The notes under the pieces were generated by a model, which was given only the letters and a program-made list of their open reading frames with translations, had not been told where the DNA came from and did not search any database. DNA of 63,350 bases, counting the filler, from Gemmatimonadota bacterium (GTDB lineage: Bacteria > 4572-55 > J002), in NCBI GenBank assembly GCA_003697105.1. It is 6 parts of 6 records of this genome, joined end to end, with 100 filler letters (N's around TTAATTAATTAA, not from the genome) between each part and the next. Parts side by side here need not be neighbours in the genome. Positions count along the whole stretch, not along the records: positions 48,086 to 53,935 come from RFFQ01000198.1; 5 more parts are not named here. The stretch is one strand, 5' to 3'. A program made the position numbers and the translations under genes. Positions 1-63,350 of this stretch are shown here, in pieces (the first letter of the stretch is position 1; the number at the start of each line of letters is the position of its first letter).

Positions 1-18
1 AACCAATGGAGTGTGATA

Positions 19-1146
19 ATGAATATCCAGATATCCCAAGAAAATTTACAAAAAGGAATCCAGACGGTTCAAAACGTCGTTTCCTCCAAAACGGCTTTAC
101 CCATTTTAAGTAATGTGCTTCTGGAAGCCGTGGAAGGAAAACTTATTTTCAAAGCGACTGACCTTGATATTTCCATTTCAACAAGCGTTCCGGCAATTGT
201 TTTTGAAGAAGGTTCAATTACATTACCGGCAAAAAAATTCGCAGAGATCATCAAAGAACTCCCCGCGATTTCTGTGAGTTTAGAGGTCGAACAAACTCAA
301 GATCATTACGGTTGGGTTACATTGAAAAGTGAGCGCGGTATGTTTAAGATCATGGGAATTCGGAAAGACGAATTTCCGAATTTTCCAGAAGTCAGCCCGG
401 AAAATCAGATTACCCTGAGTGCTCACATGCTCAAACGTATGATCCAAAAAACCATTTATGCGGTCTCTTCGGATGACACCCGCCCCGCCCTCGGGGGATT
501 GCTATTTGAGGTTCTTCCGGATTCCGTTACGACGGTCGCCACTGATGGTCGTCGTTTGTCACAGTACTCCGCAACGGTTTCTACCTCTATTGCAAATGAA
601 CTTCAAGTGATCGTGCCTCCCAAAGCACTTCACCATCTTAGCCATCTTCTTGGTTCGGATGACCTAATGGTTGAAATTACCTTTGATGAAAATTATATTG
701 TTTTCCAGTTGGATGAAACCACTATTTTTTCGCGATTAATCGAGGGTCCCTTTCCCGATTATAAACAGGTAATTCCGGCAGATAATGATAAATTGATTGT
801 GGTGAATCGACATGATTTTGCCGCATCACTGCGCCGGGTTTCCATTTTGGCGAGTCAACAGACGCGACAGATCAAATTGGCATTATCTCCCAATTTAGTG
901 GAAATCAGTGTAAACACACCGGAGATTGGGGAAGCCAAAGAAGAAATACCGGCAGAATATACCGGAGAACCGATGGAAATTGGCTATAATGCCTCCTTCT
1001 TGCTGGATGTCGTACGAAATATGGATTCAGAGCGGATACAGTTACAATTTGGTGAGCCTGACGGTGCAGGTATTTTTGTTCCCTTAGATACCGAAGAACA
1101 TGAAACCTATATGGCACTTTGTATGCCTTTGCGGTTACTAAGCTGA
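19..1146 (+). CDS. dnaN: DNA polymerase III beta sliding clamp
   Basis: LPILSNVLL, ATDLD, VATDGRRL, SRLIEGPFPDY and C-terminal MPLRL motifs; ATG at 19 after GGAG. Confidence 0.98.
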   Translation: MNIQISQENLQKGIQTVQNVVSSKTALPILSNVLLEAVEGKLIFKATDLDISISTSVPAIVFEEGSITLPAKKFAEIIKELPAISVSLEVEQTQDHYGWVTLKSERGMFKIMGIRKDEFPNFPEVSPENQITLSAHMLKRMIQKTIYAVSSDDTRPALGGLLFEVLPDSVTTVATDGRRLSQYSATVSTSIANELQVIVPPKALHHLSHLLGSDDLMVEITFDENYIVFQLDETTIFSRLIEGPFPDYKQVIPADNDKLIVVNRHDFAASLRRVSILASQQTRQIKLALSPNLVEISVNTPEIGEAKEEIPAEYTGEPMEIGYNASFLLDVVRNMDSERIQLQFGEPDGAGIFVPLDTEEHETYMALCMPLRLLS

Positions 1147-1208
1147 TGATATTATGACATGTTTTCCCTGTTCACTTCAATATTCTACTTTCCTTTAAGG
1201 AGGTTGTA

Positions 1209-2558
1209 ATGCTCAAGCACTATGCCCTATTATTTATTAGCTTATTTTTAATAAGCACTCCCTTGATCTTCACAGGTTGCAGTGAAGATGAGAATGAAGA
1301 ATTTCCGGCGGCACCCCAAGAAGCGAATGCCGTTTTAACCTCTCACTTTGCTGATTTGGCGGCGGGACAGAGCTATGTTGGATTTCATACCAGTGCCGCC
1401 GCGATCGCAAATGGGAGTTATGCTTCTGATAGTCTAGCGTTGATGTTGACCTTACCCCCATTGGATAATTCGCTGACTTATATGGCATCATTCAAGACAT
1501 ATCCGGGTAGTTCTTATCCGGTATTTTTTGCGTTAGCCGGTTCGGGTAATAATGGGACATTTGTCCTTGCGGATCCTACAAATGCACTTGGTTTTGATAA
1601 TCCATTTGATGTTTATCCCACCTTTCAAATTTTGTTCACCGAAACCGAATGGGCAGAGACGGATACGGCGGCTGTTCTTCCCATAATGCTGGCTTCTTCG
1701 CTCCCGGAACCTATTCTGCCTCATATTCAGCGGTTGTTACGTTCTGAACCCAATCTCCCCGAAGCTCATGGCTTACTTCCATCGATCATGTCTGTTGCGG
1801 ATGGCGTGTTAGGGGCATCACAATTGACGGCTGCGGGGACCACGCTTGAGGAAATTCAAGGGAATGCACTTGTTGTCGGAGGTGCGTTGCAAAATTATGA
1901 GGCTTTGGCGACAGGTGCCGGTCAATTACTAGGGTTATGCGCCGCCTCAACGGCATCTTCTCAAATGATGAAATACTACGCTTCTCAAGCCATCGGCTCA
2001 TTGGAAACTGCCGGTGGACATGCGCAGGCGATAGGTGCCAAAATTCAGGAAATTCAGATGGCAACTGAGTTTGATCAAGCTCAGACCTTAGCCAATGAAT
2101 TGTTGGCGCTTAGCCAAGCTCTTCGGGCAAGTTGTTGGATGGCGTTGACAAATGCTCAGAGTATGGCACACTATCCCGTTGGGAATCCGTTACCAAAAGG
2201 ACAATTGCGGATTACCAATAACGAAATGATCCTGACATTGATTGATATGCCGGTTCTGGGTGAATTTGGGACGAATGATTCTAATCTACCGTATGGATAT
2301 GCTTATGAAGGGCTTCTGGTAAAAGGAAATGAGCACATTCTAATCGGCTATTTTGGACATTTACCCGGACAAACGTCTTCAATGGTTTGGCCCTACCGTT
2401 ACACGACATTTCCACAAGGGTTTGATCAGGTAAAAATTAATTTAGTCCGTTATGACCGGGTCATTGATCCCGAAAGTGGTGATGTGGTATATGATTATGA
2501 ATTAGATAATGATCCGGCTGCGAGCCTGCTTACGGTTATGTCTGGTGCAATTCAATAA
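1209..2558 (+). CDS. Hypothetical lipoprotein (beta domain - helical bundle - beta domain)
   Basis: AAGGAGG RBS; hydrophobic N-terminus ending IFTG-C lipobox, then acidic linker; 449 aa. Confidence 0.8.
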   Translation: MLKHYALLFISLFLISTPLIFTGCSEDENEEFPAAPQEANAVLTSHFADLAAGQSYVGFHTSAAAIANGSYASDSLALMLTLPPLDNSLTYMASFKTYPGSSYPVFFALAGSGNNGTFVLADPTNALGFDNPFDVYPTFQILFTETEWAETDTAAVLPIMLASSLPEPILPHIQRLLRSEPNLPEAHGLLPSIMSVADGVLGASQLTAAGTTLEEIQGNALVVGGALQNYEALATGAGQLLGLCAASTASSQMMKYYASQAIGSLETAGGHAQAIGAKIQEIQMATEFDQAQTLANELLALSQALRASCWMALTNAQSMAHYPVGNPLPKGQLRITNNEMILTLIDMPVLGEFGTNDSNLPYGYAYEGLLVKGNEHILIGYFGHLPGQTSSMVWPYRYTTFPQGFDQVKINLVRYDRVIDPESGDVVYDYELDNDPAASLLTVMSGAIQ

Positions 2559-2584
2559 ATAAAAAATGAAGAAAGGGTAGAAGA

Positions 2585-4192
2585 ATGCAAATATTCCTTA
2601 AACTGACTGGCATCGTGTTCATGAGTCTGTTGGTGTTGACGTTGGTCAACTGTACGGAGGATACTCCAGCTACCGATGAAAATTATCCGAAAACGGCTAC
2701 TATAGAGCCAGACTCTTTGTTGCTTGATGTAGGAGAAGTATCACCGGAATTAATGGCACATCTGTATGATGTCGATGGGAACGAGGTGACCGGTGATTGG
2801 CCCATTTATTGGTCGGTAAACCGTACTCAAGAAGATACGGCTCTGGTAGTTGAGTTGAATAGTGATAGTAATGTGGGGAATCTGAAAACATTTCGAGCGG
2901 TAAATTATGGGCTAGAGCAAATTTATGCTTCTATCGCAAAAAATCCAAACAATTCGGCTATTCGCGGTGAAGTGACCGTCTTGGTTCCCAAAGCGAGTGC
3001 CTCTCTAACAGGCACATGGGGATTATTTGAAGCCACTATTCGTCCCCAAAATTCGTCCGCGTCTGTGCATGATAGTAAACGAATACGCATCGAAATTGCT
3101 GGCAGTTTACCCGCATTAGTGGGAGATGCTTATGTTTACACCGCCTATGTTATTACTGACAATGGGCAAGTAAATGTAGGACCCCTGACACCTAATCCGG
3201 TGAATGAACAAGTCAACATCTCAATCGATTTAGGTTCTGATGTGAATTTTGCCCAAGATGCTACAGGTTTTCGCCTTACCGTTGAACGGGCGGATAATAT
3301 CCCGGCAACGTATCAAGAGGGGACGGGCATTGTCCTATTTGAAGAGTACCTACCGGCACTTGTTCCCGGGGGTGCTCTCGAAATCGTTCGTCAATTGTTA
3401 CACCCCACAGAAGGAAGCGTCGTACAGCTTCGTGATGCTTTAAACCCCATTTTGTATTACAATGCACGTATCAAAAATAGTGTGGGAGATGGTGATTTAG
3501 TTGCAAGTTACGCGGATTCGCTCTCAGATGTGCTCACACCGCTTTCAGAACAGTTTAATCAGGCAGTGCAACTGTTAGAAGACCTCCAAAATGCGGAAGA
3601 CCGGACCGATCTTATGTATAGTAACGCGCTTGTGGCGGATGGATTGTACCGGCGTTCGTTGGATTCCCTAACGGTTGCTACCAGTATTACAGAGGCATTG
3701 CAATCCACCCCGACGGATACATTGCTCATCAATCGTCTGGATGAGGTCACATCTGCCCTAGAAACGAATCTGACAGAGGGTTTCTCGAATGTTCAAACGA
3801 TGTTGACCTTGAGTGGTGTCGGTCATGAGGATTATTCACCGCAAGTACAAATTATTGAAATGACACGGTCTAATCTGAACTATACGGTTTCCAATGTGGA
3901 TTCTATTCCCTATGTTAATAACTCAAATTGGGAGTATGTTCTGTGGCTGGGTAATAACCGGATTCCATCCTATTTGCCGGTACCAAACGGTGATGATTAT
4001 ATTTTAGATACGGGTCATTATGATGGTATTAACACCCGCGAAACCTTTACCGAACCGGGAGAATCGGTTTCGGATTACCCGGATCGTCATCAATTTGTGT
4101 ATGTGACACTCCAACCGGCAACGGATTTGGAAACGTTCACAGGTATTGTTGTTGCCAAGGGTTTCCTGACATACGCGAACATTTCTCAATAA
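2585..4192 (+). CDS. Hypothetical lipoprotein with N-terminal Ig-like domain
   Basis: Signal peptide ending LVN-C; TIEPDSLLLDVGE...L.A.LYD.DGN...WS resembles bacterial Ig-like (Big) repeats; 535 aa. Confidence 0.75.
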   Translation: MQIFLKLTGIVFMSLLVLTLVNCTEDTPATDENYPKTATIEPDSLLLDVGEVSPELMAHLYDVDGNEVTGDWPIYWSVNRTQEDTALVVELNSDSNVGNLKTFRAVNYGLEQIYASIAKNPNNSAIRGEVTVLVPKASASLTGTWGLFEATIRPQNSSASVHDSKRIRIEIAGSLPALVGDAYVYTAYVITDNGQVNVGPLTPNPVNEQVNISIDLGSDVNFAQDATGFRLTVERADNIPATYQEGTGIVLFEEYLPALVPGGALEIVRQLLHPTEGSVVQLRDALNPILYYNARIKNSVGDGDLVASYADSLSDVLTPLSEQFNQAVQLLEDLQNAEDRTDLMYSNALVADGLYRRSLDSLTVATSITEALQSTPTDTLLINRLDEVTSALETNLTEGFSNVQTMLTLSGVGHEDYSPQVQIIEMTRSNLNYTVSNVDSIPYVNNSNWEYVLWLGNNRIPSYLPVPNGDDYILDTGHYDGINTRETFTEPGESVSDYPDRHQFVYVTLQPATDLETFTGIVVAKGFLTYANISQ

Positions 4193-4214
4193 CACTATTC
4201 TTATTACGGGTTAC

Positions 4215-4265
4215 GAATACCAGAATCTACGACTTGAGAGTGGATTCTGGTATTCCCCTTTTATT
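4215..4265 (+). terminator. Intrinsic terminator after the lipoprotein pair
   Basis: GAATACCAGAATCTAC / GTGGATTCTGGTATTC inverted repeat followed by CCCTTTTATT. Confidence 0.7.
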
Positions 4266-4312
4266 CCATGCGAAAAAGTAGCCTCGCTTTTTCAGGTTAA
4301 GGTTCTCTATCG

Positions 4313-5421
4313 GTGTATTTCCGCTCCATTTCGCTGACACAATTTCGTAATTATCACACTGCCACGCTAGATTTGAGTCCCGAGGGAAATATTTTTTTTG
4401 GTACAAATGGTCAGGGAAAGACTAATTTATTAGAAGCCTTACATTGCTTGTGTGTGGGGCGCTCTCCACGCGGGGCGCGGGATACGGAGATTATTAAACA
4501 GGGCTGTGATTTTTACCGGCTTTCCGGGGTTGCATTTCGGAAAAGCGGTACCCGTCTCGATATTGAACTGAATTTTCAGAAACCCAACCGGAAATCGCTT
4601 AAAATAAATGGGCAGTCTCAAAAAGCGGTTTCAGAATTCATCGGGCAACTCTCGGTGGTGAGTGTTTCACCCGAAGATATTGCTATTACGAGTGGCAGCC
4701 CCTCATACCGGAGACGCTACCTCGATATTGCCTTGTCACAAACCCATCGATCCTATCTATCTGCCCTGCAAGAATATCAGCGGATTCTGGATCAGCGAAA
4801 TGCGATTCTCAAAGAGATTCAAATCAAGCCGGAAAAACGCCGCACGTTGCGAGACCAACTGTTAGTATGGGATCAGCAGTTTGCCCAAGCCGGAGCAACC
4901 GTGATTGAACATCGACTGAATGCCGTTGACTTTTTAAGCAAAAAAGCGCATCAGATGCACCAGTATGTCAGTGCTGATACCGAAAATTTGCAATGTCGAT
5001 ATATTCCGGCATTTTCAACAGATACAACCTCCTTAGCAGATGCGTTTTATCAAACGTTGCGAAAACAGCAAGAAAAAGATGAAGTACGTGGCTATACCAC
5101 TTTGGGACCGCATCGGGATGATTTGCGTATTACGTTGAACGGGTTCGATTTGCGGACATACGGGTCGCAAGGACAATTGCGGACGGCGTGTATCTCTTTG
5201 CGGATTGCCGAAGCGGAATGGCTCGCCGCCAAAGCACAGGAATCTCCGATCATGCTCCTCGATGAAGTTTTTGCTGAACTCGACCTGTCGCGTACCCATC
5301 AGTTGATGGAACTGTTTCAGCAGTATGGTCAAGTGTTTATTGCAACAGCACGAGAGGCAGATTTTGCGAAATGTCCCTCTTCATTCCAGACCTTTTACAT
5401 CGATCAAGGACATATCAAACC

Positions 5422-5425
<4 letters not shown>
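4313..5425 (+). CDS. recF: DNA replication/repair protein RecF
   Basis: FRNY, G.NGQGKTNLLEA, GPHRDDL, GSQGQ, LLDEV motifs. Confidence 0.97.
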
Positions 5426-7719
<2,294 letters not shown>

Positions 7720-7720
<1 letters not shown>

Positions 7721-9222
7721 TGAACGATTCTATTTTTCCGCGTGACGAACGAACACGTACAATTCTCATTGTTGATGATGAGCGCACGCTGGTTCAAATT
7801 GTCTCCAAGATGGTCGAAGGCGCGGGGTATCAAACTCTCTCCGCGAATTCCGGACCCCAAGCGCTGGCGCTCTTAGCCTCTGAGTCCGTTGACTTGGTGT
7901 TGCTGGACATCATGATGCCCGGAGTCAGTGGTTATGAGGTCTGCCGCGAAATCAAAGCGACATACCCAGATTATCTGCCGGTGATCATGGTCACTGCCAA
8001 GCGGGCGCTGGAAGATAAAGTGAGCGGCTTTGAACATGGCGCCGATGATTACGTAGTGAAGCCGTTTCATAGCACGGAACTGCTGGCACGTATTAAAGCC
8101 ATGCTCCGTATCAAAGCAATGCACGAACAACATCAACAAATGTTGAAACGGGTTTCCGCAGAAAAGAGTAAACTAAAGGCGGTCTTCAATTCCACGCGAG
8201 ATGGATTGATAACCCTTGCCGGAGACCATCCCCCGCAAGTCTCCAATGTGAATCGAATTGTTACTGAACTGTTTCATTGCAAAGCCATTGAATTGATTGG
8301 ATTACCACTTGATGATCTGATTCACCGCTGCCGGAAAACGTTTCGGGAAGGTGACGCATTGGCTACGTACTTACGCGACCCCAATCCGGGGGATGAGGTT
8401 TGCAAAGCCTCTACTATGGATCAGGTCTTTGAGGTCTCCCGGTCGCCGGTTGTCGATGCCGGGGGTGTACGGGTCGGCGAGATTATCTCGTTTCATGAAA
8501 TCACCAAATCACATCAACTGGCGGAACTTCGAGATGATGTGAGCCACATGCTGGTGCACGACTTAAAAAATCCTTTGGCGGCTATTTTGACCAGTTTGCA
8601 GGTCGTTATGAAAAGTCAAGAAAGGCAACTTGCTCCGGCGAATGTGGAGTTACTCGAATCGGCATATCACAGCGGGTTACGGTTGATGGGCATGATTGGT
8701 GATATTCTGGATGTGTACCGCTCAGATGCCTCCGCATTGCTTATCACGCCGGAGACCTTCGATCTGGTGCAACTGATTCTGGAGGCGATTGCCGAACAGC
8801 GTATTTTTTCCACAGAAAAAGAGATTACCCTAGAATTTGAACCCTTAGCGGATGTAGATGCGTCGTACCGGGTCTTGGCCGACCGGCATAAAATCTACCG
8901 CGTGTTGACCAATTTGATCGATAATGCAATCCAATTTACCCCTCGTGGGGGGATTATACGGGTTCAATTAGACCGGCTTGCGGATCAATTCCAAATTTCT
9001 GTGATCGATACCGGTGAGGGTATTCCGGCAGAATTTGTTTCCAAAGTATTTGATCGATTTTCGCAGGCAGAAGCCCGAATTCAGGGTAAAAAAATATCAA
9101 CCGGTTTGGGGTTGGCGTTCTGTAAATTAGTTGTTGAAGCACATCATGGCACCATTTCCGTACAAAGCCAACTGGGTCAGGGATCGATTTTTCGATTTAC
9201 GTTACCAATACCAACTTCTTAA
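7720..9222 (+). CDS. Cytoplasmic hybrid histidine kinase (REC - PAS-like - HisKA - HATPase_c)
   Basis: ILIVDD/LLDIMMP/KPF receiver; HDLKNPL H-box; NLIDNA, DTGEGI, GLGL boxes; TAATG overlap with gyrB. Confidence 0.92.
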
Positions 9223-9252
9223 TGAACATTTTTACGAAAGGGAAGGTAGGTC

Positions 9253-11013
9253 ATGGGAACATTTGCGGTTCGGGAGAGTAAAGGGATTTTTACAATCAAG
9301 GATATGCTGAAAAAGAGCGCCGATCAATTTCAGTCCAAAGTGGCGATGCAAATTAAGCGGAATGGCGTTTACCAACAGATCACTTATTTGCAACTGTTTG
9401 ACCGGGTTCAGGCGCTGGCGGAAAAGCTAGTCGATTTAGGTCTGGAAAAAAATGATCGAGTTTCGATTGTGGGAGAAAATCGACCCGAGTGGGCAATTAG
9501 TTATTTAGCAATTGCTCGCGCGGGCTTAACGATTGTTCCGCTGGACCCCCAATTGAGTGCAGAAAAATTCCGGCATATCATGGAGGATGCCGGTGTCAAA
9601 TATGTTTTTGCTTCGGAGAAATTTGTGGATGATCTGGTGGAAATCCAACCTCGGGTGGAGACCCTGCAAAAGGTTATTTCCATGGATGCGGCACATCATA
9701 CTGAAATGGTGTTATCTATGGAAGCGTTGGAAGCCGAGGGTAAGGAATTGGTGAGCCGTGGCAAAAATATGGCGGAATTGCGCCCGGTAGAACTGGATGA
9801 TTTGGCGGTAATTTTGTATACCTCCGGTACTACCGGTACATCGAAAGGGGTGATGTTGAGCCACCGGAATATTATGTCAAACGTGGATAGCTGTTATCAA
9901 GCCATTTTATTTGATGAAAAGGATGTTTTTCTTTCTGTTTTGCCACTCAACCATGTTTTTGAGGCGACCGCTGGCTTTTTAGTGCCATTGTTTAGCGGTT
10001 CGACCATCACCTATGCCAAAAGCTTAAAATCGGCAGACATTGTGGAAGGCATTAAAGAAACCGGTGTCACCGTTATGAACGGTGTACCGCTACTATATGA
10101 GAAGATGCTTGCCGGAATTCTGCGTAAAATAAAAACACAACCAGAAAAGGTGCAGAAAAAGTTTGGACGAGCCTTAGGTCTGGTCCGGTTGGCAAAAAAA
10201 GTGAATATCAACGCGGGGAAATTGATCTTTAAAGGGTTACGGGAAAAGGCGGGTTTACATACGATTCGCTTTTTTGTTTCTGGAGGAGCGGCACTCTCCA
10301 AAGAAACTCAAATCGGTTTTGCCGAGTTAGGAATGACCATTCTTCAAGGGTACGGGCTTTCAGAATCAGCGCCGGTATTAACGCTCAATCCGGAAGGTCG
10401 AGAACGATTGGGTAGCATTGGACTTCCCATTCCCAATGTCGAGGTTGAAATTTACCAACCTGATAGTGAGGGTATCGGCGAGATCATCGCGCGCGGTCCA
10501 AACATTATGGTGGGCTATTACCGCAACCCCGAAGCCACCGCGGCAACCTTACGAAATGGATGGCTACACACCGGTGACCTTGGTTACAAGGATAAAGATG
10601 GCTATATCTATATCTCTGGGCGTAGCAAAAACATGATTGTGACCAAAGCCGGAAAAAATGTCTATCCCGAAGAGGTTGAACAGGAATTGCTAAAAAGTGA
10701 GTATATTGAGGAAGTTCTGGTCTTGGGAAAACTCGATCCGGAAACTCAGCGGGAGCAAGTCCATGCGATTGTGTATCCCAATTACGAAAATGTGGATGAA
10801 TACGCCAAAACCCACAACTTGCAACCGATGACCCAACAACAAGTGTACGACCTCATTAAAAAGGAAATTTCAACCTACTGTGCGAATCTTGCCGCGTATA
10901 AGCGGGTCAAGGATTTTGAAATTCGTGAGGAAGAGTTTGAAAAAACAACCACGAAAAAGATCAAACGGTTCTTGTTCCAACAGCCACAAGTTCAAGTGAA
11001 TAACGGAGCATGA
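9253..11013 (+). CDS. Long-chain fatty acid-CoA ligase (AMP-binding)
   Basis: YTSGTTGTSKGVMLSH, QGYGLSE, GWLHTGDLG motifs. Confidence 0.93.
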   Translation: MGTFAVRESKGIFTIKDMLKKSADQFQSKVAMQIKRNGVYQQITYLQLFDRVQALAEKLVDLGLEKNDRVSIVGENRPEWAISYLAIARAGLTIVPLDPQLSAEKFRHIMEDAGVKYVFASEKFVDDLVEIQPRVETLQKVISMDAAHHTEMVLSMEALEAEGKELVSRGKNMAELRPVELDDLAVILYTSGTTGTSKGVMLSHRNIMSNVDSCYQAILFDEKDVFLSVLPLNHVFEATAGFLVPLFSGSTITYAKSLKSADIVEGIKETGVTVMNGVPLLYEKMLAGILRKIKTQPEKVQKKFGRALGLVRLAKKVNINAGKLIFKGLREKAGLHTIRFFVSGGAALSKETQIGFAELGMTILQGYGLSESAPVLTLNPEGRERLGSIGLPIPNVEVEIYQPDSEGIGEIIARGPNIMVGYYRNPEATAATLRNGWLHTGDLGYKDKDGYIYISGRSKNMIVTKAGKNVYPEEVEQELLKSEYIEEVLVLGKLDPETQREQVHAIVYPNYENVDEYAKTHNLQPMTQQQVYDLIKKEISTYCANLAAYKRVKDFEIREEEFEKTTTKKIKRFLFQQPQVQVNNGA

Positions 11014-11035
11014 ACGGGACTGTTGCCGTTAGAAC

Positions 11036-11083
11036 ATGAAAAACGCCACGATGTCAATTCCATGATGTCGTGGCTGTTTTCAT
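11036..11083. terminator. Bidirectional terminator between convergent genes
   Basis: ATGAAAAACGCCACGATGTCA / TGATGTCGTGGCTGTTTTCAT imperfect inverted repeat with A/T flanks. Confidence 0.6.
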
Positions 11084-11128
11084 ACATGCAAAGATTTCAG
11101 CAGGGTTTTATACACCCTACACGCAGGT

Positions 11129-12265
11129 CTAATCTTTGGTATCATCCTGTTGGAGGGGCAACTCCAATTGATACAATTCCTGCCGGGTTTGGATGATGGC
11201 ACTCCGTTCTGATCCCGGTAAGAAGGTCACGTGGGGTGTCCGGTAGTGCCACATGTGATAGCGGATTTCATTTTCAAATATTTTGATGCCGGTACGATCA
11301 TACGCCTGAATAATCCCGCGAGTATGGCGTTCGTTTACCGGCGCATTCCCCCCTCGGTCCACATCAATTCCAACCAGAATGTAGGTGCCTGCGTCATTAA
11401 TATCTACCGAAACAAAGGTTTTTCCCGGATCACCGGACTCGGTGTGCCACACTTCCTGTGCGGATTGGGTCTCAAATAGATACAAATTCCAGCGATCTGC
11501 TAAGGCCGTGTAAGCACCATTGGCGGAGATTGAGAGGTCTCGGGGGAAAGGGTTTCGGACGGTTTTCTCGCCTAACAGTTGATCCTGTTCGTAAAAACGG
11601 ATCCGATCTTGGTTCACAAGAGCGGTATATGCCGCGGCATCCGATGTGGCAAAATATTGGCAGGTGGTGTTGATTTCCCAGACCGGATCGCCACTCGGAC
11701 AGCGGAATGCCCTCACGCCTGTTTTGGTATTTGCCACGAACGTGTCGCCATCCGGGGAAAAATCAAAGGTTTGTAAGCCGGGAAGGTCCATTTCCTCGGA
11801 TCGGCTTCCGTTACGGTTGTAAAAATAGAGTTTGGCAAATTCGGGGGATTCTACGTCGCGTAACACAGAGATCAAATATCCACTATTGGATATATAATAG
11901 GCCGTATGGTACTCATGTTCAATTTTAAACAGCGGTTTCCCACTACTTTCGTATAGCTCAAACCCGCTGATAACCATATATTCGCCTGTTCCTGCCACGA
12001 AGGTCATAATCCCGATATATTTCCCATTGGCAGAGATAATGGCACGTTGGTTTGTGTCCAAGGTGCTAAAGAGTTCGGTCTCGCGGGTTGCGGTTAAGAT
12101 GTCGATGCGTTCCGGGTAAACTACCGTGATTTCACTCTCACTAACCCCAACCGTAAAAATATCCGTTTTCTCATCGACCAATCGCTGGAGTTCTGCAGCG
12201 AAGCTTGGAAATGCCAGTATGATCCATAGGATGGCGTTTAGTAGAACATGTCGTACCCGGGTCAT
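11129..12265 (-). CDS. Secreted beta-propeller-like protein
   Basis: Signal peptide (..AFPSFA); repeated ISANG/FSPDG/ISNSG blade motifs; AAGGAG RBS. Confidence 0.7.
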   Translation of the reverse strand: MTRVRHVLLNAILWIILAFPSFAAELQRLVDEKTDIFTVGVSESEITVVYPERIDILTATRETELFSTLDTNQRAIISANGKYIGIMTFVAGTGEYMVISGFELYESSGKPLFKIEHEYHTAYYISNSGYLISVLRDVESPEFAKLYFYNRNGSRSEEMDLPGLQTFDFSPDGDTFVANTKTGVRAFRCPSGDPVWEINTTCQYFATSDAAAYTALVNQDRIRFYEQDQLLGEKTVRNPFPRDLSISANGAYTALADRWNLYLFETQSAQEVWHTESGDPGKTFVSVDINDAGTYILVGIDVDRGGNAPVNERHTRGIIQAYDRTGIKIFENEIRYHMWHYRTPHVTFLPGSERSAIIQTRQELYQLELPLQQDDTKD

Positions 12266-12293
12266 GCTATCTCCTTAGGAATATCCCGCTGAA

Positions 12294-12965
12294 TTAGACA
12301 AGTTGTGCCCGTTTGGCATTATACCGGATCGAGTGAATGGCTTCTGCCAAATTGGGTGCCCCGAAAACGGCTGATCCGGCGACCAGCACATCTGCTCCGG
12401 CTTGTCCGACTAGCCGTGCCGTTTCAGGGTTGATGCCTCCATCCACTTCAACAAAACACTCAAACCCGACCTCACTAATGAGTTCACGTAATTTTCGGAT
12501 TTTGGGGATCACGCCGCGGATAAATTCCTGCCGGGCAAATCCGGGATTGACGGTCATCAGCAGAACTAAATTGAGATCACTCAAGACATATTTGATATTG
12601 TCTAGAGGTGTTGCGGGGTTCAGGGCGACCCCCGGTTGAACGCCCAATTCTTTGATGCGGGTGATGGTGCGGTGCAGGTGAGTACAGGCTTCCGCATGAA
12701 CGGTGATAAAGTTTGCCCCTGCACTGCTGAACGCCTTGAGATAGCGATCCGGGTCTGTGATCATCAAATGTACATCCAGTGGTAAATCCGTAACTTGCCG
12801 GATAGCATTCACCACCATCGGACCAAAGGTGATATTGGGCACAAAATGGCCATCCATGACGTCCAGATGAATAAAATCCGCACCGGCGTCTTCTACTGCC
12901 CGCACCTGATCTGCTAAGTACCGAAAATCCGCGGATAACATGGAGGGTGCTACCTTAATTTCCAT
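12294..12965 (-). CDS. rpe: Ribulose-phosphate 3-epimerase
   Basis: APSMLSADF, HLDVMDGHFVPNITFG, DVHLM, EVDGG. Confidence 0.97.
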   Translation of the reverse strand: MEIKVAPSMLSADFRYLADQVRAVEDAGADFIHLDVMDGHFVPNITFGPMVVNAIRQVTDLPLDVHLMITDPDRYLKAFSSAGANFITVHAEACTHLHRTITRIKELGVQPGVALNPATPLDNIKYVLSDLNLVLLMTVNPGFARQEFIRGVIPKIRKLRELISEVGFECFVEVDGGINPETARLVGQAGADVLVAGSAVFGAPNLAEAIHSIRYNAKRAQLV

Positions 12966-13857
12966 GAGGTTCTCCTAACTGAATTGCGGGGATGTAACTT
13001 ACTGTAAATGAAATTGTTTGACCTTCTTCCACATACGAACCGGGGATTGGGTCTTGCTCTAAGATTGTGCCGGGTAACAAAAAGTTATCGGGGACTTCAC
13101 CCTCCTTTTTTGTGTGAAACCCGAGACGGTCTAACCAAAACTGCATATTATCGTACTTTTGCCCTCGTAAATCTGGCATGACAAATCCACGTGGAACTTT
13201 GCGCTTCCCCAAACTAACCAACAGATCAACTACAGCACCGCGGGATACTTGGGTATTCGATAATGGGGATTGGGTCACCACAAAATTTTTAGCACGGTCT
13301 GTCGTATAAATATATGAAATTTTCCCAATCGTTAAGTTATTTCGTGTCAATAAGATACGTGCTTGTCGCAGTGACATTCCCGATAAATCTGGGATGGTAA
13401 TGATTTCTGTTCCTTTACTAACAACCACGTAAAGGGTACGATCCGTGGCGGTAGATAGGCCGGGTAGCGGGTCTTGAGCGATGACATATCCTTCCGGTGT
13501 TTGCGGGTCATATACACGTTGCCGGACGATGATATGTAAATTTTCGTGTTGGGCAATTTTTTCGGCTTGTTTTAAGCTCTTGTAGCGTACTTCTGGAATG
13601 GTATATGAGGGAATTTGCTCCGATATGTGGGGTTTAATACCCCATTCAAAACTGAAAAAACCCACACTAAATGAAACCACGGCGATTAGCAACGTGATGC
13701 CCGCCATCTTTAACCCAGATGTTTTCACCCGTGGGGGGCGGGATTCTGTCTGGAGCGCCGCACCGCTGTCAGTGGTGGGGGCAGAATCGCTCCCCGCTAG
13801 TTGGAGTTGGCGCTGGGGCGAGCGCCATTGTTGCCACCAATTTTTCCATTTATTCAT
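12955..13857 (-). CDS. Membrane-anchored PASTA-domain protein (3 PASTA repeats, no kinase)
   Basis: One TM helix then IPEV/IPDLSG/MPDLRG...QDP.PG repeats; start overlaps rsmB stop. Confidence 0.88.
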   Translation of the reverse strand: MNKWKNWWQQWRSPQRQLQLAGSDSAPTTDSGAALQTESRPPRVKTSGLKMAGITLLIAVVSFSVGFFSFEWGIKPHISEQIPSYTIPEVRYKSLKQAEKIAQHENLHIIVRQRVYDPQTPEGYVIAQDPLPGLSTATDRTLYVVVSKGTEIITIPDLSGMSLRQARILLTRNNLTIGKISYIYTTDRAKNFVVTQSPLSNTQVSRGAVVDLLVSLGKRKVPRGFVMPDLRGQKYDNMQFWLDRLGFHTKKEGEVPDNFLLPGTILEQDPIPGSYVEEGQTISFTVSYIPAIQLGEPHGN

Positions 13858-15160
13858 GACGTCGTAATCGAGCCGCAAAGGCTCCATCGGTTGAATGTTG
13901 GTTGGGGATTACGTGCAGGGTACCGTCCTTATCCTCCGTTGCTCCATAGACCCCCGTGGTCGCCGGTTCAATTATGAAATGAGGGTGTTGCTGGCAAAAT
14001 GTGTGAATGACCGCCTCATTCTCTTCCGGTTCAGTTGTGCAAGTACTGTACACCAAAATACCGTTGGGTTTTAGGTGTGCGGCGGCGGCGTTTAAAATAT
14101 TGAGTTGCAATGTTGCAAATTGCGATAAATCTGCTTCGGTGTGTTTCCAACGCAAATCGGCGCGGCGCCGTAGCACGCCCAATCCGCTGCACGGTACATC
14201 GACCAAAATCCGGTCAAATTGAATCGATGGTGTCCATTCTGTCACCAAATGACACCTGACGGACGTTATGCCAAGCCGCTGGCAATTTTCTCGCACCCGA
14301 TTTAGCCGGTGGGCGTGAACATCTAGGGCTACCAGTGTTCCTGTATTTTGCATTCGTTCGGCAATGTAAGTCGTTTTGCCGCCGGGGGCACTGCAATAAT
14401 CTAAAATGGCTTCTCCTGGTTGGGGGTCCAGTAGATCGACCACCCATCCCCATACGGGGTCTTGAATATAAAAAAATCCACGATGATACAGCGTGGACTG
14501 GGTTAAGGTGCGGGGGTTATTGACCTTCAAAAATTGAGGGTGAATAGTGGGCTCGGTCAGGAACCCGTTCGTGTTTAATTGCTGTTGGAGCGCGCCAATG
14601 TCTATGGATTTCAATTGGTTTACGCGAAGGGTCACCGGAGGGGATTCATTATTCAACTGGCAAATACGCTGGGTTTGCGCTTCTCCCCACCGTTGAATCC
14701 AGCGACGGACAAGCCATTCTGGATGCGAATTGCGTACGGCGATGCGAGTACCCGGTTCCGTTGGTAGTGGGAGTGACGCTAGCTCCCGGAAAATACGGCG
14801 CAGGACGGCATTTGTCAAGTTAGCAACTCCGCGATGTCCGTATCGCTTAGCAAGTTTGACGGCCTCATGACTAATGGCATAGGGTGGGATGCGTTCCAAA
14901 AAGGCGTGCTGGTACACGGCAAGTCGTAAGTTATTGCGAATCCATGGGGTTAAGTTTTGGATCGGTTTGTGTAAAAATTGTGCCAACACCCAGTCCAAAT
15001 AGCCTTGCATTTTTAAGGTGCCGTTGATGAGTTCCGTCAACAATGCCCGATCCGGTTCGGGAAGGTGGGAGGAGGCCGAATTCAAAAGGATGTTTGGATA
15101 GGCGCTGTCCGTTTCAACGCGGACTAAGATTTCCAGAGCAGTTTCGCGGACAGATTTCAT
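13850..15160 (-). CDS. rsmB: 16S rRNA m5C967 methyltransferase
   Basis: NusB-like N-terminus, SHPEWL, CSAPGGKT, DVPCSGLG, YSTCT..PEEN; TAATG overlap with fabH. Confidence 0.95.
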   Translation of the reverse strand: MKSVRETALEILVRVETDSAYPNILLNSASSHLPEPDRALLTELINGTLKMQGYLDWVLAQFLHKPIQNLTPWIRNNLRLAVYQHAFLERIPPYAISHEAVKLAKRYGHRGVANLTNAVLRRIFRELASLPLPTEPGTRIAVRNSHPEWLVRRWIQRWGEAQTQRICQLNNESPPVTLRVNQLKSIDIGALQQQLNTNGFLTEPTIHPQFLKVNNPRTLTQSTLYHRGFFYIQDPVWGWVVDLLDPQPGEAILDYCSAPGGKTTYIAERMQNTGTLVALDVHAHRLNRVRENCQRLGITSVRCHLVTEWTPSIQFDRILVDVPCSGLGVLRRRADLRWKHTEADLSQFATLQLNILNAAAAHLKPNGILVYSTCTTEPEENEAVIHTFCQQHPHFIIEPATTGVYGATEDKDGTLHVIPNQHSTDGAFAARLRRHE

Positions 15161-16146
15161 TACCATCGAATCGCGACAGAACCCCAAGAATAACCGCCAC
15201 CAAACGCGACCAGCACCACCAAATCACCTGATTGGATGCGCCCTTGCTGGCGAGCCTCGTTGAGGGCTATCGGTATAGAAGCGGCGGAGGTATTGCCGTA
15301 CTGGTCTAAATTTACAAACACTTTATCCATCGGGATTTTCACCCGTTTTGCCGTCGCTTCGATAATACGGATATTCGCCTGATGTGGGATGAGCAAATCC
15401 ACATCACTGGCTTTGGTGCCAGTCTCCTCTAGTGCCACACGGGTTGCTTCTCCCATGGCGCGCACCGCATACTTAAACACATCGTTCCCAGCCATATGGA
15501 TATAATGGAGGCGTTTTTCGAGGGTTTCGGGGCTGGTCGGGCGACGGGTTCCTCCGGCGGGCATATTTAAACTTCGTGCTCCTGCACCATCACTGCGGAT
15601 GAACGAGGAGAGAACGCCTTTACCATTTTCCGAAGGTGTTAGCACTGCCGCGCCAGCACCGTCACCAAATAGGACACAAGTACTTCGATCTTCAAAATTG
15701 AGAATTTTACTAAGTACCTCTGCTCCAATGACGAGCACGTAGGTTGCCATGCCGGAGGTGATAAACCCCCGTGCGATTGAGAGTCCATACAAAAAACCGG
15801 AACAAGCGGCACTAATATCAAATGCCGCCGCATTTTTGGCTCCAATATTGTCCTGAACCACACACGCACTTGCCGGGAAGACCATATCGGGAGAGGCCGT
15901 ACCTAAGATGATCATGTCCAACTGATCCGCCCGAATTCCGGCATCTTTTAAGGCTTTTTGAGCGGCATCGGTTGCTAGGTCCGAGGTTGATGTGTTTGCA
16001 TCGGCGATCCGGCGTTGGCGGATACCCGTGCGCGTGTAAATCCACTCATCCGATGTATCGACAATTTGCGATAGATCATCATTGGTCAAAATTCCTTCCG
16101 GCACGCTGTGCCCTAAACCGATGATCTGGGCTTTGATTTCGGACAT
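15160..16146 (-). CDS. fabH: 3-oxoacyl-ACP synthase III
   Basis: DTSDEWI..RTGI, AACSGF, PHQAN, GNTSAAS. Confidence 0.97.
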   Translation of the reverse strand: MSEIKAQIIGLGHSVPEGILTNDDLSQIVDTSDEWIYTRTGIRQRRIADANTSTSDLATDAAQKALKDAGIRADQLDMIILGTASPDMVFPASACVVQDNIGAKNAAAFDISAACSGFLYGLSIARGFITSGMATYVLVIGAEVLSKILNFEDRSTCVLFGDGAGAAVLTPSENGKGVLSSFIRSDGAGARSLNMPAGGTRRPTSPETLEKRLHYIHMAGNDVFKYAVRAMGEATRVALEETGTKASDVDLLIPHQANIRIIEATAKRVKIPMDKVFVNLDQYGNTSAASIPIALNEARQQGRIQSGDLVVLVAFGGGYSWGSVAIRW

Positions 16147-16157
16147 AATGTTCCTCT

Positions 16158-17183
16158 TTAATCGAGTTGAAGCTCTTGAATGTACTCCTGAATATGGCGG
16201 TTTACTTCATTTTTAACCGAGCGATACGCCACCTTCACCGCATTGCGGATAGCTTTGGCGGTAGAACTTCCATGGGCAATAATCGTTGTTCCATTGATAC
16301 CCAGCAACGGTGCTCCGCCGTACTCTTCGTAATCAAACACTTGTTCAATCCGGCGCATTGCTTTTTGCAACACATCTAGATCGTGCCCTTCTTCTTTTGC
16401 CAACTGTTGTTCCATTGCCAAATGGAGGGTTGCAAACATGCTTTCCGAGAATTTCAGGACGATATTTCCGACAAAACCATCGCACACAACCACTTCTGCC
16501 ACGCCCCGCATGATGTCTCGCCCTTCTACATTTCCAATAAAATTGATGTGAGCGGCATCTTTTAGCAACTGGTGGGCTTCTAAAGTGGCTTCATTTCCTT
16601 TAGAACTCTCTTCGCCGTTGCTTAACAACGCGACTCGCGGGTTCTTGACACCGAAAACGGCTTCGTAGTAAATACTACCCATTAAGCCAAATTCAACCAG
16701 ATTCGCTGGTTTGCAATCGACATTGGCGCCGGCGTCGATAATCGCCGTGATGCCTCCTTTTTGGGTGGGGAGTGGGGAGGTAATCGCTGGACGCGAAACC
16801 CCCTTTAGCCGCCCCAACCCGATCAAGCTCGCCGCCATCGCCGCGCCGGTGTTCCCTGCTCCAATAACGGCATCCACCTGACCTTGTTTTTGTAAACCCA
16901 TTGCCACCACAATTGACGCTTGCTTGTATTTCCGAATAGCCGTTGCAGGTGACTTTTCATCCATCGGAATGACTTCTGGAGCATGAACCACACGGACATT
17001 CTCCAAGGGAGAACCATGTTTTGCGATTTCGTGTGCGATCGTCTCTTCTGGACCGACAAACACAATTTCGTAAGCGCCATCTGCAACCTGTGCCGCCTGA
17101 ATACCCCCTTTAACGATTTCTTCTGGGGCATAGTCACCACCCATCGCATCAATCGCAATGCGAACCATAGGTTCCGTTGCCAT
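16158..17183 (-). CDS. plsX: Phosphate acyltransferase PlsX
   Basis: IAIDAMGGDYAP, AGNTGA, DAGAN, CDGFVGN, HGSS. Confidence 0.97.
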   Translation of the reverse strand: MATEPMVRIAIDAMGGDYAPEEIVKGGIQAAQVADGAYEIVFVGPEETIAHEIAKHGSPLENVRVVHAPEVIPMDEKSPATAIRKYKQASIVVAMGLQKQGQVDAVIGAGNTGAAMAASLIGLGRLKGVSRPAITSPLPTQKGGITAIIDAGANVDCKPANLVEFGLMGSIYYEAVFGVKNPRVALLSNGEESSKGNEATLEAHQLLKDAAHINFIGNVEGRDIMRGVAEVVVCDGFVGNIVLKFSESMFATLHLAMEQQLAKEEGHDLDVLQKAMRRIEQVFDYEEYGGAPLLGINGTTIIAHGSSTAKAIRNAVKVAYRSVKNEVNRHIQEYIQELQLD

Positions 17184-17209
17184 GCAGAATATCCTCCGAC
17201 TTGATAGGA

Positions 17210-17389
17210 TTAATCGTTGATTTCAAGAATAGTACGGCCGTTGTATTCCCCGCAAGAGGTGCAAACCCGGTGCGGCATTTTTGCCGCTCCGCAAGCTGGA
17301 CAAACCGACAAACCCGGTTGTTTCAATTTCCAGTGAGTACGACGTTTGCGGGAACGACTTTTGGAATGGCGTCGTTTAGGTAAAGCCAT
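17210..17389 (-). CDS. rpmF: 50S ribosomal protein L32 (59 aa, Zn-ribbon C+ type; absent from ORF track)
   Basis: Hand translation MALPKRRHSKSRSRKRRTHWKL...CPACG..KMPHRVCTSCGEY; yceD-rpmF-plsX synteny. Confidence 0.96.
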   Translation of the reverse strand: MALPKRRHSKSRSRKRRTHWKLKQPGLSVCPACGAAKMPHRVCTSCGEYNGRTILEIND

Positions 17390-17415
17390 GATACAAACTC
17401 CTTATAAGTGAAGTG

Positions 17416-17949
17416 TTACGATTTCTGAATTGATAATTGACGTAGTTTTTCCCAACGGGGGTCTATGACGGTTGAATGGCAGTCACAGGTCTCTTCATTC
17501 AAGTTTATTCCGCACATGGGGCACAGCCCTTGACAATTTTCACTACAAAGAACTTTCAGTGGAATACCTAAAATGAGTGTTTCCCGAATCCGCCCATCCA
17601 ACTCAATTGTGCTCTCGTCATAAGAGAGAGTAATCAGATCATCTTCGGTTAGATTAATCGCTTCATCACTTTCGGACAACTTCAGTTTTCGCTTGAAGTA
17701 CAGCTTAATTGGTAAATGAAAATGCAGGTCACAGGGTGTTAAACACCGGCTACACTCGATGATACTTCGGGCAAAAATCTCTCCTTCAAGGGTAAAATCA
17801 TCACTCCATTTCTGAAGGGCTATTTCGACACGAACTTTATCACGAAAGTGAGCATTTTCAAATTCTTCAATATAGATATCTTCGGGATTAACCTCAAATG
17901 AATAATGGTGTAAACCATTTTCTAAATGCTTAACATCGATTTCAATCAT
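17416..17949 (-). CDS. yceD: DUF177 / YceD family protein
   Basis: CSRCL, LCSENCQGLCPMCG.NLN...CDC...DPRW. Confidence 0.93.
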   Translation of the reverse strand: MIEIDVKHLENGLHHYSFEVNPEDIYIEEFENAHFRDKVRVEIALQKWSDDFTLEGEIFARSIIECSRCLTPCDLHFHLPIKLYFKRKLKLSESDEAINLTEDDLITLSYDESTIELDGRIRETLILGIPLKVLCSENCQGLCPMCGINLNEETCDCHSTVIDPRWEKLRQLSIQKS

Positions 17950-17961
17950 GAAACTCCTCCG

Positions 17962-19236
17962 TTATGGTTGAGGAGTAATCACCTCGGTTTTCATGTAATC
18001 CTGAAGGGGTTCGGGGATGCGCACCAGCCCCGCTTCAGTTTGATAATTTTCCAGAATGGCGACCACCAACCGGGGAAGTGCCAAACCGGAAGCATTCAAC
18101 GTATGCACAAATTGGGGTTTACCGCCCCCCCGCGGGCGAAACCGGATATTTGCCCGACGTGCCTGAAAATCCAGAAAATTACTGCAACTGGAGACTTCCA
18201 GCCAACCGCTATAAGCGGCGTATAACTCAATGTCGTAGCATTTGGCGGCGGCAAAACTGAGATCGCCACTACATAGATTCAATATTCGGTACGGGATGTT
18301 GAAATCTTGCAAGATCGCTTCGGCATTTTTTAGTAACGATTCATGTTCTTCCCATGAGGTTTCGGGGTGAACAAATTTGACCATTTCCACTTTATCAAAT
18401 TGATGGATGCGTTTCAGCCCGCGGGTGTCTGCCCCATAAGACCCAGCTTCCCGCCGAAAACACGGTGTATAAGCGGTATAATAGAGGGGGAGTTGGTCTT
18501 CATCCAAAATTTCATCCCGAAAGATATTCGTGACCGGAACTTCCGCTGTCGGGATCAAAAAGAGATCATCCGTGTCGCAGCGATACATATCCTCTTCAAG
18601 TTTGGGTAACTGACCAGTACCAAACATGGTTTGCCGGTTGACCATAAATGGAGGCGATATTTCGGTATAACCATGTTTTTGGGTGTGCAATTCCAACATA
18701 TAATGAATCAGTGCCCGTTCGAGCTTGGCACCCCATCCTTTGTATATCACAAAGTTGCTACCGGCTACTTTTGTTCCCCGCGGCAGATCGATAATATCTA
18801 GCGTTTCGCCTAATTCCCAATGAGGTTTGGGTTCAAAATTGAGCTGCGGCAACTCACCCCAGCGGCTCACTTCTTCATTATCCGTTTCGGTCTGTCCGAT
18901 GGGTACAGATTCATGGGGAATATTGGGTATCCAAATTAGGATGTTATGAATTTCCTGTTCAACCTGTTTAACGTGCTGGTCCAGGGTGCTGATCTGTTGT
19001 CCGACGTCACGCATCTGGGCTATTTTATCGTCGGCGGTTTTTTTTGCTTTTTTGAGTGCGGCGATCTCCTTTGAGACGGTATTGCGTTGATTTTTTAACT
19101 GTTCCACTTCCGACAATAGCTCTCGCCGGCGTTGATCGAGTTCAAGAAACCGGTCAATATCGGCGGTTTCATTTTTATGCTGGATCGCTTTCCGGACCAC
19201 ATCTGGATGGTTACGGATATACTTTGGGTCTAACAT
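17962..19236 (-). CDS. serS: Serine-tRNA ligase
   Basis: MLDPKYIR start, TGQLPK, LIPTAEVP, FRREAG, HQFDKVE, HTLNASGLA. Confidence 0.98.
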   Translation of the reverse strand: MLDPKYIRNHPDVVRKAIQHKNETADIDRFLELDQRRRELLSEVEQLKNQRNTVSKEIAALKKAKKTADDKIAQMRDVGQQISTLDQHVKQVEQEIHNILIWIPNIPHESVPIGQTETDNEEVSRWGELPQLNFEPKPHWELGETLDIIDLPRGTKVAGSNFVIYKGWGAKLERALIHYMLELHTQKHGYTEISPPFMVNRQTMFGTGQLPKLEEDMYRCDTDDLFLIPTAEVPVTNIFRDEILDEDQLPLYYTAYTPCFRREAGSYGADTRGLKRIHQFDKVEMVKFVHPETSWEEHESLLKNAEAILQDFNIPYRILNLCSGDLSFAAAKCYDIELYAAYSGWLEVSSCSNFLDFQARRANIRFRPRGGGKPQFVHTLNASGLALPRLVVAILENYQTEAGLVRIPEPLQDYMKTEVITPQP

Positions 19237-19271
19237 TGTTACCCCAGAAAATAAAATGAGATTCACAAAAG

Positions 19272-19991
19272 TTATTGATTTTGGAGCAGTTGTCCAATAG
19301 TTCGGAATGTATAACCCTTTTTCAGAAGTCTGTCAATAACTATTTCAATCGCTTTGACAGTCTGGCTGCGGTCGCCGCGTCCATCATGGAAGAGCAAAAT
19401 GGATCCGTTTCGGGTTGGCACGGTACGCTCCACAATTTTTTCCACTCCGGGGCGTTCCCAATCATAAGTTGTAATGTCCCAAAAGATAGAAGTGTATCCC
19501 ATTTGTTGAGCTTGTCTTAGAACGCGCCAATCCCGAAAGCCATACGGGGGGCGAAATAATGTGGGAATAATGCCAAGTGTTTCACGGAGAATAAGATCGG
19601 TTTGGTGCAATTCTCGTTTAATTCGAGTTGTTGAACAGAAGGGTAATTTGGGGTGGGAATAACTGTGATTGCCAATATCATGACCGCCAGCATAGACTTG
19701 GCGGGCGATTTCTGGATAAAGCTCTGTGTTCAACCCTGTCATAAAAAACGTGCCTTTGATGCCAAACTGGTTTAGTATATCGAGTATGGCGGGAGTATAG
19801 ATCGGGTGAGGTCCATCATCGAAGGTAATGGCAATTTCAGGGGAACGTCTGTTGCCATGGAAGAAGGTTGACTTCGGAAAAAACAGGTCAAAAGCAAGAC
19901 GGCGCGGGTAGCTCACACTCGCCGCGCCAGTCAAAGCGATGCCGATGGTCAAGGCGCTACCACCGGCCCAAAGCATCTTTTTTGTAGGCAT
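19272..19991 (-). CDS. Polysaccharide deacetylase (NodB/CE4)
   Basis: TFDDGP, NHSYSH, FRPPYG, DW, ILLFHD motifs. Confidence 0.93.
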   Translation of the reverse strand: MPTKKMLWAGGSALTIGIALTGAASVSYPRRLAFDLFFPKSTFFHGNRRSPEIAITFDDGPHPIYTPAILDILNQFGIKGTFFMTGLNTELYPEIARQVYAGGHDIGNHSYSHPKLPFCSTTRIKRELHQTDLILRETLGIIPTLFRPPYGFRDWRVLRQAQQMGYTSIFWDITTYDWERPGVEKIVERTVPTRNGSILLFHDGRGDRSQTVKAIEIVIDRLLKKGYTFRTIGQLLQNQ

Positions 19992-20408
19992 TTACAATCC
20001 CATTGCTTGCTTTTTACGTTCCAGCATTTCGTTAATGGCATCGTCATAATAGGTTGTGGATTTGGCGATTGCCGGAGAGACCCGTTGCAAATACAAGCGC
20101 CGTCCCCGCTCAAATTCCCCGCCGAGGAGTTGCTCTAAGTTCCCGTTTCGCAAGCCTTGCTCAATCTTTTGCTGATTGTATAGGGCAATATCAGAGACAA
20201 TCACAGAAGCAAATGATTTGGCTTCATTGTGCTGTTTGCGCAACCCTTCATCCATTTCATCGGTTGGAGGTGCGGCTTGGGGTGCTGGGCTTGGTGCCGG
20301 TTGTGGCGTTGGTGTGGGTTGGGGTGCTGGGCTTGGTGCCGGTTGTGGCGTTGGTGTGGGTTGGGGTGCTGGGCTTGGTGCCGGTTGTGGCGTTGGTGTG
20401 GGTTGGGG
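19992..20408 (-). CDS. Partial gene (5' end lost in gap): Pro-rich linker plus C-terminal helical domain, possibly RomX-like
   Basis: Frame open from gap: (PTPTPQPAPSPAPQ)x3 then A..FA..IVSDIALYN..KI..G...G.L...L..E.E.GR.LY..RV. Confidence 0.7.
   Translation of the reverse strand, partial: PQPTPTPQPAPSPAPQPTPTPQPAPSPAPQPTPTPQPAPSPAPQAAPPTDEMDEGLRKQHNEAKSFASVIVSDIALYNQQKIEQGLRNGNLEQLLGGEFERGRRLYLQRVSPAIAKSTTYYDDAINEMLERKKQAMGL
20277..20408. repeat. 42-bp tandem repeat (3+ perfect copies), coding
   Basis: Unit TTGGGGTGCTGGGCTTGGTGCCGGTTGTGGCGTTGGTGTGGG running into gap. Confidence 0.95.
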
Positions 20409-20508
20409 NNNNNNNNNNNNNNNNNNNNNNNNNNNNNNNNNNNNNNNNNNNNTTAATTAATTAANNNNNNNNNNNNNNNNNNNNNNNNNNNNNNNNNNNN
20501 NNNNNNNN
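20409..20508. other. Artificial contig spacer
   Basis: N44-TTAATTAATTAA-N44; stops in all six frames. Confidence 0.97.
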
Positions 20509-20673
20509 ATTCTTCATATTATTGAGGGTGAGTGCGATCTAACGCTTGGTGAGGATGCCAAAACCGCCCAGTCAGGGGCATGGGTGCACATGCAACCCAA
20601 TCTACCCCACAGTATCAAAGCGAAAAAACCATTAATAATGCTATTGATACTCATCAAGTCAGGTAAATCATGA
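20509..20673 (+). CDS. Partial cupin-domain protein (3' end)
   Basis: Hand translation ILHIIEGECDLTLGEDAKTAQSGAWVHMQPNLPHSIKA...; ATGA overlap with next gene. Confidence 0.8.
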   Translation: MLHIIEGECDLTLGEDAKTAQSGAWVHMQPNLPHSIKAKKPLIMLLILIKSGKS

Positions 20674-21752
20674 AAACACTACGAATCCCGTTGTTAATGT
20701 TGGCAGTTGCCGCGCTCATCGCCGGAATTTGGAGCGGGTTTTGGCGTGCCGGCTGGAACACCCCTACTCCGCACCCACCCATGTTTGATATGCACGGGGC
20801 ACTGATGATCGGCGGATTCCTCGGTGCGCTCATCAGCTTGGAACGGGCAGTTGCCGCTAAAGCGCTCTGGACATACGGAGCGCCATTGTTAGCGGGGATT
20901 TCCACCGTACTTTTGCTGTTGGGACAGATATTACCGGGGCAGATTCTATTAGTGAGCAGCAGTACCATACTCGTACTCATGTCCATTTTTTTTGTCGAAG
21001 AACATCCCTCTTTGCACATGGTAACTATGGGACTGGGTGCGGTATTATGGCTGGCAGGTAACACTCTATGGCTGGCGGGATATGCCATCAATCAGGTGGT
21101 GTTGTGGTGGGCGGCATTTCTGATTTTGACTATCGCTGGAGAACGGCTGGAATTGAGCCGCATCCTTGCCCTAAAAAATGAAGTCAAAGCCTTGTTCATC
21201 ATGACAATTTTGATTCTGCTCAGCGGGATGGTGATTTCCACGATCTACTATTCCTACGGGATGCGAATCGCCGGGTTAGGAATGTTCCTACTGGCAGTCT
21301 GGCTGTTGAGTTACGATCTCGCCCGTAAAAGTGTCCGCCGTCCGGGGTTGACCCGCTTTGTGGCGGTTTCACTCATCACTGGTTATATCTGGTTACTCGT
21401 TGCCGGACTGATCGCTATCATTTGGGGCAGCGTTAACATGGGTCTGCATTATGATGCTATTCTCCATGCGATTTTCGTTGGCTTTACGTTTTCAATGATC
21501 TTTGGACACGCACCGATTATCTTTCCCGGCATTTTGGGGATCAAGATTACCTTTCACCCGATTTTCTATCTGCATTTGGTTGTTCTGCATCTTTCGCTGA
21601 TGATTCGGATGTATGGTGATTTAATGATCCACCCCGAAATTCGCATTTGGGGCAGTTTGCTCAACGGATTGGCTATCGTGCTCTTTTTTGGCAATACCCT
21701 GATGTCGATCCTCTTTCTGAAAGAAAAATCAGCCTCCACCATAAAAAAATAA
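20670..21752 (+). CDS. Polytopic membrane protein, NnrS-like / heme-copper-type His-containing
   Basis: About 12 TM segments; HGALMIGGFLG.LISLERAV, GERLEL, DA.LHA.FVGF..SMIFGHAP motifs. Confidence 0.65.
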   Translation: MKTLRIPLLMLAVAALIAGIWSGFWRAGWNTPTPHPPMFDMHGALMIGGFLGALISLERAVAAKALWTYGAPLLAGISTVLLLLGQILPGQILLVSSSTILVLMSIFFVEEHPSLHMVTMGLGAVLWLAGNTLWLAGYAINQVVLWWAAFLILTIAGERLELSRILALKNEVKALFIMTILILLSGMVISTIYYSYGMRIAGLGMFLLAVWLLSYDLARKSVRRPGLTRFVAVSLITGYIWLLVAGLIAIIWGSVNMGLHYDAILHAIFVGFTFSMIFGHAPIIFPGILGIKITFHPIFYLHLVVLHLSLMIRMYGDLMIHPEIRIWGSLLNGLAIVLFFGNTLMSILFLKEKSASTIKK

Positions 21753-21782
21753 GTTAATATATTTTTTTATATGATTAATTCC

Positions 21783-21815
21783 TTGACAAAATGGGGGGGG
21801 GGGGGGCATTATATT
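21783..21815 (+). promoter_or_regulatory. Sigma70-type promoter with G14 homopolymer in the spacer
   Basis: TTGACA (21783-21788) AAAT G14 CAT TATATT (21810-21815). Confidence 0.6.
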
Positions 21816-21892
21816 CCTGAGTGACTTCACGTGTACGGTAAAGTCAGTTCAATTAACCGAATTAGTCACTCGTTTTAATGGAGGTTAAAGTT

Positions 21893-22642
21893 ATGAACAA
21901 ACTATTTACCTATAACCAAATCGGATTTGGTCGTGTACTTTCCACTCTTGCGCCGTGGCACAATATTATCGGCACGGGCACTTACCCGCAAAGACCACTT
22001 TGGATACCACGCGATGATGTACGTAATATTCGTAGTGTAGAGATCAAGTTTGATTCAAACAATATGCTATCGTCCATTACCGGAAAGAATGTTGCAAATA
22101 ACAAGGAAGTAAAAATGTTGTTTTCTCACACCACAAGTACAAAAACAAGCGAAGTTACAATGTATTATGATGGGGTCGAAGAAGCAAAAGCAACAGAAAT
22201 TATAGTTCCTGCTGATAAAAAGATCAAATTTATGATGACTTATGCCGCAAATTCAGCATTGAATGTTGAATTAAATGTCAGTAGCCCAGAAGACACAATT
22301 ATCCTTGGGAAAACAGAAATAACCACGGATTTAAAAATAGGAACAACTACATTACAAGGAACAGCCGTTTTAGGCACCAAACAGCTACCTACACTATTTG
22401 AAACATATAATGATTTCTTAATCAATAACTCACAATTACCTTCAGCGAAGGTCGCGGCTTTTCGTGAGCCAATGATCGGCATTTTTTCAAGTCTGATCGA
22501 GGAAGATTTTCCACCTGTTCCTACAATATGGCAGCCTTCTCTTTGTCTTGTGGGCACGGGGTTGGCAGATCTTATCGGTCATGGGCCCGTGTCTATAGTG
22601 TATGGTATACTAAACGTATATGCAATAATTATAGGTGGTTAA
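21893..22642 (+). CDS. Hypothetical AT-rich protein with hydrophobic Gly-rich C-terminus
   Basis: GGAGG RBS before ATG 21893; 249 aa; no recognisable family. Confidence 0.75.
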   Translation: MNKLFTYNQIGFGRVLSTLAPWHNIIGTGTYPQRPLWIPRDDVRNIRSVEIKFDSNNMLSSITGKNVANNKEVKMLFSHTTSTKTSEVTMYYDGVEEAKATEIIVPADKKIKFMMTYAANSALNVELNVSSPEDTIILGKTEITTDLKIGTTTLQGTAVLGTKQLPTLFETYNDFLINNSQLPSAKVAAFREPMIGIFSSLIEEDFPPVPTIWQPSLCLVGTGLADLIGHGPVSIVYGILNVYAIIIGG

Positions 22643-22647
22643 ATTTG

Positions 22648-22684
22648 AACACAGACCCGTTTAAATATGGGTCTGTGTTTTTTT
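22648..22684 (+). terminator. Intrinsic terminator
   Basis: AACACAGACCC / GGGTCTGTGTT stem then T-run. Confidence 0.75.
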
Positions 22685-22711
22685 GTCTTAGCTGTAGGAG
22701 GATAAACCACG

Positions 22712-23043
22712 ATGAAATCAAATATTCGGGTATTGATAATGAGATTTATAGGTGGAGTCATCATTGGTTCTGCTACACTCTTTGTTATACTGCCAGAATT
22801 AGGGGTAAAAGTAACCATTGGACTTCTGTTCTTGCTTTTAGGACTTTCATTAGCTAACACATCTACTTGTAAAGAGCGAAAAGTGAATTAGTACCCATAT
22901 TAGTTCTTATTTCACTCACCATCACCCCGATTTTTGCTGACTTTTGGCTTAAGATCGTCGCCGTCTGCATTTGTGGTGGAATTGCACTCTTCATATATGC
23001 GAAGTTTGTCGAACTTAAAGTAGGAAAATCCAAGTCCGAATGA
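22712..23043 (+). pseudogene. Small 4-TM membrane protein split by a 1-nt frameshift (59-aa ORF 22712-22891 plus -1 frame continuation)
   Basis: AGGAGGA RBS; MKSNIRVLIMRFIGG...CKERKVN* then in -1 frame SELVPILVLISLTITPIFADFWLKIVAVCICGGIALFIYAKF...SE*. Confidence 0.6.
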
Positions 23044-23066
23044 TTTCGAGTGTTAACTTGATTTTA

Positions 23067-23099
23067 AAAGCCGCTCTTACCTAGTGTAAGAGCGGCTTT
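23067..23099. terminator. Bidirectional terminator
   Basis: AAAGCCGCTCTTAC CTAGT GTAAGAGCGGCTTT perfect 14-bp stem between convergent genes. Confidence 0.8.
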
Positions 23100-23129
23100 A
23101 CCCGTTTAACGAGGAAGAAAAAGCGGCGG

Positions 23130-23450
23130 TTAATAGGGGATTTGTGAGGGCGTTGGGGAGGACCGACGACGACCCCGTGAGGAACGTCGAGTATATGGTC
23201 GTGGTTTTCGGAATTTGACATGAACAACATAGCTAAACAACGCTCCGGCAGTTAACCCAGCTAACGTGAATGCCGTGAGATAGGCAATGATGATCATATA
23301 GGGTGTGTCCCACGTGGAAATCAGGATGGTGAGATGTTCCGGAATGTAGCGAATCACCCGTAGCAGTTGGAATTTCATCTCCAACAGGGCAATAGTTGAC
23401 ACCGAAAAAAAGAAAAGCATCAGTTCAAACGTAATCAGACGATTTTTCAT
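23130..23450 (-). CDS. Hypothetical 2-TM membrane protein with basic C-tail
   Basis: GGAGG RBS; upstream TTGACA promoter; two hydrophobic stretches. Confidence 0.65.
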   Translation of the reverse strand: MKNRLITFELMLFFFSVSTIALLEMKFQLLRVIRYIPEHLTILISTWDTPYMIIIAYLTAFTLAGLTAGALFSYVVHVKFRKPRPYTRRSSRGRRRSSPTPSQIPY

Positions 23451-23582
23451 GGGTTACCTCCATTGAATTGGATATTACTGTAATAATATACAGTATTTTT
23501 CCGATCTGTCAACCCTTTTCTGGCTTGACAATGCTAATCGATAGGTGTATCTATCATTCAAATCAAAGCGAAAGGATACACT

Positions 23583-24671
23583 ATGAAATACATCGATGAA
23601 TACCGCGATGCGGATGCCGCCCAGAAGCTTGCCCGCGCGATCCACAACATCACCACCCGCGAATGGACGATCATGGAAATTTGCGGCGGGCAGACCCATT
23701 CGATCATTAAATTCGGCATTGACGAACTCTTGCCAGAACAAATCACACTGGTGCATGGTCCCGGCTGCCCGGTTTGTGTCACGCCGGTGGAACTCATCGA
23801 AAAAGCGATTGAAATCGCCAGCCGCCCAGACGTGATTTTCTGCTCGTTCGGGGATATGCTCCGTGTGCCGGGCAAAAAGAAGGACTTGCTAACCGTTAAA
23901 TCCGAAGGGGGCAATGTACGCATTGTCTATTCCCCGTTGGATTGCCTCAAGATCGCCCAAGAACAACCCGATAAAGAGGTCGTCTTTTTTGCAGTCGGGT
24001 TTGAAACCACTGCGCCCGCCAACGCCATGGCCGTCTATCAAGCCCAGCAACAGGGCATCAAAAATTTTTCTCTTCTCGTCTCGCACGTGCTTGTTCCACC
24101 CGCGATGGAAGCGATTCTCTCCTCACCGGTCAATCAGGTGCAAGGATTCCTTGCCGCGGGGCACGTCTGCACGGTGATGGGCTACCATGAGTATCCCCCG
24201 ATTGCCGAAAAGTACCACGTACCCATTGTGGTCACCGGTTTCGAGCCGGTTGATATTCTACAAGGCGTGTACGCCGTGATAAAACAGCTTGAGGAAGGAC
24301 GCGCTGAGGTGGAAAATCAATATCGTCGCGTTGTACGACAGCAGGGCAACCCCGGGGCACAGCAGATCATCCAAACCGTATTTGAAGTATCCAACCGCAA
24401 ATGGCGGGGTGTTGGAGAAATTCCACAAAGTGGGCTCCGCCTGCGTGACACCTACCGTGCCTACGATGCCGAGTTCAAGTTCAATCTGAGCGATCAAGCC
24501 ATCCCCGAAGACCCAGAATGTATCAGCGGGTTAATCCTGCAAGGTGTGAAAAAACCCCACGAGTGTACGGCGTTTGGTACACGTTGTACCCCGGAAAAAC
24601 CCCTTGGCGCACCGATGGTCTCCAGTGAAGGTGCGTGTGCCGCGTATTTTCGATACAGAGCTAGAGGCTAG
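23583..24671 (+). CDS. hypD: [NiFe]-hydrogenase maturation protein HypD
   Basis: [37 protein letters not shown]. Confidence 0.97.
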
Positions 24672-24751
24672 AAACGGGAAGCTAGAGGCTAGAAACGGGA
24701 AGCTAGAGGCTAGAAACGGGAAGCTAGAGGCTAGAAACGGGAAGCTAGAGG
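24660..24751. repeat. 21-bp tandem repeat built from three heptamers
   Basis: (GCTAGAG GCTAGAA ACGGGAA)x4+, includes hypD stop, runs into gap. Confidence 0.95.
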
Positions 24752-24851
24752 NNNNNNNNNNNNNNNNNNNNNNNNNNNNNNNNNNNNNNNNNNNNTTAAT
24801 TAATTAANNNNNNNNNNNNNNNNNNNNNNNNNNNNNNNNNNNNNNNNNNNN
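24752..24851. other. Artificial contig spacer
   Basis: N44-TTAATTAATTAA-N44. Confidence 0.97.
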
Positions 24852-25073
24852 TATGAATTACCAAACCCTTCTCATCTGTCTATTCGCATTTATGATGTCA
24901 TGGGACGATTGATAACCACCTTAGTCAATGAAGATAAAGAAGCCGGGCGTCATACCGTGATATGGAATGGTCGAAATGATAAGCAGCAACCTGTTCCTTC
25001 TGGTATTTATGTATATCGTATGACAAATGAATTCGGTCTAAGTCTTAATAATCGAATGATTTTACTGAGATAA
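24852..25073 (+). CDS. Partial secreted protein, C-terminal FlgD-Ig/T9SS-like sorting domain
   Basis: Hand translation YELP...IRIYDVMGRLI.TLVNE...AGRH.V.WNG.N...VPSGIYVYRM...RMILLR*. Confidence 0.85.
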   Translation, partial: YELPNPSHLSIRIYDVMGRLITTLVNEDKEAGRHTVIWNGRNDKQQPVPSGIYVYRMTNEFGLSLNNRMILLR

Positions 25074-25566
25074 CACAAGAAAAAATATAACTTCGTTTGC
25101 AGTGGAATTGTGCTACGCCAGTTTCCCTAAACGGCTGGGTTGCGTTTTTGAAATTTGTCCTTTCAAGTAAAATCCGCGCAAGTTATCCGCACAATCCACT
25201 GAAACTAAGCGTTGATTTGGTTTCTTTTTCGATGTCTGACTTGCTTTTTTGATGCGCGTGCCGGTTCCGGATCGGGTTTTGGTGAGCCATTGGGAATGCC
25301 CCCAATGGCTCTTTTTTTATGCCTTCTGGAAGGTCCTTCTCCGGCAGGCGTAAATTTGGGTTGAAACACCATCCGTCGGTAGCCTCCCAATCCGCATTAT
25401 GGCAGGGGTTTTCGCATTCACGAATGGCTCGGCTGCTGATATTCTGCTTGCATCTCTCAGGGCTAGAAAGGAAAAAGCAAAGAACCTCTATTGTCGATCA
25501 AGACTTTAGAAAAAGGCATCTGGCACTTGTGACGGTCTAAAATTCTCACAGGTCAGACGATAAAAA

Positions 25567-25596
25567 AGCCCTTAGGGTATTAACACCCTAAGGGCT
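25567..25596 (-). terminator. Terminator of the S8 peptidase gene
   Basis: AGCCCTTAGGGT ATTAAC ACCCTAAGGGCT; A-run on + strand gives U tail on - strand. Confidence 0.75.
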
Positions 25597-25637
25597 GTTT
25601 GTTGCAACCAACGGTGCGCGGTTATGAAGCGCCAGTT

Positions 25638-28394
25638 TTAGCGCAACAGCACCATTGAGCGCGTCTCTTGCCACTCGCCCGCTTGCACCCGGTACACATA
25701 AACGCCAGAATTTACGGCTTGACCGTGCGTATTCGTGCCGTCCCACTGAAGTTGGTGGTAACCCGCATCAAACTCACCTTCGTCTAACACCTTTACCAAA
25801 CGACCGGCGACATCGTAAATCGTCACGCGCAAATCCGAAGTTCGCGGCAAACCGAAGCGGATCGTTGTTTTGGGATTGAAGGGGTTGGGATAATTTGGAT
25901 ACAGCTCATATTGTAAGGGCACCCGGGTGCCCGCCAGATGCGGGTCATCAACGGAGACATAAAAATCAGTTGCCCCATAGATGGTAAAATTGTCCAAAAA
26001 CCAGCCCCAGCCGGTTCGATTGGTCGATGAGAAGCGGAATCGGAAGCGCACTTGCTGATTTATATAATTGGTAAGAGGGAATTCTACCCGTTGCCAGCCC
26101 TCACTGCTACCGGTGAACCCCGGTTGCCCCCCTAACGCCACAACGGAATTATCAGGATACCCTCCTAGAGGTTCGATGATCTCCCACGTTTCGCCGTTAT
26201 CCACCGTAATGGCAACATTGCCGCCATCCCACCCCTCGTCAATTTCGTACCACATGTGCATGACCATCATGGGATTTTCATGGATGCCAATAGAGAACGC
26301 CGGGGTGTACAATGTAGAACGGGTTTGGGCATCATATTCGCCATCCAAATCCGTGCCCCACACCTTGTCGCCGTAGTAGGCAAATTCGGGTCCCCCGCCG
26401 TTGGGGGTGCCCCATTCCCACTCATTAAATCCGCTACCCCGCGAGAACTGCCCATCCGAGTCTTCAAAACTCTGAACATAGACCATTTCAATGTTGTACT
26501 CTGTTGTCTCTCCTGCCGGAACAGAGATTGTAAATGTAAAGGGATCGTGATCCTGCGCAATAACCTGCAAGGTGTACTCAACATCTCCCGGTAAATCAAT
26601 ACTATAGTTGCCTTCACTATCCACATAAAAGGGATCGACCGGTACATCTTGCGGTAGAAAAATCGCATCGGTCAGCGGCATCCCTTGGGTGTTGGTTACG
26701 TGACCCATCAATGTACCCAGCGGGCGGGCATCCAATTGGATGTCAACAGAGAGAGTCTCCAACGCGCTAATGGTGTACGCCTGTTCAGAGATAAAATCGT
26801 AATAGCCAAAGCGTTCGGCACTGATGAAGTAAGTGCCCGGAGCCACAGAGAGCCGGTAATTGCCGTCGATATCAGAGAAGGTCTCAAAATCGCTATCTTC
26901 AATATAGACCCGCGTCTCCCGCAAGGCTGAGCCATCTGCCGCATCGGTGACGGTACCCTCAAAAAAGGAGAGCATCTGGATCAATCCATCAATAGCCCGT
27001 TCTAAATCCGGGCGAGTGCCGATATATTGGCTTGGGTTGGCTTGCGGTGTACCGGTCTCGGTCAGGATTTGGCGCATCTCCAGCGGCAGCAGCACCTCAC
27101 CGCCGCTCATGGCTTTCATCACTCCTTGCAGGCTGATCACCGCGCCGGTCACAATGGGGGAAGCACTGGACGTCCCGGAAAATTGAGCCGTGTACCATTC
27201 GTCTTCACTGCCACTTTGCAGATCACCGTAACCGCTGGTTACCACATTGATCCCCCATCCGAAAGAATCCAACCGCGAACCGTAATTTGAAAAATTGAGC
27301 CGTTGTAAAGTGTAGGGAGTGCCGGCACCACACATGATAGCCCCAGAGTCGCGCACTTCCCGGTCAAATAGCCCTTCATACACCGGGTCATCCAAGTTCT
27401 CATAGCCATTACCGGCGGCTTCTGTGCAGATCACACCGTTGGATGTTGCGGTTTGAATCGCATCGAAATTCGACTGCCAGTATTCCATCGGTAGATAGGT
27501 GTCGTTGGGTCCTCCCACCTGATGAAGTTCGATCAGAAAGACATCCCCCTCGTCCAGATTGGCATACGCCATATAAATTGCTTGGGCAGTGGACATGCTA
27601 CCGATGGAGACACAACCGACCTCCGCTTGGGGTGCAATCCCATTGATTCCGTAATCATTGTGAATCCCAGACACCTCACCCACGACGGCAGTACCGTGAT
27701 TTCGCCAATCGAGATCATCTATCTGGGTGCCACCTTCAAAAAAGGGATCGGGCAAATCTTCATGAGTCCATTGCCAACCGCCTTCAATATCGATCCAATT
27801 GACATTTTCACCTTGTCCACCCTCAAAATCCCACGCATACTCTGCGTTGACCCCGCCAGGAGGTTCGTACAAATAACCTTGTTGGCCGGTGTAATCTGGG
27901 GTGCGCAAATTTCCATGCCCTTTTTTCCCGGAAGGAATATCTGGAATGGGCGAAGGATAGGCAATTTCCACCAAAGAGAGCGCATTCAAACCATCCACAA
28001 AAGCCTGTGCACGGGTGGTTTCGGAAAGGTGACACAGATACCACAAATTAAGGTCTGCCAGTTCCTGACCGGTACGCGCCTCCCCGTTACGCTTATCTTG
28101 TGTGAGTTGCGCCTCTGTTGCCATGTAGAACATCCGTTCTAGCGTCACGTCCGGGTATCCGGCAAGAAATTGTCTTACTTCGGTTAAATCCGTGTGGTTT
28201 AGGCTGATTAACTCTCCATCACGCAACCGTACCCCGCTACCTTCGATAAATTTAAGTTCGATCAGGTCTGCTTTGACCGCTTCTGTAAAGCGGGTTGTTT
28301 CCGGTTTGGAAGGCACATAACGGGCATGAAGCGCCAGTGCCGCATCCGCTGCAAAGCATAACACAACCATCAAAATGAACAGACGAAATTTCAT
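25638..28394 (-). CDS. Secreted S8 subtilase with carboxypeptidase-regulatory-like repeats, jelly-roll domain and FlgD-Ig C-terminal domain
   Basis: Signal peptide MKFRLFIL.. after GGAGG; triad WIDIE / NHGTAV / GTSSASP; C-terminal NYPNPFNP.T.I.F...IYDVAGR. Confidence 0.9.
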   Translation of the reverse strand: MKFRLFILMVVLCFAADAALALHARYVPSKPETTRFTEAVKADLIELKFIEGSGVRLRDGELISLNHTDLTEVRQFLAGYPDVTLERMFYMATEAQLTQDKRNGEARTGQELADLNLWYLCHLSETTRAQAFVDGLNALSLVEIAYPSPIPDIPSGKKGHGNLRTPDYTGQQGYLYEPPGGVNAEYAWDFEGGQGENVNWIDIEGGWQWTHEDLPDPFFEGGTQIDDLDWRNHGTAVVGEVSGIHNDYGINGIAPQAEVGCVSIGSMSTAQAIYMAYANLDEGDVFLIELHQVGGPNDTYLPMEYWQSNFDAIQTATSNGVICTEAAGNGYENLDDPVYEGLFDREVRDSGAIMCGAGTPYTLQRLNFSNYGSRLDSFGWGINVVTSGYGDLQSGSEDEWYTAQFSGTSSASPIVTGAVISLQGVMKAMSGGEVLLPLEMRQILTETGTPQANPSQYIGTRPDLERAIDGLIQMLSFFEGTVTDAADGSALRETRVYIEDSDFETFSDIDGNYRLSVAPGTYFISAERFGYYDFISEQAYTISALETLSVDIQLDARPLGTLMGHVTNTQGMPLTDAIFLPQDVPVDPFYVDSEGNYSIDLPGDVEYTLQVIAQDHDPFTFTISVPAGETTEYNIEMVYVQSFEDSDGQFSRGSGFNEWEWGTPNGGGPEFAYYGDKVWGTDLDGEYDAQTRSTLYTPAFSIGIHENPMMVMHMWYEIDEGWDGGNVAITVDNGETWEIIEPLGGYPDNSVVALGGQPGFTGSSEGWQRVEFPLTNYINQQVRFRFRFSSTNRTGWGWFLDNFTIYGATDFYVSVDDPHLAGTRVPLQYELYPNYPNPFNPKTTIRFGLPRTSDLRVTIYDVAGRLVKVLDEGEFDAGYHQLQWDGTNTHGQAVNSGVYVYRVQAGEWQETRSMVLLR

Positions 28395-28556
28395 AGAACC
28401 TCCATAGTAGGTTGAAAAGGAAAGAAGCGTATCGGTGGGGAATCTCGTGGGATTTTCAAGAGAGATGGAAGGTATAATAGCCAATTTTGAAGTAACGTCA
28501 AGGTAAAAATGACCGGTGCAACGTATTTTGAAAATGCGTTGTACCGCGCTTCTCAT

Positions 28557-28955
28557 TTATTCCAACGTTGTGGCAACAATAAGTTTTTCAATACCCACCG
28601 TTTTGGCGATGTCCATCACCTTGACCACCGTTCCGTGTGGAACTGCTTGATCTGCTCGCAAAATTAAGCTCTTACCGGCTTGATGCTTAAATTCCGCTGC
28701 CAACCGGGTCGTTAACTGGTCGATTTCCACAGGGTCCTGGTCTAAAAATATTTCTCCTTCAGCCGAAATAACGAGCACAACTTCTTCCGGTTCGGTTTCT
28801 GCCGTTGCCTGCGCTTCGGGTAAATCCAGCGTAATACCCGGTTGTTCGACAAAGGTCGTTGTAATCATGAAGAAAATCAGGAGTAAAAAGACAACATCAA
28901 TCAGCGAGGTGATATTAATAATCACTTTACGGCGTTCACGATGTTGAAATTGCAT
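28557..28955 (-). CDS. exbD: Biopolymer transporter ExbD/TolR
   Basis: INITSLIDVVFLLLIFFM, ILRAD..VPHG.VV.VMD. Confidence 0.92.
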   Translation of the reverse strand: MQFQHRERRKVIINITSLIDVVFLLLIFFMITTTFVEQPGITLDLPEAQATAETEPEEVVLVISAEGEIFLDQDPVEIDQLTTRLAAEFKHQAGKSLILRADQAVPHGTVVKVMDIAKTVGIEKLIVATTLE

Positions 28956-28957
28956 GG

Positions 28958-29596
28958 TTAGCTCTCCTCGTTTTCGCCCATGGGAGGTGCATCCACCGGA
29001 CGTTTGAGTTTGTACATGAGGAGTGCCGATAGCTCTTCGATGTCCAGAATCATATTTTCTGCCCGGTGAATAAAATAATTATATGCAATCAATGCCGGAA
29101 TACCGATTGCCAGCCCGACAGCAGTGGTAATCAGTGCTTCTGAGATACCCTCGGAAAGGTAGTTTGCTTGTCCCACGCCATATTCCGCGATAGCAGTGAA
29201 CGTCCGGATCATGCCGGTAACCGTCCCCAACAGCCCCAACAGCGGCGCCACTGCCGCGACGGTCTCCAACACCACCAGATGTTTTTCCAGCGTTCGGGTT
29301 TCTCGCCGTCCGGTATCCAAAATAATCTCTTTCAGTTCCTCCCGGCTAAGATAGCGATTATCCACCGCCGCCCGGACAACTCGCGCCAGTACACCATCAT
29401 TCTGTTTGCAAACGCGGACAATCAACTGGGCATCCTGATCATCACTGTAATTTTGAATCAGTTGGACAATTTCCCGGGGTAAGATGTGGGGTTTGCGTAA
29501 GGCAATCATGCGCTCGATAATCACCGCCAGCGCCAGGATTGAGCATAACATTAACGGATAAATGAGCAAACCGCCACTTTCAATTAGCTCTAACAT
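28958..29596 (-). CDS. exbB: ExbB/TolQ/MotA proton channel
   Basis: APLLGLLGTV.GMI..F, GISEALITTA.GL.I.IP. Confidence 0.92.
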   Translation of the reverse strand: MLELIESGGLLIYPLMLCSILALAVIIERMIALRKPHILPREIVQLIQNYSDDQDAQLIVRVCKQNDGVLARVVRAAVDNRYLSREELKEIILDTGRRETRTLEKHLVVLETVAAVAPLLGLLGTVTGMIRTFTAIAEYGVGQANYLSEGISEALITTAVGLAIGIPALIAYNYFIHRAENMILDIEELSALLMYKLKRPVDAPPMGENEES

Positions 29597-29612
29597 AATC
29601 AGTCTCAGTAGG

Positions 29613-30485
29613 TTAAGGTTCAAGGGTTTCTGGTTGTTGCTGGCGTTGTCGTTCTTGTGCCGGTTCGGATAAAATGTAACGGAAGGTAAACGTCACCGTA
29701 AGTTCCTTTTCTGGGAAGTCATCCGGTAGCGGCAAAAACGGTGCACCATATTCCACCGCTCGCATCGCCGGGTCATCCAGTGCTTTGTAGCCGGTGGAAT
29801 CTAACAATTGGAGTCCACTAATAGTTCCATCTTTTTGAATGCGAAATGTGACCTGACAATCCCCGCCCATTGCCCCTAAATGGGTGAACGCATAAGGGGG
29901 ATACCACTTCTGCCGTACGTTTTCGATCACATGCTTGGCATATTGCTCAAAGCCGGTAAAGTCGGTCACGTCAAACGCCGCCCCGCCGATAGTTTGGTGA
30001 TTTGTACCCTGCCCGTCCGTTGGGGCATCTTGGTCTGCTGGGGGGAGCGGTTGCCGTTCCACCGGGTTGTCGGGAGACTCCCGGCCGGGACGTTGGCGGT
30101 GCTTTTTCAGGAAATCCTGTGGGAGGGCGACTGGCGGGGGTTCAAACGCCGGGGGCGCCGGGGAGATTTCCGCTTCCTCCCGTTGTTCTGGCGGGAGCGC
30201 CTCCGTGGGGGTCAGTGCCGGATCGGGGTTTGGAATGACGGTTTCCGCTGGGGGTAGCTCCGAAATTTCCTCAACGGGTGGCGTCGTAATTGGGTAAATG
30301 GGTTTGCTCTCCGGCGGGGTCAATTCAAAGACAATTTGCGTTTCTTCGGGCTTAGTAGAAGGCAATTCAATCGCGAATGGATTCTCCCGCCAGAGCCACA
30401 GCAGCAAAAGGTGTATCAAAATTGCCACGAGTACCCAAAATCGCAAGGATGCTAACGTTTTTCGGAGTTCCATAAGCCGTATCAT
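29613..30485 (-). CDS. TonB/TolA family energy transducer
   Basis: N-terminal TM with His, Pro-rich linker, C-terminal V.F.I.KDG...STG...LD..A..AV...PF.PLP. Confidence 0.85.
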   Translation of the reverse strand: MIRLMELRKTLASLRFWVLVAILIHLLLLWLWRENPFAIELPSTKPEETQIVFELTPPESKPIYPITTPPVEEISELPPAETVIPNPDPALTPTEALPPEQREEAEISPAPPAFEPPPVALPQDFLKKHRQRPGRESPDNPVERQPLPPADQDAPTDGQGTNHQTIGGAAFDVTDFTGFEQYAKHVIENVRQKWYPPYAFTHLGAMGGDCQVTFRIQKDGTISGLQLLDSTGYKALDDPAMRAVEYGAPFLPLPDDFPEKELTVTFTFRYILSEPAQERQRQQQPETLEP

Positions 30486-32308
30486 GCCAACGGTTCAATC
30501 TGTTTCGCTTCCAGTAACAATTCTTGACGATAGCGAGACATAATATCCGACCGCGAGACGAGTCCCACTACCTGGGAGGCGTCTTGTTCCCCCACAACCG
30601 GTAAGACCTCCTGATTGCGGATTTCAAAGGCATAAAGAGCTTCCAGCAGGGATAATTGCGGTGAGAGGGTGATTGTGTCTCGCACCGCAATATCACTGGC
30701 AATCAAGAACTGGTGCAGTTCTTTCCGCAGGAAGACATCCCGTAGTTCCTGAAAGCTGATCATTCCGGCAAATTTGCCCGCGGCATCCACCACCGGGAAG
30801 TTATCGCTACGATGTTCTTCCACATAATGCAGGATGTTTGCCACCGGTTCATCATCCTGAAAGACCTTAAATTCAGTTTGCATAATATCGCGGAGTTGGA
30901 TACGTTCTAAAATGGAAATATCTGATCCCTGTTGGATGCGCACTCCACGCCGGAGCAATTTTTCCGTATAAATGGATTCCGAATGAAGTTGCCGGCTGAC
31001 AATAGTGCTTAAAATTCCGGCGATCATCAGGGGTAAAATAATTTGATAACTATTGGTCATTTCAAATAGAGTAATGATGGCAGTCATCGGTCCGTGGGTT
31101 GTTCCGGCAACCACGGCGGTCATCCCAACAAGGGCATAGGCGCCGGGGTTCGCTGTCACCGCCGGAAATAGAACATTGAGGATCATGCCAAACGCGCCGC
31201 CTAACATCGCCCCGATAAACAAAGAGGGTGCAAAAATCCCCCCCGTGCTCCCCGATCCTAAGGACACACTCGTCATCACGGGCTTGAGGAGCAGTAAGAT
31301 GAGCATTAACTTGAGTTCCATCCGGTTAAACAGAACGTCATTTGTTGTATCGTAGCCGACTCCGAAAATCTGCGGGAAAAAAATCCCCACCACCCCAAGA
31401 ATCAACCCTCCCAGAATGGCTTTTGCTTCGCGCGTGGCAATCATCCGTTGGAACTGGTCATCCACCCAGTAGAGCGTGCGGATAAAAAAGACCGAAACCC
31501 CGCCAGCGATAATCCCCAAGATACTGTAAAAAATGAGTTCCCAATGGGAGACAAGCTCATACATCGGGATGTTAAACGCTGGGAAATTTCCTAAGTAGGC
31601 TCGTGATATTGCCGCCGCCAACACGCTGGAAACAATCACCGGACTAAATGAGTTGATGGTAAATCGCCCGAGCACAATTTCAATCGCGTAAACCACCCCG
31701 GCAAGGGGCGCATTGAACATAGCGGAAATCCCTGCCGCCGCGCCACACCCGACCATGACTTTCAACCCATTGGAAGACATCTTGAGCATCTGCCCAACAT
31801 TGGAACCGATCGTCGCGCCAATACTGACAATGGGACCTTCTCGACCGACAGATACCCCAGAACCAATAGCAATGGCAGTGGATAACCCTTTTAAAAGCCC
31901 CACGCGAGCCGATAAAATTCCCCCTTTTTTAGCTACCGCCAGCATGATTTCCGGCACGCTGTGCCCGTGGTTCTCTGGAGCAAACCGCCCAATAATCCAA
32001 CTGACAATCAAATTCCCGAAAATGGGGATCAGGGGTAGCAGAAAAATGTAACCTTGATAAATTTGTAGCCCACCTGCCAGCAGATCAAAGAATAAAAACT
32101 CAAAAAAGTCAATTAGTTTTTCGTAAAAGATAGCGGTATAGCCCACAGATACCCCGACCGCGACCCCCAGGAGGATCATAAATGAAACGCTTTGGGTCTC
32201 TAGCTTTCGTCCCCACCGAATGATCCGGTCTCGCAGCGCATTCACGATGGGGTCAAGGTATTGACGCCGAAACGCACTAAACTGAAATGATGAAAATGGG
32301 ATATTCAT
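30482..32308 (-). CDS. ClC-family chloride transporter with CBS pair
   Basis: GHSVPE, GREGP, FNAPLAG, GGIFAP, SIYT motifs; C-terminal CBS domains. Confidence 0.93.
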   Translation of the reverse strand: MNIPFSSFQFSAFRRQYLDPIVNALRDRIIRWGRKLETQSVSFMILLGVAVGVSVGYTAIFYEKLIDFFEFLFFDLLAGGLQIYQGYIFLLPLIPIFGNLIVSWIIGRFAPENHGHSVPEIMLAVAKKGGILSARVGLLKGLSTAIAIGSGVSVGREGPIVSIGATIGSNVGQMLKMSSNGLKVMVGCGAAAGISAMFNAPLAGVVYAIEIVLGRFTINSFSPVIVSSVLAAAISRAYLGNFPAFNIPMYELVSHWELIFYSILGIIAGGVSVFFIRTLYWVDDQFQRMIATREAKAILGGLILGVVGIFFPQIFGVGYDTTNDVLFNRMELKLMLILLLLKPVMTSVSLGSGSTGGIFAPSLFIGAMLGGAFGMILNVLFPAVTANPGAYALVGMTAVVAGTTHGPMTAIITLFEMTNSYQIILPLMIAGILSTIVSRQLHSESIYTEKLLRRGVRIQQGSDISILERIQLRDIMQTEFKVFQDDEPVANILHYVEEHRSDNFPVVDAAGKFAGMISFQELRDVFLRKELHQFLIASDIAVRDTITLSPQLSLLEALYAFEIRNQEVLPVVGEQDASQVVGLVSRSDIMSRYRQELLLEAKQIEPLA

Positions 32309-32404
32309 CAGAGTCCCACCGGTTAGACCCAAAAACGTGAAAATCGATTAATGGAATTAATCTTAGCCAATCCATCCCGAATTGACAATGATAAAGTTCG
32401 GCAT

Positions 32405-32435
32405 AAAAAAAGCACCTGCTAAGATAACAGGTGCT
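32405..32435 (-). terminator. Terminator after tRNA-Pro
   Basis: AGCACCTG / CAGGTGCT stem followed by U-run on - strand. Confidence 0.75.
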
Positions 32436-32444
32436 GGGGGGTAT

Positions 32445-32523
32445 TGGTCGAGGCGGCAGGATTCGAACCTGCGATCTCCTGCTCCCAAAGCAGGCGCGTT
32501 GAGCCGGGCTACGCTACGCCTCG
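32445..32523 (-). tRNA. tRNA-Pro(TGG)
   Basis: Cloverleaf: acceptor CGAGGCG/CGCCTCG, anticodon arm CCTGC-TTTGGGA-GCAGG, GGTTCGAATCC T-arm, encoded CCA. Confidence 0.97.
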
Positions 32524-32708
32524 TCATTTTTTTCAGGAGAGAATAGATACACTCAAACAGGCATCTTGTCAAGGTGTTTTTAGAGGCGGAATGCGAGAAA
32601 ATCAATCTTGACAAAACCCCTGAAATATATTAAGTGATGTACCTAACCCTATGAATATACTCAATTTTTGCAGACTCGCATGAGCGTTACCGTTTGGTGG
32701 AGGGAAGA

Positions 32709-33062
32709 ATGGCTGATTTTGAGATCAAGACGCGAGAAGACGGACCGGCAACGAGTATCATTTATGTTAAAGGATTTTTAGATGCCCATACCGCACCTCG
32801 ATTTGAAGAAGCGCTCCAAAAATCCATTGATAGTCAGCGGTATCATATTCTGGTAAATTTTCAAGACTTAAATTATATCAGTAGTGCCGGTTTGGGCGTT
32901 TTGATGGGATTTATCGAAGAAGTTCGTGAAGCTGGCGGCGATATTGTTCTGGCAAACCTAACGCCACGAGTGTTTAAGGTCTTTGATTTGCTAGGGTTTA
33001 CCAATTTGTATCGTATTTTTGATAACGAAACGGAAGCGCTAGAAGCTCTGAATTCCAAATAA
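32709..33062 (+). CDS. STAS anti-sigma factor antagonist (RsbV/SpoIIAA-like)
   Basis: G.LDAHTAP, YISSAGLG, KVFDLLG. Confidence 0.92.
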   Translation: MADFEIKTREDGPATSIIYVKGFLDAHTAPRFEEALQKSIDSQRYHILVNFQDLNYISSAGLGVLMGFIEEVREAGGDIVLANLTPRVFKVFDLLGFTNLYRIFDNETEALEALNSK

Positions 33063-33068
33063 GACGGT

Positions 33069-33542
33069 GTGCTCGTGGAAACAACAAACCTACCAGAAAG
33101 CGAAATCCATCTGAAAGTCCCCAGTGAGACCACTTATTTGGATTTGATCCGAATGTCGGTCACGAAAGTCGCAGAAGACGCCGGCTTTAGCCCGGAAGAA
33201 GTCAATGATATTGCGATCGCTGTGGACGAAGCCTGTACCAACGTCATCAAACATGCTTACAACCAACAAACCAACCAGAATATTGATGTCGTATTGAAGG
33301 TCGATTACCAAAAATTGACCATCATCATTGTGGATCGGGGGCAATCCTTCGATCCGAATGCGGTACCACTACCCAATATGGATCAATACATTGAAGAGCT
33401 TCGTGTCGGTGGGCTAGGCATTTATCTGATGAAAACATTGATGGATGAAGTGGATTATGAGATTGAACCCGGCGTGCAAAATCGGGTCAAAATGGTCAAA
33501 TATTTTATGGATGATGGAAAATTAAAATCCGTAGAACATTAA
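33069..33542 (+). CDS. Anti-sigma factor Ser kinase (RsbW-like)
   Basis: AVDEACTNVIKHAY, D.G..FDP, GGLGIYLMK.LMDEV. Confidence 0.92.
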   Translation: MLVETTNLPESEIHLKVPSETTYLDLIRMSVTKVAEDAGFSPEEVNDIAIAVDEACTNVIKHAYNQQTNQNIDVVLKVDYQKLTIIIVDRGQSFDPNAVPLPNMDQYIEELRVGGLGIYLMKTLMDEVDYEIEPGVQNRVKMVKYFMDDGKLKSVEH

Positions 33543-33552
33543 ATCACGTTGA

Positions 33553-35268
<1,716 letters not shown>

Positions 35269-35282
35269 GGAGGGATTGCTTT

Positions 35283-35714
35283 TTGACATTAACTGCCGAC
35301 CAAATCGCTTTATATACGGCTCAGTTTGCCTTGTCTAAAAAAGCCGATCAAGTAACCATTCTTGATCTGCGGGAATTAACCTCGGTGACGGACTTTTTTG
35401 TGATTTGCACCGCGTTATCGGATACCCACATGCAATCTATCGCGGAAGGTATCCGGCGGGGAATGCGCAAAAAATACAAAAACCATGTCTGGCACGTGGA
35501 AGGCGAAAAAAATGCCAAATGGATATTGCTGGATTATGTCGATGTGGTGGTGCACATCTTTAAAGACGAAGAACGAGAATTTTACGCCCTTGAACGGCTC
35601 TGGGGGGATGCTCCGAAGCGAGAATTAACCGCTGCAGACTTTGATGAAACCCTCGTGAGCCTCACCCCGACAGATGAAACAGAGGAACCCGACGACATGG
35701 CTGAGATGGATTAG
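35283..35714 (+). CDS. rsfS: Ribosome silencing factor
   Basis: KKA....LD, DFFVIC, WILLDY.DVVVHIF...R.FY.LERLW. Confidence 0.95.
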   Translation: MTLTADQIALYTAQFALSKKADQVTILDLRELTSVTDFFVICTALSDTHMQSIAEGIRRGMRKKYKNHVWHVEGEKNAKWILLDYVDVVVHIFKDEEREFYALERLWGDAPKRELTAADFDETLVSLTPTDETEEPDDMAEMD

Positions 35715-35718
35715 ATGA

Positions 35719-36387
35719 ATGAAAAAAATTGCCGCTATTTTTTGGAAAGATATTATCACGGAATTCCGCACCAAAGAATCTGTCAGTTCCATGCTGGTAT
35801 TTGGTTTGTTGGTGATTGTGATCTTCAATTTCGCCTTTGAGGATAGTCGAGCACAAGCGACTAAAATCGCCCCGGGGGTGCTCTGGGTAGCCTTCACGTT
35901 TGCCGGCATTCTGGGTTTGAACCGGTCATTTGCTGTGGAAAAAGATCAAAATTGCATTCAGGGGCTGATGCTGGCGCCGGTAGACCGGGGGGCAATCTAC
36001 GCCGGTAAGATGCTGGCAAATTGTGTTTTTATGTTTTTAGTCGAGTGTATTATCCTACCGTTTTTCATTCTCTTTTTCAACTTGAACCTGATAAATCAAT
36101 TGCCTTTATTGTTTCTGGTCAATATATTGGGCACGGTCGGTTTTGTAGCGGTCGGCACGATTTTCGCCGCGGTTTCCGCCAACTCCCGGATGCAAGAAGT
36201 GATGTTGCCCATCCTGCTGTTTCCGGTCGCCGTACCTATGCTACTTGCCGCTGTGGAATCCACCATTTTGATTTTTCAAGGGGGATCATTTACCAGTATC
36301 TCCAATTGGGTCAAACTGTTAGCAGGCTTTGATATTGTGTTCACCGTCGTCTCCTTTATGATTTTTGATTTTGTCCTCGAAGAGTGA
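35719..36387 (+). CDS. ccmB: Heme exporter protein CcmB
   Basis: WKD...E.R, PG.LW, R.F..E, LP.LL.P..VP; 6 TM. Confidence 0.9.
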   Translation: MKKIAAIFWKDIITEFRTKESVSSMLVFGLLVIVIFNFAFEDSRAQATKIAPGVLWVAFTFAGILGLNRSFAVEKDQNCIQGLMLAPVDRGAIYAGKMLANCVFMFLVECIILPFFILFFNLNLINQLPLLFLVNILGTVGFVAVGTIFAAVSANSRMQEVMLPILLFPVAVPMLLAAVESTILIFQGGSFTSISNWVKLLAGFDIVFTVVSFMIFDFVLEE

Positions 36388-36394
36388 GCTTATC

Positions 36395-37081
36395 ATGAAA
36401 AAAGTCAATGGATTTGATACCATCCTATCGAGTCTCGTCTTTTTGGGAATGAGTTTCGCCCTATATATGGCATTTATTTACGCCCCCACCGAACGAACCA
36501 TGGGGGAGGTGCAGCGGATTTTTTATTTCCATGTCTCTTCAGCATGGCTGGCGTTTCTCGCCTTCTTTTTAGTCTTTATTTTTAGCATCCTATACCTGAT
36601 CACCCACCAGCGTAAATTTGATATGCTAGCCGTTGCCAATGCGGAAGTGGGGGTCGTGTTTTGTACGATTGTATTGGTGACCGGACCCCTCTGGGCAAAA
36701 CCGGTATGGGGTATCTATTGGACGTGGGACGCGCGTCTAACATCCTCCTTGATTCTCTGGCTGATTTATATCTCCTACCTGATGATGCGCGCCTATATTG
36801 CCGATGAAAATAAACGGGGGAATCTAGCCGCGATTGTCGGTATCATCGGCTTTCTCGATGTGCCGATTGTGTATATGTCCATCCGGTGGTGGCGCACCCA
36901 ACACCCCTCGCCGGTGATTATGGGGGGTGAAGATTCCGGACTGGCGCCCGACATGCGCACCGCATTTTTCGTCTGCCTGATCGCGTTTACCTTGCTTTTC
37001 CTCTACCTGACCCGCAAGCGCTACCAACTGGAAAAACTTGAATCCGATGTGGATCAGTTATATAAACTTGCTCAACGTTAA
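36395..37081 (+). CDS. ccmC: Cytochrome c biogenesis protein CcmC
   Basis: RIFYFHV, WAKPVWG.YW.WDARL (WWD motif), WWRTQH. Confidence 0.93.
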   Translation: MKKVNGFDTILSSLVFLGMSFALYMAFIYAPTERTMGEVQRIFYFHVSSAWLAFLAFFLVFIFSILYLITHQRKFDMLAVANAEVGVVFCTIVLVTGPLWAKPVWGIYWTWDARLTSSLILWLIYISYLMMRAYIADENKRGNLAAIVGIIGFLDVPIVYMSIRWWRTQHPSPVIMGGEDSGLAPDMRTAFFVCLIAFTLLFLYLTRKRYQLEKLESDVDQLYKLAQR

Positions 37082-37099
37082 ATTTTTGGAGAATTTGTA

Positions 37100-37240
37100 A
37101 TGACCTCAATGACTGCTTTATTCCTCGCGTATCTTGCTATCTGGATATTGCTGTTCATTTATATGTGGCGTGTATCGAACAAACAACATCAGTTGAAACT
37201 CGAGATTGAAGAACTGAGAGAATCCTTGGAAGAAAAATAA
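37100..37240 (+). CDS. ccmD: CcmD-family small membrane protein (46 aa; absent from ORF track)
   Basis: MTSMTALFLAYLAIWILLFIYMWRVSNKQHQLKLEIEEL..; GGAG RBS; follows ccmC. Confidence 0.82.
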   Translation: MTSMTALFLAYLAIWILLFIYMWRVSNKQHQLKLEIEELRESLEEK

Positions 37241-37244
37241 CGTG

Positions 37245-37463
37245 TAAAACGCTTTTTTTGATAATTTGATCCGGATTTTGAAGGCATTGCCCGCAAAAAA
37301 CGTCAAATATATCTTCGTTGGCGGATTTGTGGTTAGTTTGGACGGATTAGACCGGTTGGCATCGGAGCCATACCGTAACACCAGAGACACGGCGCGGGTT
37401 AAAAAAGAGACGCTTCGAGGTAAAGATCATAGACCGCCGGTGGAGACGTCCCTGATGGCTTAA
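37245..37463 (+). pseudogene. Internally deleted remnant of a nucleotidyltransferase-fold protein
   Basis: ILKAL...NVKYIFVGGFVV.L.G N-terminal motif joined almost directly to KK.T.R.KD C-terminal motif; D.D core absent. Confidence 0.45.
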
Positions 37464-37579
37464 TCCACACGGCTTTTCGCTAAAAAAGCCAATGCCCATC
37501 GTCATTGAAGCTTGAACATGCCCGCCAAAAACGCTTTCAAAAAGCCAATTTAGACCCTTCGTAACGTTTATCATTAGGA

Positions 37580-39928
37580 ATGATGATGTCAAATATTTCA
37601 AAGACTTACCACCAACTATCACCCCATTTCTCCCAATGGGAAAAAATCAAAGATTTAATCGATCAAAATATCGATTTCATGCTAAATTTTGCTCAAAGCG
37701 GTCACCCCGGCGGGTCACGCTCCAAAGTTCATCTTTTTGTGGCGTTGGTCTTTAGCCAGATGATGCGTTGGGATATTCATCGCCCGGAGCTACGCTTTGC
37801 CGACCGGTTTATCCTCAGTGCCGGGCACACTTGCCCCTTGGTATATGCCTCCCTGGCGCTTTTTAACGAGGCACTACGCATTAAATATGAGCAAACCGGT
37901 GATGCCCGGTACGCGGCACCGTACCCAGACCGAACGCTCTATTGGGAAGACCTACTCGGATTGCGCCGGCGCGGCGGATTACCCGGTCATGCGGAAATGA
38001 AAGGTAAAACCCTCTTTTTTAAGTGGAACACGGGACCCTCCGGGCACGGAATCCCTCCTGCCACCGGTCAGGCATTTGCGCTAAAACGGGCAGGCGCCGG
38101 AAATGTCAAAGTCCTGGTGTTTGAAGGGGAAGGTGGGTTGACTCCCGGTCACAGCCATGAATCTAAAAATTTTGCCTGGAGCTTGGGGCTGGATAACCTC
38201 TATTTCTTTGTGGACTGGAACTGTTTCGGCATTGATGATAATGACTACCGCCAGATGGTACATGGAACCCCCGCCGATTGGTTTGAACCCTACGGATTTC
38301 GGGTGTTCGGAACCATGGAAGGTGACCAGTGGGAAGCCATCACCCAAACCCTCTTAGAGATGTTTCTGAGCGACCACGAAAAAAATATCCCCAGCATGAT
38401 GTGGGTCAAAACCCGTAAAGGGCGCGGCTACGAATTGTTCGATAATAAATCCCATGGCGCACCCCATAAAGCAAATAGTGACTTGTTCTGGAAAACAAAA
38501 ATCGCCTTTGCCGAAAAATATAACGTGGAATTTGACGGATTTGGGGAAGCGGCACCACCCACACAGGAAGCATTTCGGGAGCAAACGGCGGTAAATCTGC
38601 AAAAAGTAGCGCAGGTCCTGCGGCAAGACTCCGCGTTGGTGGACTATATCACCGAAACCTTGCTCGACTCTGCCAACCAAGTGCCCCAAACAATCGAATC
38701 AATTTGTATAAATCCGGCAAAATCACCCCTCCAAGACCCAGCGTTAAGCGACTTCCAACATTATCCCGCGGATTTATTCTTGCCGCCGGGTACCAAAAAA
38801 GCTAACCGCAACGCCCTAGCCAAATTTGGGGCATGGGTCAATGCCTACTGCCACAAAAACTATGGACGACCTTTGTTTATCGCCTGCTCGGCAGACCTCG
38901 CGGGATCAACACAAGTTTCTGGATTTGCCGCGCCTTACGGCGATTTTGAAGGCTATGGTTGGTACCGTCGAGATGAAAATCCAAGCGGTGTGTTGCTCCC
39001 CCAACCGATTACGGAGTTCAGTAACGCCGGGTTAATCGCGGGCTTAGCAACGGTCAACTTTTCCGAGACTCCGTATGACACATTCGATGGTTTTTACGGT
39101 ATCTGTTCGACGTTTTCCGCATTTAGCTATCTCAAATATGGATCGATGCGTCTCTTCAGTCAGGTTACCACAGATAGCGAGATTCAAACCGGTAAAGTGA
39201 TTTGGGTTGCCGGGCATTCTGGACCGGAAACCGGTGAAGATGCCCGGACACATTACGGTATTTTTTCGCCCGGCGTCACCCAGCTATTCCCAGCGGATCA
39301 TATTCTGAATTTGCACCCGTGGGAATACAACGAAGTACCGGTCGTATTGGGAGCGGCATTGGCAAGTGATTACCATCTGATCGCGATCCACCTCAATCGA
39401 CCCAATTACGCCATTCCAGATCGGGAAAAATTGGGTATGGATTCGCATTTTGATGCCGCCAAAGGGGCATATCTCATTCGGGATTTCACGCCGGACTTGC
39501 CCAAAGCCGGAACATTGATTGTACAAGGTGCCAGCGCCACCAACAGCGTGGTGCAATTACTCCCAGTATTTGATGAAATGAACTTAAATGTGAAGATCGT
39601 TGCGGCAATCAGTTGGCAATTATTTCAGCGGCAACCCCAGCAATGGCGAGACCGTGTCTTGCCAATGACGGATTGGCTGGATTCGACCGTCATCACCAAC
39701 GGCGCAAAACGATTAATGCATGATTGGATGCTGACAAAAATCGCTGAAGAATATGCCATGTCTGCCGATTTTGATGATCAGTGGCGGACAAGCGGCAAGT
39801 CCGACGAAATGGTGGATGAGGCGCATCTCTCCCCGGAAAAACTCTTACCCGCAATCCAGAAATTCGTAACCGATCGAGACCAACGTTTATCGCGCTTACA
39901 GGCGATGCTGGAGAGTGCCTCTTATTAA
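37580..39928 (+). CDS. tkt: Transketolase (divergent clade)
   Basis: SGHPGGS, DRFILSAGH, GH.E, TGPSGHG, ADLAGS, HSGPETGED.RTH. Confidence 0.85.
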   Translation: MMMSNISKTYHQLSPHFSQWEKIKDLIDQNIDFMLNFAQSGHPGGSRSKVHLFVALVFSQMMRWDIHRPELRFADRFILSAGHTCPLVYASLALFNEALRIKYEQTGDARYAAPYPDRTLYWEDLLGLRRRGGLPGHAEMKGKTLFFKWNTGPSGHGIPPATGQAFALKRAGAGNVKVLVFEGEGGLTPGHSHESKNFAWSLGLDNLYFFVDWNCFGIDDNDYRQMVHGTPADWFEPYGFRVFGTMEGDQWEAITQTLLEMFLSDHEKNIPSMMWVKTRKGRGYELFDNKSHGAPHKANSDLFWKTKIAFAEKYNVEFDGFGEAAPPTQEAFREQTAVNLQKVAQVLRQDSALVDYITETLLDSANQVPQTIESICINPAKSPLQDPALSDFQHYPADLFLPPGTKKANRNALAKFGAWVNAYCHKNYGRPLFIACSADLAGSTQVSGFAAPYGDFEGYGWYRRDENPSGVLLPQPITEFSNAGLIAGLATVNFSETPYDTFDGFYGICSTFSAFSYLKYGSMRLFSQVTTDSEIQTGKVIWVAGHSGPETGEDARTHYGIFSPGVTQLFPADHILNLHPWEYNEVPVVLGAALASDYHLIAIHLNRPNYAIPDREKLGMDSHFDAAKGAYLIRDFTPDLPKAGTLIVQGASATNSVVQLLPVFDEMNLNVKIVAAISWQLFQRQPQQWRDRVLPMTDWLDSTVITNGAKRLMHDWMLTKIAEEYAMSADFDDQWRTSGKSDEMVDEAHLSPEKLLPAIQKFVTDRDQRLSRLQAMLESASY

Positions 39929-39963
39929 ATGTTTTTAGGAAGTATAAAGGAGATGTTTACGGC

Positions 39964-41301
39964 ATGACCAATGGAACTAACGGACAGCTGAACGTTTACA
40001 TCGAAACGTACGGTTGCCAAATGAATGTTTATGATTCCGAGATGATCGGGGGTTTGCTGACAAAAACCGGCTACCAGCAAACAATGGACTTAAGCGACGC
40101 CGACGTGATTTTGGTCAATACCTGCGCGATTCGCGACCACGCCGAACAGCGGGTGATTGGGCGGTTGGGGCAACTCAATAAATATAAGCTGATGAATCCC
40201 GATGTGGTTGTCGGTGTGCTGGGGTGTATGTCCCAACGGATCGGCGATCGCCTGTTGGGGAAATCCTCCTATTTGGACTTAGCCGTCGGGACGGATCAAT
40301 ATGATCAGTTGCCGCAACTCATCCAGAACGTCCGGGAAACGCACGTTGCCACGGCGGCACTGGAACAGGATCGAACCCAAAATTATGTGGGGATTCTACC
40401 CAAACGCAACATGAATTCGGTGAATGCATTTGTGACAATCATGCGCGGATGTAACAATTACTGCACCTTTTGTATCGTGCCCATGACGCGCGGACGAGAG
40501 CGAAGCCGCTCAATACCCGATATTATCCACGAAGTAGAGGTGTGTGTCGCAAATGGTTTCAAGGAGATCACCTTACTGGGTCAAAATGTTAATTCTTACC
40601 GGAGTGAGAAAAAAGAGCGTTTCCCCGAATTGCTGGAAGCCGTCGCGGCGGTCAACGGCGTAAAACGCATTCGATTTACCAGCCCGCATCCGAAAGATGC
40701 CACGGATCGGATGTTTGAAGTCATGGGAGCGGATAATGCTGTTTGTGAGAGTCTGCATTTGCCCGTCCAATCCGGCTCTACCCGCATTTTGAAGGCGATG
40801 CGACGCCGCCATACGAAAGAAGAATTTATTGAAAAAGCGATGCGAGCATACGAGATGATTCCCGGTCTGGCGATGAGTACGGACATTATCGTAGGTTTCC
40901 CCGGCGAAACCGATGCGGATTTTGAGGACACCTTAGACGTAGTGCGGCAAGTCCGCTTTCATAGTGCTTATACTTTTAAATACAGCCCCCGTGAAAATAC
41001 CCCCGCCTATGAAATGGAAGATACCGTCCCCGAAACCGTGAAACAAGAGCGGCTGGAAGCCCTGATTGACCTCCAACGGCAAATTACGCAGGAACGATTG
41101 CAAGAAATGGTGGGAAAAACGTACCGTATTCTGGTGGAAAAAACGAGCAAAAAACGAGAGTCCCAACTCTTTGGGCGAACACGAAACAATCAACCGGTGG
41201 TCTTCGATGGAGACGCATCATTGATCGGTGAGTTTGTGCCGGTGAAAGCGACAGGTGTGCGGGGCATAACATTAGTGGGTGAACGTGTCTCGGAAACGTA
41301 A
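39964..41301 (+). CDS. miaB: tRNA-2-methylthio-N6-dimethylallyladenosine synthase
   Basis: TYGCQMN..DSE, NTCAIR..AE, CNNYCTFC, RFTSPHP, TRAM domain. Confidence 0.96.
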   Translation: MTNGTNGQLNVYIETYGCQMNVYDSEMIGGLLTKTGYQQTMDLSDADVILVNTCAIRDHAEQRVIGRLGQLNKYKLMNPDVVVGVLGCMSQRIGDRLLGKSSYLDLAVGTDQYDQLPQLIQNVRETHVATAALEQDRTQNYVGILPKRNMNSVNAFVTIMRGCNNYCTFCIVPMTRGRERSRSIPDIIHEVEVCVANGFKEITLLGQNVNSYRSEKKERFPELLEAVAAVNGVKRIRFTSPHPKDATDRMFEVMGADNAVCESLHLPVQSGSTRILKAMRRRHTKEEFIEKAMRAYEMIPGLAMSTDIIVGFPGETDADFEDTLDVVRQVRFHSAYTFKYSPRENTPAYEMEDTVPETVKQERLEALIDLQRQITQERLQEMVGKTYRILVEKTSKKRESQLFGRTRNNQPVVFDGDASLIGEFVPVKATGVRGITLVGERVSET

Positions 41302-41404
41302 CGGTAAGACTACAGTGAACCGTTCACGTGGGACAAAAAATGATGTCGATTCCCCACAGCTTCCTCAAATGAAACATCAATTATACGTTAAGTGATTTAT
41401 AATA

Positions 41405-41437
41405 AAACCCTTAGGGCGTTTAATGCCCTAAGGGTTT
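41405..41437. terminator. Bidirectional terminator between miaB and valS
   Basis: AAACCCTTAGGGC / GCCCTAAGGGTTT stem. Confidence 0.7.
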
Positions 41438-41483
41438 CGCTACTTCCACTGATAATATAAAGAACCCAATGGAGCCCTTCTGA

Positions 41484-44135
41484 TCAGCTCAAGTCGGCTA
41501 GATTTTTTTCCAGCCGAACCAATATTTCCATTGCCTCTGCTTGTTTCTTTTTCTCCGCCTCGATCACATGAACTGGAGCTTTAGCTACAAAGTTTGGGTT
41601 TGCCAGTTTTTTATCGGCACGGTCTAATAGAGTTTTTGTTTTCGCGATCTCCTTTTCCAAGCGCTCCCGTTCCTTATTCAAGTCGATCAACCCTTCTAAA
41701 GGAATGAACAGTTCAATATCACCAACGACCGCACTCGCCGCCATGTGAGGTTTCTGCGCCTTGGATGAAATCTCCGAAATGCTCACTTTAGCCAGATCAC
41801 CGATGTAGCTTTGATCGCGCTCCAACAATTGCTGGATGGCTTCATTTTCTGTTTTGAGGATCACCTCCGCCTCTTTGGAAGGAGGGACGTTCATCTCACC
41901 GCGGATGTTACGAATGGCACTAATGATCGCCTGAATTCGATCCATTTCGGCTTCAATGGCGGGATCAATAAAGGTGGTGTCGGCTTTCGGATAAGGTGCG
42001 CGCATGATGGTTTCCCCTTGATGCGGCAATTTTTGCCAGATTTCTTCGGTGATAAACGGCATTATCGGGTGCAACAACCGCAAACACCCTTCCAACACCT
42101 GCCATGCCACATATTTTGCTGTAAGCTGATCAATTTCATTTTGAGGATTGTAAAGGCGGGACTTAATCAATTCCAGATACCAATCACAGAAATTGCCCCA
42201 AATCAGGTCATACAAGGTGCGGGTTGCATCTGTGAAGGAAAAACTTTCCAGCGCACCATCCAATGCGCGTACCGCCCGATGATAGCGGCTCAACATCCAT
42301 TCATCAGCCAAGGTATATGCCAACTGATCTTTATCCACTTGATAGGGGTCAAAGTCGCCCAAATTCATCAGGAGAAAGCGGCTGGCATTCCAAAGTTTAT
42401 TAGCGAAATTCCGGCCGAGTTCACATTTTTCGGCGGAAAAGAGTACGTCATTGCCAATCGGTGTCAAAAACGCCATCGTGTAGCGTAAGGCATCTGCCCC
42501 GTATTCGGCGATGATGTCCAGCGGGTCTGGCGAATTTCCCAACGACTTGGACATTTTTCGCCCTTTGCCATCCCGCACAATCCCGTTAAAATAGACATTT
42601 TTGAAGGGAATTTCACCGCGGAATTCCAACCCAGCCATGATCATTCGAGCCACCCAAAAAAAGATAATATCGGCGGCGGTCACCAAATCGGAAGTGGGAT
42701 AAAAATAGTTTAGCTCATTCGTTTCCTGAGGCCAACCGAGCGTATTCAGGGGCCACAACCATGACGAAGCCCAAGTATCAAGCACATCCTCATCCTGTGT
42801 CAGAGGTGTGTCATCCGGAAGGTTGAGCTTTTGGCGTGCCTCTTCTTCAGAATGCGCCGCGGTGTAAGCCCCATCTGGCGTATAATAGACCGGAATGCGG
42901 TGTCCCCACCACAACTGGCGTGAGATGCACCAATCTCGGATGTTTTCCATCCAATGTTGGTAGGTTTTGATCCAGTGTTCGGGATAAAATTTAATCTCCC
43001 CATTTAGCACGGCTTGAAGTGCTGGTTTTGCCAACGGCTCCATTTTGATGAACCATTGGTCCGAAAGATATGGCTCTGTGATCGTATCACAGCGCTGGCA
43101 ATGCCCGACGGAATGTTTGTGCGGTTCAATCTTGACCAAGTGACCGGATTCTTCCAGCAATTGAACCACTTTTTGGCGGCACTCAAACCGGTCCATGCCT
43201 TCAAACAGTGATCCCGCATTGGCATTCATTTTACCCTCTTCGGTCATCACATTGATTTCCATCAAGTTATGGCGTTTTCCGGCAAGGAAGTCGTTTGGAT
43301 CGTGGGCGGGCGTAATCTTTACGCACCCGGTACCAAATTCCCGGCTGACAAATTCATCGGCGATCACCGGTAATTCACGGTTGAGGATGGGTAGAATCAC
43401 GGTTTGACCGATCAAATGCTGGTAACGTTCATCTTCTGGGTGGACCGCTACTGCGGTATCGCCTAGCATGGTTTCCGGGCGGGTAGTTGCAACAATGACT
43501 TCACCGGAACCCGCCGCAACGGGATAGCGGATATGCCAGAGATAGCTATCATGGTCGTGATGGATATTTTCCTCATCGGACAGCGCCGTGCGGCAGCGTG
43601 GGCACCAGTTGACAATGTATGTACCTTTGTAAATCAATCCCTTGTCGAATAATTTGACAAACGCATCGACCACCGCATAACTCATATCCTCATCCATCGT
43701 AAATTTTTCACGACTCCAGTCACACGAGGCACCCAATTTTCGTAATTGTTTGGTAATAATTCCGCCGTATTCTTCTTTCCATTGCCATACCTTTTTTACA
43801 AAAGCCTCACGCCCTAAATCTTCCTTGGATTGCCCTTGATCGCGCAACATGGCTTCCACTTTATTTTGGGTGGCAATGCCGGCATGGTCTGTACCCGGTA
43901 ACCAGAGTGTTTCTCGTCCTTGCATGCGGCGCCAGCGAATGAGAATATCTTGCAACGTATTGTTGAGAACATGTCCCATATGGAGCATCCCCGTTACGTT
44001 TGGCGGAGGAATCATAATACAGTAGGGTTCCTGACTTGGGTTCACTTTTGCTCGAAAAAAGCCGCTTTTCTCCCAATGTTGATACCATTTTTTTTCCGCT
44101 TGAGACGGATCATAGGTTTTGGAAAGTTCGTTCAT
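41484..44135 (-). CDS. valS: Valine-tRNA ligase
   Basis: PPPNVTG.LHMGH, TTRPET, WCISRQLWWGH, KMSKS, C-terminal coiled coil; GGAGG RBS. Confidence 0.98.
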   Translation of the reverse strand: MNELSKTYDPSQAEKKWYQHWEKSGFFRAKVNPSQEPYCIMIPPPNVTGMLHMGHVLNNTLQDILIRWRRMQGRETLWLPGTDHAGIATQNKVEAMLRDQGQSKEDLGREAFVKKVWQWKEEYGGIITKQLRKLGASCDWSREKFTMDEDMSYAVVDAFVKLFDKGLIYKGTYIVNWCPRCRTALSDEENIHHDHDSYLWHIRYPVAAGSGEVIVATTRPETMLGDTAVAVHPEDERYQHLIGQTVILPILNRELPVIADEFVSREFGTGCVKITPAHDPNDFLAGKRHNLMEINVMTEEGKMNANAGSLFEGMDRFECRQKVVQLLEESGHLVKIEPHKHSVGHCQRCDTITEPYLSDQWFIKMEPLAKPALQAVLNGEIKFYPEHWIKTYQHWMENIRDWCISRQLWWGHRIPVYYTPDGAYTAAHSEEEARQKLNLPDDTPLTQDEDVLDTWASSWLWPLNTLGWPQETNELNYFYPTSDLVTAADIIFFWVARMIMAGLEFRGEIPFKNVYFNGIVRDGKGRKMSKSLGNSPDPLDIIAEYGADALRYTMAFLTPIGNDVLFSAEKCELGRNFANKLWNASRFLLMNLGDFDPYQVDKDQLAYTLADEWMLSRYHRAVRALDGALESFSFTDATRTLYDLIWGNFCDWYLELIKSRLYNPQNEIDQLTAKYVAWQVLEGCLRLLHPIMPFITEEIWQKLPHQGETIMRAPYPKADTTFIDPAIEAEMDRIQAIISAIRNIRGEMNVPPSKEAEVILKTENEAIQQLLERDQSYIGDLAKVSISEISSKAQKPHMAASAVVGDIELFIPLEGLIDLNKERERLEKEIAKTKTLLDRADKKLANPNFVAKAPVHVIEAEKKKQAEAMEILVRLEKNLADLS

Positions 44136-44184
44136 TATGCCTCCTATAATAGCCACGATTAAGTTATATTCTCAGTTTAAAATG

Positions 44185-44408
44185 AAAAACGGAGACCGGT
44201 CTAAGCGTTGATCTCCGCAAAAATTTGGGAAAACGGTCATGAGTCATCTCCCCGGGGAGGGAATTGGCGAAGTCAACATTTGCCTCCGTGGATGAACCCC
44301 TGTATCTGATCTTCGAAGGTCAGGACAGATACAGGGCAACGAACAGTAACATATCGACATAAGAAAACTCAAGAGAAGGTGACAAAAATGTGGTCAACCG
44401 TCACGATG
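44185..44408 (-). ncRNA. Putative structured RNA (rod-like, 6S-like), with own promoter and terminator
   Basis: TTGACA-17-TATTAT at 44443-44415; nested stems 44233-44401 with G-U pairs favouring - strand; terminator CGGAGATC/GGTCTCCG-TTTTT. Confidence 0.5.
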
Positions 44409-44456
44409 CAGGCAATAATAAGTGCTTCCAACAGGACTGTCAATACTCAAATTAAA

Positions 44457-44495
44457 CAAAACCGCACCAAACCTTAAGCGGTTGGTGCGGTTTTG
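44457..44495 (-). terminator. Intrinsic terminator after small membrane ORF
   Basis: CAAAACCGCACCAA / TTGGTGCGGTTTTG stem. Confidence 0.75.
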
Positions 44496-44521
44496 CATAA
44501 TGATGTGTTCTTTAATGAGAT

Positions 44522-44665
44522 TTAACTTTCCGATGTGCTATGCACTAGGAACAAGGCGAGTCCTAAGCAAGCGATGCTTATCCAAAGGTTCGCAACAACT
44601 AACCCGCAAAGAAGCAGTCCAAAACCGGCGACAATAAAACCGGCAGATTGAAGCGCACGTCGCAT
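44522..44665 (-). CDS. Small hydrophobic protein (47 aa; absent from ORF track)
   Basis: GAGGAG RBS; MRRALQSAGFIVAGFGLLLCGLVVANLWISIACLGLALFLVHSTSES; own terminator. Confidence 0.65.
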   Translation of the reverse strand: MRRALQSAGFIVAGFGLLLCGLVVANLWISIACLGLALFLVHSTSES

Positions 44666-44873
44666 TTTTCATCTCCTCAATGTTGGTACGTGATAGCTTT
44701 ACCATTCCACAAAAATCAATGTAAGTAAGCAGTGCGAATTAGATGCCGGTTTTTAAGATAAATGCACCGATTTTAGGTAAGACCTTATCTTTTAAACCGT
44801 TACGAAACTGGCAACGTGCCCTCGCCTTATAACCATTTGTGCTATTTATTGAAAATTCGACAAAAATATAGAC

Positions 44874-44918
44874 AAAGACTCCCATTCGGGGTATCTGATC
44901 CGGAATGGGAGTCTCTTT
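44874..44918 (-). terminator. Terminator after sucC
   Basis: AGACTCCCATTC / GAATGGGAGTCT stem. Confidence 0.7.
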
Positions 44919-44929
44919 TCTAAACCCGG

Positions 44930-46084
44930 TTAATTTGCATTGGCAAGCTCAATAGCGTGTTGAACCACCTCATTCATCGTCGTAAACATAGGCAAATTGG
45001 CTTCTGCTAAAATCTCCTTCGCTAAATCTTCATTTGTACCCGTCAACCGGACCACTACCGGAACATGGACGTCCATGTTTTTCAATGCGGTAACAATCCC
45101 GTTTGCCACATCATCACAGCGTGTAATTCCCCCAAAGATGTTAAATAAAATCGCTTTTACATTGGGGTCATCTAAAATGATCTGCATGGCCGTGGTCACT
45201 TTTTCAGGATTCGAACTTCCGCCAATATCGAGGAAATTTGCCGGTTCTGCGCCAAAATGCTTAATCAAATCCATTGTCGCCATAGCTAACCCTGCTCCAT
45301 TGACAATGCAACCGACATTTCCATCCAATTTGACATAACTGAGACCTTTGGAACGTGCCAAGGTTTCTGCCGGCTCTTCCAGATCGGTATCCCGCATTTC
45401 CGCAATGTCAGCATGACGGTAAAGCCCATTATCATCAATATTTACTTTGGCATCGATAGCCCATACTTCCTTATCTGGGGTCGTAATTAAGGGATTGATT
45501 TCTGCCAAAGAGGCATCGCTACTGGTAAATGCTTGATAGAGCTTCAGCAGAATTCCCGCCGCTTTGTTAACAATTTTGGCATCATCATACAGATTGAACA
45601 TAATTTGGCGGGCTTCATATGCCTGCAAACCATATCGTGGATCCACCGTATGCTTAAATATTTTTTCGGGATGGGTTTTGGCAACTTCTTCGATTTCAAC
45701 CCCGCCTTCTGAACTTGCTAAAATCACCGGGCGTTGCGTCTTACGGTCAATGGTAATCCCCAGATACGCTTCCGAGGCAATATCCTTAGCTTCTGTAACC
45801 AATATTTTTTGAACAATTTGTCCCTTAGGGTTTTGCTGATTGCTAATGCGCATGCCCAAAATGTTAGCGGCATGTGTTTCCACACTTGCGATATCGGGAC
45901 AAAATTTAACCCCACCGGCTTTGCCACGCCCGCCAATATGGACTTGAGCTTTAACCATTACAGGCAAACCGATCTCTTCCGCAATGGTTTTTGCCTCATC
46001 GACGGTTTCCGCAACGTTTCCGGGGGGGATTGGAATTCCAAAACGAGCAAAAATCGCTTTTGCTTGATATTCATGTACGTTCAC
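44930..46084 (-). CDS. sucC: Succinyl-CoA ligase beta subunit
   Basis: HEYQAK, KAQV..GGRGKAGG, EINPL, NGAGLAM, PANFLD.GG, NIFGGI.RCD; GTG start after AAGGAG. Confidence 0.96.
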   Translation of the reverse strand: MNVHEYQAKAIFARFGIPIPPGNVAETVDEAKTIAEEIGLPVMVKAQVHIGGRGKAGGVKFCPDIASVETHAANILGMRISNQQNPKGQIVQKILVTEAKDIASEAYLGITIDRKTQRPVILASSEGGVEIEEVAKTHPEKIFKHTVDPRYGLQAYEARQIMFNLYDDAKIVNKAAGILLKLYQAFTSSDASLAEINPLITTPDKEVWAIDAKVNIDDNGLYRHADIAEMRDTDLEEPAETLARSKGLSYVKLDGNVGCIVNGAGLAMATMDLIKHFGAEPANFLDIGGSSNPEKVTTAMQIILDDPNVKAILFNIFGGITRCDDVANGIVTALKNMDVHVPVVVRLTGTNEDLAKEILAEANLPMFTTMNEVVQHAIELANAN

Positions 46085-46137
46085 GACGCAATCTCCTTTA
46101 ACTAATGAGGTAAAAACTGAACAAATGATACCCAATT

Positions 46138-46830
46138 TTATTGGTAAGATAATTCGATTTTTGTGAGCCGCGGGGGCAGTTCAAACATCGCCGAACGCGG
46201 AATAATATCGGTTTCGATAGAGGTAACTTCTGTGACAGACACTACAGCATACGTTTCAATGTCAAGCCGATTTTTTGTGCGGAGTGGAATCCCTTCCAAC
46301 TGTGTAATTGCCGCAAATGCAGGCGGAGCAAACTGTTTGAGCAGGTCAAACATTGCTAGTGTTTCCGGTTCCAATGGTATCGCGGCGGTCATCCAAACTT
46401 CGCTTGCCGGCACATCACCTTGATAAACTTGATATTTTGTGCAAGGGTATCCCAGAATCGACTCCGTTTCATCTGTCTGCGTTACCGTAATAGGGCGATT
46501 CGTTGCCGTAGAAGAAGCCGCCGAGCGCTGTGCCATCTCTTGGACATCTTGAAAACTCATTTCGGTGTACGTTGAATCCGGGTAGATCGTCCAAATTAGC
46601 CCTAAATCCTTACGAATAATTGTAATTTCTGCGGTAGTAGCAATACGTAATGCCTGATCACTCACCAAATAATGGGTTTGAACCGTCTCCCGCTCGATCA
46701 CTTGATCACCCTGATAATAAACAGTATTCATTTCTTCCGTATAGCGTAACCCTGCCTCAAGTTTCAGAGGAAGCGTAAAAAACAGCACTAACATGAGTCG
46801 AAGTAGGGATTTCGTTACCGTTGTATCCAT
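46138..46830 (-). CDS. Secreted DUF4412-like protein
   Basis: Signal peptide; E.ILGYPC.KY, EVW, G.PL, F..P pattern; start codon uncertain. Confidence 0.65.
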   Translation of the reverse strand: MDTTVTKSLLRLMLVLFFTLPLKLEAGLRYTEEMNTVYYQGDQVIERETVQTHYLVSDQALRIATTAEITIIRKDLGLIWTIYPDSTYTEMSFQDVQEMAQRSAASSTATNRPITVTQTDETESILGYPCTKYQVYQGDVPASEVWMTAAIPLEPETLAMFDLLKQFAPPAFAAITQLEGIPLRTKNRLDIETYAVVSVTEVTSIETDIIPRSAMFELPPRLTKIELSYQ

Positions 46831-47390
46831 TGCCCACCATCCGTTTGAATCCATTCGCCGGGTTTGGCATTTTGTCGATTTCGATTGGCAAAAACCGTTT
46901 GGATTTCAGGGAAGTCGGCATCGGTCAGTTCCGGGTTGGTTTCAATCACCCGGCGCATAATGATCTCACGATCCCGATTTTCTTCCGCGACGATCTCTTC
47001 CAGACGGCGTTGGTAGAGGGTTTCTGCCCGGAGAGGGCAATCCAGAATGGTCAGGTAGCCTTGATTATTCTCCCCAACACATCCCTCTGATTTAAATTCA
47101 GCAATATCATCTTGGTTAAATGCTTGATTTTGAATCGCATCGAGAACACGATTTTTGGTTTGAGAGATACGAGTGAACGGAAGGGGAGTCGGAGAGCGGT
47201 CTTCACGATAGTAAAATGAGGCATTCAGCCACATCCCATCACGTACTGGGTCATACGTACCCTGAATCTGGCGCTCAAGAGCTGTTTTTCTGCCGGTTAG
47301 TTGTAATTCTGGGGTCTTAACCGTTATTGAACAACTGGAAGTAAAAAATAAAAGGAATATTCCACACAAAATCGACCACATCAGAGCCAA
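46815..47390 (-). CDS. DUF1318 / YdbL-like lipoprotein
   Basis: TSS-C lipobox; K..G.VGE...GYL, EN.DR, A.PGEWIQ...G.W. Confidence 0.75.
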   Translation of the reverse strand: MALMWSILCGIFLLFFTSSCSITVKTPELQLTGRKTALERQIQGTYDPVRDGMWLNASFYYREDRSPTPLPFTRISQTKNRVLDAIQNQAFNQDDIAEFKSEGCVGENNQGYLTILDCPLRAETLYQRRLEEIVAEENRDREIIMRRVIETNPELTDADFPEIQTVFANRNRQNAKPGEWIQTDGGQWIQR

Positions 47391-47615
47391 AACCGCACGG
47401 GTTAAGCATCAACAAATCCGTTTTGCCCGCAAAGTAACTAATTTGAGAGGTTCTGTCAATGTGGTTTTAAAATAGAAAAGAGGCAGCTTCCCCATTCACT
47501 GCCTCTTAGCTTTCTTGAACTTCCCAAAAAGCTGCGAGATGAAACCCCACGTCTATTTAATTCTCGCATAATATTAGGTTAGTTGGTTCTTTATATCATC
47601 TCCTTTCCATATTGA

Positions 47616-47891
47616 TTAAAATTTAAAGATATACAATTTTTTGGATACTTTTGAACGCCCGGCTTTCGTTACTGCCGCCGGTTGAACGTTCACTTTACGA
47701 ATTCGTTCTCCGGGTTTAATTACCGGAATCTTTTCTAAAGCGTTTTTGATAATCCGACTATCTTCCACCTTCCCTTGATTGTAGCCCGAAGGAAGTGCCT
47801 TAATCTTATTTTTCGGCACTTCCTCGGGCTGTCCCATTAAAAGGGGAGGGAGGAGAAAAAGGATAATCAGTGTTAACGGAATCGTTTTCAT
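47616..47891 (-). CDS. Small hypothetical secreted basic protein
   Basis: MKTIPLTLIILFLLPPLLMG signal-like start; Lys-rich. Confidence 0.5.
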   Translation of the reverse strand: MKTIPLTLIILFLLPPLLMGQPEEVPKNKIKALPSGYNQGKVEDSRIIKNALEKIPVIKPGERIRKVNVQPAAVTKAGRSKVSKKLYIFKF

Positions 47892-47985
47892 TGTCAAGAT
47901 GCACAAGATGTTGAAGTGTTTAATGCTTGATGTTTGTAGCCTCTTTGAGCACGTGTTGTGCCAATAATAAAACAAAATAAAAAAA

Positions 47986-48085
47986 NNNNNNNNNNNNNNN
48001 NNNNNNNNNNNNNNNNNNNNNNNNNNNNNTTAATTAATTAANNNNNNNNNNNNNNNNNNNNNNNNNNNNNNNNNNNNNNNNNNNN
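47986..48085. other. Artificial contig spacer
   Basis: N44-TTAATTAATTAA-N44. Confidence 0.97.
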
Positions 48086-48295
48086 AAGGTAAAATCACCC
48101 GGCACTTCTTTCTCATGGGGCGGCAAAAGTTGCTCATCACCAACGCCGTGCAACGATTCCGCATCCAAAATAACATCGACGACGGTGCCTTTGAGAAAAT
48201 GAACGCCTTTATCAATTTTAAAGCATGAGTTTTCCAGAGTTTTCAGAGAAAGTAGAAGAAAGTGGACTTTTTTTCAAGTTTTGTCGTGTACTATG
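48086..48295 (+). mobile_element. Possible right end of an insertion sequence (ORF tail 48088-48228 plus terminal repeat-like TTTTGTCGTGTACTATG)
   Basis: Open frame from contig edge to TGA 48228; terminus resembles IS4-family ends as recalled, not verified. Confidence 0.35.
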
Positions 48296-48418
48296 CCGGG
48301 CGCTTTATACAGAAGAAACACGAAACATCATCGCTAAAAGATTTGAAAAAGATATTGATATGTTTCACTATACGTTTTAAGCGATAAGCGGAGTATTGCT
48401 GGGTTACATGAATAAAAC

Positions 48419-48449
48419 AAAAGGCGATCCGGTCATGGATCGCCTTTTT
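48419..48449 (-). terminator. Terminator after STAS gene
   Basis: AAAAGGCGATCC / GGATCGCCTTTT stem. Confidence 0.75.
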
Positions 48450-48475
48450 GAATCCAGAAAACATAAGGAATGGTG

Positions 48476-48814
48476 TCAACCAAAACTCTTGATCGCGTCC
48501 TCTTCGTTGGTAAAATTTTCAAAGACGGTAATCAGTTGGGTCACGGTAAGGAGATGTTCAATGCGCTTGGTGGCATTTAACAATTTTAGTTCACCTCCCG
48601 CATTTCGCATACTGGTTAAACAGGAGATCAAGCTACCCAACCCACTACTATTGATCCGGGGGACACCTCCCAAGTCAATCAACACTTTACGTTGTCCTTC
48701 TGCGATCAATTCTTTAATTTTATCTTGGAGTTTAACTGCATCTGGACCACCGACCAGCTCGCCTTTGAGTTCCACAACGATGACACCGTGTGCATAACGG
48801 GTATTAATTTTCAT
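48476..48814 (-). CDS. STAS anti-sigma factor antagonist
   Basis: L.GEL.GG, V..INSSGLG.L, GGELKL, L.VTQL..VF; AGGAGG RBS. Confidence 0.92.
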   Translation of the reverse strand: MKINTRYAHGVIVVELKGELVGGPDAVKLQDKIKELIAEGQRKVLIDLGGVPRINSSGLGSLISCLTSMRNAGGELKLLNATKRIEHLLTVTQLITVFENFTNEEDAIKSFG

Positions 48815-48849
48815 CTTATCCTCCTGAGATGATGAGTAAATGTATCAAG

Positions 48850-50532
48850 TTAAGAAAACGCTTTGGCAATTTCATCAAGTGTGGTGATACCCCGCGCAAA
48901 TTTTAGTAAGGCATCTTCTTTTATCGGTCGCATGCCTTCTTTGATGGCTTCCATCCGAATTTCATGCGAAGGTGCGCCTTGGATCATCATATCGGCAATT
49001 CTAGGGCTGACCGGCATGACCTCAAACACGGGTTGTCGCCAGCGATAGCCGGTGTGATAGCAACGGTCACATCCTTTCCCGACATAATAGGTTCGTCCGG
49101 CTAATTTCTGGGGGTCAATGCCAAACCGGACAAACCGGTCTTCTTCAATCTCAGTTGGTGTTTTGCAATGTTCGCAAATTTTACGAACAGACGCCTGAGT
49201 GACGACACATTTCAAAGTTTCGGCGAGTAATCGGATATCTATTTCTCGATTCATCAATTGTGTAAGTGCGTCTTCTGTTCCGTGCGAACCCACCAGCCCG
49301 TATACCCGGCAACGGGTGGCGAGATGCGTGGCAATGCCCAAAATCGCCGTGTCGGAGAGATCACTAATCCCAATCACATCTAAATCTTCATCCTGCAAAA
49401 ATTGTAATGCCGTTGGTAAACTCAATGCCCCTTTGATATTCACTTCCACTTGATTGACCCCTTCCATATAATACTCAATGGGGTCTTCAATACTCACCAC
49501 ATTTTGGTGTTCGGTATTTGCGGTGTTGAGAATGGAATAATAGGTGCGCATTTTTTCGGTTTTATGGGGTCCGGCAAACACAATTAAGCCATAGTGCCCA
49601 CTAATTGCTTTGGAAAGGTCACTAAACGCTTTCCGTTGCAAACCCAATTGGCTAATATCAAGACTTAAGTCATTCTGATTCCAGATTTTAATCAGGATTT
49701 TATCACCATACAAGGTAGGGTAAATTTGAGCCATCATGCGTACCGGATGGTCGTTTATGGTAGCCGAAATTTGGCTTATTTTGGGTTGGCGACGGGCGGC
49801 CCGATCAAATTTAAACAGATTTTCCAGTCGGGATTGGATTTCGGTTCGCATTCGGATGGGCGGGCTGGCTTCCTCATGCAAAACACCGTCAATGCGAAAC
49901 CGAATCCGGATTTTGCGCTCAAAGGGTTCAATATGGATAGCACTTGCTCCTTTCAGAATCGCATCTAAAATCACGGAATTGAGGAGGGTTGCGGCGGGTG
50001 GATCATCGGGGGCATGTCCCCCTGCGGACGTATCGGATAAGGGGTCTTGGACAATCACTTCTACGTTCCCACCGGTGGTGACGGGCAGTTTGCCCAAAGC
50101 GTCCGAAGTGGGGTAGTACTGCATCAGGGCTTGGTCGATGGCGGTTTCCGAAGCCACAAGCGTATGAATATCAAAACCGGTACGGAATCGAATATCATCA
50201 ATTGCGATCATGTCTGTGGGGTCAGACATCGCTACCGTCAATCCCTTTTTCCCTTCTCGTCCAATGGGTATCACCTTATATTTATAAGCCATATCCGAAG
50301 AAATCAGATTTAATGTACTCTGATCGATGGAGACGCTCCCGAGGTCAATTCGCGCAATGCCCAATTGGCGGCTGATCCCCGTTAACAATTGGTCTTCGGT
50401 CAGGTAGTTCATCGCCACCAAATGACTACCTAATTTACCACCATGTTTTTTCTGTGCGGTTAGGGCTTGTTTGAGTTGAGCCTCCGTGATCAAGCCTTCC
50501 GCGAGCAACATTTCGCCCAATCTGCGAGCCAT
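48850..50532 (-). CDS. PilB/GspE-family protein with MshEN domain and degenerate ATPase site
   Basis: RLGEMLLAEGLITEAQLKQAL..Q; IHIEP, RFRIDGVL, EDPIEY, C..C/C..C retained; Walker A reads GPHKTEK. Confidence 0.88.
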   Translation of the reverse strand: MARRLGEMLLAEGLITEAQLKQALTAQKKHGGKLGSHLVAMNYLTEDQLLTGISRQLGIARIDLGSVSIDQSTLNLISSDMAYKYKVIPIGREGKKGLTVAMSDPTDMIAIDDIRFRTGFDIHTLVASETAIDQALMQYYPTSDALGKLPVTTGGNVEVIVQDPLSDTSAGGHAPDDPPAATLLNSVILDAILKGASAIHIEPFERKIRIRFRIDGVLHEEASPPIRMRTEIQSRLENLFKFDRAARRQPKISQISATINDHPVRMMAQIYPTLYGDKILIKIWNQNDLSLDISQLGLQRKAFSDLSKAISGHYGLIVFAGPHKTEKMRTYYSILNTANTEHQNVVSIEDPIEYYMEGVNQVEVNIKGALSLPTALQFLQDEDLDVIGISDLSDTAILGIATHLATRCRVYGLVGSHGTEDALTQLMNREIDIRLLAETLKCVVTQASVRKICEHCKTPTEIEEDRFVRFGIDPQKLAGRTYYVGKGCDRCYHTGYRWRQPVFEVMPVSPRIADMMIQGAPSHEIRMEAIKEGMRPIKEDALLKFARGITTLDEIAKAFS

Positions 50533-50728
50533 GTCTCCTCCAAACTGATGAAGCCATCGCCATTTAAGGATTTAATTTTCACAAGTTTACTACATGCTCT
50601 CAAGGATTGTCAAGCAATTTCCTTGTACCACACAGGACGGCGCATAACCGGAAAACTTCTTGACAAATTTGACGTCGTCCGGTAGGATCATTTAACTATT
50701 TTTTATCTGAAATAGTTGGGAGTTTATC

Positions 50729-50881
50729 ATGTTCACAACATTTGCTAAATACATACTGCTGGCAATGGTCATTCTGGTGATTGTGGGACTTATCGCGAAG
50801 ACCTTCAAACTGGCACTGGGTTTCGCACTGGGTTGCTTGCTGATCGCCGGAGTACTCTACCTACTCGATAAAATTTTATAA
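50729..50881 (+). CDS. Small 2-TM membrane protein (50 aa; absent from ORF track)
   Basis: TTGACA-17-TAGGAT promoter, GGGAG RBS; MFTTFAKYILLAMVILVIVGLIAKTFKLALGFALGCLLIAGVLYLLDKIL. Confidence 0.7.
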   Translation: MFTTFAKYILLAMVILVIVGLIAKTFKLALGFALGCLLIAGVLYLLDKIL

Positions 50882-50985
50882 CCTGCTGGTATTTCCCACG
50901 AAAGAGTTGACGCATCCCTCCTATTTGTGATATACTTATTTTTGCCGGGAAAATAAGTCGAATATCATCTTAGAAGGTTGTTACT

Positions 50986-51744
50986 ATGATTAAAGTAAAA
51001 TCTATTTATTTGAATAATCATCCGGCAACGATAATTCAAACAAGTCAGGATGAACCGCCACACCGGATCGTCCAAAAGCTTGATATACCATCGCCCCGGG
51101 CGGTGCTTGTCCTCAATGGGGGAACAGCTAAACTGGATGAGAACTTGCAGGAACATCTCCGTCGATTGCTCCAAGAGGGTGTTGCCAAATACGTTGCGGA
51201 ACACGGTGTTGTAGTGGTCACCGGTGCTACCGATGCCGGCATTTTTTCAATATTTGGTGAGGGATTACACCGTTACAACGTTCAAACCCCCTGTATTGGC
51301 GTAGCCGTAAAAGCATTGGTCACCTGGAAAGGTCGCCTGCCCCGATGGTTACCCCACCAGTGGCTGGACAACGGGCGCGAACCCTTAGAACCCCACCATA
51401 CCCATTTTGTACTGGTGGATGGTAAGAACTGGGGCGACGAAACGGAAATGATGTACCGTCTGGTACAAGAACTCTCCCAAAATTGCCCCTCATTGGCAAT
51501 TTTTGCTGGCGGCGGCACCATTACCCTCGGTGAAATGGAACTCAATGTCAGCCAACAACGACAGATGATTTTGATCGAAGGTAGTGGACGCACCACCGAT
51601 TCGGTGGTCGAGGAACATTCGGGAATCTCAACGGTAAATCCGCGCTTTACCAACATCGCCAAAAAAGGTCGAATATCGATATTTTCATTGCAGGATAATC
51701 CAGAAAAATTGGAACAGATGATTCATCACCTGCTGTTTTCATAG
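50986..51744 (+). CDS. Stand-alone SLOG domain protein, TRPM-like (LSDAT) family
   Basis: VL.GG, VTGATDAGI, IGVA, LEPHHTHFVLVDG..WGDE, GGG, IEGSGR.TD. Confidence 0.85.
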   Translation: MIKVKSIYLNNHPATIIQTSQDEPPHRIVQKLDIPSPRAVLVLNGGTAKLDENLQEHLRRLLQEGVAKYVAEHGVVVVTGATDAGIFSIFGEGLHRYNVQTPCIGVAVKALVTWKGRLPRWLPHQWLDNGREPLEPHHTHFVLVDGKNWGDETEMMYRLVQELSQNCPSLAIFAGGGTITLGEMELNVSQQRQMILIEGSGRTTDSVVEEHSGISTVNPRFTNIAKKGRISIFSLQDNPEKLEQMIHHLLFS

Positions 51745-51765
51745 TGGGTTAGGAGGTTCACCGGC

Positions 51766-53784
51766 ATGCTTGAAAAATGGAAGGGGATACTCAACACAGA
51801 TTTAAAACAGGTAATGGCAAAAAATGATCCAGCAGTGACCCCCGGTGAACTACCAGAGTCCGAAGAGCATTCCAACCCAGAAAAAGCCAGCCCAGATCAT
51901 CCCGAGGCAACGATCATTACATTCCCCAACGGCAACCAAGCTCGCTTGACCACCACTCCAATTGGTCGTGATCCGCAGGAAATCCTAGATGAATTGGGAA
52001 TTAAGCCCCCGAAAGCGCTCATTTATAGTGTGGGCGGAACCTCTGGGTTAGATGACCGTCTCCACGCTCGGTTACAGCAATTATACAGTCGGGCAATCGC
52101 CCGCACTGCCGCAGAGGTGGAAGCAATTACCGTCGATGGGGCAACAGAAGCTGGCGTTATCCAACTAATGGGGCAAGGCGTGGCAGACCGGGGTCGTAAA
52201 TCAATTTTGCTCGGCGTTGCCCCGATTTCAAAAGCAACCTATCCGGGAGATCCGCATCGCGCTGAAAAAGAAGAGTGTTACCCACTCGATCCCAATCACA
52301 CCCATTTTGTGCTGGTGGAATCCGAAAATAACGATTGGGGCAACGAAACCTCAACAATGTGCGCCTTGTTGGAAGCACTCGGAAGCAATTCTATCAGTGC
52401 CGTGACCATCCTAGCAAATGGGGGTGAAGTCGCTAAAAGTGAAGTGCTTTACAGTGTGCGGCATGGCTGGCCCGTGATCATCATTGAAGGGAGTGGACGG
52501 GCAGCGGATGAAATCCTGAAACTATGGTATGAAAAACCAGACCGCATTGATGACCCCATACTTTCCGAAATTATCGAAGAGGGTATTATCCATCCCTACC
52601 ATATTGATGATCCCATCAATGGTATGGAACGCCTGATCAAACGCCTCTTACAAGAAGACGTTATCCTAAAAACCGCTTGGGAATGGTTTGCCGTTTATGA
52701 TAAAAATGCCATCCTAAAACAGACCGAATACAAACGGCGCCAAAAACAAATTTTGCAGTTAGGGGTTATCGGGACGGGATTAGCCATCATCAAAAACCTA
52801 TATGAAACATCGATTCAGGCGGCTTTGGGAAATTTCCTAACAAACCCCATCATTGAGACCCTCTACCTCTCCCTCGATAATATGCTCTACGTGATTATTC
52901 TAGCCGTGCCGATCTTGTTGACGATGCTTTCCGACAAGCAAAACAAGCGAAACGCCGGTATGAAACAACTCTATTTGCGTGCAAGTGCGGAAATGCTCAA
53001 ACGGGACATCTACTCCTATCGTGCCAAAGCGGGAGCATACGGGGTAGAAGAACTGGAGGGCACCAGTCCCGAAGCCAAATTACAGGAAAAATTGGATCAC
53101 ATTAGTACCCAATTAGCGCAATCTGATGTGATGACATCCGCACTAGAGCCACATGAGGGTCCCATCCCCCCACAGTATGGTGCGGCACCCGGCGATGATG
53201 GATTTAGCTACCTGACACAGGAAAAATATGTTCAATTCCGTTTGCAAGACCAACTGGACTATTACAAGAAAAAAACCCTTAAATTAGAAAAACAAAAGGA
53301 GCGATTGCACAACTTAATCCTGATCTTTGGCGGCATCGGAACATTACTAGCCGCGATTGGCTTGCAAATTTGGATTGCCCTAACCACTGCTCTGGTCACC
53401 GCATTTACAACGATGCTGGAATACGAAAAGGTCGAGGAAAATCTGCAAAAATTCAACCGTGCCGCCATTGAGTTAGCAAATGTCAAAAGTTGGTGGAACT
53501 CACTCTCACCGGAACAACAAGCCCGCCCGAAAAACATTGATCTGCTCATCAACCGGACAGAAGATATTCTGGAAGGCGAATTCCGCCAGTGGTTCCAACA
53601 AATGCAACAAGCGGTTGAAGAACAGGCAGAAGAAACCAGTGAAGCCACCGGTCTGGAACGGGAGAATAAAACCAAACCCATCCTCGAGTTTTTGGGAACG
53701 GAAAATCCCAAAACGGAAGACTCCGCCTCGCCAAAACAGACTGCCAACACCGCCACTACTTCCAAACCAGTACCCCCTGATTGA
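51766..53784 (+). CDS. TRPM-like SLOG domain fused to two SLATT (DUF4231-like) 2-TM domains
   Basis: VDGAT.AG, LDPNHTHFVLV, WG.E, NGG, IEGSGRAAD; then two TM hairpins, R.SAE.LK...Y.Y and Y...RL.DQL.YY..K. Confidence 0.85.
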   Translation: MLEKWKGILNTDLKQVMAKNDPAVTPGELPESEEHSNPEKASPDHPEATIITFPNGNQARLTTTPIGRDPQEILDELGIKPPKALIYSVGGTSGLDDRLHARLQQLYSRAIARTAAEVEAITVDGATEAGVIQLMGQGVADRGRKSILLGVAPISKATYPGDPHRAEKEECYPLDPNHTHFVLVESENNDWGNETSTMCALLEALGSNSISAVTILANGGEVAKSEVLYSVRHGWPVIIIEGSGRAADEILKLWYEKPDRIDDPILSEIIEEGIIHPYHIDDPINGMERLIKRLLQEDVILKTAWEWFAVYDKNAILKQTEYKRRQKQILQLGVIGTGLAIIKNLYETSIQAALGNFLTNPIIETLYLSLDNMLYVIILAVPILLTMLSDKQNKRNAGMKQLYLRASAEMLKRDIYSYRAKAGAYGVEELEGTSPEAKLQEKLDHISTQLAQSDVMTSALEPHEGPIPPQYGAAPGDDGFSYLTQEKYVQFRLQDQLDYYKKKTLKLEKQKERLHNLILIFGGIGTLLAAIGLQIWIALTTALVTAFTTMLEYEKVEENLQKFNRAAIELANVKSWWNSLSPEQQARPKNIDLLINRTEDILEGEFRQWFQQMQQAVEEQAEETSEATGLERENKTKPILEFLGTENPKTEDSASPKQTANTATTSKPVPPD

Positions 53785-53935
53785 CTGACAAAAGCTATTT
53801 AACTCATTTATTATCAACAAAAAAGTTGCGCTTTGATTTGATTTGGTTTAGATTTTTCCATCTCAATTTACTTGACCCCTCATTCGTGGAGTAGCGATGG
53901 AAACATTGACCCTTTACCGAGCCGTTTTAAGAATA

Positions 53936-54035
53936 NNNNNNNNNNNNNNNNNNNNNNNNNNNNNNNNNNNNNNNNNNNNTTAATTAATTAANNNNNNNNN
54001 NNNNNNNNNNNNNNNNNNNNNNNNNNNNNNNNNNN
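53936..54035. other. Artificial contig spacer
   Basis: N44-TTAATTAATTAA-N44. Confidence 0.97.
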
Positions 54036-54091
54036 ACAAACTCATAAACTCACAAACTCATAAACTCACAAACTCATAAACTCACAAACTC
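54036..54091. repeat. Octamer tandem repeat (AYAAACTC)x7 abutting a start codon
   Basis: Alternating ACAAACTC/ATAAACTC from contig edge to ATG 54092. Confidence 0.95.
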
Positions 54092-55375
54092 ATGGGAACA
54101 TATTTTCTACGCCGTATTTTGCTGATGATTCCGACCTTTTTCGGGTCAACCATTTTGGTGTTTGTGATTTTACAACTGGCACCGGGGGGTCCCTTGGAGC
54201 AGACCATTCAACGCATCCAAGCAGGAGCGGCTCAACAAGGCGAAGCGGGTGGCGGGTCTTCCACCGAGTTAGTCGGGGGTGGCGTGATTACCAAATCCGC
54301 AATGGAAGAATTGAAGCGGTTTTATGGTTTCGATAAGCCGGTTCATATCCGCTATTTGATGTGGCTGGGGGTTTGGCCCCGCGAGACCGAACATCGCAAT
54401 GTCATCTTTCAACCGGAAGAAACGGAAGTCCGCAAAAGCATTGGCGGCGGAAAATTTGTGTGGGTGAAAAAAGAGGGTGAATCGCAGTTCGGAGTGTACC
54501 ATGAGGATGGTACCCCCCATACCGGGTGGTTTGCCCGGCGTGAGACCGCAAACACAGACACCAACCCGACAGACGAAACCATCAAAGTGACCATTTTCCG
54601 CCGCGAATTTTCGGGAATTCTGACCGGTAATCTGGGTAAATCCTACACGTACATGCAACCGGTAACCGACGTGATGAAACCGCGCTTTAAGGTTTCCATC
54701 TTTTTTGGATTAAGTGGTTTTTTCATTGCCTACTTGGTTTGTATCCCATTGGGGATCGCCAAAGCATTGCGGCACGGTTCTACCTTCGATTTGATGTCCA
54801 GTATGATCGTATTTGTCGGGTATTCTGTCCCCGGGTGGGCACTGGGCGCGGTCTTGCTGATGTTATTGGGAGGCGGGTCGTTCTGGGATATTTTCCCACT
54901 GGGGGGGTTTCGCTCCGAAGGGTGGGAATATATGTCGCTGGCAGGTAAGATCATCGACCAGCTCCACCACGCGATACTGCCCCTAATTGCCTGGACTATC
55001 GGCGGCTTTGCAACCCTCACCGTACTCATGAAAAACAGTATTTTAGAGAACATTTCACAAGATTACGTGCGTACCGCATTCGCTAAAGGACTTTCAGAAA
55101 AACGGGTTATCTGGCTCCATACCTTGCGAAATTCTGTGATCCCGCTGGCATCGTTCATCGGACATTCCATCGGGATTTTAATTGCCGGTTCGTATTTAAT
55201 CGAGGTAGCATTTAATATCGATGGCTTCGGCAAAATGAGTTTTCAGGCAATTTTAGACCGGGATTACCCGATTGTCATGGGCTTTTTAGTGATTGTGGTC
55301 TTGCTGCGCCTCGTGGGAAATATTCTCTCGGATATAGCACTGGCAACGGTCGATCCCCGGATTCGATTTAAGTAA
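54092..55375 (+). CDS. Peptide ABC transporter permease (OppB/YejB-like)
   Basis: Y.LRR.LL.IPT, APGGP, YGFDKP..RY, DYVRTA.AKGL EAA loop, DPRI. Confidence 0.93.
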   Translation: MGTYFLRRILLMIPTFFGSTILVFVILQLAPGGPLEQTIQRIQAGAAQQGEAGGGSSTELVGGGVITKSAMEELKRFYGFDKPVHIRYLMWLGVWPRETEHRNVIFQPEETEVRKSIGGGKFVWVKKEGESQFGVYHEDGTPHTGWFARRETANTDTNPTDETIKVTIFRREFSGILTGNLGKSYTYMQPVTDVMKPRFKVSIFFGLSGFFIAYLVCIPLGIAKALRHGSTFDLMSSMIVFVGYSVPGWALGAVLLMLLGGGSFWDIFPLGGFRSEGWEYMSLAGKIIDQLHHAILPLIAWTIGGFATLTVLMKNSILENISQDYVRTAFAKGLSEKRVIWLHTLRNSVIPLASFIGHSIGILIAGSYLIEVAFNIDGFGKMSFQAILDRDYPIVMGFLVIVVLLRLVGNILSDIALATVDPRIRFK

Positions 55376-55414
55376 TACGATCTCCTCAATTATATGCTTT
55401 AATATTTTCGGAAA

Positions 55415-56515
55415 ATGAACCGTACACCCGCATCTTCACAAACACCATCCGCCGTGGATGAATCTATTTCGCTTTCGATTCTGCAAAAACGGTGGCAAAA
55501 ATTCAAAACCCTCAAACGGGGATATTATGCGTTTATTCTGTTGGTTATCCTCTACGTAACCTCATTCTTCCTACCGTTTTTGGTGAATAACCGGGCACTC
55601 GTGGTGAAATACAATGGGCATTTCTACTTTCCGGCACTGAAACAGGTGTTCACCAAAGGGATTTATTTAGGGGAAACATTTGGCGTGGATACCCCCGGCG
55701 AACCCAATTACCGGCAACTTCAAGCGCAATGGCGTGAAGAAGGGCAGGGGAATTGGGTGATTATGCCCCCTTACCCCTACGGACCGTTGGAGGACATCAA
55801 CATTGAGGGCAATAAAATGTATGAGAAGCCCTCACGGCACCGCTGGATGGGCACAGACAACGTCGGACGAGATGTATTCGCTCGATTAGCATACGGATTT
55901 AACATTTCGATCTCGTTTGCCATTATTTTGCAGTTGGTCTCGTATGCTATCGGGGTGTCGTTGGGGGCGGCGATGGGCTACTTTGGAGGAAAATTTGACC
56001 TGCTTTTCCAACGCTTTATCGAAATCTGGGGGACGTTACCCCTCCTGTTTGTGGTGATCATCATCAGTTCGCTGGTGCAACCGAATTTCTTCCTGCTGAT
56101 CCTCATTCTGGCAGCAACCCGTTGGATCGGCATGACCTATTTCATGCGAGCCGAATTTTACCGGGAAAAAGCCAAAGATTATGTTGCCGCCGCAATCTCG
56201 ATGGGTCAAAGCCATGCCAAGATCATCTTCCAGCACATCCTGCCCAACTCGCTGGTGCCGATCATCACCTATTTTCCCTTCGGAGTGGTCACTGCCATTG
56301 GCTCTTTGGTTTCCTTGGACTTTTTAGGCTTCGGCTTACCACCGCCCACCCCCAGTTGGGGGCAGATGGTCTCGGTCGGATTGCAGAACATCACCAAGTG
56401 GTGGATGGTTCTTGCACCGCTGGGGGCACTGTTTGGTACGTTGTTGATGATTGTCTTTATCGGGGAAGCTGTGCGCGAAGCATTTGACCCCAAAGTTTAC
56501 TCACGATTACGATAA
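55415..56515 (+). CDS. Peptide ABC transporter permease (OppC/YejE-like)
   Basis: GTD..GRDV.AR, GYFGG..D, Y..AA...G, HILPN, LDFLGFG.PPP.PSWG. Confidence 0.93.
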   Translation: MNRTPASSQTPSAVDESISLSILQKRWQKFKTLKRGYYAFILLVILYVTSFFLPFLVNNRALVVKYNGHFYFPALKQVFTKGIYLGETFGVDTPGEPNYRQLQAQWREEGQGNWVIMPPYPYGPLEDINIEGNKMYEKPSRHRWMGTDNVGRDVFARLAYGFNISISFAIILQLVSYAIGVSLGAAMGYFGGKFDLLFQRFIEIWGTLPLLFVVIIISSLVQPNFFLLILILAATRWIGMTYFMRAEFYREKAKDYVAAAISMGQSHAKIIFQHILPNSLVPIITYFPFGVVTAIGSLVSLDFLGFGLPPPTPSWGQMVSVGLQNITKWWMVLAPLGALFGTLLMIVFIGEAVREAFDPKVYSRLR

Positions 56516-56516
56516 A

Positions 56517-57992
56517 ATGGCGATGAGCAAAGAAAAATTAGTCGAAGTTCGCAACTTAAAAACCTATTTTCAGATCGGAAATCAAACTGCCAAAGCGGTC
56601 GATGGTCTGGATTTTGACATTTACAAGGGTGAAGTTCTCGGTATTGTGGGGGAATCCGGTTCCGGAAAATCGGTCACCTCACTATCGCTGATCCAGCTCA
56701 TCCCCAATCCCCCGGGAGAAGTCGCGGAAGGTAAAATCCGGTTCAAGGGAGAAACGCTGTTTGATGGCAACGAATTAAAAGCGGTTAAAGCGGTTCCCCA
56801 ATACCTCTATTTTAACGGGTTGACCGGAGCGCGACGGCATATAATTGCCGCCCTGTTTTTGGTGCTCTGGTTTAGCATTCATTCGATGTTACCCCTTGCC
56901 GGGTTTATTCCCCACGCAACCTCCATCGCTTTGGCATTAACCGTTATGATAACCCTTTTTTATGAGTCCCCCCGCGCAAAGGCAATGGAGGACTTCCGGG
57001 AGAAACTCTACCGCCGCATCCGGGAGATTCGCGGACGCGAGATTGCTATGATCTTCCAAGAGCCGATGACGTCACTCAATCCGGTTTATACCGTCGGCTT
57101 GCAGATCATTGAAGCTCTGAAGCCAAAATCCGTTTTTGACTTTTTGCGTGACGCCGTTATTTCCGGGGCAAACAGCATCCGCACCTCAACGTTTGCCTCC
57201 AAATTACGGGTTGTTGCTCTTTTTGGTGGGGTGATTCTCTTCTTCTCGCAATTGTTTCAAGGATGGACATTTCAGTCCAGCGCAATGGTTTCAGCATTTG
57301 CTACGGGGGCACTGATTCCAGGCGTCTTTTGGGGAAGCGTTCTCCTGTTAGACCGGTTGATTCCCAAAGCATACCACCAACAATATGAGACCCTATTTGC
57401 AGAAGGGGTGCAATTGCTGCGAGCAGTGGGTATATCCGATCCGGAAAAGCGAATGCGAGACTATCCCCATCAATTTTCCGGCGGGATGCGCCAACGAGCA
57501 ATGATTGCCATGGCATTGGCAAAACATCCATCGCTTTTGATTGCCGATGAACCCACCACGGCCTTGGATGTAACGATCCAAGCCCAAATTTTGGAGTTGA
57601 TGCTTGAGATCAAAAACAAACAGAACGATTCAGCCGTCGTGCTGATTACCCACGATCTCGCCGTCGTAGCAGAGACTTGCGAGCGGGTGATGGTGATGTA
57701 TGGTGGTAAAATTCAGGAAGTTGCCGCCGTGAATACGTTGTTTGAAGCTCCCAAACACCCGTACACCAAAGGCTTGTTACACTCCATCCCCCGCCCCACG
57801 CAGGAAAAACGAGAGCGTCTGGAGACAATCCGCGGCATGGTACCAAGTATCCTTAATTTTCCGGCAGGCTGTAAGTTCTGCACCCGGTGTGATGAAAAAT
57901 TGGAGAAATGTGAAACCATCGAACCGGACTTATTGGAAGTCGAACCCGGCCATTTTGTCCGGTGCCACCTCTTTTCAGAAGTGAAATCCTAA
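56517..57992 (+). CDS. Peptide ABC transporter ATPase (OppD-like) with two hydrophobic insertions
   Basis: [45 protein letters not shown]-terminal Cys cluster. Confidence 0.92.
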
Positions 57993-59029
57993 TGTCATCA
58001 AATTCCATCCTCGCCGAAGTTAAAGACCTGAAAGTCCATTTTCCGGTGTATGGCGGGTTATTTTCTAAAAAAGTAGCAACGGTCAAAGCCGTGGACGGCG
58101 TGTCGTTCACCATTGGAAAACAGCAGACAATAGGGCTAGTGGGCGAATCTGGATGTGGGAAAACCACGGTTGGACGGGCAATGATCAACATTCTGCGCCA
58201 TATTGCACCGGAAGTGGAGATCAGCGGGCATATCCGGTATCATTTTGATGGAAAGGTGGTCGATTTTGCCCAGATGTCTTCGGCGGAATCGCGCCCGTAT
58301 CGCGCCAATGTGCAGATGATTTTCCAAGACCCGTATGCCTCACTCAATCCGCGCATGACTGTGGCACAAATTGTCAGCGAGCCGCTTCGGATTCACAAAC
58401 CGGAGATGAGCAAAAGCGAAATTCAAGATCGGGTGGGGTGGTTGTTGGAGAAAGTGGGACTGCGCGCCGAACAAGCACATCGCTACCCGCACGAATTTTC
58501 CGGCGGACAGCGCCAACGGGTTGGAATTGCCCGGGCGCTTGCCACCAACCCGGATTTGATCATCTGTGATGAACCGGTATCGGCGCTAGATGTCTCGATT
58601 CAGGCGCAGGTGATCAACTTGCTGATGGATTTACAGGATGAATTTCACATGTCGTATCTGTTTATCGCCCACGATCTATCCGTTGTCGAGCATATTTCCG
58701 ATTACATTGCGGTGATGTATCTGGGTAATCTGGTGGAATTTGGCGAGAGCAAAGATGTTTTTTTCAACCCCCGCCATCCGTACAGTCAGGCGTTGCTTTC
58801 GGCGGTACCCTTGCCCGATCCCAAGCTGACACGGGCACAGCGCATCATTTTGGAGGGCGATGTGCCTACACCACTCAATAAACCTTCTGGATGTGGCTTC
58901 CGAACCCGGTGCCGGTTGGCAACCCCCGCCTGTGCGAAGGCGCTGCCACCGCTCGAAGAACATGCTCCCAACCATCAGGTCGCCTGTCCCATTGTCAAGG
59001 GCATGGAACCGGTTCACCCGGTGGGCTAA
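57992..59029 (+). CDS. Peptide ABC transporter ATPase (OppF-like)
   Basis: GESGCGKT, FQDPYASLNPR, YPHEFSGGQRQR, CDEPVSALD; TAATG overlap. Confidence 0.94.
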   Translation: MSSNSILAEVKDLKVHFPVYGGLFSKKVATVKAVDGVSFTIGKQQTIGLVGESGCGKTTVGRAMINILRHIAPEVEISGHIRYHFDGKVVDFAQMSSAESRPYRANVQMIFQDPYASLNPRMTVAQIVSEPLRIHKPEMSKSEIQDRVGWLLEKVGLRAEQAHRYPHEFSGGQRQRVGIARALATNPDLIICDEPVSALDVSIQAQVINLLMDLQDEFHMSYLFIAHDLSVVEHISDYIAVMYLGNLVEFGESKDVFFNPRHPYSQALLSAVPLPDPKLTRAQRIILEGDVPTPLNKPSGCGFRTRCRLATPACAKALPPLEEHAPNHQVACPIVKGMEPVHPVG

Positions 59030-59141
59030 CTCAATATTTTCTGACAGCTCTGAAGAATGAGTACATGTATAAAGTTACAGTGCAGATTTGAGGCTAGCCA
59101 AAAAAATATTTTTTCGCAGACTGTTGTAATACTTTCTATGA

Positions 59142-59241
59142 NNNNNNNNNNNNNNNNNNNNNNNNNNNNNNNNNNNNNNNNNNNNTTAATTAATTAANNN
59201 NNNNNNNNNNNNNNNNNNNNNNNNNNNNNNNNNNNNNNNNN
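59142..59241. other. Artificial contig spacer
   Basis: N44-TTAATTAATTAA-N44. Confidence 0.97.
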
Positions 59242-60695
59242 CGCCGCGCATAAATTAACGAGACATCATCAAAATAGACCAATGCCCAATCTGGATGCGG
59301 CGCTAAGTAACTGTGAATAAAGGATTCTTCGCGCCCATACCAATCCGCCGCCGGTGTACGCAGTACAAAATAATCAATACGATAGGTGTCAATGAGGGCT
59401 TCGAACCCCTCCAGCCGGCGCATAATGGTGCGGTAATCCTGAAAAAGGTCTTCTCCGAACACATCATTCCGCCCATCGATGAAAATCAATCGATCCGGGT
59501 AGAGCGACCAAATCAAGTAACCCCCAAAACTGAAGTGGTTGAACAGATTCCCTTGCAGATTCGCCTGCCGGATAAACTGGACTGCCCCGGTGGGTGTCCA
59601 GTTTTCGACCCCTAATTTCACCTGCCGGCTGGTATAGCGGTCCATTTTCAATCCAAATTTGAGGGTGTACAGGACAAAACCCATTCCGATCAGCACCACG
59701 GCCAGATGGAACAGTCTCCATATCCGCTGTGGAATACGATCCGGTTGGAACCCAGTAAACAGACCGGCAAAAACCGGCACCGTGACCACCGCGAATAACA
59801 CCCGGTTACGGCTGGCGAGGATCGTCCCCACCGTAAACAAAATCACCAGTAAAATCGAGGTTATATCCCATATTTTATGCCGTAACCCTCGCCACAAAAT
59901 TGCTCCAACCGTGAGAACCAGCACCAGATGGAAATAGAAAACAAAGGTAGCAGTGGCGTGAATGGGATGGTACGGCGACTGCAACTCCGTGATAACATTT
60001 TTGAAGGTTGGGTTGGTGACCAACCAAAAGGGATAGAAAACAGCGTGGTAGGTGTTGGGGTTCAGCAAGGAAGCGGCATAACTGATCAGGATGATCAACG
60101 CCAAACGGCGGTCCCATTTGCGATGTAGCACCCCTTCCACAACCGCAAATACCGTGGCGATACCCAACCCAAAGATAAAGCCGGAGTGAATATTAGCCCA
60201 CAACACCGTGATGACCGGCAACGCCGGTAGCCAATTTTTGCCAAAATCACGGTAGTTGTATAAAATGAGCAGGAATACCGCGGTAAACAGAAAGGTAAAC
60301 AGTTGCGGGCGTTCCGAAAACCTGCCGGTACTCAATAAGCCCAGCAACAAGAGGAACAGCACCGTGAACGCGGTGGGCACCTGGCGTTGTTCACAAAAGA
60401 TCAACAGCACCAAAAAGAAGCAACAAACCAAAATCGCTTTTGCTACAATCACCCCCTCCAGACCACCAATCGCATAAACCCCGTATGCCAGCGCCTCAAA
60501 CAACCATTCGTGGGTGATCCAGCGATTACCATAAGCGGTATATGAAAAAATATCGGTAGTGGGGATCGTCCGGTGCTGAACAATATATTCACCGGTTTTC
60601 AGATGCCACCAACTATCAGAATCTCCGATGGGGAAAATCGAGAGGGATAAGCTAATAGCGAGTAAAACGAGGAATAGCAGGGACTTCAAGTTCAT
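59242..60695 (-). CDS. Polytopic membrane protein, GT-C-like (3' truncated by gap)
   Basis: D.D.WWHL..G, HEWL, RP, LWAN.H.GF, NP, GGYLIW, FIDGR.D. Confidence 0.7.
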
Positions 60696-61474
60696 TCGTT
60701 GACTGTAATACCAAACAAACGCTCAAAATTCGTGGTGGTTTTTTCTGCGATCACTTCCAATGGCACTTGGTACAATTCCGCCAATGCCCCCGCGATATGG
60801 CGTACTCGTGCCGGTTCGTTGCGTTTACCCCGGAAAGGTACCGGAGCCAACCAAGGGCAATCCGTTTCGAGCACCAAAGAATCCAATGGAATCTGGGTGA
60901 TAAATTCCCGTTGGGGACTCTTTTTATACGTAATAGTGCCACCGATTCCGAGTACAAAGCCGAGATCAAGCGACCGTTTTGCATCGTCAAGTGTGCCGGA
61001 AAAGCAGTGCATAATGCCGCCGATATCTTCAGCGTGTTCCTCTTCCAAAATACGGAGGGTATCTGCCTGTGCCTCCCGGCAATGGATAACCACAGGTTTT
61101 TTGAGTTCTTTTGCCAGTTGGATTTGGCTCCGGAAGCACTGCTGTTGTTGCTCCGGCGTGGCAATATCTTTGTAATAATAATCCAAGCCAATTTCACCAA
61201 TCGCCAAAATTTTGGGATGCCCCGGAACGAGATCACGAATTTGCTGGAACCATTCTTCGCCATGTTTGTGGGCATCATGAGGATGCAGACCAATCGCCGC
61301 ATAAATCGCATCGTGATTTTCCGCTAAGCGGAGGGAACGCCCCGCGATCTCTGGGTTAAAACCGATCTCAAGGATCAAATTGACCTCATGGTCATGTGCC
61401 CGTTGGAGTACCTGATCCCGGTCCTCATCAAATTTTGAGACTGATAAATGGGTGTGCGAATCAATCAGAAACAT
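60692..61474 (-). CDS. tatD: TatD family hydrolase
   Basis: IDSHTHL, GLHPH, IGEIGLDY, IHCR, HCFSG, ETDCPWL.P...RGKRNEP. Confidence 0.95.
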   Translation of the reverse strand: MFLIDSHTHLSVSKFDEDRDQVLQRAHDHEVNLILEIGFNPEIAGRSLRLAENHDAIYAAIGLHPHDAHKHGEEWFQQIRDLVPGHPKILAIGEIGLDYYYKDIATPEQQQQCFRSQIQLAKELKKPVVIHCREAQADTLRILEEEHAEDIGGIMHCFSGTLDDAKRSLDLGFVLGIGGTITYKKSPQREFITQIPLDSLVLETDCPWLAPVPFRGKRNEPARVRHIAGALAELYQVPLEVIAEKTTTNFERLFGITVNE

Positions 61475-61490
61475 AGTAACCTCATATAAA

Positions 61491-62174
61491 TCAATGGGTT
61501 AAAGCATATATAACAATATTGATCCCCATCTGAAGTGCCGCCTCCCGGATCGCCGGGGGGTCATTGTGAACTTCGGGGTCTTCCCAGCCATCGCCCAGAT
61601 CACATTCATAGGTATAAAAGACCACCAACCGCCCTTCATGGAAAATTCCAAACCCTTGCGGCGGTTTCCCATCATGTTCATGGACTTTAGGTAATCCATT
61701 GGGAAAATCGTAAAACGCATGATAAATTGGGTGGGAAAACGGCAGTTCGACCATCTCTTTTTCGGGGAAAACCCGCTTCATCTCTCGCCGGAAGGATTCA
61801 TCCATACCGTAATTATCATCCGCATGCAAAAAACCGCCATGGGTCAGATAAAATCGCAACCGGTCAACTTCTTGTTCCGTAAATTTGATGTTTCCGTGCC
61901 CATTCATGTACGCATAGGGGTAATTGAAGAGTTGGTCATCCAAAATGGAGACGCGGGCTTCCTGGTCGGCAACATCAAGTGTCGTGCGCTCCCGTAAGCC
62001 TTTGAGGAGATTGGGCAGGGAAGATGGGTTGCTGTACCAATCGCCACCACCACCATATTTGATGCGCGCAATCGTAAATTGATTATAATCGATGTTCCGT
62101 AGCCCCTGCGCCCACATCACGCCGGAACTACTGATCAAAATCATCACTAACAACAGTTTTTTCAATAACGTCAT
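61491..62174 (-). CDS. DUF4159 family secreted protein
   Basis: KY.GGGDWY.NP, GHG, LR.YL..GGFL..DD, HPIY, DLGDGWE. Confidence 0.88.
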   Translation of the reverse strand: MTLLKKLLLVMILISSSGVMWAQGLRNIDYNQFTIARIKYGGGGDWYSNPSSLPNLLKGLRERTTLDVADQEARVSILDDQLFNYPYAYMNGHGNIKFTEQEVDRLRFYLTHGGFLHADDNYGMDESFRREMKRVFPEKEMVELPFSHPIYHAFYDFPNGLPKVHEHDGKPPQGFGIFHEGRLVVFYTYECDLGDGWEDPEVHNDPPAIREAALQMGINIVIYALTH

Positions 62175-62240
62175 AAAAAACCACCTCAAACTGGATTCGC
62201 TTCGGATGTTTAGCTTTCCGCAGGTCGCCGCCATAATACA

Positions 62241-62672
62241 TTAAATTTTTGGATACCATACCAACCCCCAAGCAATGCCCAGTAGCGCCCCCATGAACAC
62301 CTCAATGGGGGTGTGCCCGAGTAACTCCTTGAGCCGGTTTTCGGGCAACCGGCGGTTGAGTTCCATATCCTCCACAATTTTATTGAGAATAGAGGCTTGC
62401 TTCCCGACGGCACGGCGTAATCCGGCGGCATCATACATCACAATTAGGCTAAAAACAAGGGTCACTCCAAATAACGTGGAATCCAACCCTTCATGAAGTA
62501 AGACTAGCGTGCATAATGCGGTCACGGTGGAAGAGTGTGAACTGGGCATTCCGCCCGTTTCGGTAAGACGTCGAAAATTTAATCGTTTTGTGTTCATCCA
62601 ATAAAAAATTACTTTTAATGCCTGCGCAATCCATCCCGCTGAAAGCGAAATAAATAGAATGGCAATACTCAT
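62241..62672 (-). CDS. Divergent PAP2 (DUF212) family protein
   Basis: AQ.LK, GGMPSSHS, MYDA.G.RR..G.QA, LKELLGHTP.EV..G. Confidence 0.93.
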   Translation of the reverse strand: MSIAILFISLSAGWIAQALKVIFYWMNTKRLNFRRLTETGGMPSSHSSTVTALCTLVLLHEGLDSTLFGVTLVFSLIVMYDAAGLRRAVGKQASILNKIVEDMELNRRLPENRLKELLGHTPIEVFMGALLGIAWGLVWYPKI

Positions 62673-62705
62673 CTTATAGCCACAAATTAGAAGGATTCAA
62701 AGTGC

Positions 62706-62734
62706 AAAAGGAGTCCGGGATGGACTCCTTTTTT
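62706..62734. terminator. Terminator after sigma factor gene
   Basis: AAAAGGAGTCC GGGAT GGACTCCTTTT. Confidence 0.75.
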
Positions 62735-62759
62735 AGGTCATGGAACACACGTCAACCTG

Positions 62760-63350
62760 TTAATTCAAAAATGCTTTTAACCGCTTACTGCGAGAGGCAT
62801 GGCGTAAGCGACGAATCGCCCGCTCTTTTAACTGGCGGATACGCTCACGGGTCAGATTCATTTCTTTTCCGATTTGTTCCAACGTATAGGGACCTTCGCC
62901 GTGTAAGCCAAAATACAAGCTAATAATTCGAGCTTCACGGGGAGAAAGGCTTGCCACAGCCCGATTGATCTCTTGGGCTCGGGCTTTTCGCATGTAAACT
63001 TCATCGGGGGGCAACGTGACATTATCTTCAATCACATCCATCAGGGTGCCTTCCGCATCTGGGGAAAACGGGGCATCTAACGAGAGGTGCGTCCGCGAAA
63101 TTTTCATGGTTTCATTTAATTCGCTGACGCTCATATCCAATTCCCCCGCGATTTCATCAGGAGTGGCTTCACGACCGTATTCCTGCCGCAAACTGTGCAT
63201 CACCTTGCCAATTTTATGGAGGACTCCCGCTTTATTGAGCGGTACACGGACAATCCGGGACTGTTCCGCCAGCGCTTGTAAAATCGCTTGACGAATCCAC
63301 CACACCGCATAACTGATAAATTTATAGCCTTTTGTCTCATCAAAGCGGCG
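62760..63350 (-). CDS. Sigma-70 family RNA polymerase sigma factor (RpoD/SigA-like), partial
   Basis: RFDETKGYKFISYAVWWIRQAI, RIVRVP, SLDAP, TLEQIG....LTRERIRQ; 5' end outside window. Confidence 0.94.
   Translation of the reverse strand, partial: RRFDETKGYKFISYAVWWIRQAILQALAEQSRIVRVPLNKAGVLHKIGKVMHSLRQEYGREATPDEIAGELDMSVSELNETMKISRTHLSLDAPFSPDAEGTLMDVIEDNVTLPPDEVYMRKARAQEINRAVASLSPREARIISLYFGLHGEGPYTLEQIGKEMNLTRERIRQLKERAIRRLRHASRSKRLKAFLN

Follow-up and report, generated by a model that had tools for sequence, protein, structure and literature searches.

A stand-alone SLOG gene beside a SLOG-DUF4231-SLATT_1 fusion gene in a Gemmatimonadota genome bin: TRPM-type SLOG domains and a candidate Thoeris-like effector

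Two adjacent genes in a genome bin of a Gemmatimonadota bacterium (GCA_003697105.1) encode a soluble, stand-alone SLOG protein (gene A) and a protein in which a SLOG domain is fused to two SLATT-type units (gene B), and the SLOG domains of both are homologues of the MHR1/2 region of TRPM channels, by sequence as well as by fold. From its architecture and its relatives, gene B is best read as a putative effector of the Thoeris kind, gated by a signal derived from NAD, because about a third of its relatives adjoin a TIR gene, mostly directly downstream, and one of them (P0411) carries a TIR domain within the same protein. A fuller reading, in which the signal would be of the ADPR type, made by a TIR protein and perceived through the SLOG domain of gene B, with gene A serving as a soluble tuner that binds the ligand, we put at slightly better than even (a probability of about 0.52). 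All positions given below count along the window, i.e., the whole 63,350-nt stretch of DNA that was analysed, which is made up of six contigs chained by N44-TTAATTAATTAA-N44 linkers (linker map).

Both ORFs lie on the plus strand, at 50986..51744 (gene A) and 51766..53784 (gene B), exactly where a first-pass annotation of this DNA had placed two genes separated by 21 nt, and the motifs it had described as common to them were recovered as well (TGATDAG in A and DGATEAG in B, LEPHHTHFVLV and LDPNHTHFVLV, WGDE and WGNE, IEGSGRTTD and IEGSGRAAD). Gene A codes for 252 amino acids, of which residues 38-241 constitute a SLOG domain matching the Pfam profile LSDAT_prok (PF18171) at 162.7 bits (cut-off 25.4); LSDAT_euk scored 52.3 bits. 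A Kyte-Doolittle scan detected no hydrophobic segment in gene A, in agreement with the earlier proposal that the first protein is soluble. Members of its own solo family share 39-53% identity with it, and all of the residues that are invariant in its clade are intact. This clade (S) comprises 67 leaves of the tree with a support of 0.998 and zero three-domain fusions, and gene A is by this placement a member of a separate, old SLOG clade, hereafter S-type. The SLOG domains of genes A and B align over 250 residues with 32% identity (E 1e-35), and neither protein matched a PADLOC family at E up to 1, so that the PADLOC check suggested at the outset recognised neither.

Gene B, which codes for 672 amino acids, is a SLOG-DUF4231-SLATT_1 fusion (F-type), an assignment resting on Pfam, relatives and an AF2 model. 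Its SLOG domain (residues 49-295, 51910..52650, plus strand) scored 147.7 bits against LSDAT_prok (cut-off 25.4) and 54.9 bits against LSDAT_euk. The first two-TM unit, DUF4231 (PF14015; residues 313-426, 52702..53043, plus strand), is a marginal match (25.0 bits, cut-off 24.7), modelled as a hairpin of helices 299-357 and 361-395 with a hydrophobic stretch at 365-391, the first helix falling below the threshold of the hydropathy scan. The second, SLATT_1 (PF18181; residues 488-609, 53227..53592, plus strand), scored 80.3 bits in Pfam (cut-off 26.3) and 76.3 in NCBIfam (cut-off 41), its hairpin spanning 485-530 and 536-579 with a hydrophobic stretch at 514-551. The C-terminal tail (residues 630-672, 53653..53784, plus strand) is probably disordered, being of low pLDDT and variable among relatives. 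The AF2 model as a whole (mean pLDDT 80.7) consists of an alpha/beta domain at 49-295 followed by two long helical hairpins, one in each DUF4231 or SLATT unit, with residues 19-45 and 647-672 below a pLDDT of 50. Thus, two two-TM units and a probably disordered tail, as first proposed, were found in the second protein, and all three profiles named for checking (LSDAT_prok, SLATT, here as SLATT_1, and DUF4231) scored above their cut-offs, DUF4231 only marginally. In Pfam terms, a predicted signal-binding domain is joined to two SLATT units, as in a Thoeris-type effector. A complex prediction for gene B with gene A, run without controls, scored 0.01 (mark 0.32) and speaks neither for nor against contact between the two. 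Full-length relatives of gene B number more than 120, at 31-52% identity; their annotations name DUF4231 or SLATT domains, one source labelling them 'TRPM family ion channel/conflict system pore-forming effector with SLATT domain'.

The homology of both SLOG domains to TRPM channels, likewise part of the first-pass annotation, was substantiated by two routes. A profile built from gene A's family matched human TRPM2 with an E value of 3e-12, and when the gene B model was searched with Foldseek, all 50 of the 50 best matches were TRPM channel chains, with ~300 columns aligned to TRPM2, TRPM4 and TRPM7 at an rmsd of 4-5. In the MHR1/2 cleft of human TRPM2, as described in PMC6759353, Y295 clamps ADPR, R358 meets the phosphates and R302 meets the ribose. 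Our alignments place Y295 opposite W149 of gene A and W191 of gene B, and R358 opposite R202 and R245, respectively, which is the arginine of the GSGR motif; the position of R302 is occupied by methionine in both. Two of the three ADPR contacts of TRPM2, the aromatic clamp (as tryptophan) and the phosphate-binding arginine, are therefore kept in genes A and B, and the third is not. Outside this ligand-binding domain, gene B has no MHR3/4 or NUDT9-H, and a six-helix TRP-type pore domain is absent after its SLOG domain, where Pfam gives only DUF4231 and SLATT_1 and the model two hairpins. Gene B is an analogue of TRPM in logic and not a TRPM channel.

To place the two genes among their relatives, we used 160 related loci, half of them the 80 best of 266 matches in genomes and half the 80 best of 338 in metagenomes. 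Close to the SLOG genes of these loci (up to 3 kb away), TIR ORFs, confirmed by Pfam TIR_2 or by PADLOC ThsB-type matches, have a density of 7.1 per 100 kb, compared to 0.97 further out (~7-fold, among the matches listed). Around fused genes, again among the matches listed, a TIR ORF lies within 3 kb in 21 of 70 loci, and in 13 of the 42 whose flanks extend 3 kb or more to each side; 18 of the 23 TIR ORFs near fused genes are downstream and on the same strand. The linkage extends to single proteins, as P0411 combines TIR_2, LSDAT_prok, DUF4231 and SLATT_1, and locus L105 contains a TIR-SLOG fusion. At the level of the family, the earlier suggestion of NAD/ADPR-type conflict signalling is therefore supported. 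Within 3 kb no TIR ORF was found at 49 of the 70 fused-gene loci among the matches listed (29 of 42 when both flanks are complete), and two plasmid copies of the fused gene also stand without TIR, hence gene B may act alone or answer another signal. In P0279, the top-scoring relative of gene B, a single SLATT effector has two SLOG domains; both score as F-type rather than as one S-type and one F-type, which ruled it out as a fusion of genes A and B. The gene B family is populous but sporadic, with a match over the cut-off in 13 of 401, 4 of 401 and 2 of 401 genomes in three phyla (19 among the 1,203 searched), and no gene B relative was found in phage records.

The S-type clade, to which gene A belongs, has neighbourhoods of its own, adjoining TIR genes as well as SLATT, 8xMP or patatin genes that are encoded apart from the SLOG. 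Among the matches listed, a separate SLATT gene lies within 3 kb at 17 of 68 S-type loci and a TIR ORF at 18 of 68, and where full flanks are available these figures are 8 of 16 and 7 of 16. One operon consists of a solo SLOG, DUF4231 and SLATT_1 (L128), another of TIR, SLOG-DUF4231 and SLATT_1 (L119), and at four loci (L077, L078, L083 and L087) S-type solo SLOGs neighbour TPR-S and patatin genes, and no TIR is visible. Solo SLOG loci of these kinds (with DUF4231 and SLATT_1, with 8xMP, or with patatin and TPR-S) thus draw on the same clade as gene A, but their effectors lack a SLOG domain of their own, whereas the effector in the window, gene B, carries one.

The architecture of gene B is not without precedent in prediction. 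Burroughs et al. 2015 reportedly proposed, on bioinformatic grounds, conflict systems in which TIR, SLOG and SLATT domains take part in nucleotide signalling, and gene B has exactly that architecture. ThsA of type I Thoeris, a SIR2-SLOG protein, senses 3'cADPR through its SLOG domain. The prediction is cited in PMC9503650, PMC7159879 and PMC13143021, and its TIR linkage is reproduced by our counts; the locus described here differs from it in the additional S-type solo SLOG directly upstream and in showing no TIR on its short contig. On the effector side, a TIR and SLATT pair, type VII Thoeris (ThsH, cADPR signal), is reported to protect against phage (bioRxiv 10.64898/2025.12.03.692087), and the immunity conferred by Shaseng, also TIR plus SLATT, is reported to be lost once the TIR protein is inactivated (bioRxiv 10.1101/2024.12.27.630466). 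The logic is alike throughout, in that a TIR protein supplies a signal derived from ADPR, which is perceived by a SLOG domain (ThsA) and acted upon by a SLATT membrane protein (ThsH, Shaseng). Gene B pairs the type I sensor with an effector of the type VII kind. It nevertheless departs from these systems, as its SLOG domain is of the TRPM (LSDAT) clade, while ThsH and the Shaseng SLATT proteins have none; no PADLOC Thoeris model matches A or B, no TIR is in view, and two SLOG proteins are present. The first-pass annotation knew of no experimental characterisation of the two-gene form, and our literature searches likewise found no experimental work on the SLOG-SLATT family, be it a ligand, a pore, toxicity, biochemistry or a phage test.

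Taken together with these systems, the reading that we favour would run as follows. The cytoplasmic TRPM-type SLOG domain of gene B would bind a small signal molecule of the adenine-nucleotide kind, most probably a derivative of ADP-ribose that a TIR-domain protein produces from NAD+, and upon binding the two SLATT units would assemble into a membrane-permeabilising structure by which the cell would be stopped or killed. Gene A would most likely bind the same class of ligand and tune the response, either as a co-sensor subunit or as a buffer that sets the threshold of activation. No maker of the signal is in view; the contig stops within a repeat 151 nt after gene B, the very place where relatives carry TIR.

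The contig bearing genes A and B spans window positions 48086-53935 (5,850 nt), after which an artificial N44-linker (53936..54035; linker map) leads into another contig. Both of its ends are multi-copy, with a depth of 144-194 at 48086..48296 and of ~122 from the stop codon of gene B to the contig end (53777..53935), compared to 23-32 in the unique part. A TIR profile searched against six frames of the whole window gave no match at E up to 10, and Pfam detected no TIR among the 51 window ORFs, neither on the module's own 5,850-nt contig nor on the other five. The earlier remark that no TIR, cyclase or sirtuin is encoded alongside is thus literally true in the window but loses its weight, since a contig that stops 151 nt past gene B, at the relatives' usual TIR position, does not allow the absence of a TIR partner, or the wider context, to be judged. 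Rfam likewise gave nothing on the module contig at E up to 0.1. A housekeeping or oriC context, for which dnaN, recF, gyrB, ValRS, sucC and ABC transporters in the window might have spoken, was dropped, as these genes lie on other contigs of the bin. GyrB, encoded on one of those contigs, reaches no more than 69% identity with named proteins (Longimicrobiales/Gemmatimonadota, Zixibacteria), while its best unnamed matches share 82% and 72%.

Conservation of neighbourhood offers no backing for a functional link between A and B, because the pairing is nearly unique. Among the 160 loci a single partial parallel was found (L114), and it was ruled out as a true one, its F-type SLOG ORF being a 221-aa stump without SLATT; a second SLOG gene is absent from all of the genome loci (the 80 best of 266 matches), and the 19 genomes that scored over the cut-off, out of 1,203 searched, likewise showed no tandem. 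With one partial parallel among these 160 loci, the two-gene form described in the first-pass annotation is not a recurrent system. This remnant-only recurrence favours an alternative that we consider unlikely, if the likeliest of the rivals, namely that the adjacency is incidental, with A and B as parts of different systems, or gene A as the orphan of an S-type SLOG plus SLATT operon, and with the partners lying beyond the contig ends. It is common for genes from different conflict systems to lie close together, the contig is only 5.85 kb long with multi-copy sequence at both ends, and A and B stand in deeply separated clades at 32% identity, by which they are not recent duplicates either. 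What argues against it is the arrangement itself: the genes share a strand, and the 21-nt spacer between them (51745..51765, plus strand) holds AGGAGG at 51751-51756, a strong ribosome-binding site 9 nt 5' of the ATG of gene B, and no terminator-like site on the plus strand, on account of which co-transcription of A and B appears plausible. Moreover, no SLATT, 8xMP or patatin gene separate from gene B is found on the contig to serve gene A, and GC and GC3 are alike in the two genes (0.48 and 0.49). A promoter-like site, by pattern match only, lies 50 nt 5' of gene A (50907..50936, plus strand; TTGACG, 18 nt, TATACT, with TG; 10 of 12 matches in a consensus scan).

More doubtful is the proposal, raised in the first-pass annotation, that gene A makes or processes the signal, i.e., that it is a SLOG enzyme, comparable to LOG-type N-glycosidases or to TIR in its action on NAD+/ADPR, whose product gates gene B in a self-contained unit that needs no TIR. 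The SLOG superfamily, as treated in PMC9503650 and PMC7159879, includes enzymes that cleave N-glycosidic bonds, and SLOG, DrHyd and TIR-fold domains are predicted there to generate second messengers in conflict systems; the clade-invariant residues of gene A are all intact, and the four S-type loci with TPR-S and patatin are otherwise without a signal maker in view. A sensor or adaptor role nevertheless fits gene A at least as well, because its clade co-occurs with TIR genes, which are already signal makers, and with SLATT encoded in trans; nothing in our results shows a signal being made by gene A. Moreover, the pocket motifs are common to A and B, suggesting the same kind of activity in both, the TRPM-type SLOG figures only as a ligand-binding domain in PMC6759353 and PMC13143021, and on so truncated a contig the absence of TIR that this proposal presupposes cannot be established. 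Its most specific form, in which A and B would make up a complete TIR-independent unit, the catalytic S-type SLOG making or remodelling an ADPR-type ligand and the F-type SLOG reading it and opening a SLATT pore, is improbable in our estimate; if true, the TRPM-type SLOG clade would gain its first enzyme, and MHR1/2-like ligand gating a bacterial prototype.

Least probable is that the locus is no conflict system and that gene B is a physiological nucleotide-gated channel (for NAD/ADPR stress metabolites, for example) with gene A as its regulatory subunit: TRPM2 is itself a physiological ADPR-gated channel (PMC6759353), 105 of 130 scanned neighbours of fused genes have no PADLOC match and the composition of the module is like that of the rest of the bin, but the distribution is sporadic, members of the family occur in linkage with TIR, STAND, WD40 and patatin genes and also as fusions with TIR and nSTAND1, and one plasmid copy of the fused gene stands amid toxin-antitoxin genes and an integrase.

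The family is of greater interest than this locus, whose own contribution is only the rare double-SLOG arrangement. The SLOG-SLATT family joins two fields, representing both a bacterial MHR1/2 counterpart of TRPM and an apparent effector class of TIR-based immunity. The 252-aa gene A and the compact fused gene B would be handy reagents for identifying the nucleotide that a TRPM-type SLOG binds, for learning how binding opens a SLATT assembly and for asking what a second SLOG adds, be it a threshold, a second input or catalysis.

As to the contig ends, several alternative junctions occur in the 5' multi-copy end, at 48247 and 48293-48296, and further ones at 53776/53777 in the 3' end. Neither multi-copy end resembles the other or any further part of the window, so that a composite transposon is not supported. 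The repeat that begins at 53777 is about 1.3 kb long or longer; a Logan contig of 1,322 nt starts at 53777 and runs 1,163 nt beyond the end of the module contig.

Gene A, which encodes the solo SLOG protein, and gene B, which encodes the SLOG-DUF4231-SLATT_1 fusion, are plus-strand ORFs of 252 and 672 amino acids (50986..51744 and 51766..53784, respectively), separated by a 21-nt spacer, with an AGGAGG motif 9 nt upstream of the gene B ATG. By pattern matching alone, a promoter-like site lies 50 nt upstream of gene A, and no terminator-like site is present on the plus strand between the two genes. Both products matched the Pfam profile LSDAT_prok (PF18171, the TRPM-type SLOG; 162.7 bits for A and 147.7 bits for B, cut-off 25.4) as well as LSDAT_euk (52.3 and 54.9 bits), and their SLOG domains share 32% identity. 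Gene B further matched the membrane units SLATT_1 (80.3 bits in Pfam, with NCBIfam in agreement) and, marginally, DUF4231 (25.0 bits against a cut-off of 24.7). An AF2 model of its product, for which 26 aligned relatives served as input (mean pLDDT 80.7), consists of an alpha/beta domain at residues 49-295 followed by two long helical hairpins, with low-confidence ends, and a hydropathy scan detected no hydrophobic stretch in the gene A protein. The pair is real and was annotated correctly in the first-pass annotation, which had described two adjacent genes with paralogous SLOG domains, the first soluble and the second carrying two SLATT-like units and a disordered tail.

The homology of this SLOG clade to the N-terminal region of TRPM channels was borne out by sequence and structure alike. 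A profile of the gene A family matched 50 sequences in the PDB, all of them TRPM channels (best human TRPM2, E 3e-12), and in Foldseek the 50 structures that best matched the gene B model were likewise all TRPM chains, aligned over ~300 columns with an rmsd of 4-5 Å (e.g. 6pkx_A, 9mtc_A, 8sib). In the MHR1/2 region of human TRPM2, Y295 is reported to clamp ADPR, R358 to contact its phosphates and R302 its ribose (PMC6759353). We mapped these residues to gene A through the family profile alignment, and from there to gene B through the A-B alignment. Y295 corresponds to the invariant Trp of the WG.E motif (W149 in A, W191 in B) and R358 to the GSGR arginine (R202 in A, R245 in B), whereas R302 is not kept, being Met in both. 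Since the Y295 and R358 positions map to kept residues, it is plausible that a predicted adenine-nucleotide pocket is retained in both A and B.

To place the two SLOG domains, we used a midpoint-rooted FastTree phylogeny built from 154 distinct SLOG domains, each with a score of 150 bits or more and a length of 170 residues or more (identical sequences merged). Gene A falls in clade S (67 leaves, support 0.998), comprising 52 solo proteins, 14 with one extra domain and one TIR fusion, with no three-domain fusion among the 67. Gene B falls in clade F (87 leaves, support 0.889), comprising 70 fused proteins, 16 solo and one other. Because the genes belong to different clades, the tree indicates that the pair is not a recent duplication. 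Proteins of the gene A family are 240-255 amino acids long (39-53% identity), and S-type loci combine solo SLOG genes with varied partners: separate DUF4231 and SLATT_1 genes (L128, L129, L106, L125), a DUF4231-SLATT_1 gene (L107, L073), DUF4231 and TIR (L101), NUDIX, 8xMP and a deoxyribosyltransferase-like ORF (L092), 8xMP and TIR-NB-ARC-WD40 (L071), or TPR-S and patatin (L077, L078, L083, L087); in L119-L121 a TIR gene accompanies SLOG-DUF4231 and SLATT_1. A separate SLATT gene lies within 3 kb in 17 of the 68 S-type loci. The simplest reading of these arrangements is that S-type proteins would be stand-alone SLOG modules serving trans-encoded effectors.

Full-length relatives of gene B that share its three domains number more than 120 (31-52% identity), and among 1.84 billion cluster representatives 2,914, 1,571 and 455 proteins matched at E<=1e-3, 1e-10 and 1e-30, respectively. 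In a search limited to a single genome per species, a relative was encoded by 266 of the 280 pattern matches; the best 80 of these 266 belong to Chloroflexota, Pyrinomonadaceae and other Acidobacteriota, Verrucomicrobiota, Myxococcota, Actinomycetota, Beggiatoa, Thioploca, Thiomargarita, Brocadia, a cyanobacterium and one Nitrosocosmicus archaeon. The distribution is sporadic, PF18171 exceeding its cut-off in 13, 4 and 2 of the 401 genomes sampled from each of three phyla, respectively; among 14 control genomes it did so solely in Thermotoga maritima. Two plasmids carry a family member, in one case amid toxin-antitoxin genes and an integrase, and phage records contained no gene B relative. One protein of 1,405 amino acids (P0404) contains the entire SLOG-SLATT arrangement twice in tandem.

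We then assessed linkage to TIR proteins by running small profiles for F-type SLOG, S-type SLOG, the SLATT pair and TIR (the last from six Pfam-confirmed TIR_2 stretches) on all ORFs of 160 related loci, 80 genomic and the best 80 of 338 metagenomic ones, the latter found with the gene A family. A TIR ORF lies within 3 kb in 21 of 70 fused-gene loci (13/42 where both flanks extend for 3 kb or more) and in 18 of 68 S-type loci that are not fused (7/16), leaving 49 of the 70 fused-gene loci with none at that distance. Overall, TIR ORFs number 46 per 649 kb within 3 kb versus 6 per 622 kb beyond; near fused genes 18 of 23 are downstream on the same strand, and many linked ones are TIR_2-(NB-ARC)-WD40 giants in Pfam. 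A PADLOC scan of 130 of the 135 immediate neighbours (three very long ORFs and two SLOG gene pieces being left out) gave some match in 25, TIR-type in 12 proteins at 10 loci, and none in the other 105. Fusion proteins tie the SLOG, SLATT, TIR and nSTAND1 parts together: P0411 joins TIR_2 and P0324 nSTAND1 to LSDAT_prok, DUF4231 and SLATT_1, and L105 encodes a TIR-SLOG fusion. In the Nitrosocosmicus MAG locus (L048, 3487-12908) two giant TIR proteins (1,151 and 1,117 amino acids), one with TPR repeats, are encoded after the archaeal fused gene. In eight loci, most of them from Pyrinomonadaceae, the SLOG gene is adjoined by a DAO-family FAD oxidoreductase gene (L021, L023, L030, L031, L036, L037, L065, upstream, and L074, downstream), which may reflect shared ancestry rather than function.

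The S+F tandem itself has no precedent among the loci and proteins we examined. No second SLOG gene was found in the 8-kb flanks of the 80 genome loci, two apparent cases being pieces of a single broken gene, and no tandem occurred in the genome samples of the three phyla (401 each), where two matches in one genome (G350) proved to be halves of one gene. The two-gene form did not hold up as a recurrent system: its one partial parallel among the 160 loci, and the only locus with two strong SLOG ORFs, is L114. The F-type gene there is reduced to a 221-aa stump, after which come an S-type solo gene and two soluble ORFs (2107-3428) with no Pfam match. The N-termini of the latter (CFVIMPFG... and CFVIIPS...) may resemble those of TIR-like or deoxyribosyltransferase-like proteins. 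Two SLOGs per SLATT effector does have a precedent in P0279, the best match of gene B and the only one of 303 family proteins with two SLOG domains, both F-type, before DUF4231-SLATT_1. Its GSGR arginine (TRPM2 R358) is His in one SLOG copy and Asn in the other (residues 136-328 and 455-670).

Related systems have been reported to act in defence: the SLOG of ThsA is described from experiments as a sensor of 3'cADPR, type VII Thoeris (TIR + SLATT) as anti-phage with a cADPR signal (bioRxiv 10.64898/2025.12.03.692087), and Shaseng (TIR + SLATT) as anti-phage, its immunity being abolished when the TIR protein is inactivated (bioRxiv 10.1101/2024.12.27.630466). We propose that gene B is probably a ligand-gated membrane effector of this TIR/SLOG/SLATT kind and, more tentatively, that gene A would be a second SLOG protein, transcribed together with B, which binds ligands of the same class and modulates B either as a co-sensor or as a buffer; the two parts jointly we put at roughly 0.52. 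That two systems merely adjoin on a truncated contig is unlikely, the rarity of the pairing speaking for it and the 21-nt spacer against it. It is rather less probable that gene A makes or processes the signal, as the first-pass annotation had allowed; against it stand the pocket motifs that A shares with B and the occurrence of S-type SLOGs beside TIR genes. A physiological channel, suggested by the TRPM likeness but opposed by the TIR linkage, is improbable. Taken as a double-SLOG (S+F) variant the pair is new, its parent kind having already been predicted computationally. Full-text literature searches turned up no experimental work on any LSDAT-type SLOG-SLATT protein, and the first-pass annotation knew of none on the two-gene form. 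TRPM, DUF4231, PF18171 and WD40 are absent from the main text of a preprint on TIR systems, whose supplementary tables of TIR-associated genes may include the family.

The first-pass annotation had also argued from the lack of TIR and similar genes alongside, an argument that does not hold, since the window consists of six contigs joined by five artificial N44-TTAATTAATTAA-N44 linkers (20409-20508, 24752-24851, 47986-48085, 53936-54035 and 59142-59241). Gene order across linkers is arbitrary and linker-touching ORFs (e.g. 59190-60695) are partly artefacts. The rest of the window, including the dnaN-recF-gyrB region, ValRS, sucC and the peptide ABC transporter directly 'after' gene B, lies on other contigs of the bin, and is therefore uninformative about the surroundings of the module. 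The module's own contig (48086-53935; 5,850 nt, of which 151 nt remain 3' of gene B) matches the longest contig recorded for the gene A protein and contains, besides A and B, only a STAS gene and an MshEN/T2SSE (PilB/GspE-like) ATPase gene (48476-50532, minus strand, transcribed away from the pair), both absent from the conserved neighbours of relatives, and, between the ATPase gene and gene A, a very hydrophobic 50-codon plus-strand ORF (50729-50881) with its own promoter-like site (50660-50688) and no Pfam match.

This contig is present in two hot springs metagenome runs of one study (X1 and X2), where its unique part has a depth of 23-32, its 5' end (48086-48280; multi-copy to 48296) 144-194 and its 3' end (53741-53935; multi-copy from 53777) ~122; the two multi-copy ends show no mutual similarity. 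A 1,322-nt metagenome contig begins at 53777, 7 bases short of the gene B end, and extends 1,163 nt beyond the contig end. Given this contig and the rise in depth, the assembly broke at a repeat, present in roughly four to five copies, that starts at the gene B stop codon. Other contig ends or starts, at 20350-20408, 24700-24751 and 54036-54095, carry short tandem repeats (GGTGTGGGTTGGGG-like, GAAACGGGAAGCTAGAGGCTA-like and ACAAACTCATAAACTC-like), and the loose end at 53777 carries GTTAGGG-like repeats; all of these may be intergenic repeats typical of the organism at which assembly is interrupted.
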